Positions 1-64,000 of a stretch of 64,000 nucleotides of DNA are shown in pieces (position 1 is the first letter of the stretch; every line of letters begins with the position of its first letter). Below the pieces are notes generated by a model. The model worked only from the letters and a program-made list of their open reading frames with translations. It searched no databases and had not been told where the DNA came from. Source of the DNA: an uncultured delta proteobacterium (GTDB taxonomy: Bacteria; Myxococcota_A; Polyangia; Polyangiales; Polyangiaceae); NCBI GenBank assembly GCA_963782055.1, contig CAWAIF010000003.1:4160001-4224000 (forward strand), in the 5' to 3' direction. The position numbers and the translations under genes are program-made.

Positions 1-128
1 CCAACAACGTCTGCACCGCCCTGCAGGCCAACTGGAGCTGCCCGGACGACGGCAGCGGCCTGTGCGAGGCCTTCACCGTCGTCCACCACGGCGCGGCCTT
101 CGGCGGGGTGCTCTGCTGCCGGGATTGA
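1..128 (+). CDS. 3' end of a Cys-rich protein (partial, runs off window)
   Basis: Frame from nt 3 reads NNVCTALQANWSCPDDGSGLCEAF...GGVLCCRD-stop(126-128) with GC3-rich codons. Confidence 0.6.
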   Translation, partial: NNVCTALQANWSCPDDGSGLCEAFTVVHHGAAFGGVLCCRD

Positions 129-200
129 AGGAGGGACGGAGGCGGCACGCCGGGCCGGAGACGGACCCGCGGCCGGCTGCAGAAAGGTCGAGCCGACCCC

Positions 201-247
201 TTGACGCGACGCGTTTTCTGACAATACTTCGCACACGAAACTTTCGT
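201..247 (+). promoter_or_regulatory. Putative sigma70-like promoter followed by a palindromic operator
   Basis: TTGACG at 201-206, AT-rich AATACT at 223-228, and inverted repeat ACGAAA-C-TTTCGT at 235-247, upstream of the MFE-2-like gene. Confidence 0.4.
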
Positions 248-299
248 ACAGGTAACGCCTCGGACCCGCCCCGCGGGCCGAGAGGAGAAGAGGAAAGTC

Positions 300-3200
300 A
301 TGTCCGATCTTCGTTTCGACGGGCGCGTGGTCATCGTCACCGGCGCGGGCAACGGCCTCGGCAAGTCGCACGCGCTGCTCTTCGCCTCGCGCGGCGCCAG
401 GGTGGTCGTCAACGACCTGGGCGGCAAGCACGACGGCACCGGCAAGGGCTCCGCCGCCGCGGACGCGGTGGTCAAGGAGATCAAGGACGCGGGCGGCGAG
501 GCCGTCGCCAACTACGACTCGGTGGAGGACGGCGCCAAGATCGTCCAGACCGCGATGGACGCCTTCGGGCAGATCGACGTCGTGGTCAACAACGCCGGCA
601 TCCTGCGCGACACCTCCTTCCAGAAGATGACGCAGGACGACTGGGACCTCATCTACCGCGTCCACGTCCTGGGCGCCTACCGCGTCACCCACGCCGCGTG
701 GAACGTCACCGGCGGCATGCGGGAGAAGAGCTACGGCCGCGTCATCCTCACGTCCAGCGCCGCGGGCATCTACGGCAACTTCGGCCAGACCAACTACTCC
801 ATGGCCAAGCTGGGCCTGGTCGGCATGGCGCAGACCCTCGCCATCGAGGGCAAGAAGCGCAACATCCGGGTCAACGCCATCGCGCCCATCGCCGGCTCGC
901 GCATGACCGAGACGGTGCTGCCGAAGGACATGATCGACGCGCTCCGCCCGGAGTACGTCAGCCCGCTCGTCGCGTGGCTGTGCAGCGAGGAGTGCGAGGA
1001 GAGCGGCGGCCTCTTCGAGCTGGGCGGCGGCTTCTTCGGCAAGCTCCGCTGGCAGCGCAGCGAGGGCAAGACCTTCAAGCTGGGCCGCAACATCACCCCG
1101 GAGGACGTGCGCAAGTCCTTCGGCGACATCAGCGGCTTCGAGAAGGTCACCTACCCGACCGACATCCAGGCCTCGATGCAGCCCATCGTCGCCAACCTGG
1201 GCACCAAGAGCCGCGGCGGCAACGATCTCATCGACGTCGACGCCGCCCTGGACGCGCCGCCCATCAAGGCGGAGTCGCGCTACGACGAGCGCGACGTGTC
1301 CCTCTACGCCCTGGGCGTGGGCGCCGCGGAGAACCCGCTCGACGCCAAGGACCTGTCCCTCGTCTACGAGATGAGCGGCGAGGGCTTCCACGTGCTGCCC
1401 ACCTTCGCCGTCATCCCGGCGATGAAGGTCATCTTCGACGGCTTCAAGAAGGGCGAGAAGGCGCCGGGCCTCAACTACGGCTTCGAGCGCATCCTGCACG
1501 GCGAGCAGTACACCGAGGTCAAGCGCCCGCTGCCGACGCACGCCAAGCTGCGGCACGAGGTGAAGATCAAGGACATCTACGACAAGGGCAAGAACGCCAT
1601 CGTCGTGACGGCCATCAAGACCTTCGACGAGAGCGGCGACGAGCTCGCCTACAACGAGCTCACCTCCTTCGTCCGCGGCGCGGGCGGCTGGGGCGGCGAC
1701 CGCGGCCCCTCGACCGACGTCAACGTGGCGCCCGATCGCAAGCCGGACGCGGTGGTGGAGGAGAAGACGCACCCCAACCAGGCGCTGCTCTACCGCCTCT
1801 CCGGGGACATCAACCCGCTCCACGCCGACCCGTCCTTCGCGCAGGGCTTCGGCTTCGACAAGCCCATCCTGCACGGTCTGTGCAGCTTCGGCTTCGCCGC
1901 GCGCGCGGTCATCAAGGCGATGAGCGGCGGCGATCCGCGCTTCTTCAAGAGCATCAAGGTGCGCTTCGCCGACACGGTGTTCCCCGGCGAGACGCTCGTC
2001 ACCGAGATGTGGAAGGAGTCCAAGACGCGCATCGTCTTCCGCACCAAGGTCAAGGAGCGCGACAAGGTCGTCATCTCCAACGCGGCGGTCGAGCTCTACG
2101 AGGAGATCCCCAAGCCCAAGCCCAAGCCGGCGGCCAAGCCCGCGCAGGCGACGACCACCGCGCCGACGATGCCCATCAGCGCCGACGTCTTCCACGCCAT
2201 CGGCGAGTTCATCGAGCAGAACTCGGCGATGGTCGGCAAGATCGCCACCGTCTACCAGTTCAAGCTCACCGGCCCGGACTCCGTCTGGACGGTGGACCTG
2301 AAGAACGGCAAGGGCTCGGTCACCCACGGCGCCACCACCGCGCCGGAGTGCACGCTCGAGCTCAGCGACGCCGACTTCATGGCCATGTGCACCGGCAAGG
2401 CCGACTCCATGAAGCTCTTCATGGAGAAGAAGCTGCGCATCTCCGGCAACCTCATGGCCAGCCAGAAGCTGGAGTTCCTCAAGAAGATCGATCCGCAGCT
2501 CGTCATCAACGCGATGAACGAGCGCGGGGGCGACGCGGTCGCACAGACGGGCGACGCGGGCACCGGCGGCCCGGACGCGCAGGAGCCCTCGGCGTCGGAC
2601 ATCTTCGCCGTCATCGGCGACTTCATCGGCCAGAACCCGGAGATGGCCGGCAAGATCGCTGTCGTCTATCAGTTCAAGCTCACCAGCCCCGACAGCGTCT
2701 GGACGGTCGACCTGAAGAACGGCAAGGGCTCCGTCGCCGAGGGCGAGACCGCCAAGCCGGAGTGCACGCTGGAGCTCACCGAGGCAGACTTCCTCGCGAT
2801 GACGACAGGCAAGAGCGACCCCATGAAGCTCTTCATGGACAAGAAGCTGCGCATCTCCGGCAACCTGATGGCCAGCCAGAAGCTCGAGTTCCTCAAGAAG
2901 ATGGACCCCGAGAAGGCCAAGAAGATCATCGCCGAGCGCAAGGGCAAGTCGGGCGGCGCTACGGCGGCGAAGGCCGCGCCGGCGGCGGCTCCGGCCCGGA
3001 GCAAGGCCGGACAGGCGGCGGCCATCTTCGCCGCGCTGGGCAAGCGCCTCGCCGAGCAGCCCGCCCTCGCCAAGGAGGTGGGCGCGGTGCTCCAGTTCGC
3101 GGTGGACGACAAGCAGTGGGTCGTCGACCTGACGGGCAAGGGCGCGGTGAAGGAGGGCTCCGACCCCGAGGCCGCCGCCACCATCCGCATGTCCGACGCG

Positions 3201-3323
3201 GACCTCGTCGCCCTGGTCAAGGGCGCCGAGAGCGCGCTGTCGCTCTACATGCACGATCAGCTGCGCGTCGACGGCGACGTCCGCGTGGCGCAGAAGCTGG
3301 GTTTCCTGAACAAGTTGGTGTGA
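300..3323 (+). CDS. Multifunctional enzyme type 2-like protein: SDR 3-hydroxyacyl-CoA dehydrogenase + MaoC/hydratase-2 + three SCP2 domains
   Basis: TGAGNGLG, NNAGILRD and YSMAK SDR motifs; YRLSGDINPLHADP and ILHGLCSFG hydratase-2 motifs; repeated WTVDLKNGKG...KLRISGNL SCP2 units; SD-like AGGAG/GAGGA upstream. Confidence 0.93.
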   Translation: MSDLRFDGRVVIVTGAGNGLGKSHALLFASRGARVVVNDLGGKHDGTGKGSAAADAVVKEIKDAGGEAVANYDSVEDGAKIVQTAMDAFGQIDVVVNNAGILRDTSFQKMTQDDWDLIYRVHVLGAYRVTHAAWNVTGGMREKSYGRVILTSSAAGIYGNFGQTNYSMAKLGLVGMAQTLAIEGKKRNIRVNAIAPIAGSRMTETVLPKDMIDALRPEYVSPLVAWLCSEECEESGGLFELGGGFFGKLRWQRSEGKTFKLGRNITPEDVRKSFGDISGFEKVTYPTDIQASMQPIVANLGTKSRGGNDLIDVDAALDAPPIKAESRYDERDVSLYALGVGAAENPLDAKDLSLVYEMSGEGFHVLPTFAVIPAMKVIFDGFKKGEKAPGLNYGFERILHGEQYTEVKRPLPTHAKLRHEVKIKDIYDKGKNAIVVTAIKTFDESGDELAYNELTSFVRGAGGWGGDRGPSTDVNVAPDRKPDAVVEEKTHPNQALLYRLSGDINPLHADPSFAQGFGFDKPILHGLCSFGFAARAVIKAMSGGDPRFFKSIKVRFADTVFPGETLVTEMWKESKTRIVFRTKVKERDKVVISNAAVELYEEIPKPKPKPAAKPAQATTTAPTMPISADVFHAIGEFIEQNSAMVGKIATVYQFKLTGPDSVWTVDLKNGKGSVTHGATTAPECTLELSDADFMAMCTGKADSMKLFMEKKLRISGNLMASQKLEFLKKIDPQLVINAMNERGGDAVAQTGDAGTGGPDAQEPSASDIFAVIGDFIGQNPEMAGKIAVVYQFKLTSPDSVWTVDLKNGKGSVAEGETAKPECTLELTEADFLAMTTGKSDPMKLFMDKKLRISGNLMASQKLEFLKKMDPEKAKKIIAERKGKSGGATAAKAAPAAAPARSKAGQAAAIFAALGKRLAEQPALAKEVGAVLQFAVDDKQWVVDLTGKGAVKEGSDPEAAATIRMSDADLVALVKGAESALSLYMHDQLRVDGDVRVAQKLGFLNKLV

Positions 3324-3346
3324 GCGACTCCGGAGAAGGTGCAGCC

Positions 3347-4525
3347 ATGAAGCGTCGAGTCAATGTGATTGGCGTCGGGATGATCAAGTTCAGCAAGCCC
3401 GGCGCGAGCGAGGACTACAACGTGATGGCCGCCAAGGCGGCCCGCGCGGCCATCGAGGACGCCAAGGTGCCCTACGCCGAGATCGAGCAGGCCTACGCCG
3501 GCTACGTCTACGGCGACTCCACCTGCGGCCAGCGCGCCGTCTACGAGGTGGGCCTGACCGGCATCCCCGTCTTCAACGTCAACAACAACTGCTCCACCGG
3601 CTCGACCGCGCTGATGCTCGGCCGCCAGGCGGTCGAGGGCGGCATCGCCGAGTGCGTGCTCGTCGTCGGCTTCGAGCAGATGGAGAAGGGCGCGCTCGGC
3701 AGCAAGTTCACCGACCGCACCAACCCGCTCGACCAGCACGCGGGCGTGATGAGCAAGGTGCAGGGCTTCAACAACGCGCCCCCCGCCGCGCAGATGTTCG
3801 GCGGCGCCGGCCGGGAGTACCGCTGGCGCTACGGGACGAAGAAGGAGACCTTCGGCAAGGTCAGCGAGAAGGCGCGCAAGCACGCGCACCAGAACCCCCT
3901 CGCCATCTTCAACAACCTGCTGACGCTGGAGGAGATCATGACCTCCCCGGAGGTCTTCGACCCGCTGACGCGCTACCAGTGCTGCCCGCCCACCTGCGGC
4001 GCAGCGGCGGCGGTCATCTGCTCCGACGACTTCGCCAAGAAGCACAACATCCAGAAGCCGGTCTACATCGCCGCGCAGGCCATGACGACGGACTACCAGT
4101 CCAGCTTCGGCGACTCGATGATCAAGATGGTCGGCTACGACATGACGGTGAACGCCGCGAAGAAGGTCTACGAGGAGAGCGGCATCGGCCCGGAGGACGT
4201 GGACGTCGTCGAGCTGCACGACTGCTTCACCGCGAACGAGATCCTCACCTACGAGGGCCTCGGCCTGTGCAAGGAGGGCGAGGCGGAGAAGTTCATCGAG
4301 GAGGGGCAGAACACGTACGGGGGCAAGTACGTGACGAACCCGTCGGGCGGGCTCCTGTCCAAGGGGCATCCGCTCGGGGCGACGGGGCTCGCGCAGTGCA
4401 CCGAGCTGGTGTGGCAGCTCCGGGGGCAGGCGGACAAGCGGCAGGTGGAGGGGGCGAAGGTCGCGCTGCAGCACAACCTGGGGCTGGGCGGGGCGTGCGT
4501 CGTGACGATGTACAGGAAGGATTAG
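3347..4525 (+). CDS. SCPx-type thiolase (lipid-transfer protein family)
   Basis: Starts MKRRVNVIGVGM after GGAG; NVNNNCSTGS, ELHDCF, SKGHPLGATG and QHNLGLGG motifs. The upstream part of ORF 62..4525 is a shadow frame. Confidence 0.93.
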   Translation: MKRRVNVIGVGMIKFSKPGASEDYNVMAAKAARAAIEDAKVPYAEIEQAYAGYVYGDSTCGQRAVYEVGLTGIPVFNVNNNCSTGSTALMLGRQAVEGGIAECVLVVGFEQMEKGALGSKFTDRTNPLDQHAGVMSKVQGFNNAPPAAQMFGGAGREYRWRYGTKKETFGKVSEKARKHAHQNPLAIFNNLLTLEEIMTSPEVFDPLTRYQCCPPTCGAAAAVICSDDFAKKHNIQKPVYIAAQAMTTDYQSSFGDSMIKMVGYDMTVNAAKKVYEESGIGPEDVDVVELHDCFTANEILTYEGLGLCKEGEAEKFIEEGQNTYGGKYVTNPSGGLLSKGHPLGATGLAQCTELVWQLRGQADKRQVEGAKVALQHNLGLGGACVVTMYRKD

Positions 4526-4549
4526 GGGGGCCCCTCCTCGCGTGTGCTC

Positions 4550-4634
4550 GGGCCCATGCTCGCTCGCACGCGTGCCGTCGGTGGGTGCGAGGTGCACCGG
4601 CGTCGGCACGCGCGCGAGCTTGCGCGTGGGCCCT
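4550..4634. repeat. Long imperfect stem-loop (REP-like or terminator-like) after the thiolase
   Basis: GGGCCCA...GCTCGCACGCGTGCCG pairs with CGGCACGCGCGCGAGC...TGGGCCC. Confidence 0.55.
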
Positions 4635-4778
4635 GCGCGCACGCGCAAGCTCGCCCGTCGCTCGCTCGCGCTCGCTCGGGACGGGGAGGATGGTGTCGTG
4701 CACGACCCTTCCTCGGCGGAGATGCGTCGTTGACCCTCCCCTCCCCCGCGTTCGAGGAACGGGGTGGGCGGCGCACGA

Positions 4779-4905
4779 GGGGCTTCGTGCAGCGCCACGC
4801 CGGTGGGCGGAAGAAGCCCGCCGGCCTTCCGGGTGGGCGAGCTGGCGTGACTGCGGCCGTCATGCTTCTTTCGCCTCGGGAGGGCATGGCGCTGCACGAA
4901 GCCCC
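4779..4905. repeat. Perfect 19-bp inverted repeat
   Basis: GGGGCTTCGTGCAGCGCCA (4779-4797) is the exact reverse complement of TGGCGCTGCACGAAGCCCC (4887-4905). Confidence 0.85.
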
Positions 4906-5028
4906 CTCGCTCTTCTTCCTCCATCACCACGCTCGGCGGATCCGGCGGGAGGATGCGACGCGGTCGGAGGTGATGATGTGGCGGGCGCTCAAGGGGCGGA
5001 AGGTGGGCGGGTGAAGTTCCGGCGGCGG
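4886..5028 (+). pseudogene. DUF559 (Vsr-like endonuclease) N-terminal remnant
   Basis: [28 protein letters not shown], then VKFRR in a shifted frame; matches the family-typical AR.LR...T.AE..LW..LR....G.KFRRQ start; truncated. Confidence 0.6.
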
Positions 5029-5092
5029 CGAGAGCGGCTCGGACTGGTCGGAAGCGCGCGCGCGCATCCTTCGGCGTCTCGGCCACGCGTGA
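5015..5092 (+). pseudogene. Addiction-module antitoxin C-terminal remnant
   Basis: [25 protein letters not shown]; its TGA overlaps the GTG of the following ParE-like gene (GTGA); no start codon in frame. Confidence 0.5.
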
Positions 5093-5364
5093 AGCTGCGC
5101 ATCGATCCGGAAGCAGAGGAGGAGCTCGCCGCTGCCACGACGTGGTACGAGTCCCAGCGCGCAGGACTGGGCGCGGACCTCGTGGCTGCGGTGGACGCGG
5201 CGTTCGAAGCAATCCTGTCGGCCCCGCTCGCGTCTCATCGCGCTGGCGAGCGCGTTCCTCGCCCCGGGCGGCGAAGCGTACGTGGGGGGCGAGACGTACG
5301 TGGCGAAGCCGGCGGGGACGCTCTTTCGCCGCGCACCGTGACCCGACACGATCAGCGACGATAG
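5089..5364 (+). pseudogene. RelE/ParE-family toxin, N-terminal half only
   Basis: [46 protein letters not shown] is a typical ParE N-terminus; the C-terminal RFPY...AH motifs are absent. Confidence 0.65.
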
Positions 5365-5593
5365 TCGCGCCGCATGGATCCGTCGTGGCGGCCGCTGCGC
5401 ATGCAGCAGGCCTTGAAACCGCCTCGTCGACCCGCACGGGCACGGATCGTTGCGACCGAGGCGCTCGAGGAGCTCCTTGTCGCCGTGCACGACGCGGTCA
5501 CCGCGCTTGACGTGGGCTTCGGACGGGAAGCCCGCGCGGCGCTTGCTCGTCCGCTCGAAAGCAGGGGGCTTCCAGGTGGTCCTCGGGTCTCAT
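5352..5593 (-). CDS. Small SEC-C zinc-binding protein needing two +1 frame changes (copy 1)
   Basis: SD GGAGGT + ATG 5593; +1 frame gives [48 protein letters not shown]; a second +1 gives FKACCMRSG...YRR-stop, completing the CPCGSxxxFKxCC motif. Confidence 0.7.
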
Positions 5594-6143
5594 GGCGCAC
5601 CTCCCGGTGTGCTGGACGCACGCGCGGCGCGCGCCTGACATCGCTCGCGCGCGGCTCAACGGCGAGGCTCGTCCCCACCGGGAGCTCCATCACCAGACCC
5701 CGCGTCGCGTAGCCGAGGCGCTCGTAGAGCTCGCGTGCGCGGGTGTTCCAGCTCCAGACGTGGAGCTGGACGGCCTCGGCGCCCTTGGAGGCGGCCCACG
5801 CGTGCGCGGCCTCGAGGAGGGCGCGGCCGACGCCACGACCTCGGTCCGGCTCGCGCACGACGACGCCCTCGACGACGGCGACGCGGCGCGGGACGGACCC
5901 GTCTCCGTCGCGCGGGGGCTTCATCAGCACCTCGACGACGCCCAGGACGGCGCCGTCCTCGCGCGCGACCAGGAGGGCGTGATCCGGGGAGCGGATCCGT
6001 TCGAGCATCCAGTCCATGGATCGCGCGGGGCCCGCGCGCGGGCGGAACACGTCGGGCGTCTTCTCGGCGTGGACATGATCGGATTCGGCGAGCACCTCGC
6101 AGACCGCGTCGTAGTCGGCCAGGGCGGCGGGTTCGACCAGCAT
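5352..6143 (-). CDS. GNAT acetyltransferase copy 1; 3' indel near 5670 removes the stop and gives read-through
   Basis: [10 protein letters not shown] and [11 protein letters not shown] motifs; near-identical to 9399..9887 up to VME, then diverges in frame. Confidence 0.8.
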
Positions 6144-6160
6144 CGAGAGAGGCTAGCACC
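5424..6160. repeat. Direct duplication copy A (GNAT + SEC-C, ~735 bp)
   Basis: Aligns by eye with 9173..9904 at high identity. Confidence 0.92.
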
Positions 6161-6323
6161 CGAACACGATCGACCAGGAAGTCGCCCGGCTCCTGGGCCT
6201 CACGGGGCTCTACGGGCGTCGCCCCACTTCCGAGGCGCGAGCGCTCGAGTCGGCATGGCTTCCCATCGAGCCCACATCGCCGTCGGACCCTTTGGCCGAC
6301 GTGCGCAGCGGCGGCCCGTCGTC

Positions 6324-6950
6324 TCAGAATCGCCCTGCCACGCCGGCGACTGCGCCGCCTGGCAGGAGCGAGACCACCGGCACGGCGTCGGGATCGGACG
6401 CCTTTTTCGGGTACGTCCTCGCGAGGAAGGCCGCATCGATCGCCATCGCGGCGACGATACCCACGCCGGAGCCGACGATGCCGGCGTAGATCATCGCGTT
6501 CTCGTCGCTCACGGTTCCGCCGCCCCCGCCGCAGTTGAAGCACCCCCGGCCGTAGGGAGCTCGCTGCACGAGCGAGCCGAACGCCGCGCCGAGAAATCCG
6601 TTCGCCACGAGCGAGAAGGTGTGCAGCCCCAGGCTCGCAAGACCGATGAGGCCGCGGCCGTGAAACCAGTGCACCGTGGGCGCGGCGAAGATGGCCGCAC
6701 CGCCGACGAGCAAGGACGGCACGGGGTTGCCCGTCGTCAGGGCTAGCCCCGCGCTCCCCGCGACCGCCCCGAGCGCCACCACGTCGGCGAGGACGATCTG
6801 GCCGGGATAGGACGGCATCGGAGCCTGGTGATGCTCCACCGGCGGCAGCATCGGATCGTCCACCACGTCCGGGGCGGCGGCGTGCGCGCTGCTCGCCAGA
6901 CTGCAGACCGCGAACGCCACGCACGTGGCCAGCACCGCGCCGACTCGCAT
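6324..6950 (-). CDS. Exported/membrane hypothetical protein
   Basis: Signal peptide MRVGAVLATCVAFAVCSLASSAHA; Gly/Ala-rich hydrophobic segments; ends VAGRF. Confidence 0.75.
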   Translation of the reverse strand: MRVGAVLATCVAFAVCSLASSAHAAAPDVVDDPMLPPVEHHQAPMPSYPGQIVLADVVALGAVAGSAGLALTTGNPVPSLLVGGAAIFAAPTVHWFHGRGLIGLASLGLHTFSLVANGFLGAAFGSLVQRAPYGRGCFNCGGGGGTVSDENAMIYAGIVGSGVGIVAAMAIDAAFLARTYPKKASDPDAVPVVSLLPGGAVAGVAGRF

Positions 6951-7039
6951 GCGCTCAGCGTACTGCCCCGCGGTGCTCGACGCCACGTGGGCCACGGCGG
7001 GCACCGGAGAAGGACGCGCGGGCTGGTGGCCGGGAGGGA

Positions 7040-8182
7040 TCACGAACGGCCGCGTTCGAGCGATGCCTCGAGGCGCTCCTCGTCCAGGGTCTCGTCGGAC
7101 GCGGCCTCCAGGGCGACGCGCACGTGCGGATCGGCGGACTGGTTGGCGGCCACGCGGACGGTGACGCGCGCCTCCGGATCGTCACGCAGCGCGAGGGCAG
7201 CCCCGACGCGCCGCTCGAGCGCGACCTTCGGGTCGACGACCACGCCCACCAGGTCCGTGCGATCGAGCGCCGCGTCGCGGAAGCCGCCGCCCGCGAGCTT
7301 GCGCAGCTCGGCGATCCACGCGCCCGTGGACCGACCCCCGCGCTCGAGCGACTCGAGGGCGCGCGCCGAGTCCCTCTCGTAGCGCGCGCGGCCGTCGCGG
7401 ATTCGCCCGACGATCGCGTCCACGCGCGCGCGCGTCTGGGCGACCAGGGGCAGCACCAGCCTCCCGCTCTCCAGGCCGACGACGATCTGCTCGCCGGTGC
7501 CCTGGCTCGGGTCGAGCGAGCAGACGTTCACGGCACGGATGGCCGAGTACGGGACGAAGCGCGGGCGGAGCACGCCCGTCGTCCGGAGCCCGTCGAGCCC
7601 CACGATCACGCCGGGTCGCAGCTTCTTGACGACGAGCACCGTCGCGGCGACCGCCACGATGGGAGGAACGGCGAGGGCCGCCGCAGTTAGGTGCAGCGAC
7701 GCCATCACGACGGAGGCGACAATCCACGTGCTCATGAACCCGAGGAGCCCGCGGGTGAAGACGCCGAGGACGCCCCGCAGCGATGCGGAGAGCGCGCGCT
7801 GATCCAGCGTGAGCCCCAGCTCCGCGAGCACGTCGGCCGGGGTCCGGTCCGCCGGCTCGGCCTCGATCACCGCGCCGTCGCGCGCGTGGAGGATCACCTT
7901 GGATCCGGCCCTGTAGCCGTCCTCGACCGTCCGCGCGTCGACGTCGAGCACGACGTCGTGCCGGAGGCGGCGGCCGGCCAGGACGGCGGCAAGCACCGCA
8001 ATCCCGAGTCCGGTGACGAGCACCGCACCCACGGGCGCCGACCACGACGCCAGCATGATCGCCGCGAGCGGTGTGACGACGAGGCCGGCGACGGCCGCGA
8101 GCGCCACGCGCCAGCGATTCGAGCCGACGCGCAGCGTGCGGCAGGGCACGTGGAGCATCTTCGCGCGGCTCGAGCGGGTCAT
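7040..8182 (-). CDS. Membrane hypothetical protein
   Basis: Two pairs of TM helices and a helical C-terminus (RGGRSTGAWIAELRKL...RRVGAALAL); start uncertain. Confidence 0.7.
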   Translation of the reverse strand: MTRSSRAKMLHVPCRTLRVGSNRWRVALAAVAGLVVTPLAAIMLASWSAPVGAVLVTGLGIAVLAAVLAGRRLRHDVVLDVDARTVEDGYRAGSKVILHARDGAVIEAEPADRTPADVLAELGLTLDQRALSASLRGVLGVFTRGLLGFMSTWIVASVVMASLHLTAAALAVPPIVAVAATVLVVKKLRPGVIVGLDGLRTTGVLRPRFVPYSAIRAVNVCSLDPSQGTGEQIVVGLESGRLVLPLVAQTRARVDAIVGRIRDGRARYERDSARALESLERGGRSTGAWIAELRKLAGGGFRDAALDRTDLVGVVVDPKVALERRVGAALALRDDPEARVTVRVAANQSADPHVRVALEAASDETLDEERLEASLERGRS

Positions 8183-8219
8183 CGACGCGAGTGTAGCGGA
8201 CGGCGCCGGATGCCACACG

Positions 8220-8975
8220 TCAGGGCGGCGTGGGTCCCGGGGCGGCGCACAGCTTCGAGGAGCCGGCGCGGCAGCCGATGCGGGTCGCTCGGTCGATGGC
8301 CTTCGACACGAGCGGACTCGACGGCGCGTTCTGCAGGACGCCCACCAGGTACTCGCACGCCGTCGCCACGCCGTCGGGGTGGTCGAGCGCACCGTCGCAG
8401 CCTCTGAGCAGTGCCTGCAGCGCCCGGGAGCGATCTTGCGGGACGCCTTCCCCCCGCGCATACGCCGCACCGGCCATGGCGCAGCCCTCCGCCTCGCCGG
8501 CGGCGCAGGCGAGCGCGAAGAGCCTGGCGGCGCACGCGAGGCTCACCGGATCGCGATGCTCCAGGCGCACCGTCGCACCGTAGTTGGTGCACCCGAGCAC
8601 GTTCCCCAGACGACACGCTCGCTCGTAGAGCCGCAGCTCCTTGCCGCGGTCGGGGTGGTCCGACTCCGCGTCCATGTTGCCTGCGGTCACGCACGCCGGG
8701 GCGCCGCCCGCGTCGCAGGCGCGCTCGCACGCGTGCGCGTCGCCGCACGCGTCGTCCGGCTCCAGACCGGAGATGGCGCCTGCGGGCGCCGCGCAGGCGG
8801 CGATGGCCGGCTTCGCGGACGAGGCTGAAGGCGCAGGCGCGTCGGGCAGGCGTACCTCGGTGGCCGCAGGCGACGCGGGTGGAGGGCTGCTCCCGGCACC
8901 GCACCCGAGCATGAGCAACACGCCGCAAACCGCGCGGACGTGTCGGGCGGCGAGAGGGAGGGTCGGTGGCTTCAT
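8220..8975 (-). CDS. Sel1-like repeat Cys-rich lipoprotein
   Basis: Lipobox LMLGC; repeats [28 protein letters not shown] and [14 protein letters not shown]. Confidence 0.8.
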
Positions 8976-9172
8976 CGCGAGCCGGAGAGTGGTCGGAGCG
9001 CGCAGCGATGGCAAGCCGGGCGCTCGCGCGTGGCGCACCCCGGACCGGGCACCGGCAGTCGCAGCACGCCGTTGAGTGCGAGACCCCAGGTGCCATCCGC
9101 CCCGCTCGTCTGCGTCTGCCTTGCGATGGCGGTCGAAGCTCTCCCGCGACGCCCACGGCATCGCGCATGGGT

Positions 9173-9342
9173 TCGTCGATCCGCACGGGCACGGATCGTT
9201 GCGGCCGAGGCGCTCGAGGAGCTCCTTGTCGCCGTGCACGACGCGGTCACCGCGCTTGACGTCGGCCTCGGACGGGAACCCCGCGCGGCGCTTGCTCGTC
9301 CGCTCGAAAGCAGGGGGCTTCCAGGTGGTTCTTGGTTCTCAT
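9173..9342 (-). pseudogene. SEC-C gene copy 2, 3'-truncated
   Basis: Same SD/ATG and same TTT-CGA site (9309-9304); lacks the RRF-KACC tail. Confidence 0.7.
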
Positions 9343-9398
9343 GGCGCACCTCCCCGTGTGCTTGACGCACGCGCGGCGCGCGCCTGACACCGCGTCGC

Positions 9399-9887
9399 TC
9401 ACCGGCGAGGCTCGCCCCACAGCGGGATCTCCATCACCAGGCCCCGCGTCGCGTAGCCGAGGCGCTCGTAGAGCTCGCGCGCGCGGGTGTTCCAGCTCCA
9501 GACGTGGAGCTGGACGGCCTCGGCGCCCTTCGAGGCGGCCCAAGCGTGCGCGGCCTCGAGGAGGGCGCGGCCGACGCCGCGGCCCCGGTCGGGCTCGCGC
9601 ACGACGACGCCCTCGACGACGGCGACGCGGCGCGGGACGAAGCCGTCCCCTTCGCGCGGCGGCTTCATCAGGACCTCGACGACGCCCAGCACGGCGCCGT
9701 CCTCGCGCGCGACGAGGAGCGCGCGATCCGGGGAGCGGAGCTGCTCGAGCATCCAGTCCATGGATCGCGTGGGGCCGGTGCGCGGGCGGAAGACGTGGGG
9801 CGTCTTCTCGGCGTGCAGGCGGTCGGACTCGGCGAGCACGTCGCAGACCGCATCGTAGTCGGCGAGGACGGCGGGTTCGACCAGCAT
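9399..9887 (-). CDS. GNAT acetyltransferase copy 2 (intact)
   Basis: 162 aa; [10 protein letters not shown] acetyl-CoA motif; [13 protein letters not shown]. Confidence 0.88.
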   Translation of the reverse strand: MLVEPAVLADYDAVCDVLAESDRLHAEKTPHVFRPRTGPTRSMDWMLEQLRSPDRALLVAREDGAVLGVVEVLMKPPREGDGFVPRRVAVVEGVVVREPDRGRGVGRALLEAAHAWAASKGAEAVQLHVWSWNTRARELYERLGYATRGLVMEIPLWGEPRR

Positions 9888-9930
9888 CGGGAGAAGCTAC
9901 CACCACCGCCCAGGAAGCGGCGGGCGTCGA

Positions 9931-10467
9931 TCACCGCGCGGGGCGCGGATCGGGGCGCGGCAAGGGGACCGCGGGCGCGCCATCGAGGACGCGACCGCTG
10001 CGGCTCATCGCGTAGTGGAGGAGCTGATCGGCGTCGAGCTCGACGGAGAGCATGCTCTCGTCCGAGAACCACGCGTTGGGCCAGTAGATCAGATCGCTCA
10101 CGTTCGCGCCGGGGAAGTTCTCCTCCAGCCAGTCGAGGAAGTAGTCGTGCTCGGCCGGCGGCAGCTCCCCGGCGGCGACGGCCGCGAAGACGTCGCGCGC
10201 CTCGGCGTACGTGAGGTCCGGGGCGCGCGCGGGCGCGTGGGCGAGCGCGTTCTTCACGAAGTGCTTCGTCGAGATCGCGCCGGCGTACGTGCGGAACTCC
10301 GCCGGCGCGTAGGCGCGGGCGGCGCGCGCGTTCCACCGCGCGAGGAGGGCATCCAGCTCCGGCGCCTCGTCGATGGCGGCCTGTTCGATCTGGTGGCAGA
10401 GAGCGACCATCTCGTCGACGTCGCGCTTCGTGGGCTTGACGAAGCGAAGACGGCTCGGGACGGGCAT
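9931..10467 (-). CDS. Bacteriocin (colicin/pyocin) immunity-like protein
   Basis: LTYAEARDVFAAV...EHDYFLDWLEENFPGANVSDLIYWP resembles the Im-protein SDLIYYP motif; N-terminal extension. Confidence 0.6.
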   Translation of the reverse strand: MPVPSRLRFVKPTKRDVDEMVALCHQIEQAAIDEAPELDALLARWNARAARAYAPAEFRTYAGAISTKHFVKNALAHAPARAPDLTYAEARDVFAAVAAGELPPAEHDYFLDWLEENFPGANVSDLIYWPNAWFSDESMLSVELDADQLLHYAMSRSGRVLDGAPAVPLPRPDPRPAR

Positions 10468-10634
10468 GGGCGGAGGATAGCGTCGCCCGGGGTCCTCGGG
10501 CGAGCGCTGCCCCACCCGCGCGTCGATGCGGGACGGCCAGCGCAAGGACGGGCTTCGCGCGTCGCCGGTACGACGTCGTGTCCGGCGGGCCCGCGCGAGC
10601 GCGCGCGCGGGTATCATGACGTCCGGAGGGTCCC

Positions 10635-10880
10635 ATGGGATTCGAGTACAAGATCCGCTTCGACGTGCCGCCTGCCTTCCCCGAGGAGCTGCTCGCCAAG
10701 CGCCCGCCCGATCCGACGATCCCGGGCAGCGAGTGGGTCGAGTACGACTACAAGCTCGAACCGTACGGCTTCTACTTCGTGGACCACGGCGGCAACCGGG
10801 AGACGTCCTCCGTCGCCTTCCGGTGCCTCGTCGACGCGGCGCTGGAGTACGGCGGCGCCGCGGTGATCGAGGAGCTCTGA
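10635..10880 (+). CDS. Small acidic hypothetical protein (immunity-like)
   Basis: SD GGAGG; 81 aa MGFEYKIRF...GFYFVDHGG...VIEEL; good codon bias. Confidence 0.75.
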   Translation: MGFEYKIRFDVPPAFPEELLAKRPPDPTIPGSEWVEYDYKLEPYGFYFVDHGGNRETSSVAFRCLVDAALEYGGAAVIEEL

Positions 10881-10904
10881 CGGCGCCTCTCGAGACCGCC
10901 CGGA

Positions 10905-11010
10905 TCACTTCGACGTCAGCGTCATCACCGTCTGGCCGAAGAAGTATGACCCAGTACACGCTCGTGCCGTCCACGGCGATGTCGCGTGGATCGAGCTGCC
11001 CGGAGGCCGG
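10905..11010 (-). pseudogene. C-terminal remnant of a beta-propeller repeat protein
   Basis: ASGQLDPRDIAVDGTSVYWV, frameshift, then FFGQTVMTLTSK-stop; same IAVD...VFW repeat type as 15569..16590. Confidence 0.5.
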
Positions 11011-11228
11011 CGTGGTGGGACTGGTCCACCGCGACGTGAACCTACGAGCTGCACGGCGCGCCACCACGCCGCACTTCGATCTGACGGCCGGACGCGAGCA
11101 CACACGCGGCGCCGGCGGGGAGGTCGACGCTGGCCTGATCGCGCGAGCCCCGGTGACACGCAGTGGCACACGAGGCCTCGTGATCTCGGAGCCTTGCGCA
11201 GGCACGTGACGTGCTAGCGGTTCCGACC

Positions 11229-11720
11229 ATGCGCACCTGGATACTCCTCTTCGTGCTCGCAGGTTGCGGAGGGACCACCTCCCAGCAGCAGGACTCCGAC
11301 GCCGGGACTCATGACGGCGGCGGCGGCGACGGCGGCTGCATCCAGGCGACGGAGCGCGCGAGCTGCACGAAGGGGGAGCAAGCGTGCTCCATCGGCGGCG
11401 ACGTGTGCTGCACCGGGTTCCTCGACTGCGTGGGCGGCGTGTGGACGAAGGAGTACCCTGGCTGCGCCTGCCAGCCGAACCCCGGCTTCACGTGCGGCTC
11501 CGAGACGTGCTCCGCATTCGACTACTGTTCGGGGCAGCCCGGCGCAGCGGGAGCGGACGGCGGCGTCCCGCCGACCACCTACCAGTGCATGCCGCTGAAC
11601 TCCTGCCAGCAAACGCCGACGTGCGATTGCGTGAAGCAGCTCGGGACGTGCGGGGACGCCGGCGTCTCGAGCTGCGACGACACCAAGGGGCACGTCGAGA
11701 TCACGTGCACGGGGCAGTGA
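11229..11720 (+). CDS. Cys-rich lipoprotein
   Basis: MRTWILLFVLAGC lipobox; DAG linkers; many Cys including PTCDCV. Confidence 0.85.
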   Translation: MRTWILLFVLAGCGGTTSQQQDSDAGTHDGGGGDGGCIQATERASCTKGEQACSIGGDVCCTGFLDCVGGVWTKEYPGCACQPNPGFTCGSETCSAFDYCSGQPGAAGADGGVPPTTYQCMPLNSCQQTPTCDCVKQLGTCGDAGVSSCDDTKGHVEITCTGQ

Positions 11721-11750
11721 TCGGAGGAGCCGCGCCTGCCGCGCCAGCGC

Positions 11751-11918
11751 TCATGGGCGCTTCAGGAACCTCAGGTAGAACGCCCCGAACACCAGGACGA
11801 TGCCGACGTTGACCATCAGCCGCGCCCAGAGTCGGTGCCTGAAGAACAGCAGGTCCACGCCGACCACCACGGTGATCAGCGCCACCACGTAGAGCACGAC
11901 GACTGCCTGTCTCGTCAT
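11751..11918 (-). CDS. Small two-TM membrane protein (55 aa)
   Basis: MTRQAVVVLYVVALITVVVGVDLLFFRHRLWARLMVNVGIVLVFGAFYLRFLKRP; SD-like GAAGGAAG. Confidence 0.75.
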   Translation of the reverse strand: MTRQAVVVLYVVALITVVVGVDLLFFRHRLWARLMVNVGIVLVFGAFYLRFLKRP

Positions 11919-12061
11919 CTTCCTTCGGTCCGTGGCCTCGACTGGTGCAAGGAGCGAGCCGGGAGAGTCCCGGCCGCCTTGAGTGCGCGCGCGCGTGGAT
12001 CTCCGAGGCACGAGCGCAAGCCGCGCGCGGCCGATGCAAGCAGGGCGCGGGACAGCGCCGC

Positions 12062-12199
12062 TCACCAGATGCGGGTGCGGCGCGCGTCGAAGGCGCGGTC
12101 GAGGGCGTCGAATCCCGGGCGGCCGAAGTCGTTGTACTCGACGTTCAGCGAGCGGAGGCGCTGCGGGAGGTCGGAGGCGCAGAGACCACGAGCCGTGGC
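12062..12199 (-). pseudogene. Leucine-rich-repeat protein C-terminal remnant
   Basis: LCASDLPQRLRSLNVEYNDFGRPGFDALDRAF...W-stop has the LxxLxVxxNxFG pattern; no start. Confidence 0.45.
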
Positions 12200-12507
12200 G
12201 CGTGCTGGAGAGTCCCGGGCCGGACGCCGCGAGCCGTCTGGTGGCGGCCGTCGTGCCGATGTCCGCGGGCAGGCGCGACCAGAGCCACTGCTCGCTCCGC
12301 GGCTCAGCGAGGCGCCGCTACGACGTCTCCACCGACTACCACCGCGCCGCGGTCGTCCACGTGAGCCCGACCGGGAGCAACTGCGGCGGCCTGCACGCCC
12401 TCGACGTCCCGGTCACCGTGGACATCGGCCCGAGCCTCTTCTGCCCTCCGATGCACTGATGGGGCCGTCATCCCGGCCGTAGGACGGCATGCCCAGGACG
12501 GCGCCCC

Positions 12508-14073
12508 TCACTCGCAGCGGTCCACCTCCCCCTGAAGCTCGGTCAGGTACGGGTAGCTGTGCGAGAGGGCGCTACGGATCTTCGCCTCCTTCATCATGCG
12601 TCTCGCCTCCGCGCATCTCCCCGCTTCGACGCAGGCGCGCGCCGCGGCCATCGGGACGTACGGCGATTCGGTGTTGGCGGCGACCGCAGCGCGATAGAAG
12701 ACGAGCGCGCCGTCGGGATCGGACTCCATGCGCTCCGCGCCGAGGCCGAGCATCGTCCGGAGGCTGCCCCCCTCGAGCACCGCGGCTCGCACGCAGGCGG
12801 CGTCGTCGTGGGGCGCGCACGCCGGGGTCACCGCGGCGCGCATCCGCCTTGCCAGAAGGATCGCCAGGACCGCGCCCGCGACGGTCGCCACCGCCGCGAC
12901 CGTTCCGCTCGCGGCCCTCGGCCGCGAGGGCACCTTGCCTCCCGCGTCCGCGATGCGATCGTGCGGGTGACCGTGGGTGCCCTTCTCCGAAAGCACCAGC
13001 GGCACCATGTTGGCCTCGTGCATCCTCGCGAGCGCGGACGCGTAGGCTCCAGGGTTGTCCTCGGCGACCTTGGCGAGCCCGTCGGCGCGCTTCTCGAAGT
13101 GCCGGACGAACCTGGGTTTGAAGACCGTGGTCATGAGCGCCAGTCCCACGATCCCGGACGCCACCGCCTGAGTGTCCGAGTACTGATAGAGGGCCGCGAT
13201 CCCGATCAGCCCGATCTCCGGGATCCACGCGACCGCCCTGCGCACGCGCCACACGGTCGCGCCCTCCGCGAGGTGGGCGAGCTCGTGCGCTGCGAGGGCA
13301 TCGAGCTCGTCGTCGGTCAAGAGTTCGATCGCGTCCGTCGTGAAGCCGATGAGCCCCTGCTTCGAGGACCGGAACGCATACGCGTTGACCACCGGCCACC
13401 GCACCTCGAACACCGAGGGCGGTGACACGCCCATGGCCGCAGCGCGCGCCGCCACCATCGCCACGAGCCGCTGCGGCGCCGGCCGCACGATGCCCAGGAG
13501 CTTCACGATGAGCCAGCGGAGAAGGACTCCTACCGCGATGGCCACGACCGCGGCGAGCACCGGCGGCAGACCGACGCGCACATCGACCATGAGCACCAGA
13601 AGAAGGAGCGGCAACAAGAAGCGAACGCGGACGAGGTGCACTGCCATACCCAGGAGCCACCGGCCCGGACCGAAGGGGCGGCGCAGCGCCGCGCGCTCGG
13701 CGAGGATGCGAGCCGGCACCGCGGCGGCGAAGGCGACGACGGTGACGGCCTGGACCACCAGATCCCCCCGGACGACCGTGAGGGGCCCGACGGACTTCGC
13801 GAGGTCGATGGCAAGCACGGCGGGGATGGCGACGAGAAGCGCCATGGACGCCACCCGCCCGACGTACGTGCGACGCGCGTGCTCCCACCACGGCGCGCCC
13901 GGAGGGCTGCGCCATGGGCGTAGCGCCACCTGCGTGGTCAGCGTCGAGGCGATCAGCGACGCGAGGAAGGCGATGGGCAGGACGATGAGCGCGCCGTACC
14001 CTGCAGTCGGTGGCAACAGGGCCCGTGCGGCATCCAGTGACGGGTCATGCACCTTCACCCATGCTGCCGGCAA
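12508..14073 (-). CDS. M48-family membrane Zn metalloprotease with TPR-like C-terminus
   Basis: NAYAF, LTDDELDALAAHELAH, EKRAD, HGHPHDRI; multiple TM helices; start uncertain. Confidence 0.85.
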   Translation of the reverse strand: MPAAWVKVHDPSLDAARALLPPTAGYGALIVLPIAFLASLIASTLTTQVALRPWRSPPGAPWWEHARRTYVGRVASMALLVAIPAVLAIDLAKSVGPLTVVRGDLVVQAVTVVAFAAAVPARILAERAALRRPFGPGRWLLGMAVHLVRVRFLLPLLLLVLMVDVRVGLPPVLAAVVAIAVGVLLRWLIVKLLGIVRPAPQRLVAMVAARAAAMGVSPPSVFEVRWPVVNAYAFRSSKQGLIGFTTDAIELLTDDELDALAAHELAHLAEGATVWRVRRAVAWIPEIGLIGIAALYQYSDTQAVASGIVGLALMTTVFKPRFVRHFEKRADGLAKVAEDNPGAYASALARMHEANMVPLVLSEKGTHGHPHDRIADAGGKVPSRPRAASGTVAAVATVAGAVLAILLARRMRAAVTPACAPHDDAACVRAAVLEGGSLRTMLGLGAERMESDPDGALVFYRAAVAANTESPYVPMAAARACVEAGRCAEARRMMKEAKIRSALSHSYPYLTELQGEVDRCE

Positions 14074-14174
14074 GCGCGAACGCCGTCAACACCATACCAG
14101 AGGAGGCGGAGTACGAGCGGATGGACTCCGGGTTTCGGCAGCCGCACCCGTCCCCCCGCTGATACCCTGTCCCT

Positions 14175-15404
14175 GTGTGGCGGCTGGTGCCCCCTTTCCT
14201 CGTCCTGCCGCTCGCCCTGTCCTGCGGTGGCCGCACGGGTCTCGGCGTGGTTCGTCACGACGTCGAGGACTCCGGACCGGACGCGCCTGCCCGTGACGCC
14301 GCGCCCGACTCGCCGCCGCCCGTCGACGCCGGCGTGGTCATCACGCCGTCCATCTCGGTCGGCGAGGACGCGGCGTGCGTGGTGCAGCCGACGGGCGACG
14401 TGAAGTGCTGGGGGCAGGCCCCCATCGGCGACGGCACGGAGGACGCGGCGCCGACGGCGCGGAGCATCGGCGTGGCCGGACGGGTGGCGCAGATCGCGGT
14501 GCTCGGCCGGACCGGCGCGCTGAGGATGGACACCGGCGCCGTCCGCTCCTGGGGATCGAAGGACTCGCCGTCCCTCGGGCTGGGCCTGGACGCGGGCACC
14601 TGGGCCGACGACGCGGGCAACGTGACGAGTCCGGTGGACGTGAGCCTGCTCGGAACGGACACGACGGATTTGTCGGGTGCCGCGCAGCACGGCTACGGTC
14701 GCGCGTGCGCCATCCTGGTCGACGGCGGCGTCCAGTGCTGGGGAATCGATCCGCAGCCCGCGTACGGACTGAACGGTCCGATCGTCCAGACGGCGGAGAG
14801 CGAGAGCTTCACGTGTGCCCTCCGCGCGGAGGGGAGCATCCAGTGCTGGGGCGCCAACGACCACGGGCAGCTCGGCGACGGGACCACCGAGTATGCGGCG
14901 GTCGAGTCGCCCGCGACGGTCGCCGGCATCACCGACGCGGTGGCCATCGCCGTGGGGCTGGGGCACGCCTGTGCGCTGCGCGCCGGTGGCGAGGTGGAGT
15001 GCTGGGGGAGCAGCGCGCTCGGCCAGCTCGGGGACGGCGATCCAGGTGACGGCGATCCGGATCAGTTCAGCGCGCTCCCCGTGCAGGTCGTCGGTCTGGG
15101 CGGGCCGGTCGCCAGGCTGCGCGCCTCCACCGAGGACACCTGCGCCGTGCTGGCCGATGGCCGGTTGCAGTGCTGGGGCGACAACCGCGACGGCGACCTG
15201 GGCGACGGGACCAGCATCACGCGCTTTGCGCCGTCCGACGTCGTCGACCTCGCCGGACCGGTGGTGGACGTGGGCATGGGGAACCGCCGCGCGTGCGCGC
15301 TGCTCGCCGACGGCCGCGCGCAGTGCTGGGGAAGGGCGCCGCTCGGCACGGGGAGCCTCACGCAGACGAGCAAGGTGCCCGTGACGGTCGTGGGCCTCCC
15401 TTGA
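14175..15404 (+). CDS. RCC1-repeat lipoprotein
   Basis: Lipobox ALSC; repeated CAL.ADG..QCWG.N..GQLGDG. Confidence 0.9.
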   Translation: MWRLVPPFLVLPLALSCGGRTGLGVVRHDVEDSGPDAPARDAAPDSPPPVDAGVVITPSISVGEDAACVVQPTGDVKCWGQAPIGDGTEDAAPTARSIGVAGRVAQIAVLGRTGALRMDTGAVRSWGSKDSPSLGLGLDAGTWADDAGNVTSPVDVSLLGTDTTDLSGAAQHGYGRACAILVDGGVQCWGIDPQPAYGLNGPIVQTAESESFTCALRAEGSIQCWGANDHGQLGDGTTEYAAVESPATVAGITDAVAIAVGLGHACALRAGGEVECWGSSALGQLGDGDPGDGDPDQFSALPVQVVGLGGPVARLRASTEDTCAVLADGRLQCWGDNRDGDLGDGTSITRFAPSDVVDLAGPVVDVGMGNRRACALLADGRAQCWGRAPLGTGSLTQTSKVPVTVVGLP

Positions 15405-15568
15405 AGGTCCCCGCACCGGCGACGGAACCACTGACCCTGCTCACCGCTTCTTGCGCCGCGCGCGGCGGTCGGGATCCTCGACCTGCTGACGGGCGCCTGG
15501 CACACGCTGTGTCACCCGCGCCCCGCGCGCCGTTGCAATCGCCGGGCGCCCGCCGCACCATCGTGCCG

Positions 15569-16590
15569 ATGCCACGCCACGCCGCGCTGCTCGTGCTGCT
15601 CGCCGGCTGCGGTGCGCGCACGGAGCTCGGGCACCCGCTGCGCGCGAGCCGCGAGAACGCCGGCGCCGACGGCGCGCCGCTGGGCCCGTGCGTCGACCAG
15701 GACATCGCCCACGATCCGACGGGCGCCGCCGCCATCGCCGTGGACGGCGACACCGTCTTCTGGACCACTACCAACGGCCAGCTCTGGCGCCACGACGCCT
15801 CCGGCAACACCAAGCTCGCCGACGACGCCTACTCCTTCTCGCTGGCGCTCGACGCGACCTACGTCTACGCGCCCTCGAGCGACGGCACGCGGATCTGGGC
15901 GGTGCCGCGCGCCGGCGGCCCGCTCGTCACCCGCGTGCCGGACCTGCAGGGTGCCTTCGCCGTCGTCCTCCGCGACGACACCTTCTACGTCGAGCAGCAG
16001 AAGTCCATCGTGTCGGTCGGCCCGGTGGAGGCCCCGGCCCAGCGGACGACGATCCTCGACGGCCTCGACGGGCCGGAGGGCTTCGCCGTCGACGACGAGA
16101 ACGTCTACGTCGTCGCCACCACCGCCAGCGTCGGGGGCAAGGTCGTCACGCGGCCGGTGCTCTCCGCGGACCGCGCGCTCTCCTCGACGCAGCGGACGCC
16201 CACCGTGCTCGCCACGACGGTCACGTCGGTCGCCGGGCTCGCGGTGAGCGCCACAGACGTCTACTTCGCCGACGTGGACGCCGGCTACGTCGTCTTCGCG
16301 GTCCCGAAGGGGGCGGCGCCGTCACGCCGATCGTCCCGGGCGCGGGGGAGTCGCCGCAGGACGTCTTCGTCGACGAGAGCGGCGTGTACGTCGTCTCGGA
16401 GATCGACCCGTCGCTCTACGACATCGACCACGCATCGCTCGACGGCTCGAGCCACGACGTCTTCTTCGAGGGCGACATCGACGAGGCCGTCTTCCGGATC
16501 CACGCGAGCGCCGACGCCATCTTCTACACGATGGAGTTCGGCGCCAGCCCGTCCATCGAGGGCGTGAGCGTGCGCAAGCGGTGCAAGTGA
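15569..16590 (+). pseudogene. Beta-propeller lipoprotein with a single-base frameshift in a G run (16309-16313)
   Basis: Lipobox LAGC; IAVDGDTVFW-type repeats; frame changes at VPKG/GGAVTPIV and continues to RKRCK-stop; one extra G restores it. Confidence 0.75.
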
Positions 16591-16645
16591 GGGCGCCGCG
16601 CCGCGAGCCCGCCTCGGTCGACGCTTGGTGACGCCGGAAGCCCGG

Positions 16646-17356
16646 TCACTCCGCGCGGAGCGGCGCGGTCTGGAGCACGAGCGCCTGCACCGCGGGAGAG
16701 AGCGAGTCGAAGTAGGCGCGCTCCGCCGGGTCGAGCGCGCGACCCTGCCGGAAGCTCACCTGCAGGGCCGTCCCGCCCCTGACGACGTGCACGATCCGCT
16801 CGCCGTTCCAGCACGCCTCCACCTGGTCTGCGTCCCGCGTCGGGACGAACCAGTAGAGGACCGAGCCGCGGCGGCCGAGCGCGCGGTTGCGGAGCCAGCC
16901 CACCGGAGGCGCCTCCCGGACGACGCCGTGGCGCGGCGACCTCGGCGTCCTGCGCAGGACGCCGTGCCGGTCGACGAAGTACTCCGCCCACGGGCGCTCG
17001 GTGTCGTGCGGGCTCGTCACGACGTCGCGGAGAAGGTGGTCGAAGAGTATGTGCCGCCCCGCGGTGGTGCGCGTGTCGAAGCGCTCCGCCATCAGGGCGC
17101 GCGTCTTGTTCCAGGACTTGCCGACGCGCGAGTCCAGGAAGCGGTACGCGGGCGCGAGCTTGTCGTGAAACTGCCGGCGCACGCGCGGCCGCCGCGGCTC
17201 CACGGTCTCCATCGCCGTCTCCGGGTCGAGCCGCAGCGTCCCGGCGCGCGCACGGGCGCGGGCGCGCTCGACCGTGTGCGAGTGCCTGCGCTCGAAGCTG
17301 TTGTGGCGATGTCTCCCGCCCTCGATGACCGAGCGCGAGAGGTCCTTGGTGGCCAT
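16646..17356 (-). CDS. Arg-rich hypothetical protein
   Basis: MATKDLSRSVIEGGR...FHDKLAPAYRFLDSRVGKSWNK...FDTRTTAGRHILFDHLL; good codon bias. Confidence 0.75.
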   Translation of the reverse strand: MATKDLSRSVIEGGRHRHNSFERRHSHTVERARARARAGTLRLDPETAMETVEPRRPRVRRQFHDKLAPAYRFLDSRVGKSWNKTRALMAERFDTRTTAGRHILFDHLLRDVVTSPHDTERPWAEYFVDRHGVLRRTPRSPRHGVVREAPPVGWLRNRALGRRGSVLYWFVPTRDADQVEACWNGERIVHVVRGGTALQVSFRQGRALDPAERAYFDSLSPAVQALVLQTAPLRAE

Positions 17357-17420
17357 GACACTCGCTGACGCGTGCCGGACGCCGGGCTGACGGATCCTCG
17401 CGTCGAACGGCGGCCGGCCC

Positions 17421-18413
17421 TCACCGCTGGTTGATCGAATTGGGCCCGCGCTCCTCGTTGCGATCGGTCGCGGGGGGCGGCTCCGGCGAGAGCGCGGCGA
17501 TCCGCGCGTAGAGCTCCGGCGTCATGGCGAAGTCCGCCGCGGCGAGGGAGTCCGCGAGCTGCGCGGTGTCCCGGGCGCCGATGATGGGCGCGGTCACGCC
17601 CGGATGCGCGGCGACCCAGGCGACGGCGAGCGTCGCCGGCTTCACGCCCACCTCGCGCGCCAGCGCGACGAACGCCTCGGTGGTGTCCTCGTAGGAGCCT
17701 GCGGCGTAGCGCGCCCGGTACATCTTCACACGATGGAGGCGCGAGGTCTCCGTCGCCTGGCCGGTGAGGTACTTGCCGGTGAGGATCCCGCCGGCGAGCG
17801 GGGAGTACGGGAAGACCGCGAGGCCCTCGCTCCGCGCCATCGGCAGGATCTCCACCTCCGCCTGGCGCTTGAGCAGGTTGTACATCGGCTGCAGCGCGCT
17901 GAACGCCGTCCAGTGGTGGAGCGCGGACAGGCCCAGTGACTTGGCGACCTGCCACGCGGCGAAGTTGGAGGCGCCGGTGTACAGGACCTTGCCCGCGCGG
18001 ACGAGGTCCTCGAGCGCGCGGAGGGTCTGCGCCAGGTCGGCGCGGTCGTCGAAGCGGTGGACGTAGAAGAGGTCGACGAAGTCCGTCTGCAGGCGGCGCA
18101 GGGACGCCTCCAGGGCGAGGACGAGGTGGCGCCGGGAGGCGCCGCGATCGTTGGGTGCGCCGGAGGTCGGGAAGTAGGCCTTGGTGGCGAGGACGACATC
18201 CCGACGATGGGTCTTCGTGAGGCGGCCCAGAATCTCCTCCGAGGCACCGCCCGTGTAGACGTCGGCGGTGTCGAAGAAGGTGACGCCGGCGTCGCGGCAC
18301 GCCTGGTAGAGCCTGGTGGAAGTGGCCTCGTCCGCGTCGCCGCCGAAGGACATGGTGCCGTAGCAGAGGCGGGAGACCTCGATGCCGGTGTTCCCGAGGA
18401 AGGTCGTCTTCAT
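17421..18413 (-). CDS. Aldo/keto reductase
   Basis: LCYGTMSFG, DTADVY, SLRRLQTDFVDLFYVH, YSPLAGG. Confidence 0.93.
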   Translation of the reverse strand: MKTTFLGNTGIEVSRLCYGTMSFGGDADEATSTRLYQACRDAGVTFFDTADVYTGGASEEILGRLTKTHRRDVVLATKAYFPTSGAPNDRGASRRHLVLALEASLRRLQTDFVDLFYVHRFDDRADLAQTLRALEDLVRAGKVLYTGASNFAAWQVAKSLGLSALHHWTAFSALQPMYNLLKRQAEVEILPMARSEGLAVFPYSPLAGGILTGKYLTGQATETSRLHRVKMYRARYAAGSYEDTTEAFVALAREVGVKPATLAVAWVAAHPGVTAPIIGARDTAQLADSLAAADFAMTPELYARIAALSPEPPPATDRNEERGPNSINQR

Positions 18414-18473
18414 GGTGCGGCGCACCGTAGCGGAACGAGCGGTACCGGGAGAACGAGGACCGACGGCGACGGA

Positions 18474-19352
18474 TCAGCGAGGCGCGGCGAGCGCCCGCGC
18501 GAGGGCCTGCGACGCCGTGAGGACGTCGGGGAACCGATCCTGCCCGCGCTTCGCGAGCATCCTCGCCACCACCTCGCCCACCGCGGCGGGCAGCTCCGGC
18601 GCGACGTCGGAGAGCGGCGGCGGCGGCGTGCGGATCTGCATCTGGACCATCTCCAGCGGCGACTTCGCCTTGAAGGGGCGCCGCCCCGCGAGCATCTCGA
18701 ACACCATGACCCCGTACGCATACTGGTCAGCCAGCGTGTCGACCGGTTGCCCCATGCACTGCTCCGGTGGCATGTACTCCGGCGTCCCGAACACCGCGCC
18801 CTTGCGCGTGAGCGGCGTGCCGGGCGCGCCGACGAGCAGGCGCGCCATGCCGAAGTCGAGCACCTTGATGAACGGCTTCTCGGGCGAGGGCCAGGAGACG
18901 AGGACGTTCTCCGGCTTCAGATCGCGGTGGACGACGCCGAAGGAGTGGGCGCTCGCGAGCGCCTCGGCGAGCTGGGTCGCGATCTCGGCGACGCCGTGGG
19001 ATGGGACCCGATCGACACGCTTGAGCATGCTGCGCAGCGTCTCGCCCTCCACGTACTCCATCACGAGGCACATGTCGCCCTCGGGCGAGCGGCCGAAGCC
19101 CAGGGCGCGCACGATGTGCTCGTGGGTGAGCACCGTCATGGCGGTGGCCTCGCGGTCGAACCGCGCGAGCACCTCCGGGTCGGTCGCGACGTCCTTCTTC
19201 AACAGCTTGAGCGCGACGCGCATCCCCAGCGTCAGGTCCCTGGCCAGGTACACCGCCCCAATCCCACCCTCCCCGAGCGTCGAGAGGATCTCGTAGCGCT
19301 GGCCGATCACCGTACCGACGCGGTCTTCGAGGACTTCGGGCATCGGGACCAT
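18474..19352 (-). CDS. Hanks-type Ser/Thr kinase (kinase domain only)
   Basis: LGEGGIGAVY, VALK, HRDLKPEN, DFG, GTPEYMPPE. Confidence 0.93.
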   Translation of the reverse strand: MVPMPEVLEDRVGTVIGQRYEILSTLGEGGIGAVYLARDLTLGMRVALKLLKKDVATDPEVLARFDREATAMTVLTHEHIVRALGFGRSPEGDMCLVMEYVEGETLRSMLKRVDRVPSHGVAEIATQLAEALASAHSFGVVHRDLKPENVLVSWPSPEKPFIKVLDFGMARLLVGAPGTPLTRKGAVFGTPEYMPPEQCMGQPVDTLADQYAYGVMVFEMLAGRRPFKAKSPLEMVQMQIRTPPPPLSDVAPELPAAVGEVVARMLAKRGQDRFPDVLTASQALARALAAPR

Positions 19353-19389
19353 CCTACACGAAGGAGGCTCGCCTCCTCGACCTGCTCAC

Positions 19390-21111
19390 TCACCGGGGGT
19401 GCGGATGACCATGGTCGTGCCCGTGGCCAGGACCGTGAGGGGGACCGTGATGCTGCGGCTTGGGCTTGCCCTTGTCGCCCGCCCCGGCGCCGCGAGCACT
19501 GCCGTGACACTCGTCGCACAGCGTCGTCCGGCGCAGCATGTGCTTGCACTCCTGTCCACGAACCTCGGCGAGATCCGCCGCGGCGCCGGTCGAGTCGAGC
19601 TTGCCGAGCGAGTCCTCCGCGCGCGCGATGGTCTCGCAGTCCTCGGCGTCGCGGAGCTCGACGCGCGACCGGCGCTCGGTGTCCAGCGCGTCGTGGCGAT
19701 CGCGCAGGAGGTGGAGCGCGGCGTCGCGCTGCGGGACCGGGCCCTGGATCGCCGCGTCGGCGAGGGCGCCGGTCAACGCGCTGGAGTGTCCGAGCGCGGT
19801 CTGGTCCATGAGCTGATCGACCTCCTTCTCCGCGGCCGGATCGTCGACCGACGCGGAGAGCGCGCTCGCCACGTCGGGGTCCTCCTGGAGGCCGGGGTCG
19901 GCGTCGAGCAAGGCGCGGAGCGCTGCCGCTCCCTCCGCGTAGTGGTGGTTGTTCCACAGGTCGAGCGCCGCGGTCACCTGGCTCGGGTCCGCGGCGGACG
20001 ACGCCGCCGTGCGCAGGTGCCGCGCCACCAGGACGACGCCGGCGACCACGACGACAGCCCCGAGCAGGAGGGCCAGCGCCACCCCGAGCGCCAGCCACCG
20101 GACGGGGAGGACGGTCGCCGGGCGGGAGGGGGGCCCCGCGAAGGCACCCGACGCGGCGGCCGCGGCCTGGGGCTGCGACGACGCGGGCGCGAGCTGCGAC
20201 GACGCGGGCGCGAGCTGCGACGACACGGGCGGCGCGTCCACGGCGGAGCCCAGCGCGGCGATGGCGTCGGCGACCGACGCGTACCGCTCGTCCGGCAGCT
20301 TCCCCATCATCCTCTCCACGACGTCGGCGACCGCGGCCGGGACGTCGGGCGCGGTCTCGGTGACGCGCGGGATGGGAGCGCCCACGTGCATGTAGAGGAG
20401 CGACGCGACGTTGTCCGACACGTACGGCGGCTTCCCGGTGAGGAGCTCGAAGGCCATCGCCCCGAGCGCGTACTGATCGGCGCGCGCGTCGACCTCCTGT
20501 CCCATGGCCTGCTCCGGCGCCATGTAGTCCGGCGTGCCGAACACCGTCCCCGCCTGCGTGAGCGCGGTCTTGCCCCCGCCGAACGAGCTCGACATCCGCG
20601 CGATCCCGAAGTCGATGACCTTGACGACGTCTCGCTCGTCCTCGCGATCGAACACGATCACGTTGTCGGGCTTGAGATCGCGGTGGACCACGCCGCGCCC
20701 GTGGGCGAAGGAGAGCGCCGCGCCGACCTGCTTCAGGATCGCAAAGGCGCGCGGGGGCGGCAGGCGCCCGTCCGACACCAGCGCGCGGAGGTCCTTCCCG
20801 TCAAGGTACTCCATGACGAGAAAGAGCGTTCCATCCGGGAGCCGGCCGTAGTCGGTCGACTCGGCGATGTTCGGGTGCTTGAGGTTCGCGGTGGCGATCG
20901 CCTCACGCTCGAAGCGGGTGACGGTCTCCTCGTCGGCACGGGCGGTCTCGCGGAGGAGCTTCACCGCGACCGGCTTGCGCAGCGCCTCGTGCACGCCGCG
21001 ATACACCGCGCCCATCCCGCCCTCGCCGAGCTTGGAGAGCAGGCGATACCGGCCGGCGACGACCGTACCGACGCGCGGGTCGGTGCTCTCGTCGGTTGCG
21101 GCGGGGTTCAC
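19390..21111 (-). CDS. Transmembrane Hanks-type Ser/Thr kinase
   Basis: LGEGGMGAVY, VAVK, HRDLKPDN, DFG, GTPDYMAPE; TM helix; His-rich tail. Confidence 0.93.
   Translation of the reverse strand: MNPAATDESTDPRVGTVVAGRYRLLSKLGEGGMGAVYRGVHEALRKPVAVKLLRETARADEETVTRFEREAIATANLKHPNIAESTDYGRLPDGTLFLVMEYLDGKDLRALVSDGRLPPPRAFAILKQVGAALSFAHGRGVVHRDLKPDNVIVFDREDERDVVKVIDFGIARMSSSFGGGKTALTQAGTVFGTPDYMAPEQAMGQEVDARADQYALGAMAFELLTGKPPYVSDNVASLLYMHVGAPIPRVTETAPDVPAAVADVVERMMGKLPDERYASVADAIAALGSAVDAPPVSSQLAPASSQLAPASSQPQAAAAASGAFAGPPSRPATVLPVRWLALGVALALLLGAVVVVAGVVLVARHLRTAASSAADPSQVTAALDLWNNHHYAEGAAALRALLDADPGLQEDPDVASALSASVDDPAAEKEVDQLMDQTALGHSSALTGALADAAIQGPVPQRDAALHLLRDRHDALDTERRSRVELRDAEDCETIARAEDSLGKLDSTGAAADLAEVRGQECKHMLRRTTLCDECHGSARGAGAGDKGKPKPQHHGPPHGPGHGHDHGHPHPR
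20172..20230. repeat. 21-bp tandem repeat (~2.8 units) encoding SSQLAPA in the kinase linker
   Basis: GCTGCGACGACGCGGGCGCGA at 20172 and 20193, partial at 20214. Confidence 0.85.
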
Positions 21112-21192
21112 GTCGACACCGCCCCGATCGTACCACGCCGGGTCGGTCTGCAGCCGGCGCAGGGAGGCCTCGGGGGCGAGGGTAAACGCGGC

Positions 21193-23433
21193 TCAGAAGC
21201 CGCCCTCCACCCCGAGGCTCGGGAGGGTGAGCGGGCTCATCGTGTCCATCGTGATCCCCGCGTCCGGTGAGTACGACGCGCCGGTCACCTCGCTCGACAG
21301 GGTCGCGTTGAACCACTCGATGCTGCCGCCGATCCACCACGTGGGGAACGTCCACCGCTTCTCCATGCGCACGTCCAGCCGGTAGAACCACGGCCCGCGC
21401 ACCTCCACGAGCGTGTGCGCCTGCGCGGGGTCCCCGCCCGGCGCGCACGCGGAGGTCGGGCAGGCGACCTGGTACGGGTAGCCGGTGCGCAGGAAGAAGC
21501 GCGCGCCCACGTGCCACGACCGGCCGAGGTCGTAAGTGAGCACCGCGGTGAGGACGTGCGTGCTGTCGAACGGCCCGAGGCTCCCGTCGCTCGGGTGCTC
21601 GGTGCGCGAGAGGGTGTAGGAGAGCATGCCGCCGAGCTTCCGCGTGAGCGCGCGACGCAGGAACACCTCGAGCCCGTAGCTCCGCTCGCTCGCCAGCGCC
21701 GCCGGCGTCGTGGCGACCGTGCTGGTGGCGACGCGGGTGGCGTAGAAGCCCGTCACCTTGGCGCTCAGCCCCGCGGGCAAGCCCGCCTGTACGGCGGTCG
21801 AGTACTGGTAGGCGACCTGCTCCGAGCCCTCGAGCACGTTCGTCGCACGCCCGGGCATGAGGACCGCGGCGGTGGCCGTCTGGTGCGCCGTACCCAGCGC
21901 GGTGATCCACGTGACGCGCGGCGCGATCCGCACGCGCAACGCGAGGCGTGGGCCGGGGAAGGCGGCGTTCGCCCCGCGCACGTGCTCGTAGTCGTACCGC
22001 ACCCCGGGCACGAGCTCCACGCGGCCTCGCCTCACGACGAGATCGACATACGCGCCGGCGTGGTAGTCATCGTGCGGGCCGAGCGCCACGCTCCCGCCGG
22101 GTACGGTCGCCTCGTCCTGGGAGTACGGCGCGTAGCTCGCGTCGGCGCCCGCTCGCAGGGTCAACCCGCGGCCCCGCGTGAGGCGCTCGGAGACGCGGGC
22201 GCGCAGGCGGCCGCTGAAGAAGCGGCGTCTCGCCGGCCGGGAGAGATCCTGCTTCGCCGAGAGGATATCGTCGTACCCGAAGGTCGCCGCCACGCGCGCC
22301 GCGCCCCGCTCCGTCCGGTGGTCGTAGCGCAGGTCGACCCGGTGGAACTCCGACCGGAAGAACGCGGTGTGCTCCGGGCCGGTGTCGACCTCGTCGCTGG
22401 CGCCGAGTGCGAAGAGGGTCAGCCGGCCGTGGTCGCCGACCACGTGGGACACGCGCGCCTGGTAATCCCAGTAGTCCAGGCCGTAGTTCGGCGCGACCAG
22501 CGACAGCAGCGCGCGCGTGTACGCATAGCGACCCGACACCGAGGCCGCGCCCCGGCCGTGATCGAACGGGGACTCCACGAACGCGCGCGCGTCGAAGACG
22601 CGGGCCTCTGCCTCGCCGTGCAGCTTCCTGGCCGGCGCGCGCGTCGTCCCGACGACGACCCCGCCCGCATGGCCGTCGTAGGCGGTGGGGTAGCCCCCGG
22701 CGAAGAGCTCGACGTCGTCGACGAGCGCCGGCGCGATGATGGACGGCCCGGCACCGACGTGGAACAGGAGGGGCACCTGGACCCCGTCGATGAAGTAGCC
22801 GACATCCCCTGACGCCGCCCCGCGGACGAGGTAGTACGGGAGCCCGCTCACCACCGGCGCGACGCCCGGGAGCACGTCGATGACGTGGAAGGGATCGCCG
22901 AAGGCGCCGGGGACGAAGCGCGCCTCCTCGCGAGGGATGTGGGTGGTGCCCAGCTCGACGCGCGTCGCGTGGACGCTCACGTCGGTGATCGGCTCCGCCG
23001 CCTGCCGTGGCGCGGCGGTGGAGCTCGGCGGCGGCCGGGGGGTCGATGCCGGCGGCGGCGCGTGCCGGGCTGGAGGCGGTGGCGGGGGCGCGACGGGGGC
23101 CGCCGCGGGGGGCGTGAAGACGATCTGGACACGGATCGCCGCGGCCATCGCGACACCGTCTCGTCGGGCGGGACGGAAGCGCCATCGCTTCACCGCCGCG
23201 ACCGCGGCGTCGATGAACGCCGGCGCGCCGGAGATGGGCGTCGCCCCCTCGACGCCTCCGTCCTTGCCGACGATGACCCGCAGCACCACGGTCGCGCCCC
23301 CCGTTTCCCCCGCCGGGTACATCGCGGGCGGGCGATCGAGGGGCGCCGGTGGGATCACGGTGGGCGCGCCGGCCGCGCTCCGCGCACACACCAGGACGAC
23401 GAGCGCAACGAGCACGGGTCGCAAGCGAGACAC
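21193..23433 (-). CDS. TonB C-terminal domain fused to a TonB-dependent receptor
   Basis: AAVAAVKRWRFRPA TonB motif; PGAFGDP...LPGV, VRGA and FIDGVQVPLLFH plug motifs; ends LPSLGVEGGF. Confidence 0.88.
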   Translation of the reverse strand: MSRLRPVLVALVVLVCARSAAGAPTVIPPAPLDRPPAMYPAGETGGATVVLRVIVGKDGGVEGATPISGAPAFIDAAVAAVKRWRFRPARRDGVAMAAAIRVQIVFTPPAAAPVAPPPPPPARHAPPPASTPRPPPSSTAAPRQAAEPITDVSVHATRVELGTTHIPREEARFVPGAFGDPFHVIDVLPGVAPVVSGLPYYLVRGAASGDVGYFIDGVQVPLLFHVGAGPSIIAPALVDDVELFAGGYPTAYDGHAGGVVVGTTRAPARKLHGEAEARVFDARAFVESPFDHGRGAASVSGRYAYTRALLSLVAPNYGLDYWDYQARVSHVVGDHGRLTLFALGASDEVDTGPEHTAFFRSEFHRVDLRYDHRTERGAARVAATFGYDDILSAKQDLSRPARRRFFSGRLRARVSERLTRGRGLTLRAGADASYAPYSQDEATVPGGSVALGPHDDYHAGAYVDLVVRRGRVELVPGVRYDYEHVRGANAAFPGPRLALRVRIAPRVTWITALGTAHQTATAAVLMPGRATNVLEGSEQVAYQYSTAVQAGLPAGLSAKVTGFYATRVATSTVATTPAALASERSYGLEVFLRRALTRKLGGMLSYTLSRTEHPSDGSLGPFDSTHVLTAVLTYDLGRSWHVGARFFLRTGYPYQVACPTSACAPGGDPAQAHTLVEVRGPWFYRLDVRMEKRWTFPTWWIGGSIEWFNATLSSEVTGASYSPDAGITMDTMSPLTLPSLGVEGGF

Positions 23434-23572
23434 GCACGTGGTTCCCGCCCGCGCGCGCCGCGTTCACCCCGCATGGGACTCGCGTCCGGGAGGGGCGGCG
23501 CGGGCGAGGAAACGGTCGCTCCCTCCGCGGGCACCAACGGTCGAACACGGCGTGAGCCGGACGGAGGACGAC

Positions 23573-24319
23573 ATGAAGGGACTCAGATACGTGATCATGG
23601 CCGTCGCGCTGCTCGGCTGCAGCGCGGCCTTCGGCAACGGTCGGTCCGGGACCGAGACGCGTCCCACGCCCGCCTTCGATGCAATCTTGGCGAACACCGC
23701 CCTCCCCGTGACCATCGTCGCCGGCCCGACGACGTCGGTCGTCGTGACCACCGACGACAACCTCCTGCCCCTCGTCAGGACGACCGTCACGGGCTCGACC
23801 CTCGTCATCGATCAGGTGGCGAGCATCCAGCCCCGCACCGCCTCCTCCGTCACCGTCCGCGTCCCGACCCTCGCGTCGCTCGAGCACGACGGGTCGGGGT
23901 CGATGAGCGTCAGCGGCTTCTCCGTGCCGACGCTCCACGTCGTGGCCGGCGGCTCCGGCCGTCTCGACCTGGACGCGCGCGCCGACACCCTGAACGTGGG
24001 CGCCTTCGGGTCAGGCTCCGTGTCGCTCTCCGGCGACGCCGGCGCGCTGGCGCTCCTCGCTCGCGGGTCGGGGTCGGTCGACGCGTCGCGGCTCACCACA
24101 CACGGCGCCGACGCGTCCGTCCAGGGGAGCGGGAGCACCAGGCTCCTCGTCTCGGGGGACGCGACGCTCTCCGACTCGGGGTCGGGCTCGATCCATGCCG
24201 AGCTGGACGACGGGGACGCCTCGCTCTCGATCAGCGGCTCGGGATCCATCCGCTGGAAGGGAAACTCCCGCGTGATCGCCGAGAGCCGCACCGGGTCGGG
24301 TGACATCGTCCACGATTGA
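23573..24319 (+). CDS. DUF2807/GIN-domain lipoprotein
   Basis: SD GGAGG; lipobox LLGC; DDNLLPLV; repeated SGSG beta-helix motifs. Confidence 0.85.
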   Translation: MKGLRYVIMAVALLGCSAAFGNGRSGTETRPTPAFDAILANTALPVTIVAGPTTSVVVTTDDNLLPLVRTTVTGSTLVIDQVASIQPRTASSVTVRVPTLASLEHDGSGSMSVSGFSVPTLHVVAGGSGRLDLDARADTLNVGAFGSGSVSLSGDAGALALLARGSGSVDASRLTTHGADASVQGSGSTRLLVSGDATLSDSGSGSIHAELDDGDASLSISGSGSIRWKGNSRVIAESRTGSGDIVHD

Positions 24320-24377
24320 CGTCTTTTCAGCTTTTCCTTGAACGCCGGCCCCGCCTGCGGGAACCAGAAGATCGACG

Positions 24378-24959
24378 ATGACGACCTTCCTGGGGGCCAT
24401 GCCATTGCTAGGGAGAGCCGAGGGAGCCGACCTGCTGTCGCGGGTCGCCTCCGGCTCGCTCGGGGCCCTCGCGGAGGTGTACGATGCCCACTCCGAGCGG
24501 GTGTACGCCTTCGCGCGCCGGCTCGTCGGCGAGGACGCCGCCGCCGAGGACCTCGTCCAGGAGGTGTTCCTCGCGCTCCCGGCGGCCGCGCGCCGGTACC
24601 GCGGCGAGGCGACGGTGCGGACATTCCTCCTGTCCATCGCCCAGAACCACGCACGGCACCACGTCCGGGCCGCAGCGCGGCGGCGCGCAGCCATGACGCG
24701 CCTCGGGCGCGAGCCGGGCCCCGCGGCCGGGGCCCCCCCCGACCGCGCCCTCGAGCAGCGCGAGCTCGCGGCGCGGCTGCAGCGCTGCCTCGACGAGCTG
24801 CCACTCGAGCAGCGCGTCGCCTTCGTGCTGTGCGAGATCGAGGAGCTCACCTCCGCCGAGGCGAGCGCCATCGTCGGCGCGCCGGAGGGTACGGTGCGCA
24901 CGCGAGTGTTCCACGCCAGGAAGAAGCTGCGCGAGCGCTTCGAGGAGTCGCGATCGTGA
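24378..24959 (+). CDS. ECF sigma factor
   Basis: AEDLVQEVF region 2; LPLEQRVAFVLCEIEELTSAEAS...GTVRTRVFHAR region 4. Confidence 0.92.
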   Translation: MTTFLGAMPLLGRAEGADLLSRVASGSLGALAEVYDAHSERVYAFARRLVGEDAAAEDLVQEVFLALPAAARRYRGEATVRTFLLSIAQNHARHHVRAAARRRAAMTRLGREPGPAAGAPPDRALEQRELAARLQRCLDELPLEQRVAFVLCEIEELTSAEASAIVGAPEGTVRTRVFHARKKLRERFEESRS

Positions 24960-25678
24960 GCGCCCTGCTGGAAGAAGCGCTGGGCGCGCTGCGCGAGGAG
25001 GGCGCGCTCGACGAGGGGCGCAAGCGCGCGCTGCGCCTGCGCCTGCTGGCCACCGCCACGAGACGGTCGCGCGTGCAGGTCGCGCGCTGGTCGATCCCGG
25101 TCGCCGCGGTGCTGGTGGTGGCCTCGGCGTGGGCCGCCGTCGGGCGTCATCGCGCGCCGATCGAACCCCGCCCGCCGGCGCCGCGCGCGCCGGTCGCGCT
25201 GCTGACGGGCCCGGCGGCGTTGCCCTCGCCGGCGGTCTCGGCCACCGAGGTCGCCGCCGCTGCCGGGGCCCCGGCCGCCACGCCGGCCCCCGCCGCCTCG
25301 TCCCCTCCCCACTCGACGCGCGCGGCGAAGGTCGTGCAGTCCGCGGTGCACCCGCGACCCGCGCAGCGCGGCGCGGCGAGCGCTCCCCCGCCCGCCGGCG
25401 ACGACGCCGCGCTGCGCGCGCTGCGTGTCTTCCGCGAGGCGGATCACCTCCAGTTCGAGGACCACGACTACGCCGGCGCCCTCGACGCCTGGGATCGCTA
25501 CCTCGCGCAGGCGGGCACCAACCCTCTCACCGTCGACGCGCGCTACGAGCGCGCTCGCTGCCTGGTGCGCCTCGGTCGCGTCGAGGAGGCGCGCGCCGCG
25601 CTCTCGCCGTTCGCCGACGCGCCCGCCGGCGCCTACCGGCGCGAGGAGGCCCGCGCGCTGCTCGACAGGATCCGATGA
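24956..25678 (+). CDS. Putative anti-sigma factor (TM + Pro-rich linker + TPR-like domain)
   Basis: GTGA overlap with the sigma gene; single TM; ALDAWDRYL...ARYERARCLVRLGR. Confidence 0.78.
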   Translation: MSALLEEALGALREEGALDEGRKRALRLRLLATATRRSRVQVARWSIPVAAVLVVASAWAAVGRHRAPIEPRPPAPRAPVALLTGPAALPSPAVSATEVAAAAGAPAATPAPAASSPPHSTRAAKVVQSAVHPRPAQRGAASAPPPAGDDAALRALRVFREADHLQFEDHDYAGALDAWDRYLAQAGTNPLTVDARYERARCLVRLGRVEEARAALSPFADAPAGAYRREEARALLDRIR

Positions 25679-25709
25679 ACGGCGGGCGGCCCGCCGGGAA
25701 CCACGGCGC

Positions 25710-27098
25710 ATGAAGCGCAGAGTCCTTCTCGCGTTGTCGGCGGCGGCGCTCCTGGCGTCGAGCGCGCGCGCCTCCGACGACGACGTCGACCTCGACGTTC
25801 GCGCGCCCGGCTTCGACACCGCCGCCCTGCGCGCTCGCGTCGGCGCCGATCTCCACCGGAGCGTCCTCCCGCCTGGCGCCGGCGCGAGCGTCCACCTGTT
25901 CGTCAACGAGGTGGACGGGAGCACCATCGTGGGCGTGGCCGCGGGGGAGCGCCAGGTCACGCGGCGCGTCGTGCTCCCGCCCGACCGCGTCGCCGCCGAG
26001 GAGACGCTCGAGCTGATGCTCGTCGAGATGGCGCGCACCGAGGCCATCCCTCCTGCCGCCACCGCGCCCGCCCCCGCTTCGAAGGCGCCGCCGCCGCCGC
26101 CCGCGCGGGCGACGGTGCATCCGCGCCCCCCTCCCCCGCGCCCCGCGCCGGCGCCGCACACGCCCCCGGCCGGCGCGCCCGAGCAGGTCGTGCCCGTCGC
26201 GCTCGACTTCGCGCCCTTCGTCGGCTTCTCGTCGGCGACCCGCGCCCGCGACGTGCGCTTCTTCTCCCTCGGCGCCGCCGGCTCGGTCACTCGCGATCTC
26301 CACGGCCTCGGTCTGGACGGCACCGTCGGCGTCGCCACCCACGGCGTGCGCGGCGCGCAGATCGCCGGGGTGGTCGCGGTCGCCGGCGCGACCGAAGGCG
26401 CGCAGGTCTCCGGCGTGCTCGCCGTGACGGCACACGACGCCGCGGGGGCCCAGCTCGCCGGCATCGCCAACGTCGCGGGCGACGTCGCCGGGCTCCAGCT
26501 CTCCGGCGTCCTGAACGTCGCCGGAGGCGACGTCCACGGCGCGCAGATCGGCGGCGTCATGAACGTCGCGACCGGCCACGTCCACGGCGCACAGATCGGC
26601 CTGGTCAACGTCGCCGACGAGTCCGACGCGCCCATCGGCCTGTTCAACTTCATCAAGCACGGCCGCCATCACGTGGACGTCTGGGGCTCGGAGATGGGCC
26701 TCTTCATGGCCGGCGCCCAGCTCGGCGGCAAGTACACCCACGCGATCATCGGGATCGGCGTCCGCCCCGGGCCAGAGGGGCCCCGCTTCGTCTTCGGGGG
26801 TGGCGTGGGCGTCCACGTCGACCTGACCGACCGGCTCGCGCTCGACCTGGACTTGCTGCACCACGACCTGGCCGGCTTCGTCTGGACCAACGCCCAGCTC
26901 TCGCAGGCGCGGCTCGTCGTGGACCTGCCGATCGCGCGGGGGCTGCGCGTGTTCGGCGGACCGACGTTCAACGTCTTCGTCTCCGACGATCCGAAGGACA
27001 CCCAGCCCAGCCCGTTCGGATCCTGGGCGTTCGGCGCGGCGGACCGGACACACGTGGCGCTGTGGCCCGGTGTCACGCTCGGCGGGCGCCTGCTCTGA
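25710..27098 (+). CDS. Exported protein with GxQIxG beta-helix repeats (LA_2272-like) and a barrel-like C-terminus
   Basis: Signal peptide; GAQIAG/GAQVSG/GLQLSG/GAQIGLVN repeats. Confidence 0.8.
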   Translation: MKRRVLLALSAAALLASSARASDDDVDLDVRAPGFDTAALRARVGADLHRSVLPPGAGASVHLFVNEVDGSTIVGVAAGERQVTRRVVLPPDRVAAEETLELMLVEMARTEAIPPAATAPAPASKAPPPPPARATVHPRPPPPRPAPAPHTPPAGAPEQVVPVALDFAPFVGFSSATRARDVRFFSLGAAGSVTRDLHGLGLDGTVGVATHGVRGAQIAGVVAVAGATEGAQVSGVLAVTAHDAAGAQLAGIANVAGDVAGLQLSGVLNVAGGDVHGAQIGGVMNVATGHVHGAQIGLVNVADESDAPIGLFNFIKHGRHHVDVWGSEMGLFMAGAQLGGKYTHAIIGIGVRPGPEGPRFVFGGGVGVHVDLTDRLALDLDLLHHDLAGFVWTNAQLSQARLVVDLPIARGLRVFGGPTFNVFVSDDPKDTQPSPFGSWAFGAADRTHVALWPGVTLGGRLL

Positions 27099-27146
27099 AC
27101 GGCGGCCTCACGGCCGCCTGATCCCCGCGTGGATCGTCGGGTCGCC

Positions 27147-27599
27147 TTACTGCGCCCGCACCCAGGGGAAGCGCCAGGCGCGAAACGCTCGGGAGGTGGC
27201 CTTGCGCTCGAAGTCCTCGCGCACGGAAGAGGGCACGTCGGCGTAGGCCATCCGCGTACGCACCGTCTCTTCCCCGCCGTCCTCGAAGCGGACCCTCGCG
27301 CACACGTCCACCCTGTCGCGCACGTGCGGATCGCGCTGGTACTCCAGGTCCACCCCGCGCACGTGCTGCTCGAGCGTGGAGACGACGCCCGGGTCCGGAT
27401 CGCCGCCGAGCGCGCGCGCGACGGGATCGCGATCCACTCCCTGCCCCGCCAGGTGCCTGGCGATCGCCGCCGGGAGCGCCGCCTGGATCCAGCGGTCGAC
27501 CGCGCCGGACGACTCGCCGAGGGGCACGGAGCCACCCCGCTTGCGGCGAAGGACCAGGAAGACGACGAGCGCCACGACGAGGACGAGCAGGATGCGCAT
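27147..27599 (-). CDS. Membrane-anchored hypothetical protein
   Basis: N-terminal TM then RRKR; 150 aa. Confidence 0.7.
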   Translation of the reverse strand: MRILLVLVVALVVFLVLRRKRGGSVPLGESSGAVDRWIQAALPAAIARHLAGQGVDRDPVARALGGDPDPGVVSTLEQHVRGVDLEYQRDPHVRDRVDVCARVRFEDGGEETVRTRMAYADVPSSVREDFERKATSRAFRAWRFPWVRAQ

Positions 27600-27668
27600 G
27601 GGGGAAGCCTAGCTCACCTGTCCGGCCGAGCCAGCACGCCGTCGTGGACGGTCCGGCGGATCGCGCGG

Positions 27669-28541
27669 TCACCCTCGAAGGAACTCCTCCACCGCCGGCG
27701 CCACGCTCCGCACGACCGCCCCCGGGTCACGTGGATTGAACCACCGGAATGGCGACACCCACGTCCGCGGGTCCTTCCACGACAGCCCCCCGCGCGAGCA
27801 CTCCACGAGCAGGCTCCGCGCCCCGTAGGCCTCGTACAGGTGGTCGATCTCCATCCCCGGCGCGAGGAAGCCGGGCACCCACCGCGCCGACTGCCGCGCG
27901 TGATAGCCGCCGATGCGCTCCGCCAGCCGCGCCGCCGCGCGCGAGAGCTCGGCGTGCTCGGGCGCGCGTCGCCAGATGCCGCCGTACGGGAAGAGCACCT
28001 TCGCTCCGAAGCTGTGGAGCGAGACTGCGCGCAGGTCGTGACCGCCGACGGCCATCGCCTCGTCCAGCACCGAGGTGACCGCGCGCGTCTCCGGCTCGGA
28101 GAGCGGAGCACCGGAGCGAAAGACGCGGGGCACCAGCCCCGAGAGGGTCGGCGCGCCGTGGAAGGTGGGGAAGTTGCGGTTGAGGTCGACGCCGTGCGCG
28201 TTGCCCCTGCGGAACCGCCGCGCCCCCCGGGCGAGGTCCGCCTCGACGCGCGCGTAGCCGTCCACGTTGACCACCGGGAACACCAGCACGCGGCGATCCT
28301 CCGGCGGACGCGCGGCGAGCGAGCGCGCCACCTCCAGCGCGCAGAGCACGCCGATCCACTCCAGCGCATGCAGCCCCGCCATCACCACCGAGAGGGAGGT
28401 CGCGCGCGGCGGTCCCGCCTCGACGGCGAGCACGGTGCGGCCTCGCACCGACGTGCCGCACACGCGCACGCGAGCGCCGGCGCCGGCGAGAGCGTGCACG
28501 GCCGAGCTGACCTCGGCCAGGCGCAGGTAGGGTGACGTCAT
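27669..28541 (-). CDS. M14 zinc carboxypeptidase
   Basis: GLHALEWIG, NVDG, RGNAHGVDLNRNF, SEPET, SLHSF. Confidence 0.9.
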   Translation of the reverse strand: MTSPYLRLAEVSSAVHALAGAGARVRVCGTSVRGRTVLAVEAGPPRATSLSVVMAGLHALEWIGVLCALEVARSLAARPPEDRRVLVFPVVNVDGYARVEADLARGARRFRRGNAHGVDLNRNFPTFHGAPTLSGLVPRVFRSGAPLSEPETRAVTSVLDEAMAVGGHDLRAVSLHSFGAKVLFPYGGIWRRAPEHAELSRAAARLAERIGGYHARQSARWVPGFLAPGMEIDHLYEAYGARSLLVECSRGGLSWKDPRTWVSPFRWFNPRDPGAVVRSVAPAVEEFLRG

Positions 28542-28602
28542 CGTCAGGGCGGCGAAGCATACCGGACTTGCGCGCCCGCCCGCAGACCTCTACACGAGGC
28601 CC

Positions 28603-29349
28603 GTGACCGCACGACCCACGCTTGGTGAATGGCTCCGCGAAGGTCCCTTTCAGCTCGCCCTCTCCGCGGGCTTCTTCGGCTTCTTCGCGCACGCGGGGTT
28701 CGTCGCGGCGCTCGAGGAGATCGACGTCACGCCGGCCCGCGTGACGGGCGCGAGCGCCGGCGCCCTCGTCGGCGGCCTCTGGGCGAGCGGCACGCGCGCC
28801 GCGCGCATCGAGGCCGAGCTGCGCGGGCTGCGCCGCGAGCACTTCTGGGACCCCGCGCCGGGCTTCGGCCTGCTGCGCGGCGAGCTCTTCTGCGCGCGCG
28901 TCCGCGCGCTGCTGGACGCTACGGCCTTCGAGGGCGCCCCGGTTCGGCTTGCGCTCTCGGCCTTCGACGTGCGCGCGGGCCGAACCGTCGTGCTCGACCG
29001 CGGCGATCTCGCCTCCGCCATCTGCGCCTCGTGCGCCTTCCCTGGCCTGCTCCAGCCCGTGCGCGTGGGTGGTCGGCCCATGCTCGACGGCGGCATCGCC
29101 GACAGGCCCGGCCACGCCGGGCTGGACGCGTCCTCGCGCGTCCTCTTCCACCACCTCGCCTCGCGGTCGCCGTGGCGCGCGCGGCCGCCGCGCGCCCCCG
29201 CGCGAGCAGGCATGATCACCGTGACCGCCTCCGGACTTCCCCGCCTCGGCCCCTTCCGCCTCGGCCGCGGGGCGGAGGCCTTCGAGAGGGCGCGCGCCGC
29301 GGCCCGCACGGCGCTCGGCCGCTCGGTCGAGCCGGTGCTCGCGGTGTGA
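28603..29349 (+). CDS. Patatin-like phospholipase
   Basis: GASAG nucleophile; ASCAFPG; DGG. Confidence 0.88.
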   Translation: MTARPTLGEWLREGPFQLALSAGFFGFFAHAGFVAALEEIDVTPARVTGASAGALVGGLWASGTRAARIEAELRGLRREHFWDPAPGFGLLRGELFCARVRALLDATAFEGAPVRLALSAFDVRAGRTVVLDRGDLASAICASCAFPGLLQPVRVGGRPMLDGGIADRPGHAGLDASSRVLFHHLASRSPWRARPPRAPARAGMITVTASGLPRLGPFRLGRGAEAFERARAAARTALGRSVEPVLAV

Positions 29350-29381
29350 CCCAGCGTTTAACGCGCTATCTTGATGGTTGC

Positions 29382-31396
<2,015 letters not shown>

Positions 31397-31400
<4 letters not shown>

Positions 31401-32779
31401 TCGGGCGGCGCGCGGGGCTCGTCTGGGCCGGCGCGCTCGCCGCGGCCGCGTGCTCGCCGTCCTCGCCCGCCGCGGGTGGGCCCCCCGGCTGGCACGTCGC
31501 CGGCGGCGCCCTGCGCGATCCGCAGGGCCGCACCGTGGTGCTGCGCGGCGCCAACGTGTCGGGCATGAACAAGCAGAAGCCCTACCTGGACTTCCAGCAG
31601 CAGGCGGACTTCGACCGCATGCGGCAGGACTGGGGCATGAACTCCATGCGCTTCCTCCTGGTGTGGGCCGCGGTGGAGCCTCAGGAGGGCGTCTACGACG
31701 ACGCGTACCTGGACGCGGTGGGCCAGCGCCTCACCTGGGCGGAGCAGGCGGGCGTGCTCGCGGTGCTGGACATGCACCAGGACCTCTTCGGCGAGGGCTT
31801 CGCCGGCGGGGACGGCGCGCCGCTCTGGGCATGCGACGCCTCGCGCTACGCCGCCTTCACCCCCACCGACCCGTGGTTTTACGGCTACCTCGACCCCAAC
31901 GTGGGCTACTGCGTCGATCAGGTCTACGTGAACGCGAAGCTCCAGGACGACTACGTCGCCATGTGGAGGCACGTCGCCGAGCGGCTCTCGTCGCACGCCA
32001 ACGTCGTCGGCTTCGACCCGATGAACGAGCCGGCGTGGGGCACCTACGCGATGAACGCCTACGAGGCGGACCGCCTGCAGCCCTTCTACGAGCGCGTCGT
32101 CCCCGCGGTGCGCGCGGCGGCGCCCAGCTGGGTCGCCTTCCTCGAGCCGGGGGCGAGCCGCAACCTCGGCCAGCCCACCCGCCTGGCGCCCTTCCCCTTC
32201 GCCGACGTGGTCTACGCGCCGCACTCCTACGATCGCGACGCCGAGTCGGGCGCGGCGTTCGATCCCTCCCACCGGCAATCGGTCCTCGACAACGCCGCCG
32301 CGCTGCGTGCGGAGGCGACGATGCTCGGCGCCGCCCTCTGGGTCGGCGAGTACGGCGCGCCGTCCGGGGAGGCCAACGTCAGCGACTACATGAACGCCGA
32401 GTGCGACGCCTTCGCCGCCGTCGGCGCGGGGAGCGCGTACTGGGACTTCAGCAAGAACGACACCGGCTACGGCCTGCTGGACGCCGCGGGCAACGAGAAG
32501 CCCGCGCTGCTCGGGGCGATCGTGCGCCCCTACCCCGCGCGTGTGGCCGGCGATCTGCAGTCGTACGCGTACGACGCCGGCACGCGCACCCTGACGGTGA
32601 CGTACGTCCCCGACGCCGCCGTCACCGCGCCGACGGAGATCGTCGTTCCGCCGCGCGTCTACCCCGGAGGAGTGACCGTCGACTGCGGCGGCTGCACCAG
32701 CGACACCGAGCCGGGCTGGGTGCACGTGCGGACGCCGCCCGCGGCCTCGCCAGCGGTGGTGACGGTTCGGCCGCGCTGA
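31397..32779 (+). CDS. GH5 endoglycoceramidase-like lipoprotein
   Basis: Lipobox AAAC; LRGANV, LDMHQD, NEP acid/base, APHSY, GEYG nucleophile, RPYP..VAG C-domain. Confidence 0.88.
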
Positions 32780-32796
32780 CCTAACATCCCGGACCG

Positions 32797-33840
32797 ATGA
32801 GCGTTCTCGGCGCCGGACCCCTCGTACACGACTGGCTGACCGCCGCGGCGGCGGAGCACGACGCGGGCGTCGCCATCGCGTCGCCCTCCCGTCACGTCAC
32901 CTTCGGCGAGCTGGGGGCGTACGCGGCGGCCCTGGCCGGGGCCCTCACCCACCGGGGCGTCGGCGCGGGCAATCGCGTCGTCTGCGCGCTGGACGGTGTC
33001 GAGGGCGCGGTCGCCTTCTTCGCGGTGCTCCGCTGCGGCGCGGTGGTGGTGCCGTCGGCGCCGGAGGAGCTCGGCGCGCTGCTCGTCGAGACGCAGGCGA
33101 AGGCGCTGATCGTCGACGCCGCGCACGCCGCCAGCTTCGTCGAGGCGGCCGCGCGGGCGCCGGGGCTCGCGACCATCGTCGTCCACGGCGCCTTCGACGC
33201 CTCGCGCGCCGCCGGCGTCGCCACCTACGTGGCCTACGAGACCGCGCTGATGGAGCACGACGAGGCGCACCCGGTGAGGGGCATCGACCTCGACCCCGCG
33301 CTGCGCCTGCGCGCCGTCCCCGCCGGAGTCCCTCACGCCACGCTGCTCGCCCGCGCGGCGACGCTCGCGCGAGGCCTGGAGCTGCGCCCCGGCGACGTGC
33401 TCGCGCCGGCGTCGGACGAGGACCGCACGGCGTTGCTGGCCGCGCTGGGCGCCGGCGCTTGCTTCTTCCTGGGCCCGGCGGCGGACGCCGCCGACACCCT
33501 CGCCGCCGCCCCGGACGGCGCGCGCCTGCACGTCGTCGCCTCGCTGGACGACGAGATCGCCGAGGCCCCCGGCGCGACGCTCCACCGCCTCTACGCCACC
33601 CCCGCGTGCGGCCCCGTCGCCGCGCTCGCCCCCGGCGCGGCGGGCGCCTCGCTGGTGGTGCTGCCCAACGTCCAGGTGCGGGTGCTCGGCGAGGGCGGCG
33701 CGGTGCTCGACGCGAGCGTGGTGGGCGACGTGGCCGTCCGCGGCGCCGGCGTGCTCCCGGGCAGCGCTGGCGCCGGCGGCCTCGTCCTCACCGGCGACCA
33801 GGGCATGGTGGACGCCGAGGGCCGCCTTCACCTTCTATGA
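32797..33840 (+). CDS. Degenerate AMP-binding (ANL family) protein
   Basis: TFGEL...LAGALTHRGVGAGNRV and LTGDQGMVDAEGRLHL retained; no TSGxTGxPKG loop; no C-terminal subdomain. Confidence 0.65.
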   Translation: MSVLGAGPLVHDWLTAAAAEHDAGVAIASPSRHVTFGELGAYAAALAGALTHRGVGAGNRVVCALDGVEGAVAFFAVLRCGAVVVPSAPEELGALLVETQAKALIVDAAHAASFVEAAARAPGLATIVVHGAFDASRAAGVATYVAYETALMEHDEAHPVRGIDLDPALRLRAVPAGVPHATLLARAATLARGLELRPGDVLAPASDEDRTALLAALGAGACFFLGPAADAADTLAAAPDGARLHVVASLDDEIAEAPGATLHRLYATPACGPVAALAPGAAGASLVVLPNVQVRVLGEGGAVLDASVVGDVAVRGAGVLPGSAGAGGLVLTGDQGMVDAEGRLHLL

Positions 33841-33901
33841 GGGGCTCCAGGCTTCAGGCTAGCCCGGAGCCATCCGCGCAGCGGGGCGAAGGAGGGCGCG
33901 G

Positions 33902-35301
<1,400 letters not shown>

Positions 35302-35305
<4 letters not shown>

Positions 35306-36906
35306 GAGATCCCCGTATGCTTTCCAGGTGGATGGATGGGCAAAGTTACCCTGAAGACCGTGCGCCCCGGGACGCTGTCGACGTCCACCGAGCCTCCGTG
35401 GTCGGTGACGATGCGGTGCGTGATGGCGAGCCCCAGACCGGTGCCCTGAGGCTTGGTGGAGTAGAAGGCGTCGAACACCGGCGCGTCCTCCGACGGCAGC
35501 CCGGGGCCGTCGTCCTCCACCTCGAAGGTCACGGTGCGCGGCTGGCGCCGGACGCGGAGCACGACCTGCCCGCCGCCCGTCGCGTCCAGCGCCTCGATGG
35601 CGTTGCCCGTCAGGTTGAGCAGGACCTGCTCCAGCTTGGCGCCGTCGCCGTCGAAGGAGAGCTCCTTCTCCGGGACATCGCAGTTCACCGTGACGCCCCC
35701 CTTCTTGGCGCCGTCCTCGCACAGGGAGACCACCCGCGCGCAGAGCGCCTGCGCGGAGAGGGTCTTCACCGCGAGGGGCTTCGGCCGCGCGAAGTCGAGG
35801 AACTCGGTGACCAGCGCGGCCAGCCGCTTGATCTCGTCGCTGACCACCTCCACCGCGTCGTGCGCCTCCTTGGCCGCGCCCGCTTTGCGGAGCTCGCGCG
35901 AGAGGTACGCCGTGTGGAGCTGGGCGCCGTTGAGGGGGTTGCGGATCTCGTGGGCGAGGCCCGCCGCGAGCGTGCCGACGGCGGCGAGCTTCTCCGTCTG
36001 GCGCGTGCGCTCGGCGAGGAGGCGCTCCTCCGTCCTGTCCAGGCCGACGGCGAAGGTGACCACCTCGTCGTCCAGGTCGGACGGCGCGAAGGAGATCTGC
36101 CAGAGGATGTCGCGCAGCTTGCCCTGCCGCGAGCGGAGCACCGTCTCGACCGTGCTCCGCTGGGCGCCGTCCATGTGCGAGACCTCCACCGCCCGGGTGA
36201 ACGCGGAGCGGTGCCCCTCGGCGACGAAGGTATCCACGAAGGACATGCCGAACGCCTCGTCGCGCTCGTAGCCGGTGAGGTCCTCTGCGCAGCGGTTGAA
36301 GAGGCGGATGGTCCCGTTGCGGTCGAGCCCGATGACGAGCGCCTGCGCGAGCTCCACCGCCGTGACGTACCGGTGCTCGGTGCGCGCCATCGCCTGGCTG
36401 ATGGACACGGCGTCCTCGTCCTGCATGCGGCGGATGCGTGCGAGGAGCGCGGCGTTGTAGCTCTCCATGAGCACCGCCAGCTCGACGTCCAGCAGCTTGT
36501 CCACGGCGCGCCGCACCGCGCCGGAGCGCGCCCCCAGCTCCCGCTCGGCGAGCGCGGCGAGCTCCTCGCGCACCAGGGACATGGCGGTGAACATGTAGCG
36601 CTGCGGGAGGCCCACGCGGACGTGCACCGCGCCGATCTTGGAGGACTCGGCGTAGTAGCCCTCGTCGTAGACGCCGCCGAGGAGGCGCCGCATCCACTTG
36701 ATGAGCGACTGCTGCAGCCTGTCGATCTGCGCCTCGTCGCGGAAGACGGCGTGCGCCTCCTCGTGCTCGCGCGTGCGCTCGTAGAACGCCCTGGCGATGC
36801 CCTCGAGGTGTGGGCTCGCCACGGCGCCCAGCTCGGCCACCATCCGCGCGTCGGCCTCGACGAACCCGACGTACCGCTTCAACTCGGCGAAACGTGTCTC
36901 CTGCAT
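35302..36906 (-). CDS. Protoglobin (globin-coupled) + PAS histidine kinase
   Basis: ELKRYVGF...AFYE...[16 protein letters not shown] globin; [17 protein letters not shown]. Confidence 0.9.
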
Positions 36907-36907
36907 T

Positions 36908-37327
36908 CTAGGCGTCCGTGGGCGGCAGTTTGGGCGCCGGCGCGGTGAGGCGGTGGAGCTCCCCGCGCAATTCCTCGTACGACAGCGGCTTGGTGAACAC
37001 CACCGGCGGCGGCTCGAAGGCTTGCTCCATCCACTCCGCCTGGAGGGGATACCCGGTGACGACGACGACCGGCATGCCCGGCCGCCGCGAGCGAGCGTAG
37101 CGGGAGACGGCGACGCCGTCGGCGTGGGGCATGCGAAGATCGGTGACCAGCACGGCCGGGACGGGATCGCGAGAGAGCCGGCCCAGCGCCGCGGCGCCGT
37201 CCACCGCCACCTCGACGGCGTAGCCATCCTCGCGCAGCATGTGGGCGAGGCGCCGGGCCGTGCGCACGTCGTCCTCGACGATGAGGACCAGCACGCGCGC
37301 GGCGGCGGGGAGGACTGGAGACTCCAT
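36908..37327 (-). CDS. Single-domain response regulator
   Basis: LIVEDD, VTDLRMP, VVVTG, TKP. Confidence 0.9.
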   Translation of the reverse strand: MESPVLPAAARVLVLIVEDDVRTARRLAHMLREDGYAVEVAVDGAAALGRLSRDPVPAVLVTDLRMPHADGVAVSRYARSRRPGMPVVVVTGYPLQAEWMEQAFEPPPVVFTKPLSYEELRGELHRLTAPAPKLPPTDA

Positions 37328-37328
37328 T

Positions 37329-37784
37329 TCACCCGGCCTTCGCCTTCTCTCCCCGGATGGTGAGCACCGGGCGCGTCGCCGTGCGGATGACGTTCTCGGC
37401 GACGCTGCCGAGCAGCACCCGCGACAGTCCCCTGCGCCCGTGCGTGCCGATGATGATGAGGTCGGCCCCGACATCCTCGGCGACGGCGTGCACCTCGTCC
37501 CACGCGACACCCTGGCGAAGCACGGTCTCCATGGGGACGCCGCTGGCCTTGTGCTTCTCCAGGCTCGCCTGCAGGCCTGCCTGCGCGCCGTCCACGATGC
37601 GATTGGCCATCTCCACGCTCGCCACCAGGGCGCCATCAGGGAAGCCGTAGATGGGCAGCTCGTAGGCGTGCATGAGGACGAGCTTCGCGCCCAGGGCCTT
37701 CGCCAGGTCCACCCCGTAGACGAGGGCGTGCTCGGCCGTCGGGCTGAAATCCGTCGCGACGAGGATCGTCTTCGGGATGTGCAT
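37329..37784 (-). CDS. Universal stress protein
   Basis: ILVATDFS; GTHGRRGLSRVLLGSVAENVIR. Confidence 0.93.
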   Translation of the reverse strand: MHIPKTILVATDFSPTAEHALVYGVDLAKALGAKLVLMHAYELPIYGFPDGALVASVEMANRIVDGAQAGLQASLEKHKASGVPMETVLRQGVAWDEVHAVAEDVGADLIIIGTHGRRGLSRVLLGSVAENVIRTATRPVLTIRGEKAKAG

Positions 37785-37791
37785 GGCTCGG

Positions 37792-38895
37792 CTAGCTGCA
37801 AATCGCTTGCCGTATCTCTTGCGCCACCTGCAAATCCTCCCGCGCGGTGACGACGAGGACCGCAACCGGCGCGTTTGTCGGGGAGATTCGCCTGTCCCCC
37901 TCCCCTTGCACGTTCGCCCCTTCGTCCAGCGCAAGACCCGCGTAGGCCAGGGCGAGCGAAGCGTCTGCGCGAAAGCGCGCGTCGTGTTCGCCTATTCCCC
38001 CGGTGAAGACGAGCCCGTCGAGACCTCCCAGGCTCCCCACCATGGCCCCGCAAGTCCTGCGCCAATACCGCAACAGTTGCGCTAGAGCGAGCCGCGCCTG
38101 CGCGTCCCCGGCCTCTGCCTTGCGGCGCACCTCGCGCAGATCTCCCGCCCCGGGCGCCGCCGTCGACAGGCCGGACCGGTGCTGCAGGCCCTCCTCAATC
38201 TGGTCCCACGACAGGCCGCGGGCCGCCAGATGCAGCACCACGCCGGGGTCCAGCGCGCCGGAGCGCGTGGCCATCATCATCCCGTCGAGCGGGGTCATGC
38301 CCATCGTCGTGTCGATGGACCGGCCGTCCAGCACCGCGGTGATGGAGGAGCCGGAGCCCAGGTGGGCGACGACGAGCCGCCGGGGCAGCGCCCCGAGGAG
38401 CCCGCGCGCCCTGCCGACCGCGTACGCCACGCTCAGGCCGTGAAAGCCGTAGCGCCGGATCGCGTAGCGCGTGTTCCACTCCTCGGGGAGCGGATAGATC
38501 GCGGCGTCCTCCGGGAGCGTCGCGTGGAACTCGGTGTCGAAGGCGGCGACGTGCGGGACGCCGGGCAGCACCGCGCGCGCGGCGTCGATGGCGGCGAGGG
38601 CGGGGCGGGCGTGGAGCGGGTCCAGCTCGACGAGCCCGGCCAGGGCCGCGCGCACCTCGTCGTCGATGACGACCGCGCGGCGGAAGACCGAGCCCCCGTG
38701 CACCCAGCGGTGCCCCACCGCCTGCACCTCGCCGGCTCGCGCGGCGACGGCGGCGACGCGCGCGCGGCAACCTGCGGACTCGGACGGCAGGGCCGGCTCC
38801 GTGCCGCCGAGGGGATGCACCTCGCCGTCCAGGCCGACCACCGACCACTTGAGCGAGCTGGATCCGACGTTGAGCACGAGCGCTCGCCGCGTCAT
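37792..38895 (-). CDS. ackA: Acetate/propionate kinase
   Basis: LNVGSSSLK, GHRWVHGG, RRYGFHGLS, HLGSGSS, DTTMGMTPLDG, TRSG, FTGGIGE. Confidence 0.88.
   Translation of the reverse strand: MTRRALVLNVGSSSLKWSVVGLDGEVHPLGGTEPALPSESAGCRARVAAVAARAGEVQAVGHRWVHGGSVFRRAVVIDDEVRAALAGLVELDPLHARPALAAIDAARAVLPGVPHVAAFDTEFHATLPEDAAIYPLPEEWNTRYAIRRYGFHGLSVAYAVGRARGLLGALPRRLVVAHLGSGSSITAVLDGRSIDTTMGMTPLDGMMMATRSGALDPGVVLHLAARGLSWDQIEEGLQHRSGLSTAAPGAGDLREVRRKAEAGDAQARLALAQLLRYWRRTCGAMVGSLGGLDGLVFTGGIGEHDARFRADASLALAYAGLALDEGANVQGEGDRRISPTNAPVAVLVVTAREDLQVAQEIRQAICS
37797..37812 (-). promoter_or_regulatory. Putative sigma54 -24/-12 promoter for usp, inside the ackA 3' end
   Basis: Minus strand CGGCAAGCGATTTGCA = GG-N10-GC with TTGCA. 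Confidence 0.5.
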
Positions 38896-38998
38896 GCGGA
38901 CGAAGCTAGGTCAGCGTGCACGATTCGGCTACGCCGAATCGCGTGGGGGCGTGCTCATCCCCACGCCGCCGAACGGAATCCGGCGGGCTCACTCCGAC

Positions 38999-39514
38999 TC
39001 AGGGCTCGACCCGCTCGCGGACGAAGGCGCCGTCGTCGCTCCACCCGCTCAGCTGCACGTAGTCCACGCCGAAGAGGGAGAGCACCACGTGGATGTCGTT
39101 CAGCCGCGCGTGGGTGCCGTGCACCGTCATGTACGCGGCGGAGGCGCACGTGCCGTCCTGCGCCTTCCACGTGCGGATGCTGATCGGCCGCGAGGGGAAC
39201 CCGCGCAGCGCCACCTGTGCCTCGTCGCCCTCGACCGCCTGTCTTCCCACGCCGAGCACCTTCGCCTCGCGATCGGTCAGGCCCTCGGTGGCGTGCGGTC
39301 CCTTCTCCAGCATCTGCCAGTAGGGGTGGACCGGCGCGGTGCCGGCGGGGTCGCAACGGTCGTCGACGTGCACGGCGTAGCGCACCTCGTTGCGGTTGTT
39401 GCTCTTGGAGACGTGGAAGGCGCTGGGGATGTCACGCGTGCTCGCCGCTCCCGCGAGCACCGTCACGGCCGCCAGCGCCACGGTGGGTTTCACCAGGCGC
39501 TGCACCATGCTCAT
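38999..39514 (-). CDS. Exported DUF4833-like protein
   Basis: Signal peptide; FHVSKSNNRNEVRYAV...PVHPYWQMLE...EGL...VDYVQLSG. Confidence 0.75.
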   Translation of the reverse strand: MSMVQRLVKPTVALAAVTVLAGAASTRDIPSAFHVSKSNNRNEVRYAVHVDDRCDPAGTAPVHPYWQMLEKGPHATEGLTDREAKVLGVGRQAVEGDEAQVALRGFPSRPISIRTWKAQDGTCASAAYMTVHGTHARLNDIHVVLSLFGVDYVQLSGWSDDGAFVRERVEP

Positions 39515-39648
39515 GACATTCCTCGTTGCGCTCGGCGGTGCTCGACATTCATGGTCCCTCGCATGCTCACAAGTTGCGTGCGGTCGCGCTGCGTCGCAAC
39601 GTGCGCGCGCGGATTGGAACAGCGTGCAACGCGGCTCGAGCGTGCGTT

Positions 39649-41319
39649 TCAAGGGCGCGCGAGGCCGACGAGCACCCACCCGCGCGACGCGCCCAGATCG
39701 TAGAAGTACGCGCGCAGGGTGGTGCGAGCCCCCGCGTCGTCGCGATGCACCTCGAGCATGGCGTAGCGCTCCGCGGAGTCGGCGGCGGCGCCCTGCGGCG
39801 CGAAGTGGCCGGGCAGGCGCACGCACACGCCGTCCGGCGGCGCGAGCTCGACCGTGGGCCGCGCGGCCGCGGGCTTCAGCCCCGGCCCGACGCGAAGCTC
39901 GGCCGTGTACGTCGTCGTCGCGCGCCGGGAGATGCCGGCCCGGAGAGCGAGGTCCGTCGCGCAGAGACGGTCCGGGCGGTCCATCGTCACGTCGGCGAGC
40001 GGCGAGCTGACACGGAAGGCGGCGCGGAGGATCTTCTCGCGCCGCCCCATCAGGATCTGCACGAGCTTCTGCTCCTCGGCCGGGTCGCTGAGGCGCCCCG
40101 CGTGCACCGCGACGCGCACGTGCGCCTCGCCCAGGCGGGCGATGCGGCGCGCCATCCAGCCGAGGTCGGCGTGGTCGGCGCGCGCCCACCGCACGAGCGG
40201 CGTCTGCGGCGAGAAGGCGAAGGGGTCGAAGTGGGCCACGTCCAGAAAGCCGAGGTTCGGGTAGCGCGGGTCCAGGTGCACGTCGTCCCACGGCCGGCGC
40301 ACGAAGCCGAAGCCCAGGGTGTCGACGAAGATCTCCGGCACGTTGGACACCGTCGCGAAGCCGACGCGCGGCTCCGGGAAAGGGGAGCGCACCGGCATGC
40401 CGCCGAGCGCGTCGCTGAAGTCGAGGAAGTAGTGCACGACGTGCCCGCCGGCGGGTCCCAGCGGGAGGAAGGTGTCGTAGGTGTTGAGGCCGCGCGAGTC
40501 CCAGTGGTCGGTCCACGCGGCGAGGAGCTTCTCGCCGCGCAGCTCGCGGCGGTCCTCGTGGGGGATGCGATCGTTGGGGTCGTCGCCGCGCGTGCCCTCC
40601 GTGCGCCAGGTCCCCACGCCCTTGCCGCCGATGAAGCGGCTCGCGCCGAGGCGCAGCTCACCGCCCACGCCCCTGGTCGCGCGCGCGAGCACCGCGTCCA
40701 GGACCGCCCTGGTGAGCGGCACCTTCCTGCCCGTGGAGCGCACCTCGACGGACCGGGGGCCGATGCGGACGGCGTCGCGCGGCACGTAGATGACGTCGTT
40801 GCAGGGCGCGTTGAAGCCCACCGCCCAGTACAGGCGCGAGACGATGGCGTCGGCCGCGGTGGCCATCTCCGGCTGCCGCGGGTCGAGCTCGTCCACCTTG
40901 AGCACGTACTTCTGTCCGCGCGCATCGACGACCACCATGCCGGGGGTCGTCCCCCCGGTCTTGGAGTTCTTGACCAAGAAGGGCGGCGTCGGCACGTCCG
41001 GACACGTGCCGCGCACGAGCTGCCCCGGCGCGACGGTGCGGTTCTGGAACCAGGCGGAGTCCGGCACCTCGTCCATCGCGTTCACGTCCCGCGCCTCCCC
41101 GCTCGTCTGGAAGAGGAACGCGTGCGAGATGGGCCGGAAGAGGATCGTGTCCAGGGTGTTGGCGTAGTCCGACTCCTCGTTGTCCTCGGGCGGGTGGGGC
41201 ATGGGCTGGTCGACCACGCGGGTGACCGGCGCGCGCAGGGCGAAGCGCGTCGTGCCGCCACACCCCACGACGCCGAGCGCCAGGACGGCCGCCAGGCCGG
41301 CGCGCGCGCCGCCCCTCAT
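39649..41319 (-). CDS. Lipoprotein with atypical (HipA/PI3K-like) kinase motifs
   Basis: Lipobox VVGC; KTGGTTPG loop, YVLK, EMAT, HWDSRGLN, YFLDFSDALG. Confidence 0.75.
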   Translation of the reverse strand: MRGGARAGLAAVLALGVVGCGGTTRFALRAPVTRVVDQPMPHPPEDNEESDYANTLDTILFRPISHAFLFQTSGEARDVNAMDEVPDSAWFQNRTVAPGQLVRGTCPDVPTPPFLVKNSKTGGTTPGMVVVDARGQKYVLKVDELDPRQPEMATAADAIVSRLYWAVGFNAPCNDVIYVPRDAVRIGPRSVEVRSTGRKVPLTRAVLDAVLARATRGVGGELRLGASRFIGGKGVGTWRTEGTRGDDPNDRIPHEDRRELRGEKLLAAWTDHWDSRGLNTYDTFLPLGPAGGHVVHYFLDFSDALGGMPVRSPFPEPRVGFATVSNVPEIFVDTLGFGFVRRPWDDVHLDPRYPNLGFLDVAHFDPFAFSPQTPLVRWARADHADLGWMARRIARLGEAHVRVAVHAGRLSDPAEEQKLVQILMGRREKILRAAFRVSSPLADVTMDRPDRLCATDLALRAGISRRATTTYTAELRVGPGLKPAAARPTVELAPPDGVCVRLPGHFAPQGAAADSAERYAMLEVHRDDAGARTTLRAYFYDLGASRGWVLVGLARP

Positions 41320-42617
41320 CGGCCGCCTCCGACCAGGCCGAGGGCGCGCATCCGCCGCCAGAGGGTGGTGCGGCTCATGCCGAGCATCGTCGCCGCCCGA
41401 CCGCGGTCACCGCCCGCGCGCGCCAGCGCCTGCCGGATGCGCGCGGCGGTGTCGTCGTCGTGGTGCGCGGGGTGCGCGGTCGCCAGGACCACCGGCCCGC
41501 CGGGCGCCGGGTGGTCCGTCAGGTCGGCGGGCAGCTCGGTGACCGAGAGTACGGGACCGTCGCCCGTCGCGAAGGCCGACTCCAGCACCGAGAGCAGCTC
41601 GCGCACGTTCCCCGGCCACGCGTGCTGCTCCAGGCGCGCCATCGCCGCGGGCGAGACCTGCTCCACCTGCCGGCCGCCCCGCTGGTTGAGCGCGGCCACC
41701 GTCTTGTCCACCAGCAGCCGCACGTCCCCCTGGCGCGCGCGCAGCGGCGGCAGGTGCATCGAGACGACCCGCAGGCGGTAGCCCAGGTCGGCGCGGAAGC
41801 GGCCGGCCTCGATCTCTTCCTGGAGCGAGACGTGGGTGCTGGCGATCACTCTCCCGCTGACGGGCGTCGGCGCGCCGCCGTCCCGCGGCGTGACGAAGCC
41901 GCTCTCCAGGGCGCGCAGCAGCTCCGCCTGCACGGCTGCGGGCATGTCCTGCACGCCGTCCAGGAAGACCGTGCCGTCGCCGGCGCTCTCCTGGCCGATG
42001 AGCACGCGCTCGAGCTGCGCGGGCGTGGCGGCGCCGCACTGCAGCGTGTGCAGGGGGCCGGTGCGGTGGCGCGAGAGGGCGTGGATCGCCGCCGCGAAGG
42101 ACGCCTTGCCGGTGCCCATCTCGCCCTCCAGCAGCACGCTCACGTCCCAGCCGGCCACGTGCTCGGCCAGCCGGAAGAGGCGCTGCATGGTCGGGTCGCA
42201 CGTCCACATGTCGCCGAGGCGCCACGGCGCGTCGTGCCCGGGCGGCGGCTCCTCCGCCAGGGCGATCAGCCACCCGAGCGGGCGGCCACGCGAGAGGATG
42301 GGCGTCGCCCGCATGCGCACGAAGCGCTGGACGCCTGTGTGTCGCAGCCGGGGGACCAGCGCCACCACCGGCCGGTGCTCGGCCAGCGCGTCGGCCACCG
42401 GACCGGTGGTGGCGCCCCCGCAGAGCAACTTCACCACGTGCGCGCCCTGCGGCATCCGTCCGCCGAGCACGCGCTCCGCCGAGGAGGTCGCGACGATGAC
42501 GCGCAGCTTCTCGTCGAGCAGCATCGCCGGGCCTCCGAGAGACTCGAAGGCGCCGGCCACGAGCGCCCGAAGGGCGGGGTCGTGCTGGGTCGTTCGTCGC
42601 GCGCTGGTGTCGCTCAT
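41316..42617 (-). CDS. PAS-like + degenerate AAA+ Fis-family transcriptional regulator
   Basis: GEMGTGK, FRADLGYRL, WPGNVREL and HTH SRTTLWRRM present; GAFTGA loop deleted; Walker B reads FLDG. Confidence 0.85.
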   Translation of the reverse strand: MSDTSARRTTQHDPALRALVAGAFESLGGPAMLLDEKLRVIVATSSAERVLGGRMPQGAHVVKLLCGGATTGPVADALAEHRPVVALVPRLRHTGVQRFVRMRATPILSRGRPLGWLIALAEEPPPGHDAPWRLGDMWTCDPTMQRLFRLAEHVAGWDVSVLLEGEMGTGKASFAAAIHALSRHRTGPLHTLQCGAATPAQLERVLIGQESAGDGTVFLDGVQDMPAAVQAELLRALESGFVTPRDGGAPTPVSGRVIASTHVSLQEEIEAGRFRADLGYRLRVVSMHLPPLRARQGDVRLLVDKTVAALNQRGGRQVEQVSPAAMARLEQHAWPGNVRELLSVLESAFATGDGPVLSVTELPADLTDHPAPGGPVVLATAHPAHHDDDTAARIRQALARAGGDRGRAATMLGMSRTTLWRRMRALGLVGGGR

Positions 42618-43960
42618 AGCCCCTCCTCCGTCTGGACGACCAGCCGGGTGCTGGTCACGCCGAATGCCTCGTCGAACCGGGTCGTGCCGAAGCCGACGAG
42701 TACGGTGATGGGCGGCAGCCCCGTCTCGCGGGTGCGCACGCCGAGGGAGAAGGAGCCCGCGAGCTTCTCGACGTCGAAGCCCTCGAACTCGCGGCCGAAC
42801 GTGTTACCCACCCCCAGCACGAAGTTGGCGTCGAAGTAGTAGGCGATCGGGTAGCGATAGCCCAGCTCGAAGAGCACCGCGCTGTCGCCGCGGAAGCGTC
42901 CCCAGGTGAAGCCGAGCAGGTTGTCCGCCCCGAGGAGGGGCAGCTCGGTGAAGGGCACCGGCTCGTCCCCGAGCGGCACCGCGTCGGTCGCGTAGCCGCG
43001 CGCGGTCAGCACGCGGAAGGGGCGCGAGACCTGGACCGAGGCCCGCAGGTCGGCCGCCACCCGCACGAAGGAGCGCTCCGGGACGCCGACGTCGTGTCCG
43101 TAGCTGGCGCCGGTGAGGAGGCTGAGCCGCGGCACGTCGTCGAGCCCGCGCCGCGAGTCCAGTCGCACTTCGAGCGAGCTGGTCAGGAGGCGGATCTCCC
43201 CGTAACCCGGGATCTTCGACGTGTCGAAGCGCGTCTCGATCGACGAGTCCCCGCCTGTCGCGCCGGTGCGGGTCATGCGGAAGCCCTCGGTGGCCTCCAC
43301 GCGCAGGTGGGGGGTCCGGACGCCCGCCATGACGTGGGCGTCGACCTGCGTCTCCCGGAAATGCGTCTCCGCGGAGTCGAGGGAGTCCGGGCCGAAGCCG
43401 AAGAACGCACGGTCGCCGCGGCTGTATCCCTCGACGCGCGTGCCGAAGTACGCCGCGCCGGTCGTCCAGGTGTCCCGGATGCGGAGGTCCCACCAGTCGG
43501 GCTCGCCGATCAGGTTGAGCACGTCGAGGACGTGGCCCCGCGCCCCCAGGTCGGTGAAACGGGCCTGCGCGCCAGCCGCGAAGTAGCGGCTCAGGTCGAG
43601 GGACAAGGCGGGGAACCAGTGGATCTGCGGCGTGGGGTTGAGGGCGCGGTCGAGGATGGGCACCACGTGCGCGCGGTCCACCCAGCCGGAGAGGGCGTAG
43701 ATGGGGCGGCGGAGGACGAACTCGGTGACGAGGAAGGCCGGGAAGAAGACGACCCGGGGGACCCAGGCGAGCCCGTCCACGGCCGTCGCATGGTTCTCGC
43801 GACCGCGGTAGGCGGCGGCGTCGTCGTCCGCCTTCGCGGCGTTGACGGTGGCGGCCGGCGCCGCGGCTCTCGGGGGAGGCTCCGCCCCGCCGGGCCACGC
43901 CGTGCTGGCCACGCTCGCCGCGAAGCCGCACGCGAGAATCTGCGCCAGTGGTCTCGACAT
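42614..43960 (-). CDS. BamA/TamA (Omp85)-like outer-membrane barrel without recognisable POTRA domains
   Basis: Signal peptide; LDSR, VPFTELPLLGADNLLGFTWGRFRG (variant of the VRGY/RF lid), ELGYRYPI, GNTFG. Confidence 0.75.
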   Translation of the reverse strand: MSRPLAQILACGFAASVASTAWPGGAEPPPRAAAPAATVNAAKADDDAAAYRGRENHATAVDGLAWVPRVVFFPAFLVTEFVLRRPIYALSGWVDRAHVVPILDRALNPTPQIHWFPALSLDLSRYFAAGAQARFTDLGARGHVLDVLNLIGEPDWWDLRIRDTWTTGAAYFGTRVEGYSRGDRAFFGFGPDSLDSAETHFRETQVDAHVMAGVRTPHLRVEATEGFRMTRTGATGGDSSIETRFDTSKIPGYGEIRLLTSSLEVRLDSRRGLDDVPRLSLLTGASYGHDVGVPERSFVRVAADLRASVQVSRPFRVLTARGYATDAVPLGDEPVPFTELPLLGADNLLGFTWGRFRGDSAVLFELGYRYPIAYYFDANFVLGVGNTFGREFEGFDVEKLAGSFSLGVRTRETGLPPITVLVGFGTTRFDEAFGVTSTRLVVQTEEGL

Positions 43961-43985
43961 GTATCCGGGCCGGCAACCGCATGTT

Positions 43986-44124
43986 CTGTTCCAACGCGGT
44001 TCGTCGTGAAACAGTCCCGCCGCCGGCACGCGACGCGCAGGCCCTGCGGCCCCCCGCACGCGGCGCGCCACCGGGCTCGTACCCATGCAGCGATCGCGCG
44101 CGACCGTGCGGACCGCCCCTTGCA
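43986..44124. promoter_or_regulatory. Divergent control region: dyad activator site plus sigma54-like promoter
   Basis: TGTTCCA-N13-TGAAACA (43987-44013); CGGACCGCCCCTTGCA GG-N10-GC at 44109-44124 just before ATG 44141. Confidence 0.5.
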
Positions 44125-44140
44125 GCCTCACCTTACACCC

Positions 44141-45412
44141 ATGGACCCTCGGACCATCCTGCTGCGCGGACTCGACCGTGATCAGCGGATCAAGGCGGGG
44201 CTTCTATCGAGCTGGTTCTTCGTGACGGTGGCCGCGCTCTGGCTCCTGAAGCCGATCCGGGTGGCCACCCTGCTCGCGCACCTGGGCGCCTCGGAGACGC
44301 CATACGTGCGCCTCGCGGGGGTGGTGGTGATCGGGAGCGTCGTCCTCCTCTACTCCTTCTTCGTCAACCGGTTCTCGCGCATCCAGGTCGTCGCCTGGGG
44401 CAACCTGATCTTCGCCGCCGTCCTGCTGCTCTTCTGGCTCGCGATGCACCTGGGCGGCCCCACGCTGCTGGCGCAGCGCCCCTTCATCTGGGCGATCTAC
44501 GTCATGGTGGAGGTCTACTCGGTGCTGATCATCGGCATCTTCTGGACCTACACCAACGACATCGTCACGCAGGAGGAGTCCAACAGGCTGTACGGCCTCG
44601 TCGGGCTGGGCGGGATCCTCGGCGGCATCGCGGGTGGCGCCTTCGTGGACGGGATGGGCGCCGGGATGGGCCCGCCGGACCTGGTGCTCATCGCGACCGG
44701 GCTGGTCGCCGTCTCGGCGTGGCTCGCGACCGTCACGGAGAAGGTGGTGCACCCGCCGAAGCGGCGCGTCGTGAAGAACCCACACCGCGGCCTCTTCGCG
44801 GCGTGGGACGGAGCCACGGAGGTCAAGAACAGCCGCTACCTGCTGCTCATCGTCGCCGTCATGGTGGCCTACGAGTTCACCGCGACGCTCGCCGACTTCG
44901 GCGTCAACGTGGTCTTCGAGCACGCCTACCACGACCAGCTCGAGCTCGCGAAGATGTACGGGCGGCTGGGCTGGATCGCGAGCGGCGCGGCCATCGTCGG
45001 GCAGCTGGTGCTGGTGCCGCTCTTCCTGCCCATCAAGCGCGTCGCCCTGCTGGTGCCGCCCCTCACCATGCTCGCGGGCGCGCTCGGCGTGGTGGTGCTG
45101 CCCGCCGTGGGCACCGCCCTGGTGCTCGCCGCCACCGACCGCGGGCTGAACTACTCGCTGCAGCAGTCCACCAAGGAGTCGCTCTACGTCCCCTTGCCCG
45201 ACGTGCAGAAGTACAAGGCGAAGGCCTTCATCGACATGTTCGTGGACCGCGCGGCGAAAGCCGCGGCCGCCATGGTGCTGCTCCTGGTCATCTGGCTGGC
45301 GGGGGAGTCGGTGCGTGTCGCGCTCGCGGTGAGCATCGCCTCGCTGCTGGTGTGGCTCGGCTCGGCCCGCCGGCTGGGCAAGTACTGGAAGGCCGGCCCG
45401 CCCGCGCAGTGA
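44141..45412 (+). CDS. NTT/TLC (ATP/ADP antiporter-like, AAA family MFS) transporter
   Basis: LLKPIR, FWTYTNDI...ESNRLYGLVGLGGILG, NYSLQQSTKESLYVP, KYKAKAFIDMFVDR; ~12 TM. Confidence 0.88.
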   Translation: MDPRTILLRGLDRDQRIKAGLLSSWFFVTVAALWLLKPIRVATLLAHLGASETPYVRLAGVVVIGSVVLLYSFFVNRFSRIQVVAWGNLIFAAVLLLFWLAMHLGGPTLLAQRPFIWAIYVMVEVYSVLIIGIFWTYTNDIVTQEESNRLYGLVGLGGILGGIAGGAFVDGMGAGMGPPDLVLIATGLVAVSAWLATVTEKVVHPPKRRVVKNPHRGLFAAWDGATEVKNSRYLLLIVAVMVAYEFTATLADFGVNVVFEHAYHDQLELAKMYGRLGWIASGAAIVGQLVLVPLFLPIKRVALLVPPLTMLAGALGVVVLPAVGTALVLAATDRGLNYSLQQSTKESLYVPLPDVQKYKAKAFIDMFVDRAAKAAAAMVLLLVIWLAGESVRVALAVSIASLLVWLGSARRLGKYWKAGPPAQ

Positions 45413-45461
45413 GGCGCCGCGCGCTTGCGCGGGGGGCGCGTTTCCCCTTTACTGAAGCATC

Positions 45462-46076
45462 ATGGAGGTTCGCACCCGGGTGCTCACCGCCCTCGTCGCG
45501 GTCCTGGCGGCGACCCTCCTCTCCGGCGCACGCTTCCCCCGGGCGCACGCCGGCGCGGAGCCGCACAAGAGCGTCGTGCTGGCGAGCGTGCCGGACGACG
45601 CCCGGCACACCGACGAGCGCCACGCGGTCGACACCTTCGAGATCGTGTCGGTGAACACCGGCGAGCGGGTGACCGTCCGCTACGTGGACGACCAGCTCGA
45701 CCCCGAGGTGGTGGCTCCCCTGCAGCACCTGATGCGGTGCCTGCGCACGACGCGCGAGAAGCCCATCGACCCGCGGCTGGTGGAGGCGCTGCGGGAGATC
45801 GCCCGGCAGGTGGGCAAACCGCTGCTGCTCGTCTCCGGTTACCGCGCGCCGGAGCGCCGCTCCGACCACAACTACCATACGCGCGGGCAGGCCGCCGACA
45901 TCCGGGTGGACGGCATGCACGCCTACAAGCTGCGCGGCATCGCTCGCAAGCTCGGGATCCGCGGGGTCGGGTGGTACCCGACGACCAACATGATCCACGT
46001 GGACGTGCGTGACGTGCCCTACTTCTGGACGGACTGGTCCGGGCCGACGCACTGGAAGCGGTGGCGGAGGAAGTGA
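45462..46076 (+). CDS. YcbK/DUF882 (peptidase M15A) exported protein
   Basis: IDPRLVEAL, VSGYR, YHTRGQAADI, GVGWYP, HVDVR. Confidence 0.88.
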   Translation: MEVRTRVLTALVAVLAATLLSGARFPRAHAGAEPHKSVVLASVPDDARHTDERHAVDTFEIVSVNTGERVTVRYVDDQLDPEVVAPLQHLMRCLRTTREKPIDPRLVEALREIARQVGKPLLLVSGYRAPERRSDHNYHTRGQAADIRVDGMHAYKLRGIARKLGIRGVGWYPTTNMIHVDVRDVPYFWTDWSGPTHWKRWRRK

Positions 46077-46092
46077 CCCGCAGGCCGCGGCC

Positions 46093-46992
46093 TCAGTACA
46101 GCTTGTAGACGATGGACACCGCGGTCGTGACGTCGGTGTTCTCCACGTCCGGGAGCGGCCTGTTCTCGTAGCGCACGGTGACGGCGGTGGAGAGCGCGAA
46201 GCTCTTGTTGATGTTGGCCGTCACCGAGCCGTCGAGGATCAGACGGAAGACTTCGGGCGAGGTGAGGTCCATCAGGTACTCGGCGCTCGCGTTCAACGCC
46301 ACCGACTTGTACGCCTTCTGCTGCACGCCGAAGAAGAGGCGGCCGTTGTGGGTGACGTCCTCCTTGGAGAGCGGATTGCCCTCGGCATCCAGCTTGGCGC
46401 TGCCGTCCGCGTTGTGGATGAAGTCGTCGCGGCGGATGTCGTACTGGAAGTCGTAGCCCAGCTCACCCCAGAGGCGCGTCTTCTCTTCCTGGATGAAGTA
46501 GTACGCCACGCCGGGGCCGAGGTTGAGGCGCAGGTCGAGTCCCTGGAAGCGATCCCGGCGCGCGCTCACCTGCCCGTAGACGCTGACCTTCGGCAGCACG
46601 TACCAGTCGTAGCGGAGCAGGCCCTGGATGTTCTCCACGGTCGTCTCGGTGCCGGCGCCCGCCTTGCCCGCGCGCGCGTAGTTGACGCCGAACGCGCCCT
46701 CGAACTGGTGCGCCCCGCGGCGGACGCGGGACTTCGCGCCGGCGGTCATCGCCGCGCTGCGCGAGTTGCCCGCGGCGAAGAGGCCGCCCGCGTTGAAGGA
46801 GATGTCCGTCGCGTCGGTCGCGTCCTTCTTCGCCTGCGAGGCGGCGAAGCCCTCCTTCGCCACGTCGGTCGAGCCTGAGGTCACCGCCCCGGTGCTGCTG
46901 GAGACCGTGCCGCTCGGTAGGTCGTCGGCGCGCGCCGTGACGGCAACGAGCAACGCGGCCGCGGCGGCCCCCACGACGAGATTTGTGCGCAT
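46093..46992 (-). CDS. DUF481 outer-membrane beta-barrel
   Basis: Signal peptide; GNSRS, RDRFQGLDLRLNLGPGVAYYF; ends SIVYKLY. Confidence 0.85.
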   Translation of the reverse strand: MRTNLVVGAAAAALLVAVTARADDLPSGTVSSSTGAVTSGSTDVAKEGFAASQAKKDATDATDISFNAGGLFAAGNSRSAAMTAGAKSRVRRGAHQFEGAFGVNYARAGKAGAGTETTVENIQGLLRYDWYVLPKVSVYGQVSARRDRFQGLDLRLNLGPGVAYYFIQEEKTRLWGELGYDFQYDIRRDDFIHNADGSAKLDAEGNPLSKEDVTHNGRLFFGVQQKAYKSVALNASAEYLMDLTSPEVFRLILDGSVTANINKSFALSTAVTVRYENRPLPDVENTDVTTAVSIVYKLY

Positions 46993-47026
46993 GGCCAAGG
47001 CCCCTTACTCGGAAGGAGCGAGGGAG

Positions 47027-47043
47027 CGCAACTGCAATGCCTG
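47027..47043 (-). promoter_or_regulatory. Putative sigma54 promoter for the DUF481 gene
   Basis: Minus strand CAGGCATTGCAGTTGCG = GGCA...TTGC with GG-N10-GC spacing. Confidence 0.55.
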
Positions 47044-47064
47044 CGCAAGCCCGCGGCGGCGGAC

Positions 47065-48024
47065 TCAGTCGGCCAGGGCCGTGCCCTCGGCCCCCAGGTC
47101 CGCGATGGCGGACTCGATGCTCGCCGGGATCCAGTCGGCGTCCGGCGCAGCAGCCGGCAGCACCACGGGCCCCCCGTCGTAGCGCACCCGCTTGCCCGGC
47201 CACACGAAGGTCCGCAGCACGTAGACGAAGAGCGACCTCTGCTCCAGCGCGGGGTGGATGCCCTCGTGCAGCTCCCGGGCGTGGGCCTCCGGGCAGAGGC
47301 TCCAGTGCAGACCGGGGTGCTCGTGGTGGATCCCGTGGAAGCCGTTGTTGAACGTGAACCAGTTGAAGACTCGCCCGACGAAGTTGCGCGAGTGGTTGAA
47401 GGGGTGGTCCTCGTCGCAGCCGTCGTGCTGCAGGTAGTTCACCGTCGTGATGCCCCACACCGCCCCGAAGTGCGGCAGGGCGACGAAGAGCAGCGCCTTC
47501 TTCCAGTCGATGAGGAAGAGCAGCGCCTTGCTCCCCCAGCAGAACACCATCTCCACCAGGAGCTGGCGGTACCACCGCGGCATCTTCTTCTTCATCATGC
47601 CGACGTAGCGGTAGTTCTCGCCGAAGATGTCGAACCCCACGCGGAAGAAGAAGAGCATGAGGTTCTGCAGGTTCCACGCGTGGCGCATCTTGGTGGTGCG
47701 CATCAGGTCGGCGGGCTTCTGCGTGTGCTTGTGGTGCGAGAGGTTGTGCCCGGGCACGTACTCCGAGACCGGGAACCCGTAGGCGCAGGTGAGCGCGACC
47801 TGGAACGCCTTGTTCGCCCAGCGCTGCTTGAAGACCGGCGTGTGCAGCGTGTTGTGCGTGATGACCGCGCAGATCCACGAGAGCGTGCAGAGCGCCGCGA
47901 CCAGGGGCACCGTCACGTACGCCGGCTGCCAGGCGGTGAGCCACACCGCCACGAGCAGCCCGTAATAGCTCGCCACGAAGCCCAGCGTGCGGAGGTCGGC
48001 GCGATGGCGAAGCATCTCGCGCAC
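47065..48024 (-). CDS. Membrane fatty-acid desaturase family protein A
   Basis: His boxes HNTLH, HNLSHHKH, HGIHH; QHDG. Confidence 0.9.
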   Translation of the reverse strand: MREMLRHRADLRTLGFVASYYGLLVAVWLTAWQPAYVTVPLVAALCTLSWICAVITHNTLHTPVFKQRWANKAFQVALTCAYGFPVSEYVPGHNLSHHKHTQKPADLMRTTKMRHAWNLQNLMLFFFRVGFDIFGENYRYVGMMKKKMPRWYRQLLVEMVFCWGSKALLFLIDWKKALLFVALPHFGAVWGITTVNYLQHDGCDEDHPFNHSRNFVGRVFNWFTFNNGFHGIHHEHPGLHWSLCPEAHARELHEGIHPALEQRSLFVYVLRTFVWPGKRVRYDGGPVVLPAAAPDADWIPASIESAIADLGAEGTALAD

Positions 48025-48867
48025 TCAGGCCGTCAGGCCGATGGAGGGGGCGTCCACCGGCGGGTCTGCCACGCCGAACTTCTGCTCGTCCCAGTGGGCG
48101 GGGTTGAACAGGTGGGGGCGCTTGTGGTGGTTGGCGTGGAAGTAGATGCCGGTGAACAGCTTGTTGCCGATGAGGTAGTAGCCGTGGTTCAGGTTCACCG
48201 GCCGGAAGTCATTCCCGCGCTCGCCGTTGTGCGTCGACCAGTTGAAGTGGCCGACGAAGATGGCGGCGGCGACGTTCGCCGGGAAGAAGAAGACGAAGAA
48301 GCCCACCGGGCCGAGCAGCAGGTACCACGCGATGGCCAGCACGATGTTCGTACCGTAGCTCACGCGCGCGCGGAACGCCTCCGACCGGCGGTTGTCCGGG
48401 GTGTCGCCCCAGGTGTCGAAGTACTGCTGCTGCAGCTGGCGCTCCACGTGGAAGATGCTCGCCAGAAACGACCGCCAGAAGGACGGGTACGTCGGGTGCG
48501 GGTCCTTCGCCGCGTCGTCGCTGAAGCGGTGGTGGCGCATGTGGACGATATCCCACGAGGCGAAGCGGACGAAGACCAGCACGCCGAGCACCTCCCCGAT
48601 GACGCGGTTGACCGCGCGCGGAAAGTTGCCGTGGGTCGCGTTGTGGATCCACAGGTGGCAGCAGATGAGGAAGTAGACGAGCGCGGGGAAGACCAGCAGC
48701 CAGGACGCGCTGAAGCCCCGGACCAGCGGCTGGAAGCCGGTGACCGACATCAGGACCGACCCGACGAGACCCACCCCAAGGTAGAACGCGTCGTAGTGAA
48801 GGTAGAACCTGCGGTTCTTCCTGAACTGTTGGATCGGGTGCGATGTAAGGGCCGATCGAAGGTGCAC
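48025..48867 (-). CDS. Membrane fatty-acid desaturase family protein B
   Basis: His boxes HNATH, HMRHH, HANHH. Confidence 0.88.
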   Translation of the reverse strand: MHLRSALTSHPIQQFRKNRRFYLHYDAFYLGVGLVGSVLMSVTGFQPLVRGFSASWLLVFPALVYFLICCHLWIHNATHGNFPRAVNRVIGEVLGVLVFVRFASWDIVHMRHHRFSDDAAKDPHPTYPSFWRSFLASIFHVERQLQQQYFDTWGDTPDNRRSEAFRARVSYGTNIVLAIAWYLLLGPVGFFVFFFPANVAAAIFVGHFNWSTHNGERGNDFRPVNLNHGYYLIGNKLFTGIYFHANHHKRPHLFNPAHWDEQKFGVADPPVDAPSIGLTA

Positions 48868-49109
48868 GTATGCGCTTTCCTGGTTCTCGACGTGTCCTCG
48901 GCCTGCGGCCTCGGTTCTTCGCGTTCTTCACCCGAGCCTCCGGCTCGGCCTCGAACTCCCGGCACCCTCCCCCTACCCCATTTCCATACCTCCCGTCGAG
49001 TAGATCGCGGCGTGAAATCCCGGTTGCGGCGTAACGCGCTTCGCACCTTCGCCGGCTGGCTTGAGGGACGGCGCGCCGCGGGGTAGAACGCGCCCGGGAG
49101 CAGCAAACG

Positions 49110-50060
49110 GTGGCGAGCCTCGCGCAAAGAGCCCTCGGGTTGAAGCACCCGTCGGACGTGCGGCAGGTGGGGACGATGGCGACGTACTACGCCCTCCTCG
49201 CCAGCATGTACTTCGTGCCGGCCTGCCGGAACGCCGGGTTCCTCGTGGCCGCCTGCGCGATGAGCTTCCTCACCGCGGTGGCGGGCCACAACAACCTGCA
49301 CCAGGGCATGTTCACCGCCCGCTGGAAGAACGTGGTCTTCCGGTACCTGCTCAGCTTCGGCGCGCTCTTCCCGGAGTCCTCGGTCATCCCGGCGCACAAC
49401 CTGGTGCACCACCACTTCGACGACGACGGCCAGCCGGACTGGGCGGCGCCGGAGCAGGTGCGCTTCCGGTGGAACCTGCTCAACATCCTGCACTTCCCCA
49501 ACGTGGCGGGGCCGGTGACCTTCGCCGGCGTGCGCCGCTGGGCGCGCCTCGCGGGCAAGGCGGACTTCCGCCGGCAGTACACCCTGGAGTCCATCTTCGC
49601 CTTCGGCCTCACCGGCCTGCTGCTCGTCCACGACTTCTGGACGGCGCTCTTCTACGTGATGGTGCCGCAGCTCTGGGGCGCGCGGTCGTTCTTGCGCATC
49701 AACATCATCCAGCACGATGGGTGCGACACGACGAGCGAGTGGAACCACTCGCGCAACTTCGTCGGGCGCATCTTCAACTGGTTCATGATGAACAACGGCT
49801 ACCACACCATTCACCACAACCGCGCCGGCATGCACTGGTCGGAGCTCGCGCGCGCGCACTCGAAGGAGGTGGCGCCGCGCATCGACCCGAGCCTGGACGA
49901 GCCGAGCATGGTGCTCTACCTGCTGCGCAGCTACGGCCTGCGCTTCTCCCGCCCCGCCCCGCGTGATCTCGCGGCCGCCGAGCGCGCGGCGGCGCCGGTG
50001 GAGCTCGCCTCGCGGGAGGCCCGCCGTGCCGAGGCCGAAGCCGCGAGCGCCGCGGAGTGA
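49110..50060 (+). CDS. Membrane fatty-acid desaturase family protein C
   Basis: His boxes HNNLH, HNLVHHH, HTIHH; QHDGCD. Confidence 0.9.
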   Translation: MASLAQRALGLKHPSDVRQVGTMATYYALLASMYFVPACRNAGFLVAACAMSFLTAVAGHNNLHQGMFTARWKNVVFRYLLSFGALFPESSVIPAHNLVHHHFDDDGQPDWAAPEQVRFRWNLLNILHFPNVAGPVTFAGVRRWARLAGKADFRRQYTLESIFAFGLTGLLLVHDFWTALFYVMVPQLWGARSFLRINIIQHDGCDTTSEWNHSRNFVGRIFNWFMMNNGYHTIHHNRAGMHWSELARAHSKEVAPRIDPSLDEPSMVLYLLRSYGLRFSRPAPRDLAAAERAAAPVELASREARRAEAEAASAAE

Positions 50061-50063
50061 TCG

Positions 50064-50945
50064 ATGCTGCCGCGGGAGGTCATGGGCGTCTTCTGCCTGG
50101 GTGTTCTGTGGCTCACCGCCTTGCTGGTGGCAGCCGCCGCCTGGCAGGAGGCGCGCGATCTGCTCGCCCGCGCGCGCCGGCTGCGGCCGCTCGCGCCGGG
50201 CGCCGAGGGTGAGGGCTTCGTCGCCGGCGTGGTGGCGAGCGGCGACGCGGAGGGCGCGCTGGCGGTCTCGGTGGTGCGGCAGGTGGGGCGTGCGGTCGAC
50301 GCGTCCGGGCCCACCATCGCGTTCCACGACCGCGGGTATGCCTCGGAGGTGTGCGGCGGCACCGTGCGCGCGGGGGACACGACGCTCCGCGTGCGCCCGG
50401 CGGAGGGCGCGCGGGCGGAGGTGTGGCTGACGCCGGAGGAGCGGGCGGCCGCCGCCGGGTGCCCGGGCGACGCGGCGTTCGAGGCCGCCTACCCGGCCGC
50501 GCGCAAGGCTCGGGGCTTCGCCCGGGAGGTACGGGCGGAGGTGCGTGTGTCCCGCCAGGTGTGGGTCCACGGCGCGGTGCAACGCGACGGCGCCGAGCGC
50601 GTCGTCCAGCCGCCCGCCGGCGCGCCGCTCCTCGTGGCGACGATGGACCCGCGGCGACTGTGCACGCGCGGCGCGTGGCTGGCGCTGGCGTTCGCCCTTG
50701 CGGAGCTCGCGGCGTGCGCGGCGGTCACCCGCGTGTGCCTCTGGCGGCCGGTGTTCGGGACGGTGAGCACCGTCGGCGGCGTGCTCGCCCTCGCCTTCTT
50801 CCTCGGCGTGACGCCGCTGGGCGTCTCGGTGCGCGACCGGCTGCGCCCGCCGAGTCGCGCGGTGCTTCGCGGGGAGTGGTCGCGGCCGCAGGCGGACGCG
50901 GCGACGCAGAAGTCGGGCACGGCGGAGCGGGCGTCGTCGGCATGA
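50064..50945 (+). CDS. Membrane hypothetical protein
   Basis: One N-terminal TM and two C-terminal TMs; 3 bp after desaturase C. Confidence 0.7.
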   Translation: MLPREVMGVFCLGVLWLTALLVAAAAWQEARDLLARARRLRPLAPGAEGEGFVAGVVASGDAEGALAVSVVRQVGRAVDASGPTIAFHDRGYASEVCGGTVRAGDTTLRVRPAEGARAEVWLTPEERAAAAGCPGDAAFEAAYPAARKARGFAREVRAEVRVSRQVWVHGAVQRDGAERVVQPPAGAPLLVATMDPRRLCTRGAWLALAFALAELAACAAVTRVCLWRPVFGTVSTVGGVLALAFFLGVTPLGVSVRDRLRPPSRAVLRGEWSRPQADAATQKSGTAERASSA

Positions 50946-51574
50946 GCGGTGCCGTCGGGCCGGCGTACCGGGTGGTCACGCCGCGGCTGGTGGTGCGCTG
51001 CCTGGCGCCGGCCGACACGGACCTCGTGGCGGCGGCGATGGACGAGGGCGTCGATCACCTCCGCCCTTTCATGCCCTGGTCCCACCGCGAGCCCATCCCG
51101 CGCGAGGAGCGGGTGGCGTGGCTGCGCCACTGCCGCGGCATGTTCGATCTCGGGCAGGATTTCCTCTACGGCATCTTCTCCGCCGACGAGTCGCGCGTGC
51201 TCGGCGGCACCGGCCTCCACACCCGGCGGGGCCCGTACGCGCGGGAGATCGGCTACTGGATCGCCGCCGGCGCGCTGCGGCGTGGCTACGCGACCGAGAC
51301 GGCGGCCGCCCTCACGCAGGTGGCGATCCTGGTGGACGGCGTGCACCGCGTGGAAATCCGGTGCGAGCCGGCGAACGTGCCGAGCGCACGCATCCCGGAG
51401 AAGCTGGGGTTCCGCCTGGAAGGGACCGCGCGTGAGGATACCCCGCAGCCCGACGGCCGGACGTGGCGCGACACGCGCGTGTACGCCCTTCTGGCGGGGG
51501 AGCTCGTCGCCGAGTCGCCGGTGATGGCGGTGAGGGCGCAGGCCTTCGACGTGATGGGCAAGCGCCTGATGTGA
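50942..51574 (+). CDS. RimJ/RimL-type GNAT acetyltransferase
   Basis: TPRLVVR, EIGYW, RRGYATE, N.PSARIPEKLGF; ATGA overlap. Confidence 0.9.
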   Translation: MSGAVGPAYRVVTPRLVVRCLAPADTDLVAAAMDEGVDHLRPFMPWSHREPIPREERVAWLRHCRGMFDLGQDFLYGIFSADESRVLGGTGLHTRRGPYAREIGYWIAAGALRRGYATETAAALTQVAILVDGVHRVEIRCEPANVPSARIPEKLGFRLEGTAREDTPQPDGRTWRDTRVYALLAGELVAESPVMAVRAQAFDVMGKRLM

Positions 51575-51593
51575 CGCGGCGCCTCCTCGCGCG

Positions 51594-51884
51594 TCAGTCG
51601 TCGAGCGTCTCGTCCTGCTCGCCGCGCGCGCGCCCGGCGGCCTGACCGGCCTCCGCGTGGACCGCCGGCGGCGTGGGCGTGGCGACCGGGGCCGCCGTCG
51701 CCTTGGGCTTCGGCGTGGTCGCCGGTCGCGGGATCGCGTAGATGCCCGCGACCATCAGGCCGATGAAGGCGAGCGGGAGCATCATCACGAGCACGGCCGC
51801 CCCCACGTCGAGCTTCTTCTTCTTCTTCTGCTGCTTCTTCTCGGGCGGTCCGCCGTTCGATGTTTCCATGGCGTCGGGCGGCAT
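51594..51884 (-). CDS. Small single-TM hypothetical protein
   Basis: Poly-Lys then TM then Pro/Thr tail; start uncertain. Confidence 0.55.
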   Translation of the reverse strand: MPPDAMETSNGGPPEKKQQKKKKKLDVGAAVLVMMLPLAFIGLMVAGIYAIPRPATTPKPKATAAPVATPTPPAVHAEAGQAAGRARGEQDETLDD

Positions 51885-51930
51885 GGTCACGCCGCGGTGG
51901 CGCGCGGCGCAAACGCTTTCTCGTCCGCGG

Positions 51931-52953
51931 CTAGCCGCCCCGCGTGTGCATCTCGCGGTGGGGGTCGGCGCGCAGCCGGCTCACCGGGACGAGCGCCTCG
52001 CGCGGCGCGGCGCGGGCGCGCTGCTCCGCGCCACGGTCCTCGCGGCCTTCCCAGGCCCCGGTGACGAGCCGCGCCAGCTCGTCGTCGCTGGCGCCCGCGC
52101 GCAGCGGGCCGCGCAGGTCCAGGCCGCCGCCGGCGTACAGGCAGGTGAGCCACACGCCGTCGGCCGTCAGTCGGCTGCGGTCGCACTTGCGACAGAAGGG
52201 CGCCGTGGTGCTCGCGATGACGCCGAAGACCTGGCCGTCGGGCAGGCGGAAGCGCTCGGCGGGCGCCGAGGAGGTCGGACCCGCGAGCGGCGCCACCGGC
52301 CCGCGGGTGGCGGCGATGCGCTCGAGCATCTCGGCGCGAGAGACGACGTCGCGCATGGACCAGCGCGTGGCGCCGCCGACGTCCATGTACTCGATGAAGC
52401 GCAGCTCCACGGCGCGCTCACGCGCGAAGTCGAGCAGGTCGAGGAGCTCGTCGTCGTTGTGACCGCGGACGATGACGGCGTTGACCTTGGTGTCGCAGAA
52501 GCCCGCCTCGGCCGCGGCGCCCACGGCGGCGAGCACGTCCGCGTGGCGGCGCGAGCGCGACATGCGCTCCGCGCGCTCCGCCCGCAGGGTGTCGATGCTC
52601 AGCGTCACGCGGGAGAGGCCGGCGCGGCGCAGCGCGGCCGCGCGCGGGCCAAAGAGGACACCGTTGGTGGTGAGCGCCAGGTCCTCGGCCCCGGCCTCCG
52701 AGGCCAGGCGCCCGACGATGGCCTCGGCGTCGGGGCGCAGGAGGGGTTCGCCGCCGGTGACGCGGAGCTTCGGCGCGCCCAGGCCGACGAAGAGCCGCGC
52801 GAGGCGCACGATCTCGTCGGCCGTGAGGAGCGACTCGCCGGGCAGCCAGGCGTAGTCCTCCTCCGGCATGCAGTAGACGCAGCGGAGGTTGCAGCGGTCG
52901 GTGAAGCTGAGCCGCAGGCTACGGAGCGGCCTGGCGAGGCGGTCGACGACCAT
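51931..52953 (-). CDS. moaA: GTP 3',8-cyclase
   Basis: TDRCNLRCVYCMP, TGGEPLLR, RFIEYM, FCRKCDRSRL, C-terminal GG. Confidence 0.93.
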   Translation of the reverse strand: MVVDRLARPLRSLRLSFTDRCNLRCVYCMPEEDYAWLPGESLLTADEIVRLARLFVGLGAPKLRVTGGEPLLRPDAEAIVGRLASEAGAEDLALTTNGVLFGPRAAALRRAGLSRVTLSIDTLRAERAERMSRSRRHADVLAAVGAAAEAGFCDTKVNAVIVRGHNDDELLDLLDFARERAVELRFIEYMDVGGATRWSMRDVVSRAEMLERIAATRGPVAPLAGPTSSAPAERFRLPDGQVFGVIASTTAPFCRKCDRSRLTADGVWLTCLYAGGGLDLRGPLRAGASDDELARLVTGAWEGREDRGAEQRARAAPREALVPVSRLRADPHREMHTRGG

Positions 52954-53049
52954 GGGCGCCTCAAGGTGGCACACCCCGAGCGAGATGGCGACCCGGGTGG
53001 GGAGCGCTTTGCGCGCGCAGCTCGACCGGCATATGGCAACATATCGAGC

Positions 53050-54066
53050 ATGGGTCGTCCTTGGCTTCGCGGGCTGTGGGTTGTCGCTGCGGTGGCGGGC
53101 ACCGCGATCACGTCGTGGGTGGGGTGCGCCAAGGCGATCGATCCCTCGACGTCAGGCGGTGACGGCGGGACGTCCGGCGGCGAGTGCGACGCGGGCCTGA
53201 GCGCGTGCGGCGCCGACTGCGTGGACCTGACCCGCGACGCGAAGAACTGCGGGGCCTGCGGGACGGCGTGCGGGACGGACGAGGCCTGCGTGAAGGGCGC
53301 CTGCTCGCTGAGCTGCGGCTCGGCGAAGGCCAAGTGCGGGCAGACGTGCGTCACCCTCTCGACCGACCCGACGAACTGCGGGAGCTGCGGGGTCACGTGC
53401 GAGGCCGGGCTGAGCTGCGTCCAGGCGGCGTGCACCCTGGTGTGCGACGCGGACGCCGGGCAGACCAAGTGCACCGACCAGTGCGTGGACACGCAGACGG
53501 ACGTGAACAACTGCGGGACGTGCGGGACGCCGTGCACGCAGGGGCAGACGTGCCAGTCGGGGGTGTGCTGCGACGCGGGCCTCACCAACTGCAACGGCAC
53601 GTGCGTCGACCTGACGAAGGACAAGGACAACTGCGGCAAGTGCGGCATGGCGTGCAGCGGCGGCACGCCGGTCTGCGTGAGCAGCGCGTGCTCGGCGGGG
53701 GATCTGGTGGGCACGCTGGGCAACCAGAGCTTCTACAAGGTGCTCGTGAGCGGCACGATGACGGACACCAACGTCTACGCCGCCTGCACGGGCGCGGGCT
53801 TCAGCGTGGGCTGCCAGGCGACCAACTGCCCGCAGTACACCGACAACGTCTGCGTGCCGACGCAGGAGAGCAGCTGCGGAAACCCGATGTACGGGCTCGC
53901 GCAGGCGCTGGGGTGCAGCTCGCCGTCCAGCTGCGCGCAGCTGAACGGCGTCTACCAGTACATGGGCCACAAGTGGCAGAGCGACGCGGCGTGCGGCGTG
54001 GAGAGCGGGAGCTGGTGCTCCACCGGGACCAGCTACTCCAACCGCTACGCGCTCTGCGTGCAGTGA
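53050..54066 (+). CDS. Cys-rich repeat lipoprotein (MXAN_6577-like repeats) with a distinct C-terminal domain
   Basis: Lipobox-like WVGC; four CVD...D..NCG.CG..C repeats. Confidence 0.85.
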   Translation: MGRPWLRGLWVVAAVAGTAITSWVGCAKAIDPSTSGGDGGTSGGECDAGLSACGADCVDLTRDAKNCGACGTACGTDEACVKGACSLSCGSAKAKCGQTCVTLSTDPTNCGSCGVTCEAGLSCVQAACTLVCDADAGQTKCTDQCVDTQTDVNNCGTCGTPCTQGQTCQSGVCCDAGLTNCNGTCVDLTKDKDNCGKCGMACSGGTPVCVSSACSAGDLVGTLGNQSFYKVLVSGTMTDTNVYAACTGAGFSVGCQATNCPQYTDNVCVPTQESSCGNPMYGLAQALGCSSPSSCAQLNGVYQYMGHKWQSDAACGVESGSWCSTGTSYSNRYALCVQ

Positions 54067-54097
54067 CCTTCGGCGGCGCGGGGGCTACGCTCGAGGC

Positions 54098-54544
54098 ATG
54101 AAGAAGCGCTTCCTTGGCCTCGGTCTCTGGGCGGCGGGGACGCTCCTGGTGACGGCTCCGGCGGTGGTCACCTCCCTGGGGACGACGGGCTGCGGCGGGT
54201 GCGTGAAGGGCACCTGCCTCTGCCAGGACGGCGCTTCCTTCGCCGCGAACGCCGTCCCTTGCGACTGCGATGGGCTCTGCTCCACGCACGGGGGCTTCTG
54301 CTCGCTGGGCGACTGCACCGGGGACGGCGGCGACGCGGCGGCGGACGCGATGACCGACGCGGCCGCGGAGGCGTCCGGCGGCAAGGACGGCGGGCTCGGA
54401 CAGGGCGCCCCCTGCGATCTGCAGGACGACCTGTGCGGGAGCGGTCTCAAGTGCTGCGCCGAGCCGACGCACATGCTCGACGCCTCCACGCAGGATATCT
54501 GCGTCCCGCCGGAGGACGGCGGCGTCTGCCCGCAGTATCCGTGA
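54098..54544 (+). CDS. Cys-rich exported protein
   Basis: Signal peptide ending TTGC; many Cys; DAA/DGG linkers. Confidence 0.78.
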   Translation: MKKRFLGLGLWAAGTLLVTAPAVVTSLGTTGCGGCVKGTCLCQDGASFAANAVPCDCDGLCSTHGGFCSLGDCTGDGGDAAADAMTDAAAEASGGKDGGLGQGAPCDLQDDLCGSGLKCCAEPTHMLDASTQDICVPPEDGGVCPQYP

Positions 54545-54614
54545 CGCCGGCCGTCTGACCGGCCGGCGGGGAGGAGGCCCGGAAGGGCCGCCCTTCACGC
54601 CGCCCCGCCTCCGC

Positions 54615-54728
54615 CGCTCCACCGCAAGCGTCCTTGCAATGGGACGCTGGAGCACCAGCTCCCCGAGGCCCCCCCCTCCCCGGCCGCCCCACGGCACGTC
54701 GGACTGCAAGCGTGCTTGCGGTGGAGCG
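54615..54728. repeat. ~114-bp element bounded by 25-bp inverted repeats, between convergent genes
   Basis: CGCTCCACCGCAAGC-gtcc-TTGCA (from 54615) vs TGCAA-gcgt-GCTTGCGGTGGAGCG (to 54728); outer 15 bp perfect. Confidence 0.75.
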
Positions 54729-54769
54729 CGGGAGCAGACGGCCTGGAGGGGACGGGGGACGCCGATCGG

Positions 54770-57382
<2,613 letters not shown>

Positions 57383-57536
57383 GGTGGGTTCCTCGTCCGG
57401 GCCGAACACGGCCCGGTACGACGACGGCCGCCCCGCGCCCCGGCGCGGAGATCAGCTCGACCGGTCCGCCGTCACACCCAAGCTAAGTCCTCCTCCGGTG
57501 TGCGCAAGATGCGTGCCTCCTTGCGGGCTCGGAGCG

Positions 57537-58778
57537 CTAGTCCGGCTCGACGTGGCGGACATAGTCGTCGATGGCCTCCTTGGCCGCGGGATCGAGGGCG
57601 CTGAACTCCAGGCCCACCGCCGCCCTGGTGCCGTCCGACTTGAGCCAGCGCACCCGCCCCTCCCCCATCACCATGTGGCCTGCGGGCAGGGCGAAGCGGA
57701 TGACGACTCGCCCGTCCTGCGGTACCTCGCGGTTGGTCACCAGGAAGATCCCGCCCGCGGAGATGTCCTGGATGGCACCCTCGATGACCTCGCCCGACGG
57801 GAGGCGCAGCTCGACGGGCGCGGTGTACGGGACGCGGACGTGCCCGCGCCGGGACGCGGACGCGGCGTCTCCGTCGGCTTCCTTGGCGGCCATCGCCGCC
57901 TCCACCTCGACCAGCGCCTCGAGCAGCTCCGCGCCGCCTCGGAAGCGCTCCTCGGGCGAGGCCGCGAGCGCGCGGACGACGAGGTTCGCCAGCTCCTGCG
58001 GGACGTCCGGGCGGAGCTTCCTCACGTCGGGCCGCGGCGCGGTCATCGCCTTGACGTAGACCTGCTCGAAGCTGCCACGAAACGGCACCTGGCCCGTCAG
58101 GCACTCGAACAGCGTGGCGCCGAAGGAGTAGACGTCGGCCGCGGGTGTCACGCGACGCCCGCCGAGGTGCTCCGGCGCCATGTAGGCGGGCGTGCCGACG
58201 ACGGCGCTCGGCGGGCTGGAGTCGCGCACGTCCTCGCGCCAGAAGGTGGCCACGCCGAAGTCGATGAGCTTGAGCGACTTGCCCTCGGGCGTACGCACCA
58301 CCAGCAGGTTGCCCGGCTTGACGTCGCGATGCACCACGTGGGCCGCGTGCGTGGCCGCCAGCGCCGTCGCCGCGAGCCGGGCGATGACGAGGGCGTCGTG
58401 GATCGTCAGCTTGCCGCGCGCGGCCACGAGCGCCTCGACCGACTTGGCGCGCAGCCGCTCCATCACGACGAACGGCACGCCGTCTGCGACCCCGGCGTCG
58501 AGCACCTCCACCACCGAGGGGTGCTGCACCGCGCCGAGCATGCGCGCCTCGGCGAGCAGGCGCGAGCGCGCCTCCGGGTGGTCGTGGAACTCCGGCAGGA
58601 GCAGCTTCAGGGCGGACGGGCGCCCGGTGTACCGGTGCTCCGCGAGGAAGACGGCGCACAGGCCGCCGCGCCCCATCTCCCGGCGCAGGCGATAGCGGCC
58701 GTCGATGACCTTGCCGACGAGCTGCTCCGAAGACGCCGGCGCGCCGCGCAGCGACGGCGGCGGCTCATCCCCTTGCAT
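57537..58778 (-). CDS. Ser/Thr kinase with C-terminal PilZ domain
   Basis: HRDVKPGN, DFG, GTPAYMAPE; PilZ RRGHVR and DISAGG; VGLEF. Confidence 0.9.
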   Translation of the reverse strand: MQGDEPPPSLRGAPASSEQLVGKVIDGRYRLRREMGRGGLCAVFLAEHRYTGRPSALKLLLPEFHDHPEARSRLLAEARMLGAVQHPSVVEVLDAGVADGVPFVVMERLRAKSVEALVAARGKLTIHDALVIARLAATALAATHAAHVVHRDVKPGNLLVVRTPEGKSLKLIDFGVATFWREDVRDSSPPSAVVGTPAYMAPEHLGGRRVTPAADVYSFGATLFECLTGQVPFRGSFEQVYVKAMTAPRPDVRKLRPDVPQELANLVVRALAASPEERFRGGAELLEALVEVEAAMAAKEADGDAASASRRGHVRVPYTAPVELRLPSGEVIEGAIQDISAGGIFLVTNREVPQDGRVVIRFALPAGHMVMGEGRVRWLKSDGTRAAVGLEFSALDPAAKEAIDDYVRHVEPD

Positions 58779-58859
58779 CGCCCCAGCATAGGGGGAATTC
58801 GAGCGGCAAGCTCGGCCGAACAGCGCGCGCCATGGAGGCCGCGGGAAGTGTGGACTCGC

Positions 58860-60284
58860 TCAGAAGAGCCTGGCCCCCAGGCTGCCCGGCGCGAAGAGCG
58901 ACCGGGCGTCGTTGACCGAGATCGTCGCCGAGGGCGCGCCCATGGCGTAAGGCGCGACCTCGTACGGAGCGAACTGCACGCGCAGCTCGGGCACGCCGGT
59001 GGGCGGGACGTCGTAGCAGAGCTCGGTGTTCTCGCTGACCCGAGGCTGGTCCTCGTAGAAGCCCTTGTCCGAGAGCTTCTTCGTGGCGTACTGGCCCTGC
59101 AGGGCGGCGACCGTCAGCGCCTGCAGCTTCGCCCGCGCGGCGGGCGTGAGCTTCTGCCGCAGCGACACCAGCAGGCCACGCTTCAGGTCCGCCACGAAGC
59201 ACTGCGACACGCGGTTGCCGTGCGCGCCGCCCGTGTACTCGTAGCGCCACGTCTGCAGGCCGACGTAGTCGCCGCGCTGGCCGCTCACGCCGTAGCTCAC
59301 CTCGTAGTCGTACGGAAGCTCGGTGGTGGCGCCCGCGCAATCGTCCGCCGTCAGCTTCCCCCGCCAGGGCATGGCCGCGCGCAGCGCCCGGTCGAGGTGC
59401 CCCTGGACGCCGGCATCGGCGAGCCCGGCGAAGGCGGGGAGCACCGCGCTGGCCTTGCACGCCGCCCCGAAGGAGCCGAGCTCCTCCTGCGGCACCAGCC
59501 GCCCGCCCACGTCCAGCTTCACGATCTCCGGGTAGCTCTCGCCCCGCTCCAGCCACACCGGATACGTGTGCGCGCCGTCGGGCGACGTCCAGCGGGCCAG
59601 GACCGTGTCCGGCGCCAGGAAGACCCCGGCGAAGCGGCCGGTCACCGCGCCCTTCGCGTTCTTCTCCTCGAGCGTGAAGGTGCCGCCCGCGTCCAGCGTA
59701 CCGGACAGCGAGAGGTCCTCCTTGCTGCGCGTGTAGCGATATACGCCCGTGAGCGCGTGTCCGTCGCTGCTCAGCTTCGCGCGGATGCGCGTCGCGGCAC
59801 CCAGCGAGCCCACGAGCGGAACCTCCTTGAACGCCGCCCCTGCAGGCAGCGCGGGGGCGAGCGTCCCCGCGAGCGTCATGGGCTTCGCGCCCGCGCGCGG
59901 GTCGCGCAGCGTGGCCGAGAGCTTGCCGCCGGTCCACGTGCCGGAGAGCTCCGCCGGCTTGCGGCCCCTGCCGACCAGCTCGGCGGTGCCGAAGCCCGAA
60001 TCTGTCGCTCTGCCCTTCAGCACCATCGGCTCCCGCGAGGCGCCGACGACCAGCAGCACGCGCACCGCCTCCCCTTCCCGCTCCGTCGCCATCTTGAACG
60101 GCTCCCCGCCCCCGGCCGTGCCCGTGTACGTGGCGAAGGGCCGCGCCGCCGCCGGCGCGGCGTTCTTCCGTGCGCTCGACGCGCTCGACGCGCTCGACGC
60201 GGCAGACGTCGACGGGCCCGGCGGCGTGGACTTCGGACAGGCCACCACGCCGCCGAGGGCGAGCACGAGCAGGAGCCGCTTCAT
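58860..60284 (-). CDS. Lipoprotein with C-terminal DUF3298/RsiV-like domain
   Basis: Lipobox VVAC; YEYTGGAHGN; FAPYEVAPYAMG. Confidence 0.82.
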   Translation of the reverse strand: MKRLLLVLALGGVVACPKSTPPGPSTSAASSASSASSARKNAAPAAARPFATYTGTAGGGEPFKMATEREGEAVRVLLVVGASREPMVLKGRATDSGFGTAELVGRGRKPAELSGTWTGGKLSATLRDPRAGAKPMTLAGTLAPALPAGAAFKEVPLVGSLGAATRIRAKLSSDGHALTGVYRYTRSKEDLSLSGTLDAGGTFTLEEKNAKGAVTGRFAGVFLAPDTVLARWTSPDGAHTYPVWLERGESYPEIVKLDVGGRLVPQEELGSFGAACKASAVLPAFAGLADAGVQGHLDRALRAAMPWRGKLTADDCAGATTELPYDYEVSYGVSGQRGDYVGLQTWRYEYTGGAHGNRVSQCFVADLKRGLLVSLRQKLTPAARAKLQALTVAALQGQYATKKLSDKGFYEDQPRVSENTELCYDVPPTGVPELRVQFAPYEVAPYAMGAPSATISVNDARSLFAPGSLGARLF

Positions 60285-60300
60285 CGAGCCGCAGGGTACG

Positions 60301-61059
60301 TCAGCGCAGCTCGAACGTCTCGCGGACGTCGGCGATGAGCGCGCCCTCCCGGTCGAAGCTGCGCTCCTCGAAGGCGACGCGACCCGTGACGTGCACGCAC
60401 AGCACCGTCGAGCAGCGCGTTCCGTACGCCGGCGTACGGATGAACGCGGCGGAGAGCGGACGCTCCCACTCGATGGGCACGCCCGTGTGCGGCAAGTCCG
60501 CGTCCTCGTAGATGCCGCGATCGTCCAGCAGCCCGAACAGCTCCGCCACCCCCGGGGACGCCGGCCGCGCGAGCAGGGCGGTGAGCCGCCGCATCCCGGT
60601 CTCCACCTTGGGCCACGGCGTGTCCAGGCGGTGGTTGCTCAGCCCGTGAACGCCCGGCGTGATCGGCGTGGCCCCCGGCGCGTCGTCGCGCAGCGAGTAC
60701 AGGGCGTCGGGCGTGCCGCAGAGCAGGTTGAAGGACGGGTAGCTGGCGCGGTCCAGCGAGGCGGCGAGCTCCGGCGGCGACTCTTGACCCGTCAAGAATC
60801 GGCGGACAATCTCCCCGCGCGAGCGCCCTTCCCGCCGCGCCGCCGGGTCGCGGACGTTGGTCAGGGCGGCGAAGCGGCCCGCGCGCGTGACCCCCATCCA
60901 GGTCCCGCCCTTGGAGAGGTCGCGCCCGGCGAGCACCTCCGGCGCGTCGTCCCAGAAGGCGGCGGGCGCGGTGGGACGATCGTACGTCTCGTCGCGGTTG
61001 GCGAGGACGCAGAGAGAGAGATCCGGGTGGGCCCGGTACGCCACCAGCACGAGGCACAT
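60301..61059 (-). CDS. NRDE/TANGO2 family protein
   Basis: MCL start, ANRDE, GRDL..GGTW, SRGE, LSN, YGTRCST. Confidence 0.92.
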   Translation of the reverse strand: MCLVLVAYRAHPDLSLCVLANRDETYDRPTAPAAFWDDAPEVLAGRDLSKGGTWMGVTRAGRFAALTNVRDPAARREGRSRGEIVRRFLTGQESPPELAASLDRASYPSFNLLCGTPDALYSLRDDAPGATPITPGVHGLSNHRLDTPWPKVETGMRRLTALLARPASPGVAELFGLLDDRGIYEDADLPHTGVPIEWERPLSAAFIRTPAYGTRCSTVLCVHVTGRVAFEERSFDREGALIADVRETFELR

Positions 61060-61111
61060 GGGGGAATGCTAGCTCGTGCCGGGGCGCGCGGGCTGGGCTA
61101 GGGTGCGCGGC

Positions 61112-61945
61112 ATGGTCGAGCGGGCGTTCGTGACGGCGATGGGTCGGCGCATCGGGTTCGCGCGGGCCGGCGCGGGCGCGGAGGCGGTGGTCCTGGTGCA
61201 CGCGTCGGGGCTCTCGTCGAGCGCGTGGCGCGCGTACCTCGAGCCGCTCGCGGCGCGGTTTCTCGTCGCCGCGCCCGACCTGCTGGGCTACGGCGCGAGC
61301 GATCCGCTGCCGCGCGGCGAGCACGTCACCCACGCCGAGGACGTGGCGGCGGTGCGCGCGATCGTCGAGGCGCTCGGCGCGCCCGCGCACCTCGTCGGCC
61401 ACTCCTACGGCGCGGTGGTGGCGGCGAAGGCCGCCCTCGCCGAGCCGCAGCGCGTCCGCAGCGTCATGCTCCTCGAGCCCGTCCTCTTCTCCGCGCTCGC
61501 CGCGTCCGGCGACGAGCCGAGCCGCGCGGAGCGCGAGGCGCTGGAGTCCGGCGCCTTCCGCGACCCGGAGACGGGCGGCAAGACGGACTGGCTGCGCGTC
61601 TTCATCGACTACTGGAGCGGGGCGGGCACCTTCGACGCCATGACCGAGACGCAGCGTCGCGCGGCCGAGCGCGTCGGCTGGAAGACCTTCCAGGAGGTGA
61701 TGGACGTGTCCGGCGATCCCGCGCCCTTCGCCGCCTACGCGGCGCTGCCGCGGCCGGTCACCCTCGGGCGCGGCGAGCGCACCACGGTGAGCGCGCGGCG
61801 CATCCTGGAGCACCTGCACGCGGTGATCCCCGACGCGACGATGCGCGTGGTCGAGGGCGCAGGCCACATGGCGCCGCTGACCCACAAGGACGCGGTCCTC
61901 GCGCTCATCGAGGAGCACCTGCAGGGGGCGTCGCGCCGGAGGTGA
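61112..61945 (+). CDS. Alpha/beta hydrolase
   Basis: PDLLGYGAS, GHSYG, AGHMAP. Confidence 0.9.
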   Translation: MVERAFVTAMGRRIGFARAGAGAEAVVLVHASGLSSSAWRAYLEPLAARFLVAAPDLLGYGASDPLPRGEHVTHAEDVAAVRAIVEALGAPAHLVGHSYGAVVAAKAALAEPQRVRSVMLLEPVLFSALAASGDEPSRAEREALESGAFRDPETGGKTDWLRVFIDYWSGAGTFDAMTETQRRAAERVGWKTFQEVMDVSGDPAPFAAYAALPRPVTLGRGERTTVSARRILEHLHAVIPDATMRVVEGAGHMAPLTHKDAVLALIEEHLQGASRRR

Positions 61946-62747
61946 GCGCGAGCGCCCGCACGTGCGCCAGACCGGTCCCGCAGCAGGAGCCGATGACGCC
62001 CGCCCCGGCGTCCGCCCACCGCCGCGCGTGCGCCGCGTACTCCTCCGGGGAGACGGGCGGCTCGTGCCAGCGCGACGCGTTGGCGTACACGCCGAAGGGG
62101 GCGCCCAGGGAGGCGAGCGCCTCCACGTACGGCATCACCAGCGCCGCCGCCACGCAGTTGACCAGCACCCGCTCCGCGCCGGCGTCCAGACACGCGCGCG
62201 CCGCGTCCTTCATCGCGCCGGGGGTCATGCCCTCCGCGCTGGGCCCGGCGGTGAAGGACATCCACGTCGGCAGCCCGGTGCGCACACAGGCGCGCGTGGC
62301 GACCAGCGCCTCGCGCGGGCTGGGGAACGTCTCGCCGATCAGGCCGTCCACACCGCACGCGGCGAGCAGCGTCGCGAGCTCCTCGTGCTCCGGCCGCGCC
62401 TCGTCGTCGGGCGGGGCCAGCTCCGGCCGGTAGCAGTCCTCCAGCGGTCCGACGCTCCCCAGCACCAGGCAGCGCCGGTCCGGCGCGCCGCGCTCCACAC
62501 CCTCGCGCGCGAGACGGACGGCGTCGCGGGCCATCGACTCCCACGCGTCGCCCGCGGTGCGCCGCCGCGCGCGGAAGGTGTTGGTGCGGTGGATCTCCGC
62601 GCCCGCCGCGGCATGGTCCGCGTGCACCGCGCGCACCAGCTCCGGTGCGTCACGCAGGGCGACGGCGCTCCAGAGCGCGCTGGTGGTGTCCACCCCGCGC
62701 CGCGAGAGCTCCGAGCCCATCGGCCCGTCCAGGATGCGGGGGTTCAC
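61905..62747 (-). CDS. Homocysteine S-methyltransferase family protein
   Basis: [36 protein letters not shown] overlap with msrA. Confidence 0.88.
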
Positions 62748-63382
62748 GCGGGGGCGAGGCCGACGGGGCACGCGACGCCGGTGCCGCCCAGACCGCAGTA
62801 CCCGTCCGGGTTCTTCGCCAGGTACTGCTGGTGGTACTCCTCGGCGAAGTAGAAGTCCGGCGCCGCGACGATCTCGGTGGTGATCTTCCCGTGCCCCGCC
62901 TCGGTGAGCACGCGCTGGTAGGTCTCGCGGGAGGCCTCCGCGGCGCGCCGCTGCTCCTCGTCGTAGGTGTAGACGCCGGAGCGGTACTGCGTGCCGGTGT
63001 CGTTGCCCTGCCGCATGCCCTGCGTGGGATCGTGGCTCTCCCAGAAGGCGCGGAGCAGGTCCTCGTAGCTCACCGCGCGCGGGTCGTAGATCACCCGCAC
63101 CACCTCGGCGTGGCCGGTGCGGCCGGTGCACACCTCGCGATACGTCGGGTTGGGGGTGAGACCCGCCGCGTAGCCGACGGCCGTGGAGTACACACCGGGG
63201 AGCTGCCAGAGCTTCTTCTCCGCGCCCCAGAAGCACCCCATCGCGAACATCGCCGTCTTCATCCCCTCCGGGAACGGCCCGGCGAGAGGGTGACCGTTGA
63301 CGAAGTGCGCGGCGGGGACGGGCATGGGCTCGTCCCGGCCGGGGAGGGCCTCCTCGGGGGTGGGCATGCGGAGCGTGGCCAT
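62744..63382 (-). CDS. msrA: Peptide-methionine (S)-S-oxide reductase
   Basis: [28 protein letters not shown]. Confidence 0.96.
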
Positions 63383-63500
63383 GGCCCCACGCTACCGCCG
63401 CGCCGGGCGGCGCGCCACGGCCGCGCTGGCCGCGCCCTTCCGGCTGCCACGCGAAGGCATTGCGTGTAAGCTTGGGCGGTCCGAAAAAGGAGCTCTGCAT

Positions 63501-63914
63501 ATGCCTCGTTCCTGGAAGCTTGCGTTGTCACTCTTGTTCGTCGCCGCGTGCGGGGGGCCGCTGCACTACAAGCTCGCCTCCACCGCCAAGGCGCCGGGGG
63601 CCGACGTGGACATCAAGGCCGACGTGAAGCACGAACAGCACCTCACCGGTCTCGACGTGAGCGTCGAGCACCTGCCTCCGCCGGGCAGCGTGACCGCTGG
63701 CGCCACCAAGTTCGTCATGTGGGGCCGGAGAAACGCCCACCAGTCGTGGATCCGCATCGGCGACCTGCAGTACGACGACTCCAGCCGCAAGGGGGAGTTC
63801 CAGGGCACGTTCCCGGAGGTGGAGTTCGACTTCGAGATCACCCCGGAGAAGTTCGACGGCGCCGCGTCCCCCTCCCCCGAGGTGGTCGTGGCCCAGCACA
63901 TCGGCCCCGCATGA
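63501..63914 (+). CDS. Hypothetical lipoprotein
   Basis: SD AAGGAG; lipobox VAAC. Confidence 0.8.
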   Translation: MPRSWKLALSLLFVAACGGPLHYKLASTAKAPGADVDIKADVKHEQHLTGLDVSVEHLPPPGSVTAGATKFVMWGRRNAHQSWIRIGDLQYDDSSRKGEFQGTFPEVEFDFEITPEKFDGAASPSPEVVVAQHIGPA

Positions 63915-64000
63915 TGAGGATGTGAGCTCGCTTCACATCGCTCTCATCCCTTGCCTCTCCTGGTAGGGGCCCCTCCCACGCGAGCCCTCCGCTGCGCGTC

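Follow-up and report, generated by a model that had tools for sequence, protein, structure and literature searches.

Layout of the small gene and its truncated copy

The window, by which we mean the whole 64,000-nucleotide stretch of DNA that was analysed, carries on its minus strand a small gene at 5593-5352 that needs +1 shifts at TTT-C 5560 and TTT-C 5418. The ATG at 5593 is preceded by a strong Shine-Dalgarno (SD) sequence, GGAGGTG (5598..5604, minus strand), and the upstream regions of 154 homologs likewise show a G-rich SD peak, at -11 to -7. Frame 0 from this ATG reaches a stop after 31 codons. Segment 1 (5558..5593, minus strand) is formed by the ATG and a 12-codon leader whose last codon is the first Phe codon; among homologs the length (9-19 codons) and residues of this segment vary and its frame is constant. 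The first shift site, TTT-C with CGA as the 0-frame A-site codon (5557..5560, minus strand), opens segment 2 (5416..5556, minus strand), a basic core that runs through the first half of a SEC-C motif (CPC) and whose internal Phe codon is TTC, not TTT. The second site, TTT-C followed by CAA in frame 0 (5415..5418, minus strand), leads into segment 3 (5352..5414, minus strand), which holds the Cys-Cys pair completing SEC-C, Asp-Gly, a terminal Arg and the TGA at 5354-5352. Two further sites of the family, sites 3 and 4, map to segment 3 in homologs and are absent from the window copy.

When TTT-Y is read as a four-base step the window gene yields 79 aa, which match Pfam SEC-C over model positions 1-19 with 34 bits (cut-off 20.4); the unshifted core matches only positions 1-9. 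The strong SD and ATG, the two in-frame TTT-C sequences and a complete SEC-C motif in a product of about 79 aa had all been described in an earlier note on this DNA and were found as claimed. Its remark that TTT is rare also agrees with host codon use, in which TTT makes up 3.3% of Phe codons in 2601 long ORFs; CAA and CGA occur at 1.1 and 3.1 per 1000. We found no Rfam match at E<=1 within window 4000-11000, and no sigma-70 promoter or terminator on the strand of the gene.

Upstream of the small gene and co-oriented with it lies a GNAT acetyltransferase gene (5657..6143, minus strand; Pfam PF00583, E 1.4e-19), a second copy of which (9399..9887, minus strand) was duplicated along with the small gene. 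Copy 2 of the small gene (9173..9342, minus strand) has its ATG at 9342 and site 1 at 9309, as the earlier note had said in calling this site common to both copies, and it diverges at about 9173, ahead of site 2 and the last two Cys, and is therefore truncated. Four of the five core differences between the copies are synonymous in the +1 frame, in line with the note; of the three leader differences, two are synonymous in +1 and all three alter the 0-frame residue. The note had also cautioned that the first shift might occur earlier, or that another start might be used. Neither caveat held: in both copies the +1 frame has TGA directly after the A of the ATG, and among 140 homologs an SD-led ATG, GTG or TTG in the core frame is present in 7, with no such start codon at all in 77.

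The core frame of copy 2 continues into a downstream 339-codon ORF (window 8220-9342, minus strand), so that one +1 shift could yield a fusion protein; this ORF has a weak Sel1 repeat match (E 0.004). GNAT copy 1 is one base shorter than copy 2 near 5672, with the consequence that its stop is lost and the ORF continues to the TGA at 5352. The resulting ORF (5352-6143, minus strand) crosses the small gene and shares its last 21 codons and stop, through mutation or assembly error. GNAT genes are no conserved neighbour of the small gene in homolog loci. Elsewhere in the window, on the plus strand, short ORF remnants at 5018-5364 converge with the gene and resemble by eye a decayed addiction-module antitoxin and ParE-like toxin (no Pfam match), and 300-4525 encodes a multifunctional dehydrogenase/hydratase with SCP2-like repeats followed by an SCPx-type thiolase.

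Recurrent frame breaks in the homolog family

Homologs were collected with the 48-aa core as query. At least 176 of the first 600 GTDB pattern matches proved to be relatives, as did at least 594 of 599 in metagenomes, and the best 80 were kept from each search. Four loci were added from relatives, two from a phylum sample and two from viral contigs, and a tblastn cut-off of 1e-8 removed weak long-ORF matches to the SEC-C motif only. There were 168 anchored loci (two dropped for a broken anchor), from which we took away five with a break inside the basic motif (read by eye), copy 2 and two duplicates to leave 160. Homologs come from at least 12 phyla, the named records bearing 12 phylum labels in the tree, and cultured hosts named in the records include Caulobacter vibrioides OR37, Chthoniobacter flavus, Sphingobium aquiterrae, Rhodopirellula and Desulfatibacillum. 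The gene is patchy: among top candidates scored, strong matches were found in 3 of 301 genomes of the host's phylum (host counted) and in 3 of 251 genomes in the phylum of another carrier (L051), and carriers made up 11 of 251 genomes in the order of a third (L031). GenBank phages gave no match to the small gene. Searches of mobile elements gave two plasmid records and 20 viral-contig matches, of which 2 are family members and 18 share the SEC-C motif only.

Four recurrent +1 sites are found in the family. Two are used by the window copy and its close relatives and three by most homologs, the 140 decodable loci having two shifts in 16 cases, three in 109, four in 14 and one only in L050, the start of which was mis-picked. 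A single rule, by which every TTT-Y met in frame counts as a step of four bases, recovers the protein in 131 of the 159 loci that have a start, and inclusion of CTT-C adds 8; of the 20 loci that fail, 3 are cut contigs, 2 are pattern misses, 8 have an in-frame TTT-Y that needs normal reading and 7 are apparently damaged. Site 1, at the leader end, requires +1 with an in-frame TTT-Y in 142 of 160 loci and +2 in 8, where TTTT-TTTC makes two tandem steps; seven mis-picked starts (L007, L043, L050, L091, L116, L141 and L188) also fit, and the exceptions are L076 (no motif), L131 (contiguous) and L039 (contig without the leader). Site 2, before Lys-x-Cys-Cys, is shifted in 117 of 160 loci and contiguous in 40, with TTC or TTT-purine in place of the motif. 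Both breaks of the window gene therefore recur in homologs, a check that the earlier note had proposed. Site 3, before Asp-Gly, has TTT-Y in 63 loci. In another 11 it breaks without TTT-Y, and in 10 of these CTT-C is present at the break or close to it. Site 4, before the terminal Arg-Glu/Asp, was found in 108 loci. In evenly drawn samples 12 of 12 non-centre matches have three breaks at TTT-Y, three of these repeating earlier loci. A site relocated to the internal Gly-Phe was seen in L093, L096 and L162, and nine loci have an in-frame TTT-Y that must not shift. The break could not be assigned to the motif in L121 and L197; in these and in L055 breaks without YTT-Y lie near TTC-CCT-G, AAA-A and CTG-C, which may be other +1 motifs or errors. 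The earlier note's proposal of serial shifts at two sites is accordingly upheld as regards programmed multiple +1 recoding and revised as regards the number, since four sites recur and three is the norm.

A motif-blind alignment of 145 loci downstream of site 1, in which +1 and -1 shifts were allowed anywhere, placed 273 +1 shifts and one -1 shift, although the profile was built from rule-decoded rows and the result is in part circular. TTT-Y lies within one codon of 252 of the 273, and CTT-Y within one codon of 9; 11 of the 12 others have a TTT-Y just beyond that distance.

We found no complete single-frame homolog among the loci or among the 255 database proteins that ranked highest in a comparison with the full-length profile. 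The break falls at site 2 in 86 of these proteins, at site 3 in 141 and at site 4 in 22; the anchor is missing in 5, and the sole one with the whole tail lacks the N-terminus. The earlier note had held that continuous single-frame homologs would make the gene a pseudogene or an assembly indel; what the homologs keep is TTT-Y with a frame break. Every decoded segment has codon positions 1 and 2 conserved and position 3 free, with TTT as the only fixed synonymous choice. We take the gene to be real and under purifying selection. At the internal Gly-Phe-Pro, where a shift would destroy the protein, TTC is used in 99 and TTT in 6 of 105 cases, as against 39% TTT in Phe-Y contexts of neighbouring ORFs, and TTT-C occurs there 5 times where 21 were expected (58 loci with their own background). 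It might still be supposed that the family consists of pseudogenes, assembly errors or separate short ORFs with internal starts, in view of the truncated copy 2, the roughly 7 of 159 loci that look damaged and the annotation of the gene in databases as single fragments. We give this hardly any credence: the same breaks occur in more than 150 independent assemblies, isolates included, selection acts on every segment, and most loci have no alternative start.

The number of sites appears to be held while their positions change. Sites 2-4 are mutually exclusive, the variance of their total being 0.22 compared with 0.71 under permutation, and exactly two of the three are present in 110 of 128 rows, compared with a mean of 49% and a maximum of 72% in 5000 independent simulations on a gene tree inferred with the site columns masked. 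This tree is weak, with only 11 of its 125 branches starred, and yields two supported independent pairs of site compensation, which is not significant; with too few supported contrasts for a sign test, conservation of the number of sites near three with turnover of their positions is likely, not proven. Selection extends to the last site. The terminal Arg is conserved in 126 of 129 aligned decodes, so even the site that adds two residues gates something selected, and since it gates only the C-terminal Arg-(Glu/Asp), the shifts would gate the whole protein rather than just the metal motif. Of the suggestion that recoding gates production of the complete metal-binding motif, the gating therefore survives and the restriction to the motif does not, site 2 being contiguous in 40 of 160 loci.

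Codon context, decoded protein and genomic neighbours

YUU-Y is a sequence on which tRNA-Phe(GAA) or tRNA-Leu(GAG) can re-pair. The A-site codons are CGA or TGA at sites 1 and 3, CAA at site 2 (94 of 109 decoded cases, with TAA in 7) and TAG or CAG at site 4. Stops occupy the A site in 34 of 146 cases at site 1, 9 of 109 at site 2, 33 of 64 at site 3 and 44 of 97 at site 4, and both window sites have sense codons. At site 1 (142 loci) the 5′ codon is TCC in 39 and TGC in 37, with CGA in the A site in 57; sites 2 and 4 do not fit UCC_UUU_CGN. The last Arg codon is AGR in 82 of 126 loci, which places YAG in the A site, and core Arg codons are mostly CGN. Taken together, this usage suggests selection for slow codons that avoids the stop read by both release factors.

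Built-in stimulators were sought beside the sites. Anti-SD pairing below -4 kcal occurs in fractions of 0.05, 0.18, 0.12 and 0.01 of cases at sites 1-4, compared with 0.09 in the control, which gives no indication of an internal SD. Mean energies of 3′ windows are -8.3, -11.1 and -6.8 at sites 1-3 against -9.5 in the control (-13.6 at site 4, beyond the stop), likewise without sign of 3′ structure, and the homolog alignment has no conserved synonymous stretch beside the sites.

The T runs at the sites are mostly T3-T4, with some of T6-T7, and CTT-C amounts to T2. A base might be dropped at the RNA level, by polymerase realignment or editing, with standard translation thereafter, and a short T run at all sites, longer at some, would suit such a process. 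The prevalence of runs of only T3-T4 or T2, in place of a long homopolymer, makes it very improbable, as do the location of the sites in frame with the upstream segment, the avoidance of TTT-Y in frame and the biased choice of A-site codons.

A single ordinary tRNA-Phe(GAA), with a loop of 7 bases, is encoded by the host, blastn revealing no second copy, and both miaA and miaB are present. No tRNA-Phe with an expanded anticodon loop was found in the host or among tRNAs in homolog loci. In-frame TTT-Y occurs in 797 of 2601 long host ORFs, which together with the ordinary tRNA-Phe and miaA/miaB means that there is no genome-wide code change. Quadruplet decoding by a suppressor tRNA was rejected on the normal loop of tRNA-Phe(GAA) and the lack of a second copy. 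Some tRNA-like genes near homologs (L070:3361-3432, L181, L205, L206, L213 and L179) have odd anticodon arms, one of them with a TTA (ochre) anticodon and several with 4-6-base loops. In the host, a tRNA-like element with an enlarged anticodon loop is flanked by a transposase-like ORF on one side and a long ATPase-like ORF on the other (G000:C3:6242435-6242514, L219).

A trans-acting factor might instead make UUU-Y a four-base codon, in a form of autoregulation or a positive-feedback switch; it could be the protein itself, some partner of it, or a ribosome or tRNA that has undergone repair or alteration. Such a factor would explain why a near-deterministic rule decodes 131 of 159 loci, tandem TTTT-TTTC included, and why TTT-Y is strongly avoided elsewhere in the gene, and it would fit the absence of a cis stimulator and a product that is basic and metal-binding by motif. 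Its existence nevertheless seems rather doubtful given the single ordinary tRNA-Phe and the miaA and miaB genes of the host, the many host ORFs with in-frame TTT-Y, the fact that CTT-C works too and the nine loci with a TTT-Y that must not shift.

The decoded product is a basic protein of about 80 aa with SEC-C in its C-terminal half. All four Cys are present in 129 of 129 aligned decodes (the last two belonged to the selection pattern), which points to a predicted Zn or Fe binder. No NCBIfam model reaches its cut-off and no family model covers the protein; Foldseek and a PDB sequence search found only SEC-C knuckles, the rest of the protein having no relative there, and the ESM Atlas gave SEC-C clusters only and nothing once those were skipped. 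AlphaFold with a 55-row alignment returned a poor model (pLDDT 61, pTM 0.39). The SecA metal domain binds the ribosome, and by this analogy, together with charge and genomic context, we would guess that the product binds ribosomes or RNA.

Recurrent neighbours in the first 168 loci are genes for HNH (9), SPFH (8), RtcB (8), HD with AAA_33 (4) and Ro60/TROVE (3) proteins, and also RlaP and RNA ligase; PcfJ lies near 4 loci, in some cases at a distance. The gene is often found inside tRNA arrays. A tRNA or RNA-repair neighbour is present in 40 of 179 loci and in 26 of the 111 whose flanks are long (a few loci being counted twice); the window copy has neither, sitting behind the GNAT gene with host rtcB, HNH and SPFH genes elsewhere. 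Of 10 non-centre matches in the evenly drawn sample of the order, 6 have rtcB at a distance of up to about 2 kb and 8 have it anywhere, against a background in that order of 111 of 251 genomes (the 111 including the unpublished G376). At the genome level there is no co-occurrence with the Ro60 vWA domain (1 of 11 carriers compared with 9 of 251 genomes). Sigma-54, LexA, CIRCE and WYL-type motifs are not enriched upstream of 154 homologs, the enriched words being pieces of tRNA. In the host an HNH gene stands beside scattered Arg and Cys tRNAs (G000:C3:5472631-5488009), possibly a decayed tRNA array. No fixed co-oriented downstream gene was found among 109 loci scored (54 co-oriented, 55 opposite), and by this split the gene is no leader for a fixed downstream gene; the shifted product is itself under selection.

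In Anabaena, according to two studies (PMC8421152, PMC10272220), ribosome-targeting antibiotics induce tRNA arrays, HNH, slipin and rtcB. TrcR represses these genes, and its loss induces them and lowers fidelity. SEC-C does not appear in the main text of either study. Genomic context of this kind lends some support to the putative stress-sensing role that the earlier note had proposed.

Proposed serial +1 shifting and related systems

Any explanation has to account for the frame breaks, their motif, selection on the segments, conservation of site number and the recurrent neighbours. On balance we favour programmed +1 slippage of the ribosome at serial sites, by which the gene would respond to translation stress as a steep switch, and hold this to be probable with some reserve, the sensing role, the ribosomal mechanism and the function of the protein being its conjectural parts. 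The mRNA of the SEC-C protein would carry two to four programmed +1 sites, usually three. With a slow codon (CGA, CAA, CAG, UGA or UAG) in the A site, peptidyl-tRNA-Phe(GAA) would there leave UUU and pair with the UUY that begins one base further on; at some sites tRNA-Leu would do so from CUU. Since the sites have no stimulator built into them, a slip at any one of them should seldom occur in healthy cells, and since n slips are required, output would go roughly as p^n, so that a strongly initiated mRNA would give little protein under normal decoding.

A UUU-CAA site is reported to slip +1 through P-site tRNA-Phe under a shortage of Gln-tRNA, and lack of ms2io6A37 to induce +1 slippage (PMC3617221); MiaA levels vary with stress and alter frameshifting (PMC9303304). 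PA-X shifting is given as about 1% (PMC3498833). At such a rate per site, three slips in a row with no stimulation would leave next to no product, and a boost of some kind would be needed. Output might rise once decoding slows or frame-keeping weakens, as through tRNA cleavage or depletion, loss of ms2i6A37 or ribosome-targeting antibiotics, and the product would then probably serve a translation or RNA-repair response, most likely through ribosome or RNA binding.

Slippage could also be real and serve as a fixed damper, with a product that is needed in trace or is harmful and about three sites that set a constant low level. A site count kept near three, the solitary position of most copies in unrelated contexts and the lack of a common upstream regulator motif would all be expected of a damper. 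We nonetheless think it unlikely, since a weak SD or start codon would be cheaper, yet the SD is strong and conserved, and since the context includes stress-induced tRNA arrays and rtcB. Serial slippage as a stress switch could be taken a step further, to a multi-site frameshift gauge without cis elements, in which the number of +1 sites, kept near three by selection wherever the sites lie, sets the steepness with which ribosome frame-keeping is read and the product feeds back on damaged ribosomes or tRNAs; for this extended form we put the chances at about even.

No description of the small-gene family was found in the openly accessible literature searched, and SEC-C is absent from the main text and two of three supplements of Antonov 2013. 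The gene appears to represent a bacterial chromosomal family that requires several consecutive +1 frameshifts, apparently an undescribed variant of programmed frameshifting in the form of a conserved serial +1 frameshift gene. Its conserved site number with site turnover would offer a natural test of compounded frameshifting as an ultrasensitive sensor, and of whether frame-keeping relaxes under stress.

Among known systems, SEC-C proteins (the SecA C-terminal metal domain, YecA and YchJ; PF02810) share the complete four-Cys motif once the family is decoded; unlike them, the family product stands alone at 80 aa and its remainder has no known relative. Multi-shift genes of Euplotes and of some mitochondria reflect organism-wide tolerant decoding, whereas the family is a single accessory gene in hosts that read TTT-Y normally. 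They resemble it in having several +1 shifts per coding sequence (10-12 shifts), and, as far as the available part of the same review goes, serial +1 shifting is confined to a ciliate gene and to genes of mitochondria, with two -1 shifts in use by retroviruses (PMC5009743). That part also describes the E. coli pheL and ermCL leaders, which are likewise short ORFs with shifting tied to Phe codons or ribosome drugs; the family differs in having no fixed downstream gene and a shifted product that is itself selected.

Site 1 of the family, which often reads TCC/TGC-TTT-CGA, may be set beside influenza PA-X (UCC_UUU_CGU). PA-X has a single site of about 1% in eukaryotic viruses that makes a second product, in contrast to serial sites that make the only conserved product. 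In prfB (RF2), too, the shift lies close to the start of a bacterial gene and +1 P-site re-pairing on YUU-U controls the full-length product; some family sites are TTT-TGA or CTT-C, and taken singly each family site would operate much as prfB or PA-X does. According to bioRxiv 2024.09.24.614795, prfB has one site, an internal SD and a stop codon, whereas the family has two to four sites, no internal SD, mostly sense A-site codons and site turnover. The tRNA-array RtcB/HNH/slipin stress regulon, as set out in PMC8421152 and PMC10272220, has the same neighbours as a subset of the loci, with the gene often inside the array; most family copies lie outside such loci. The decoded protein would be a new candidate for membership of the modules by which bacteria repair RNA and meet translation stress.
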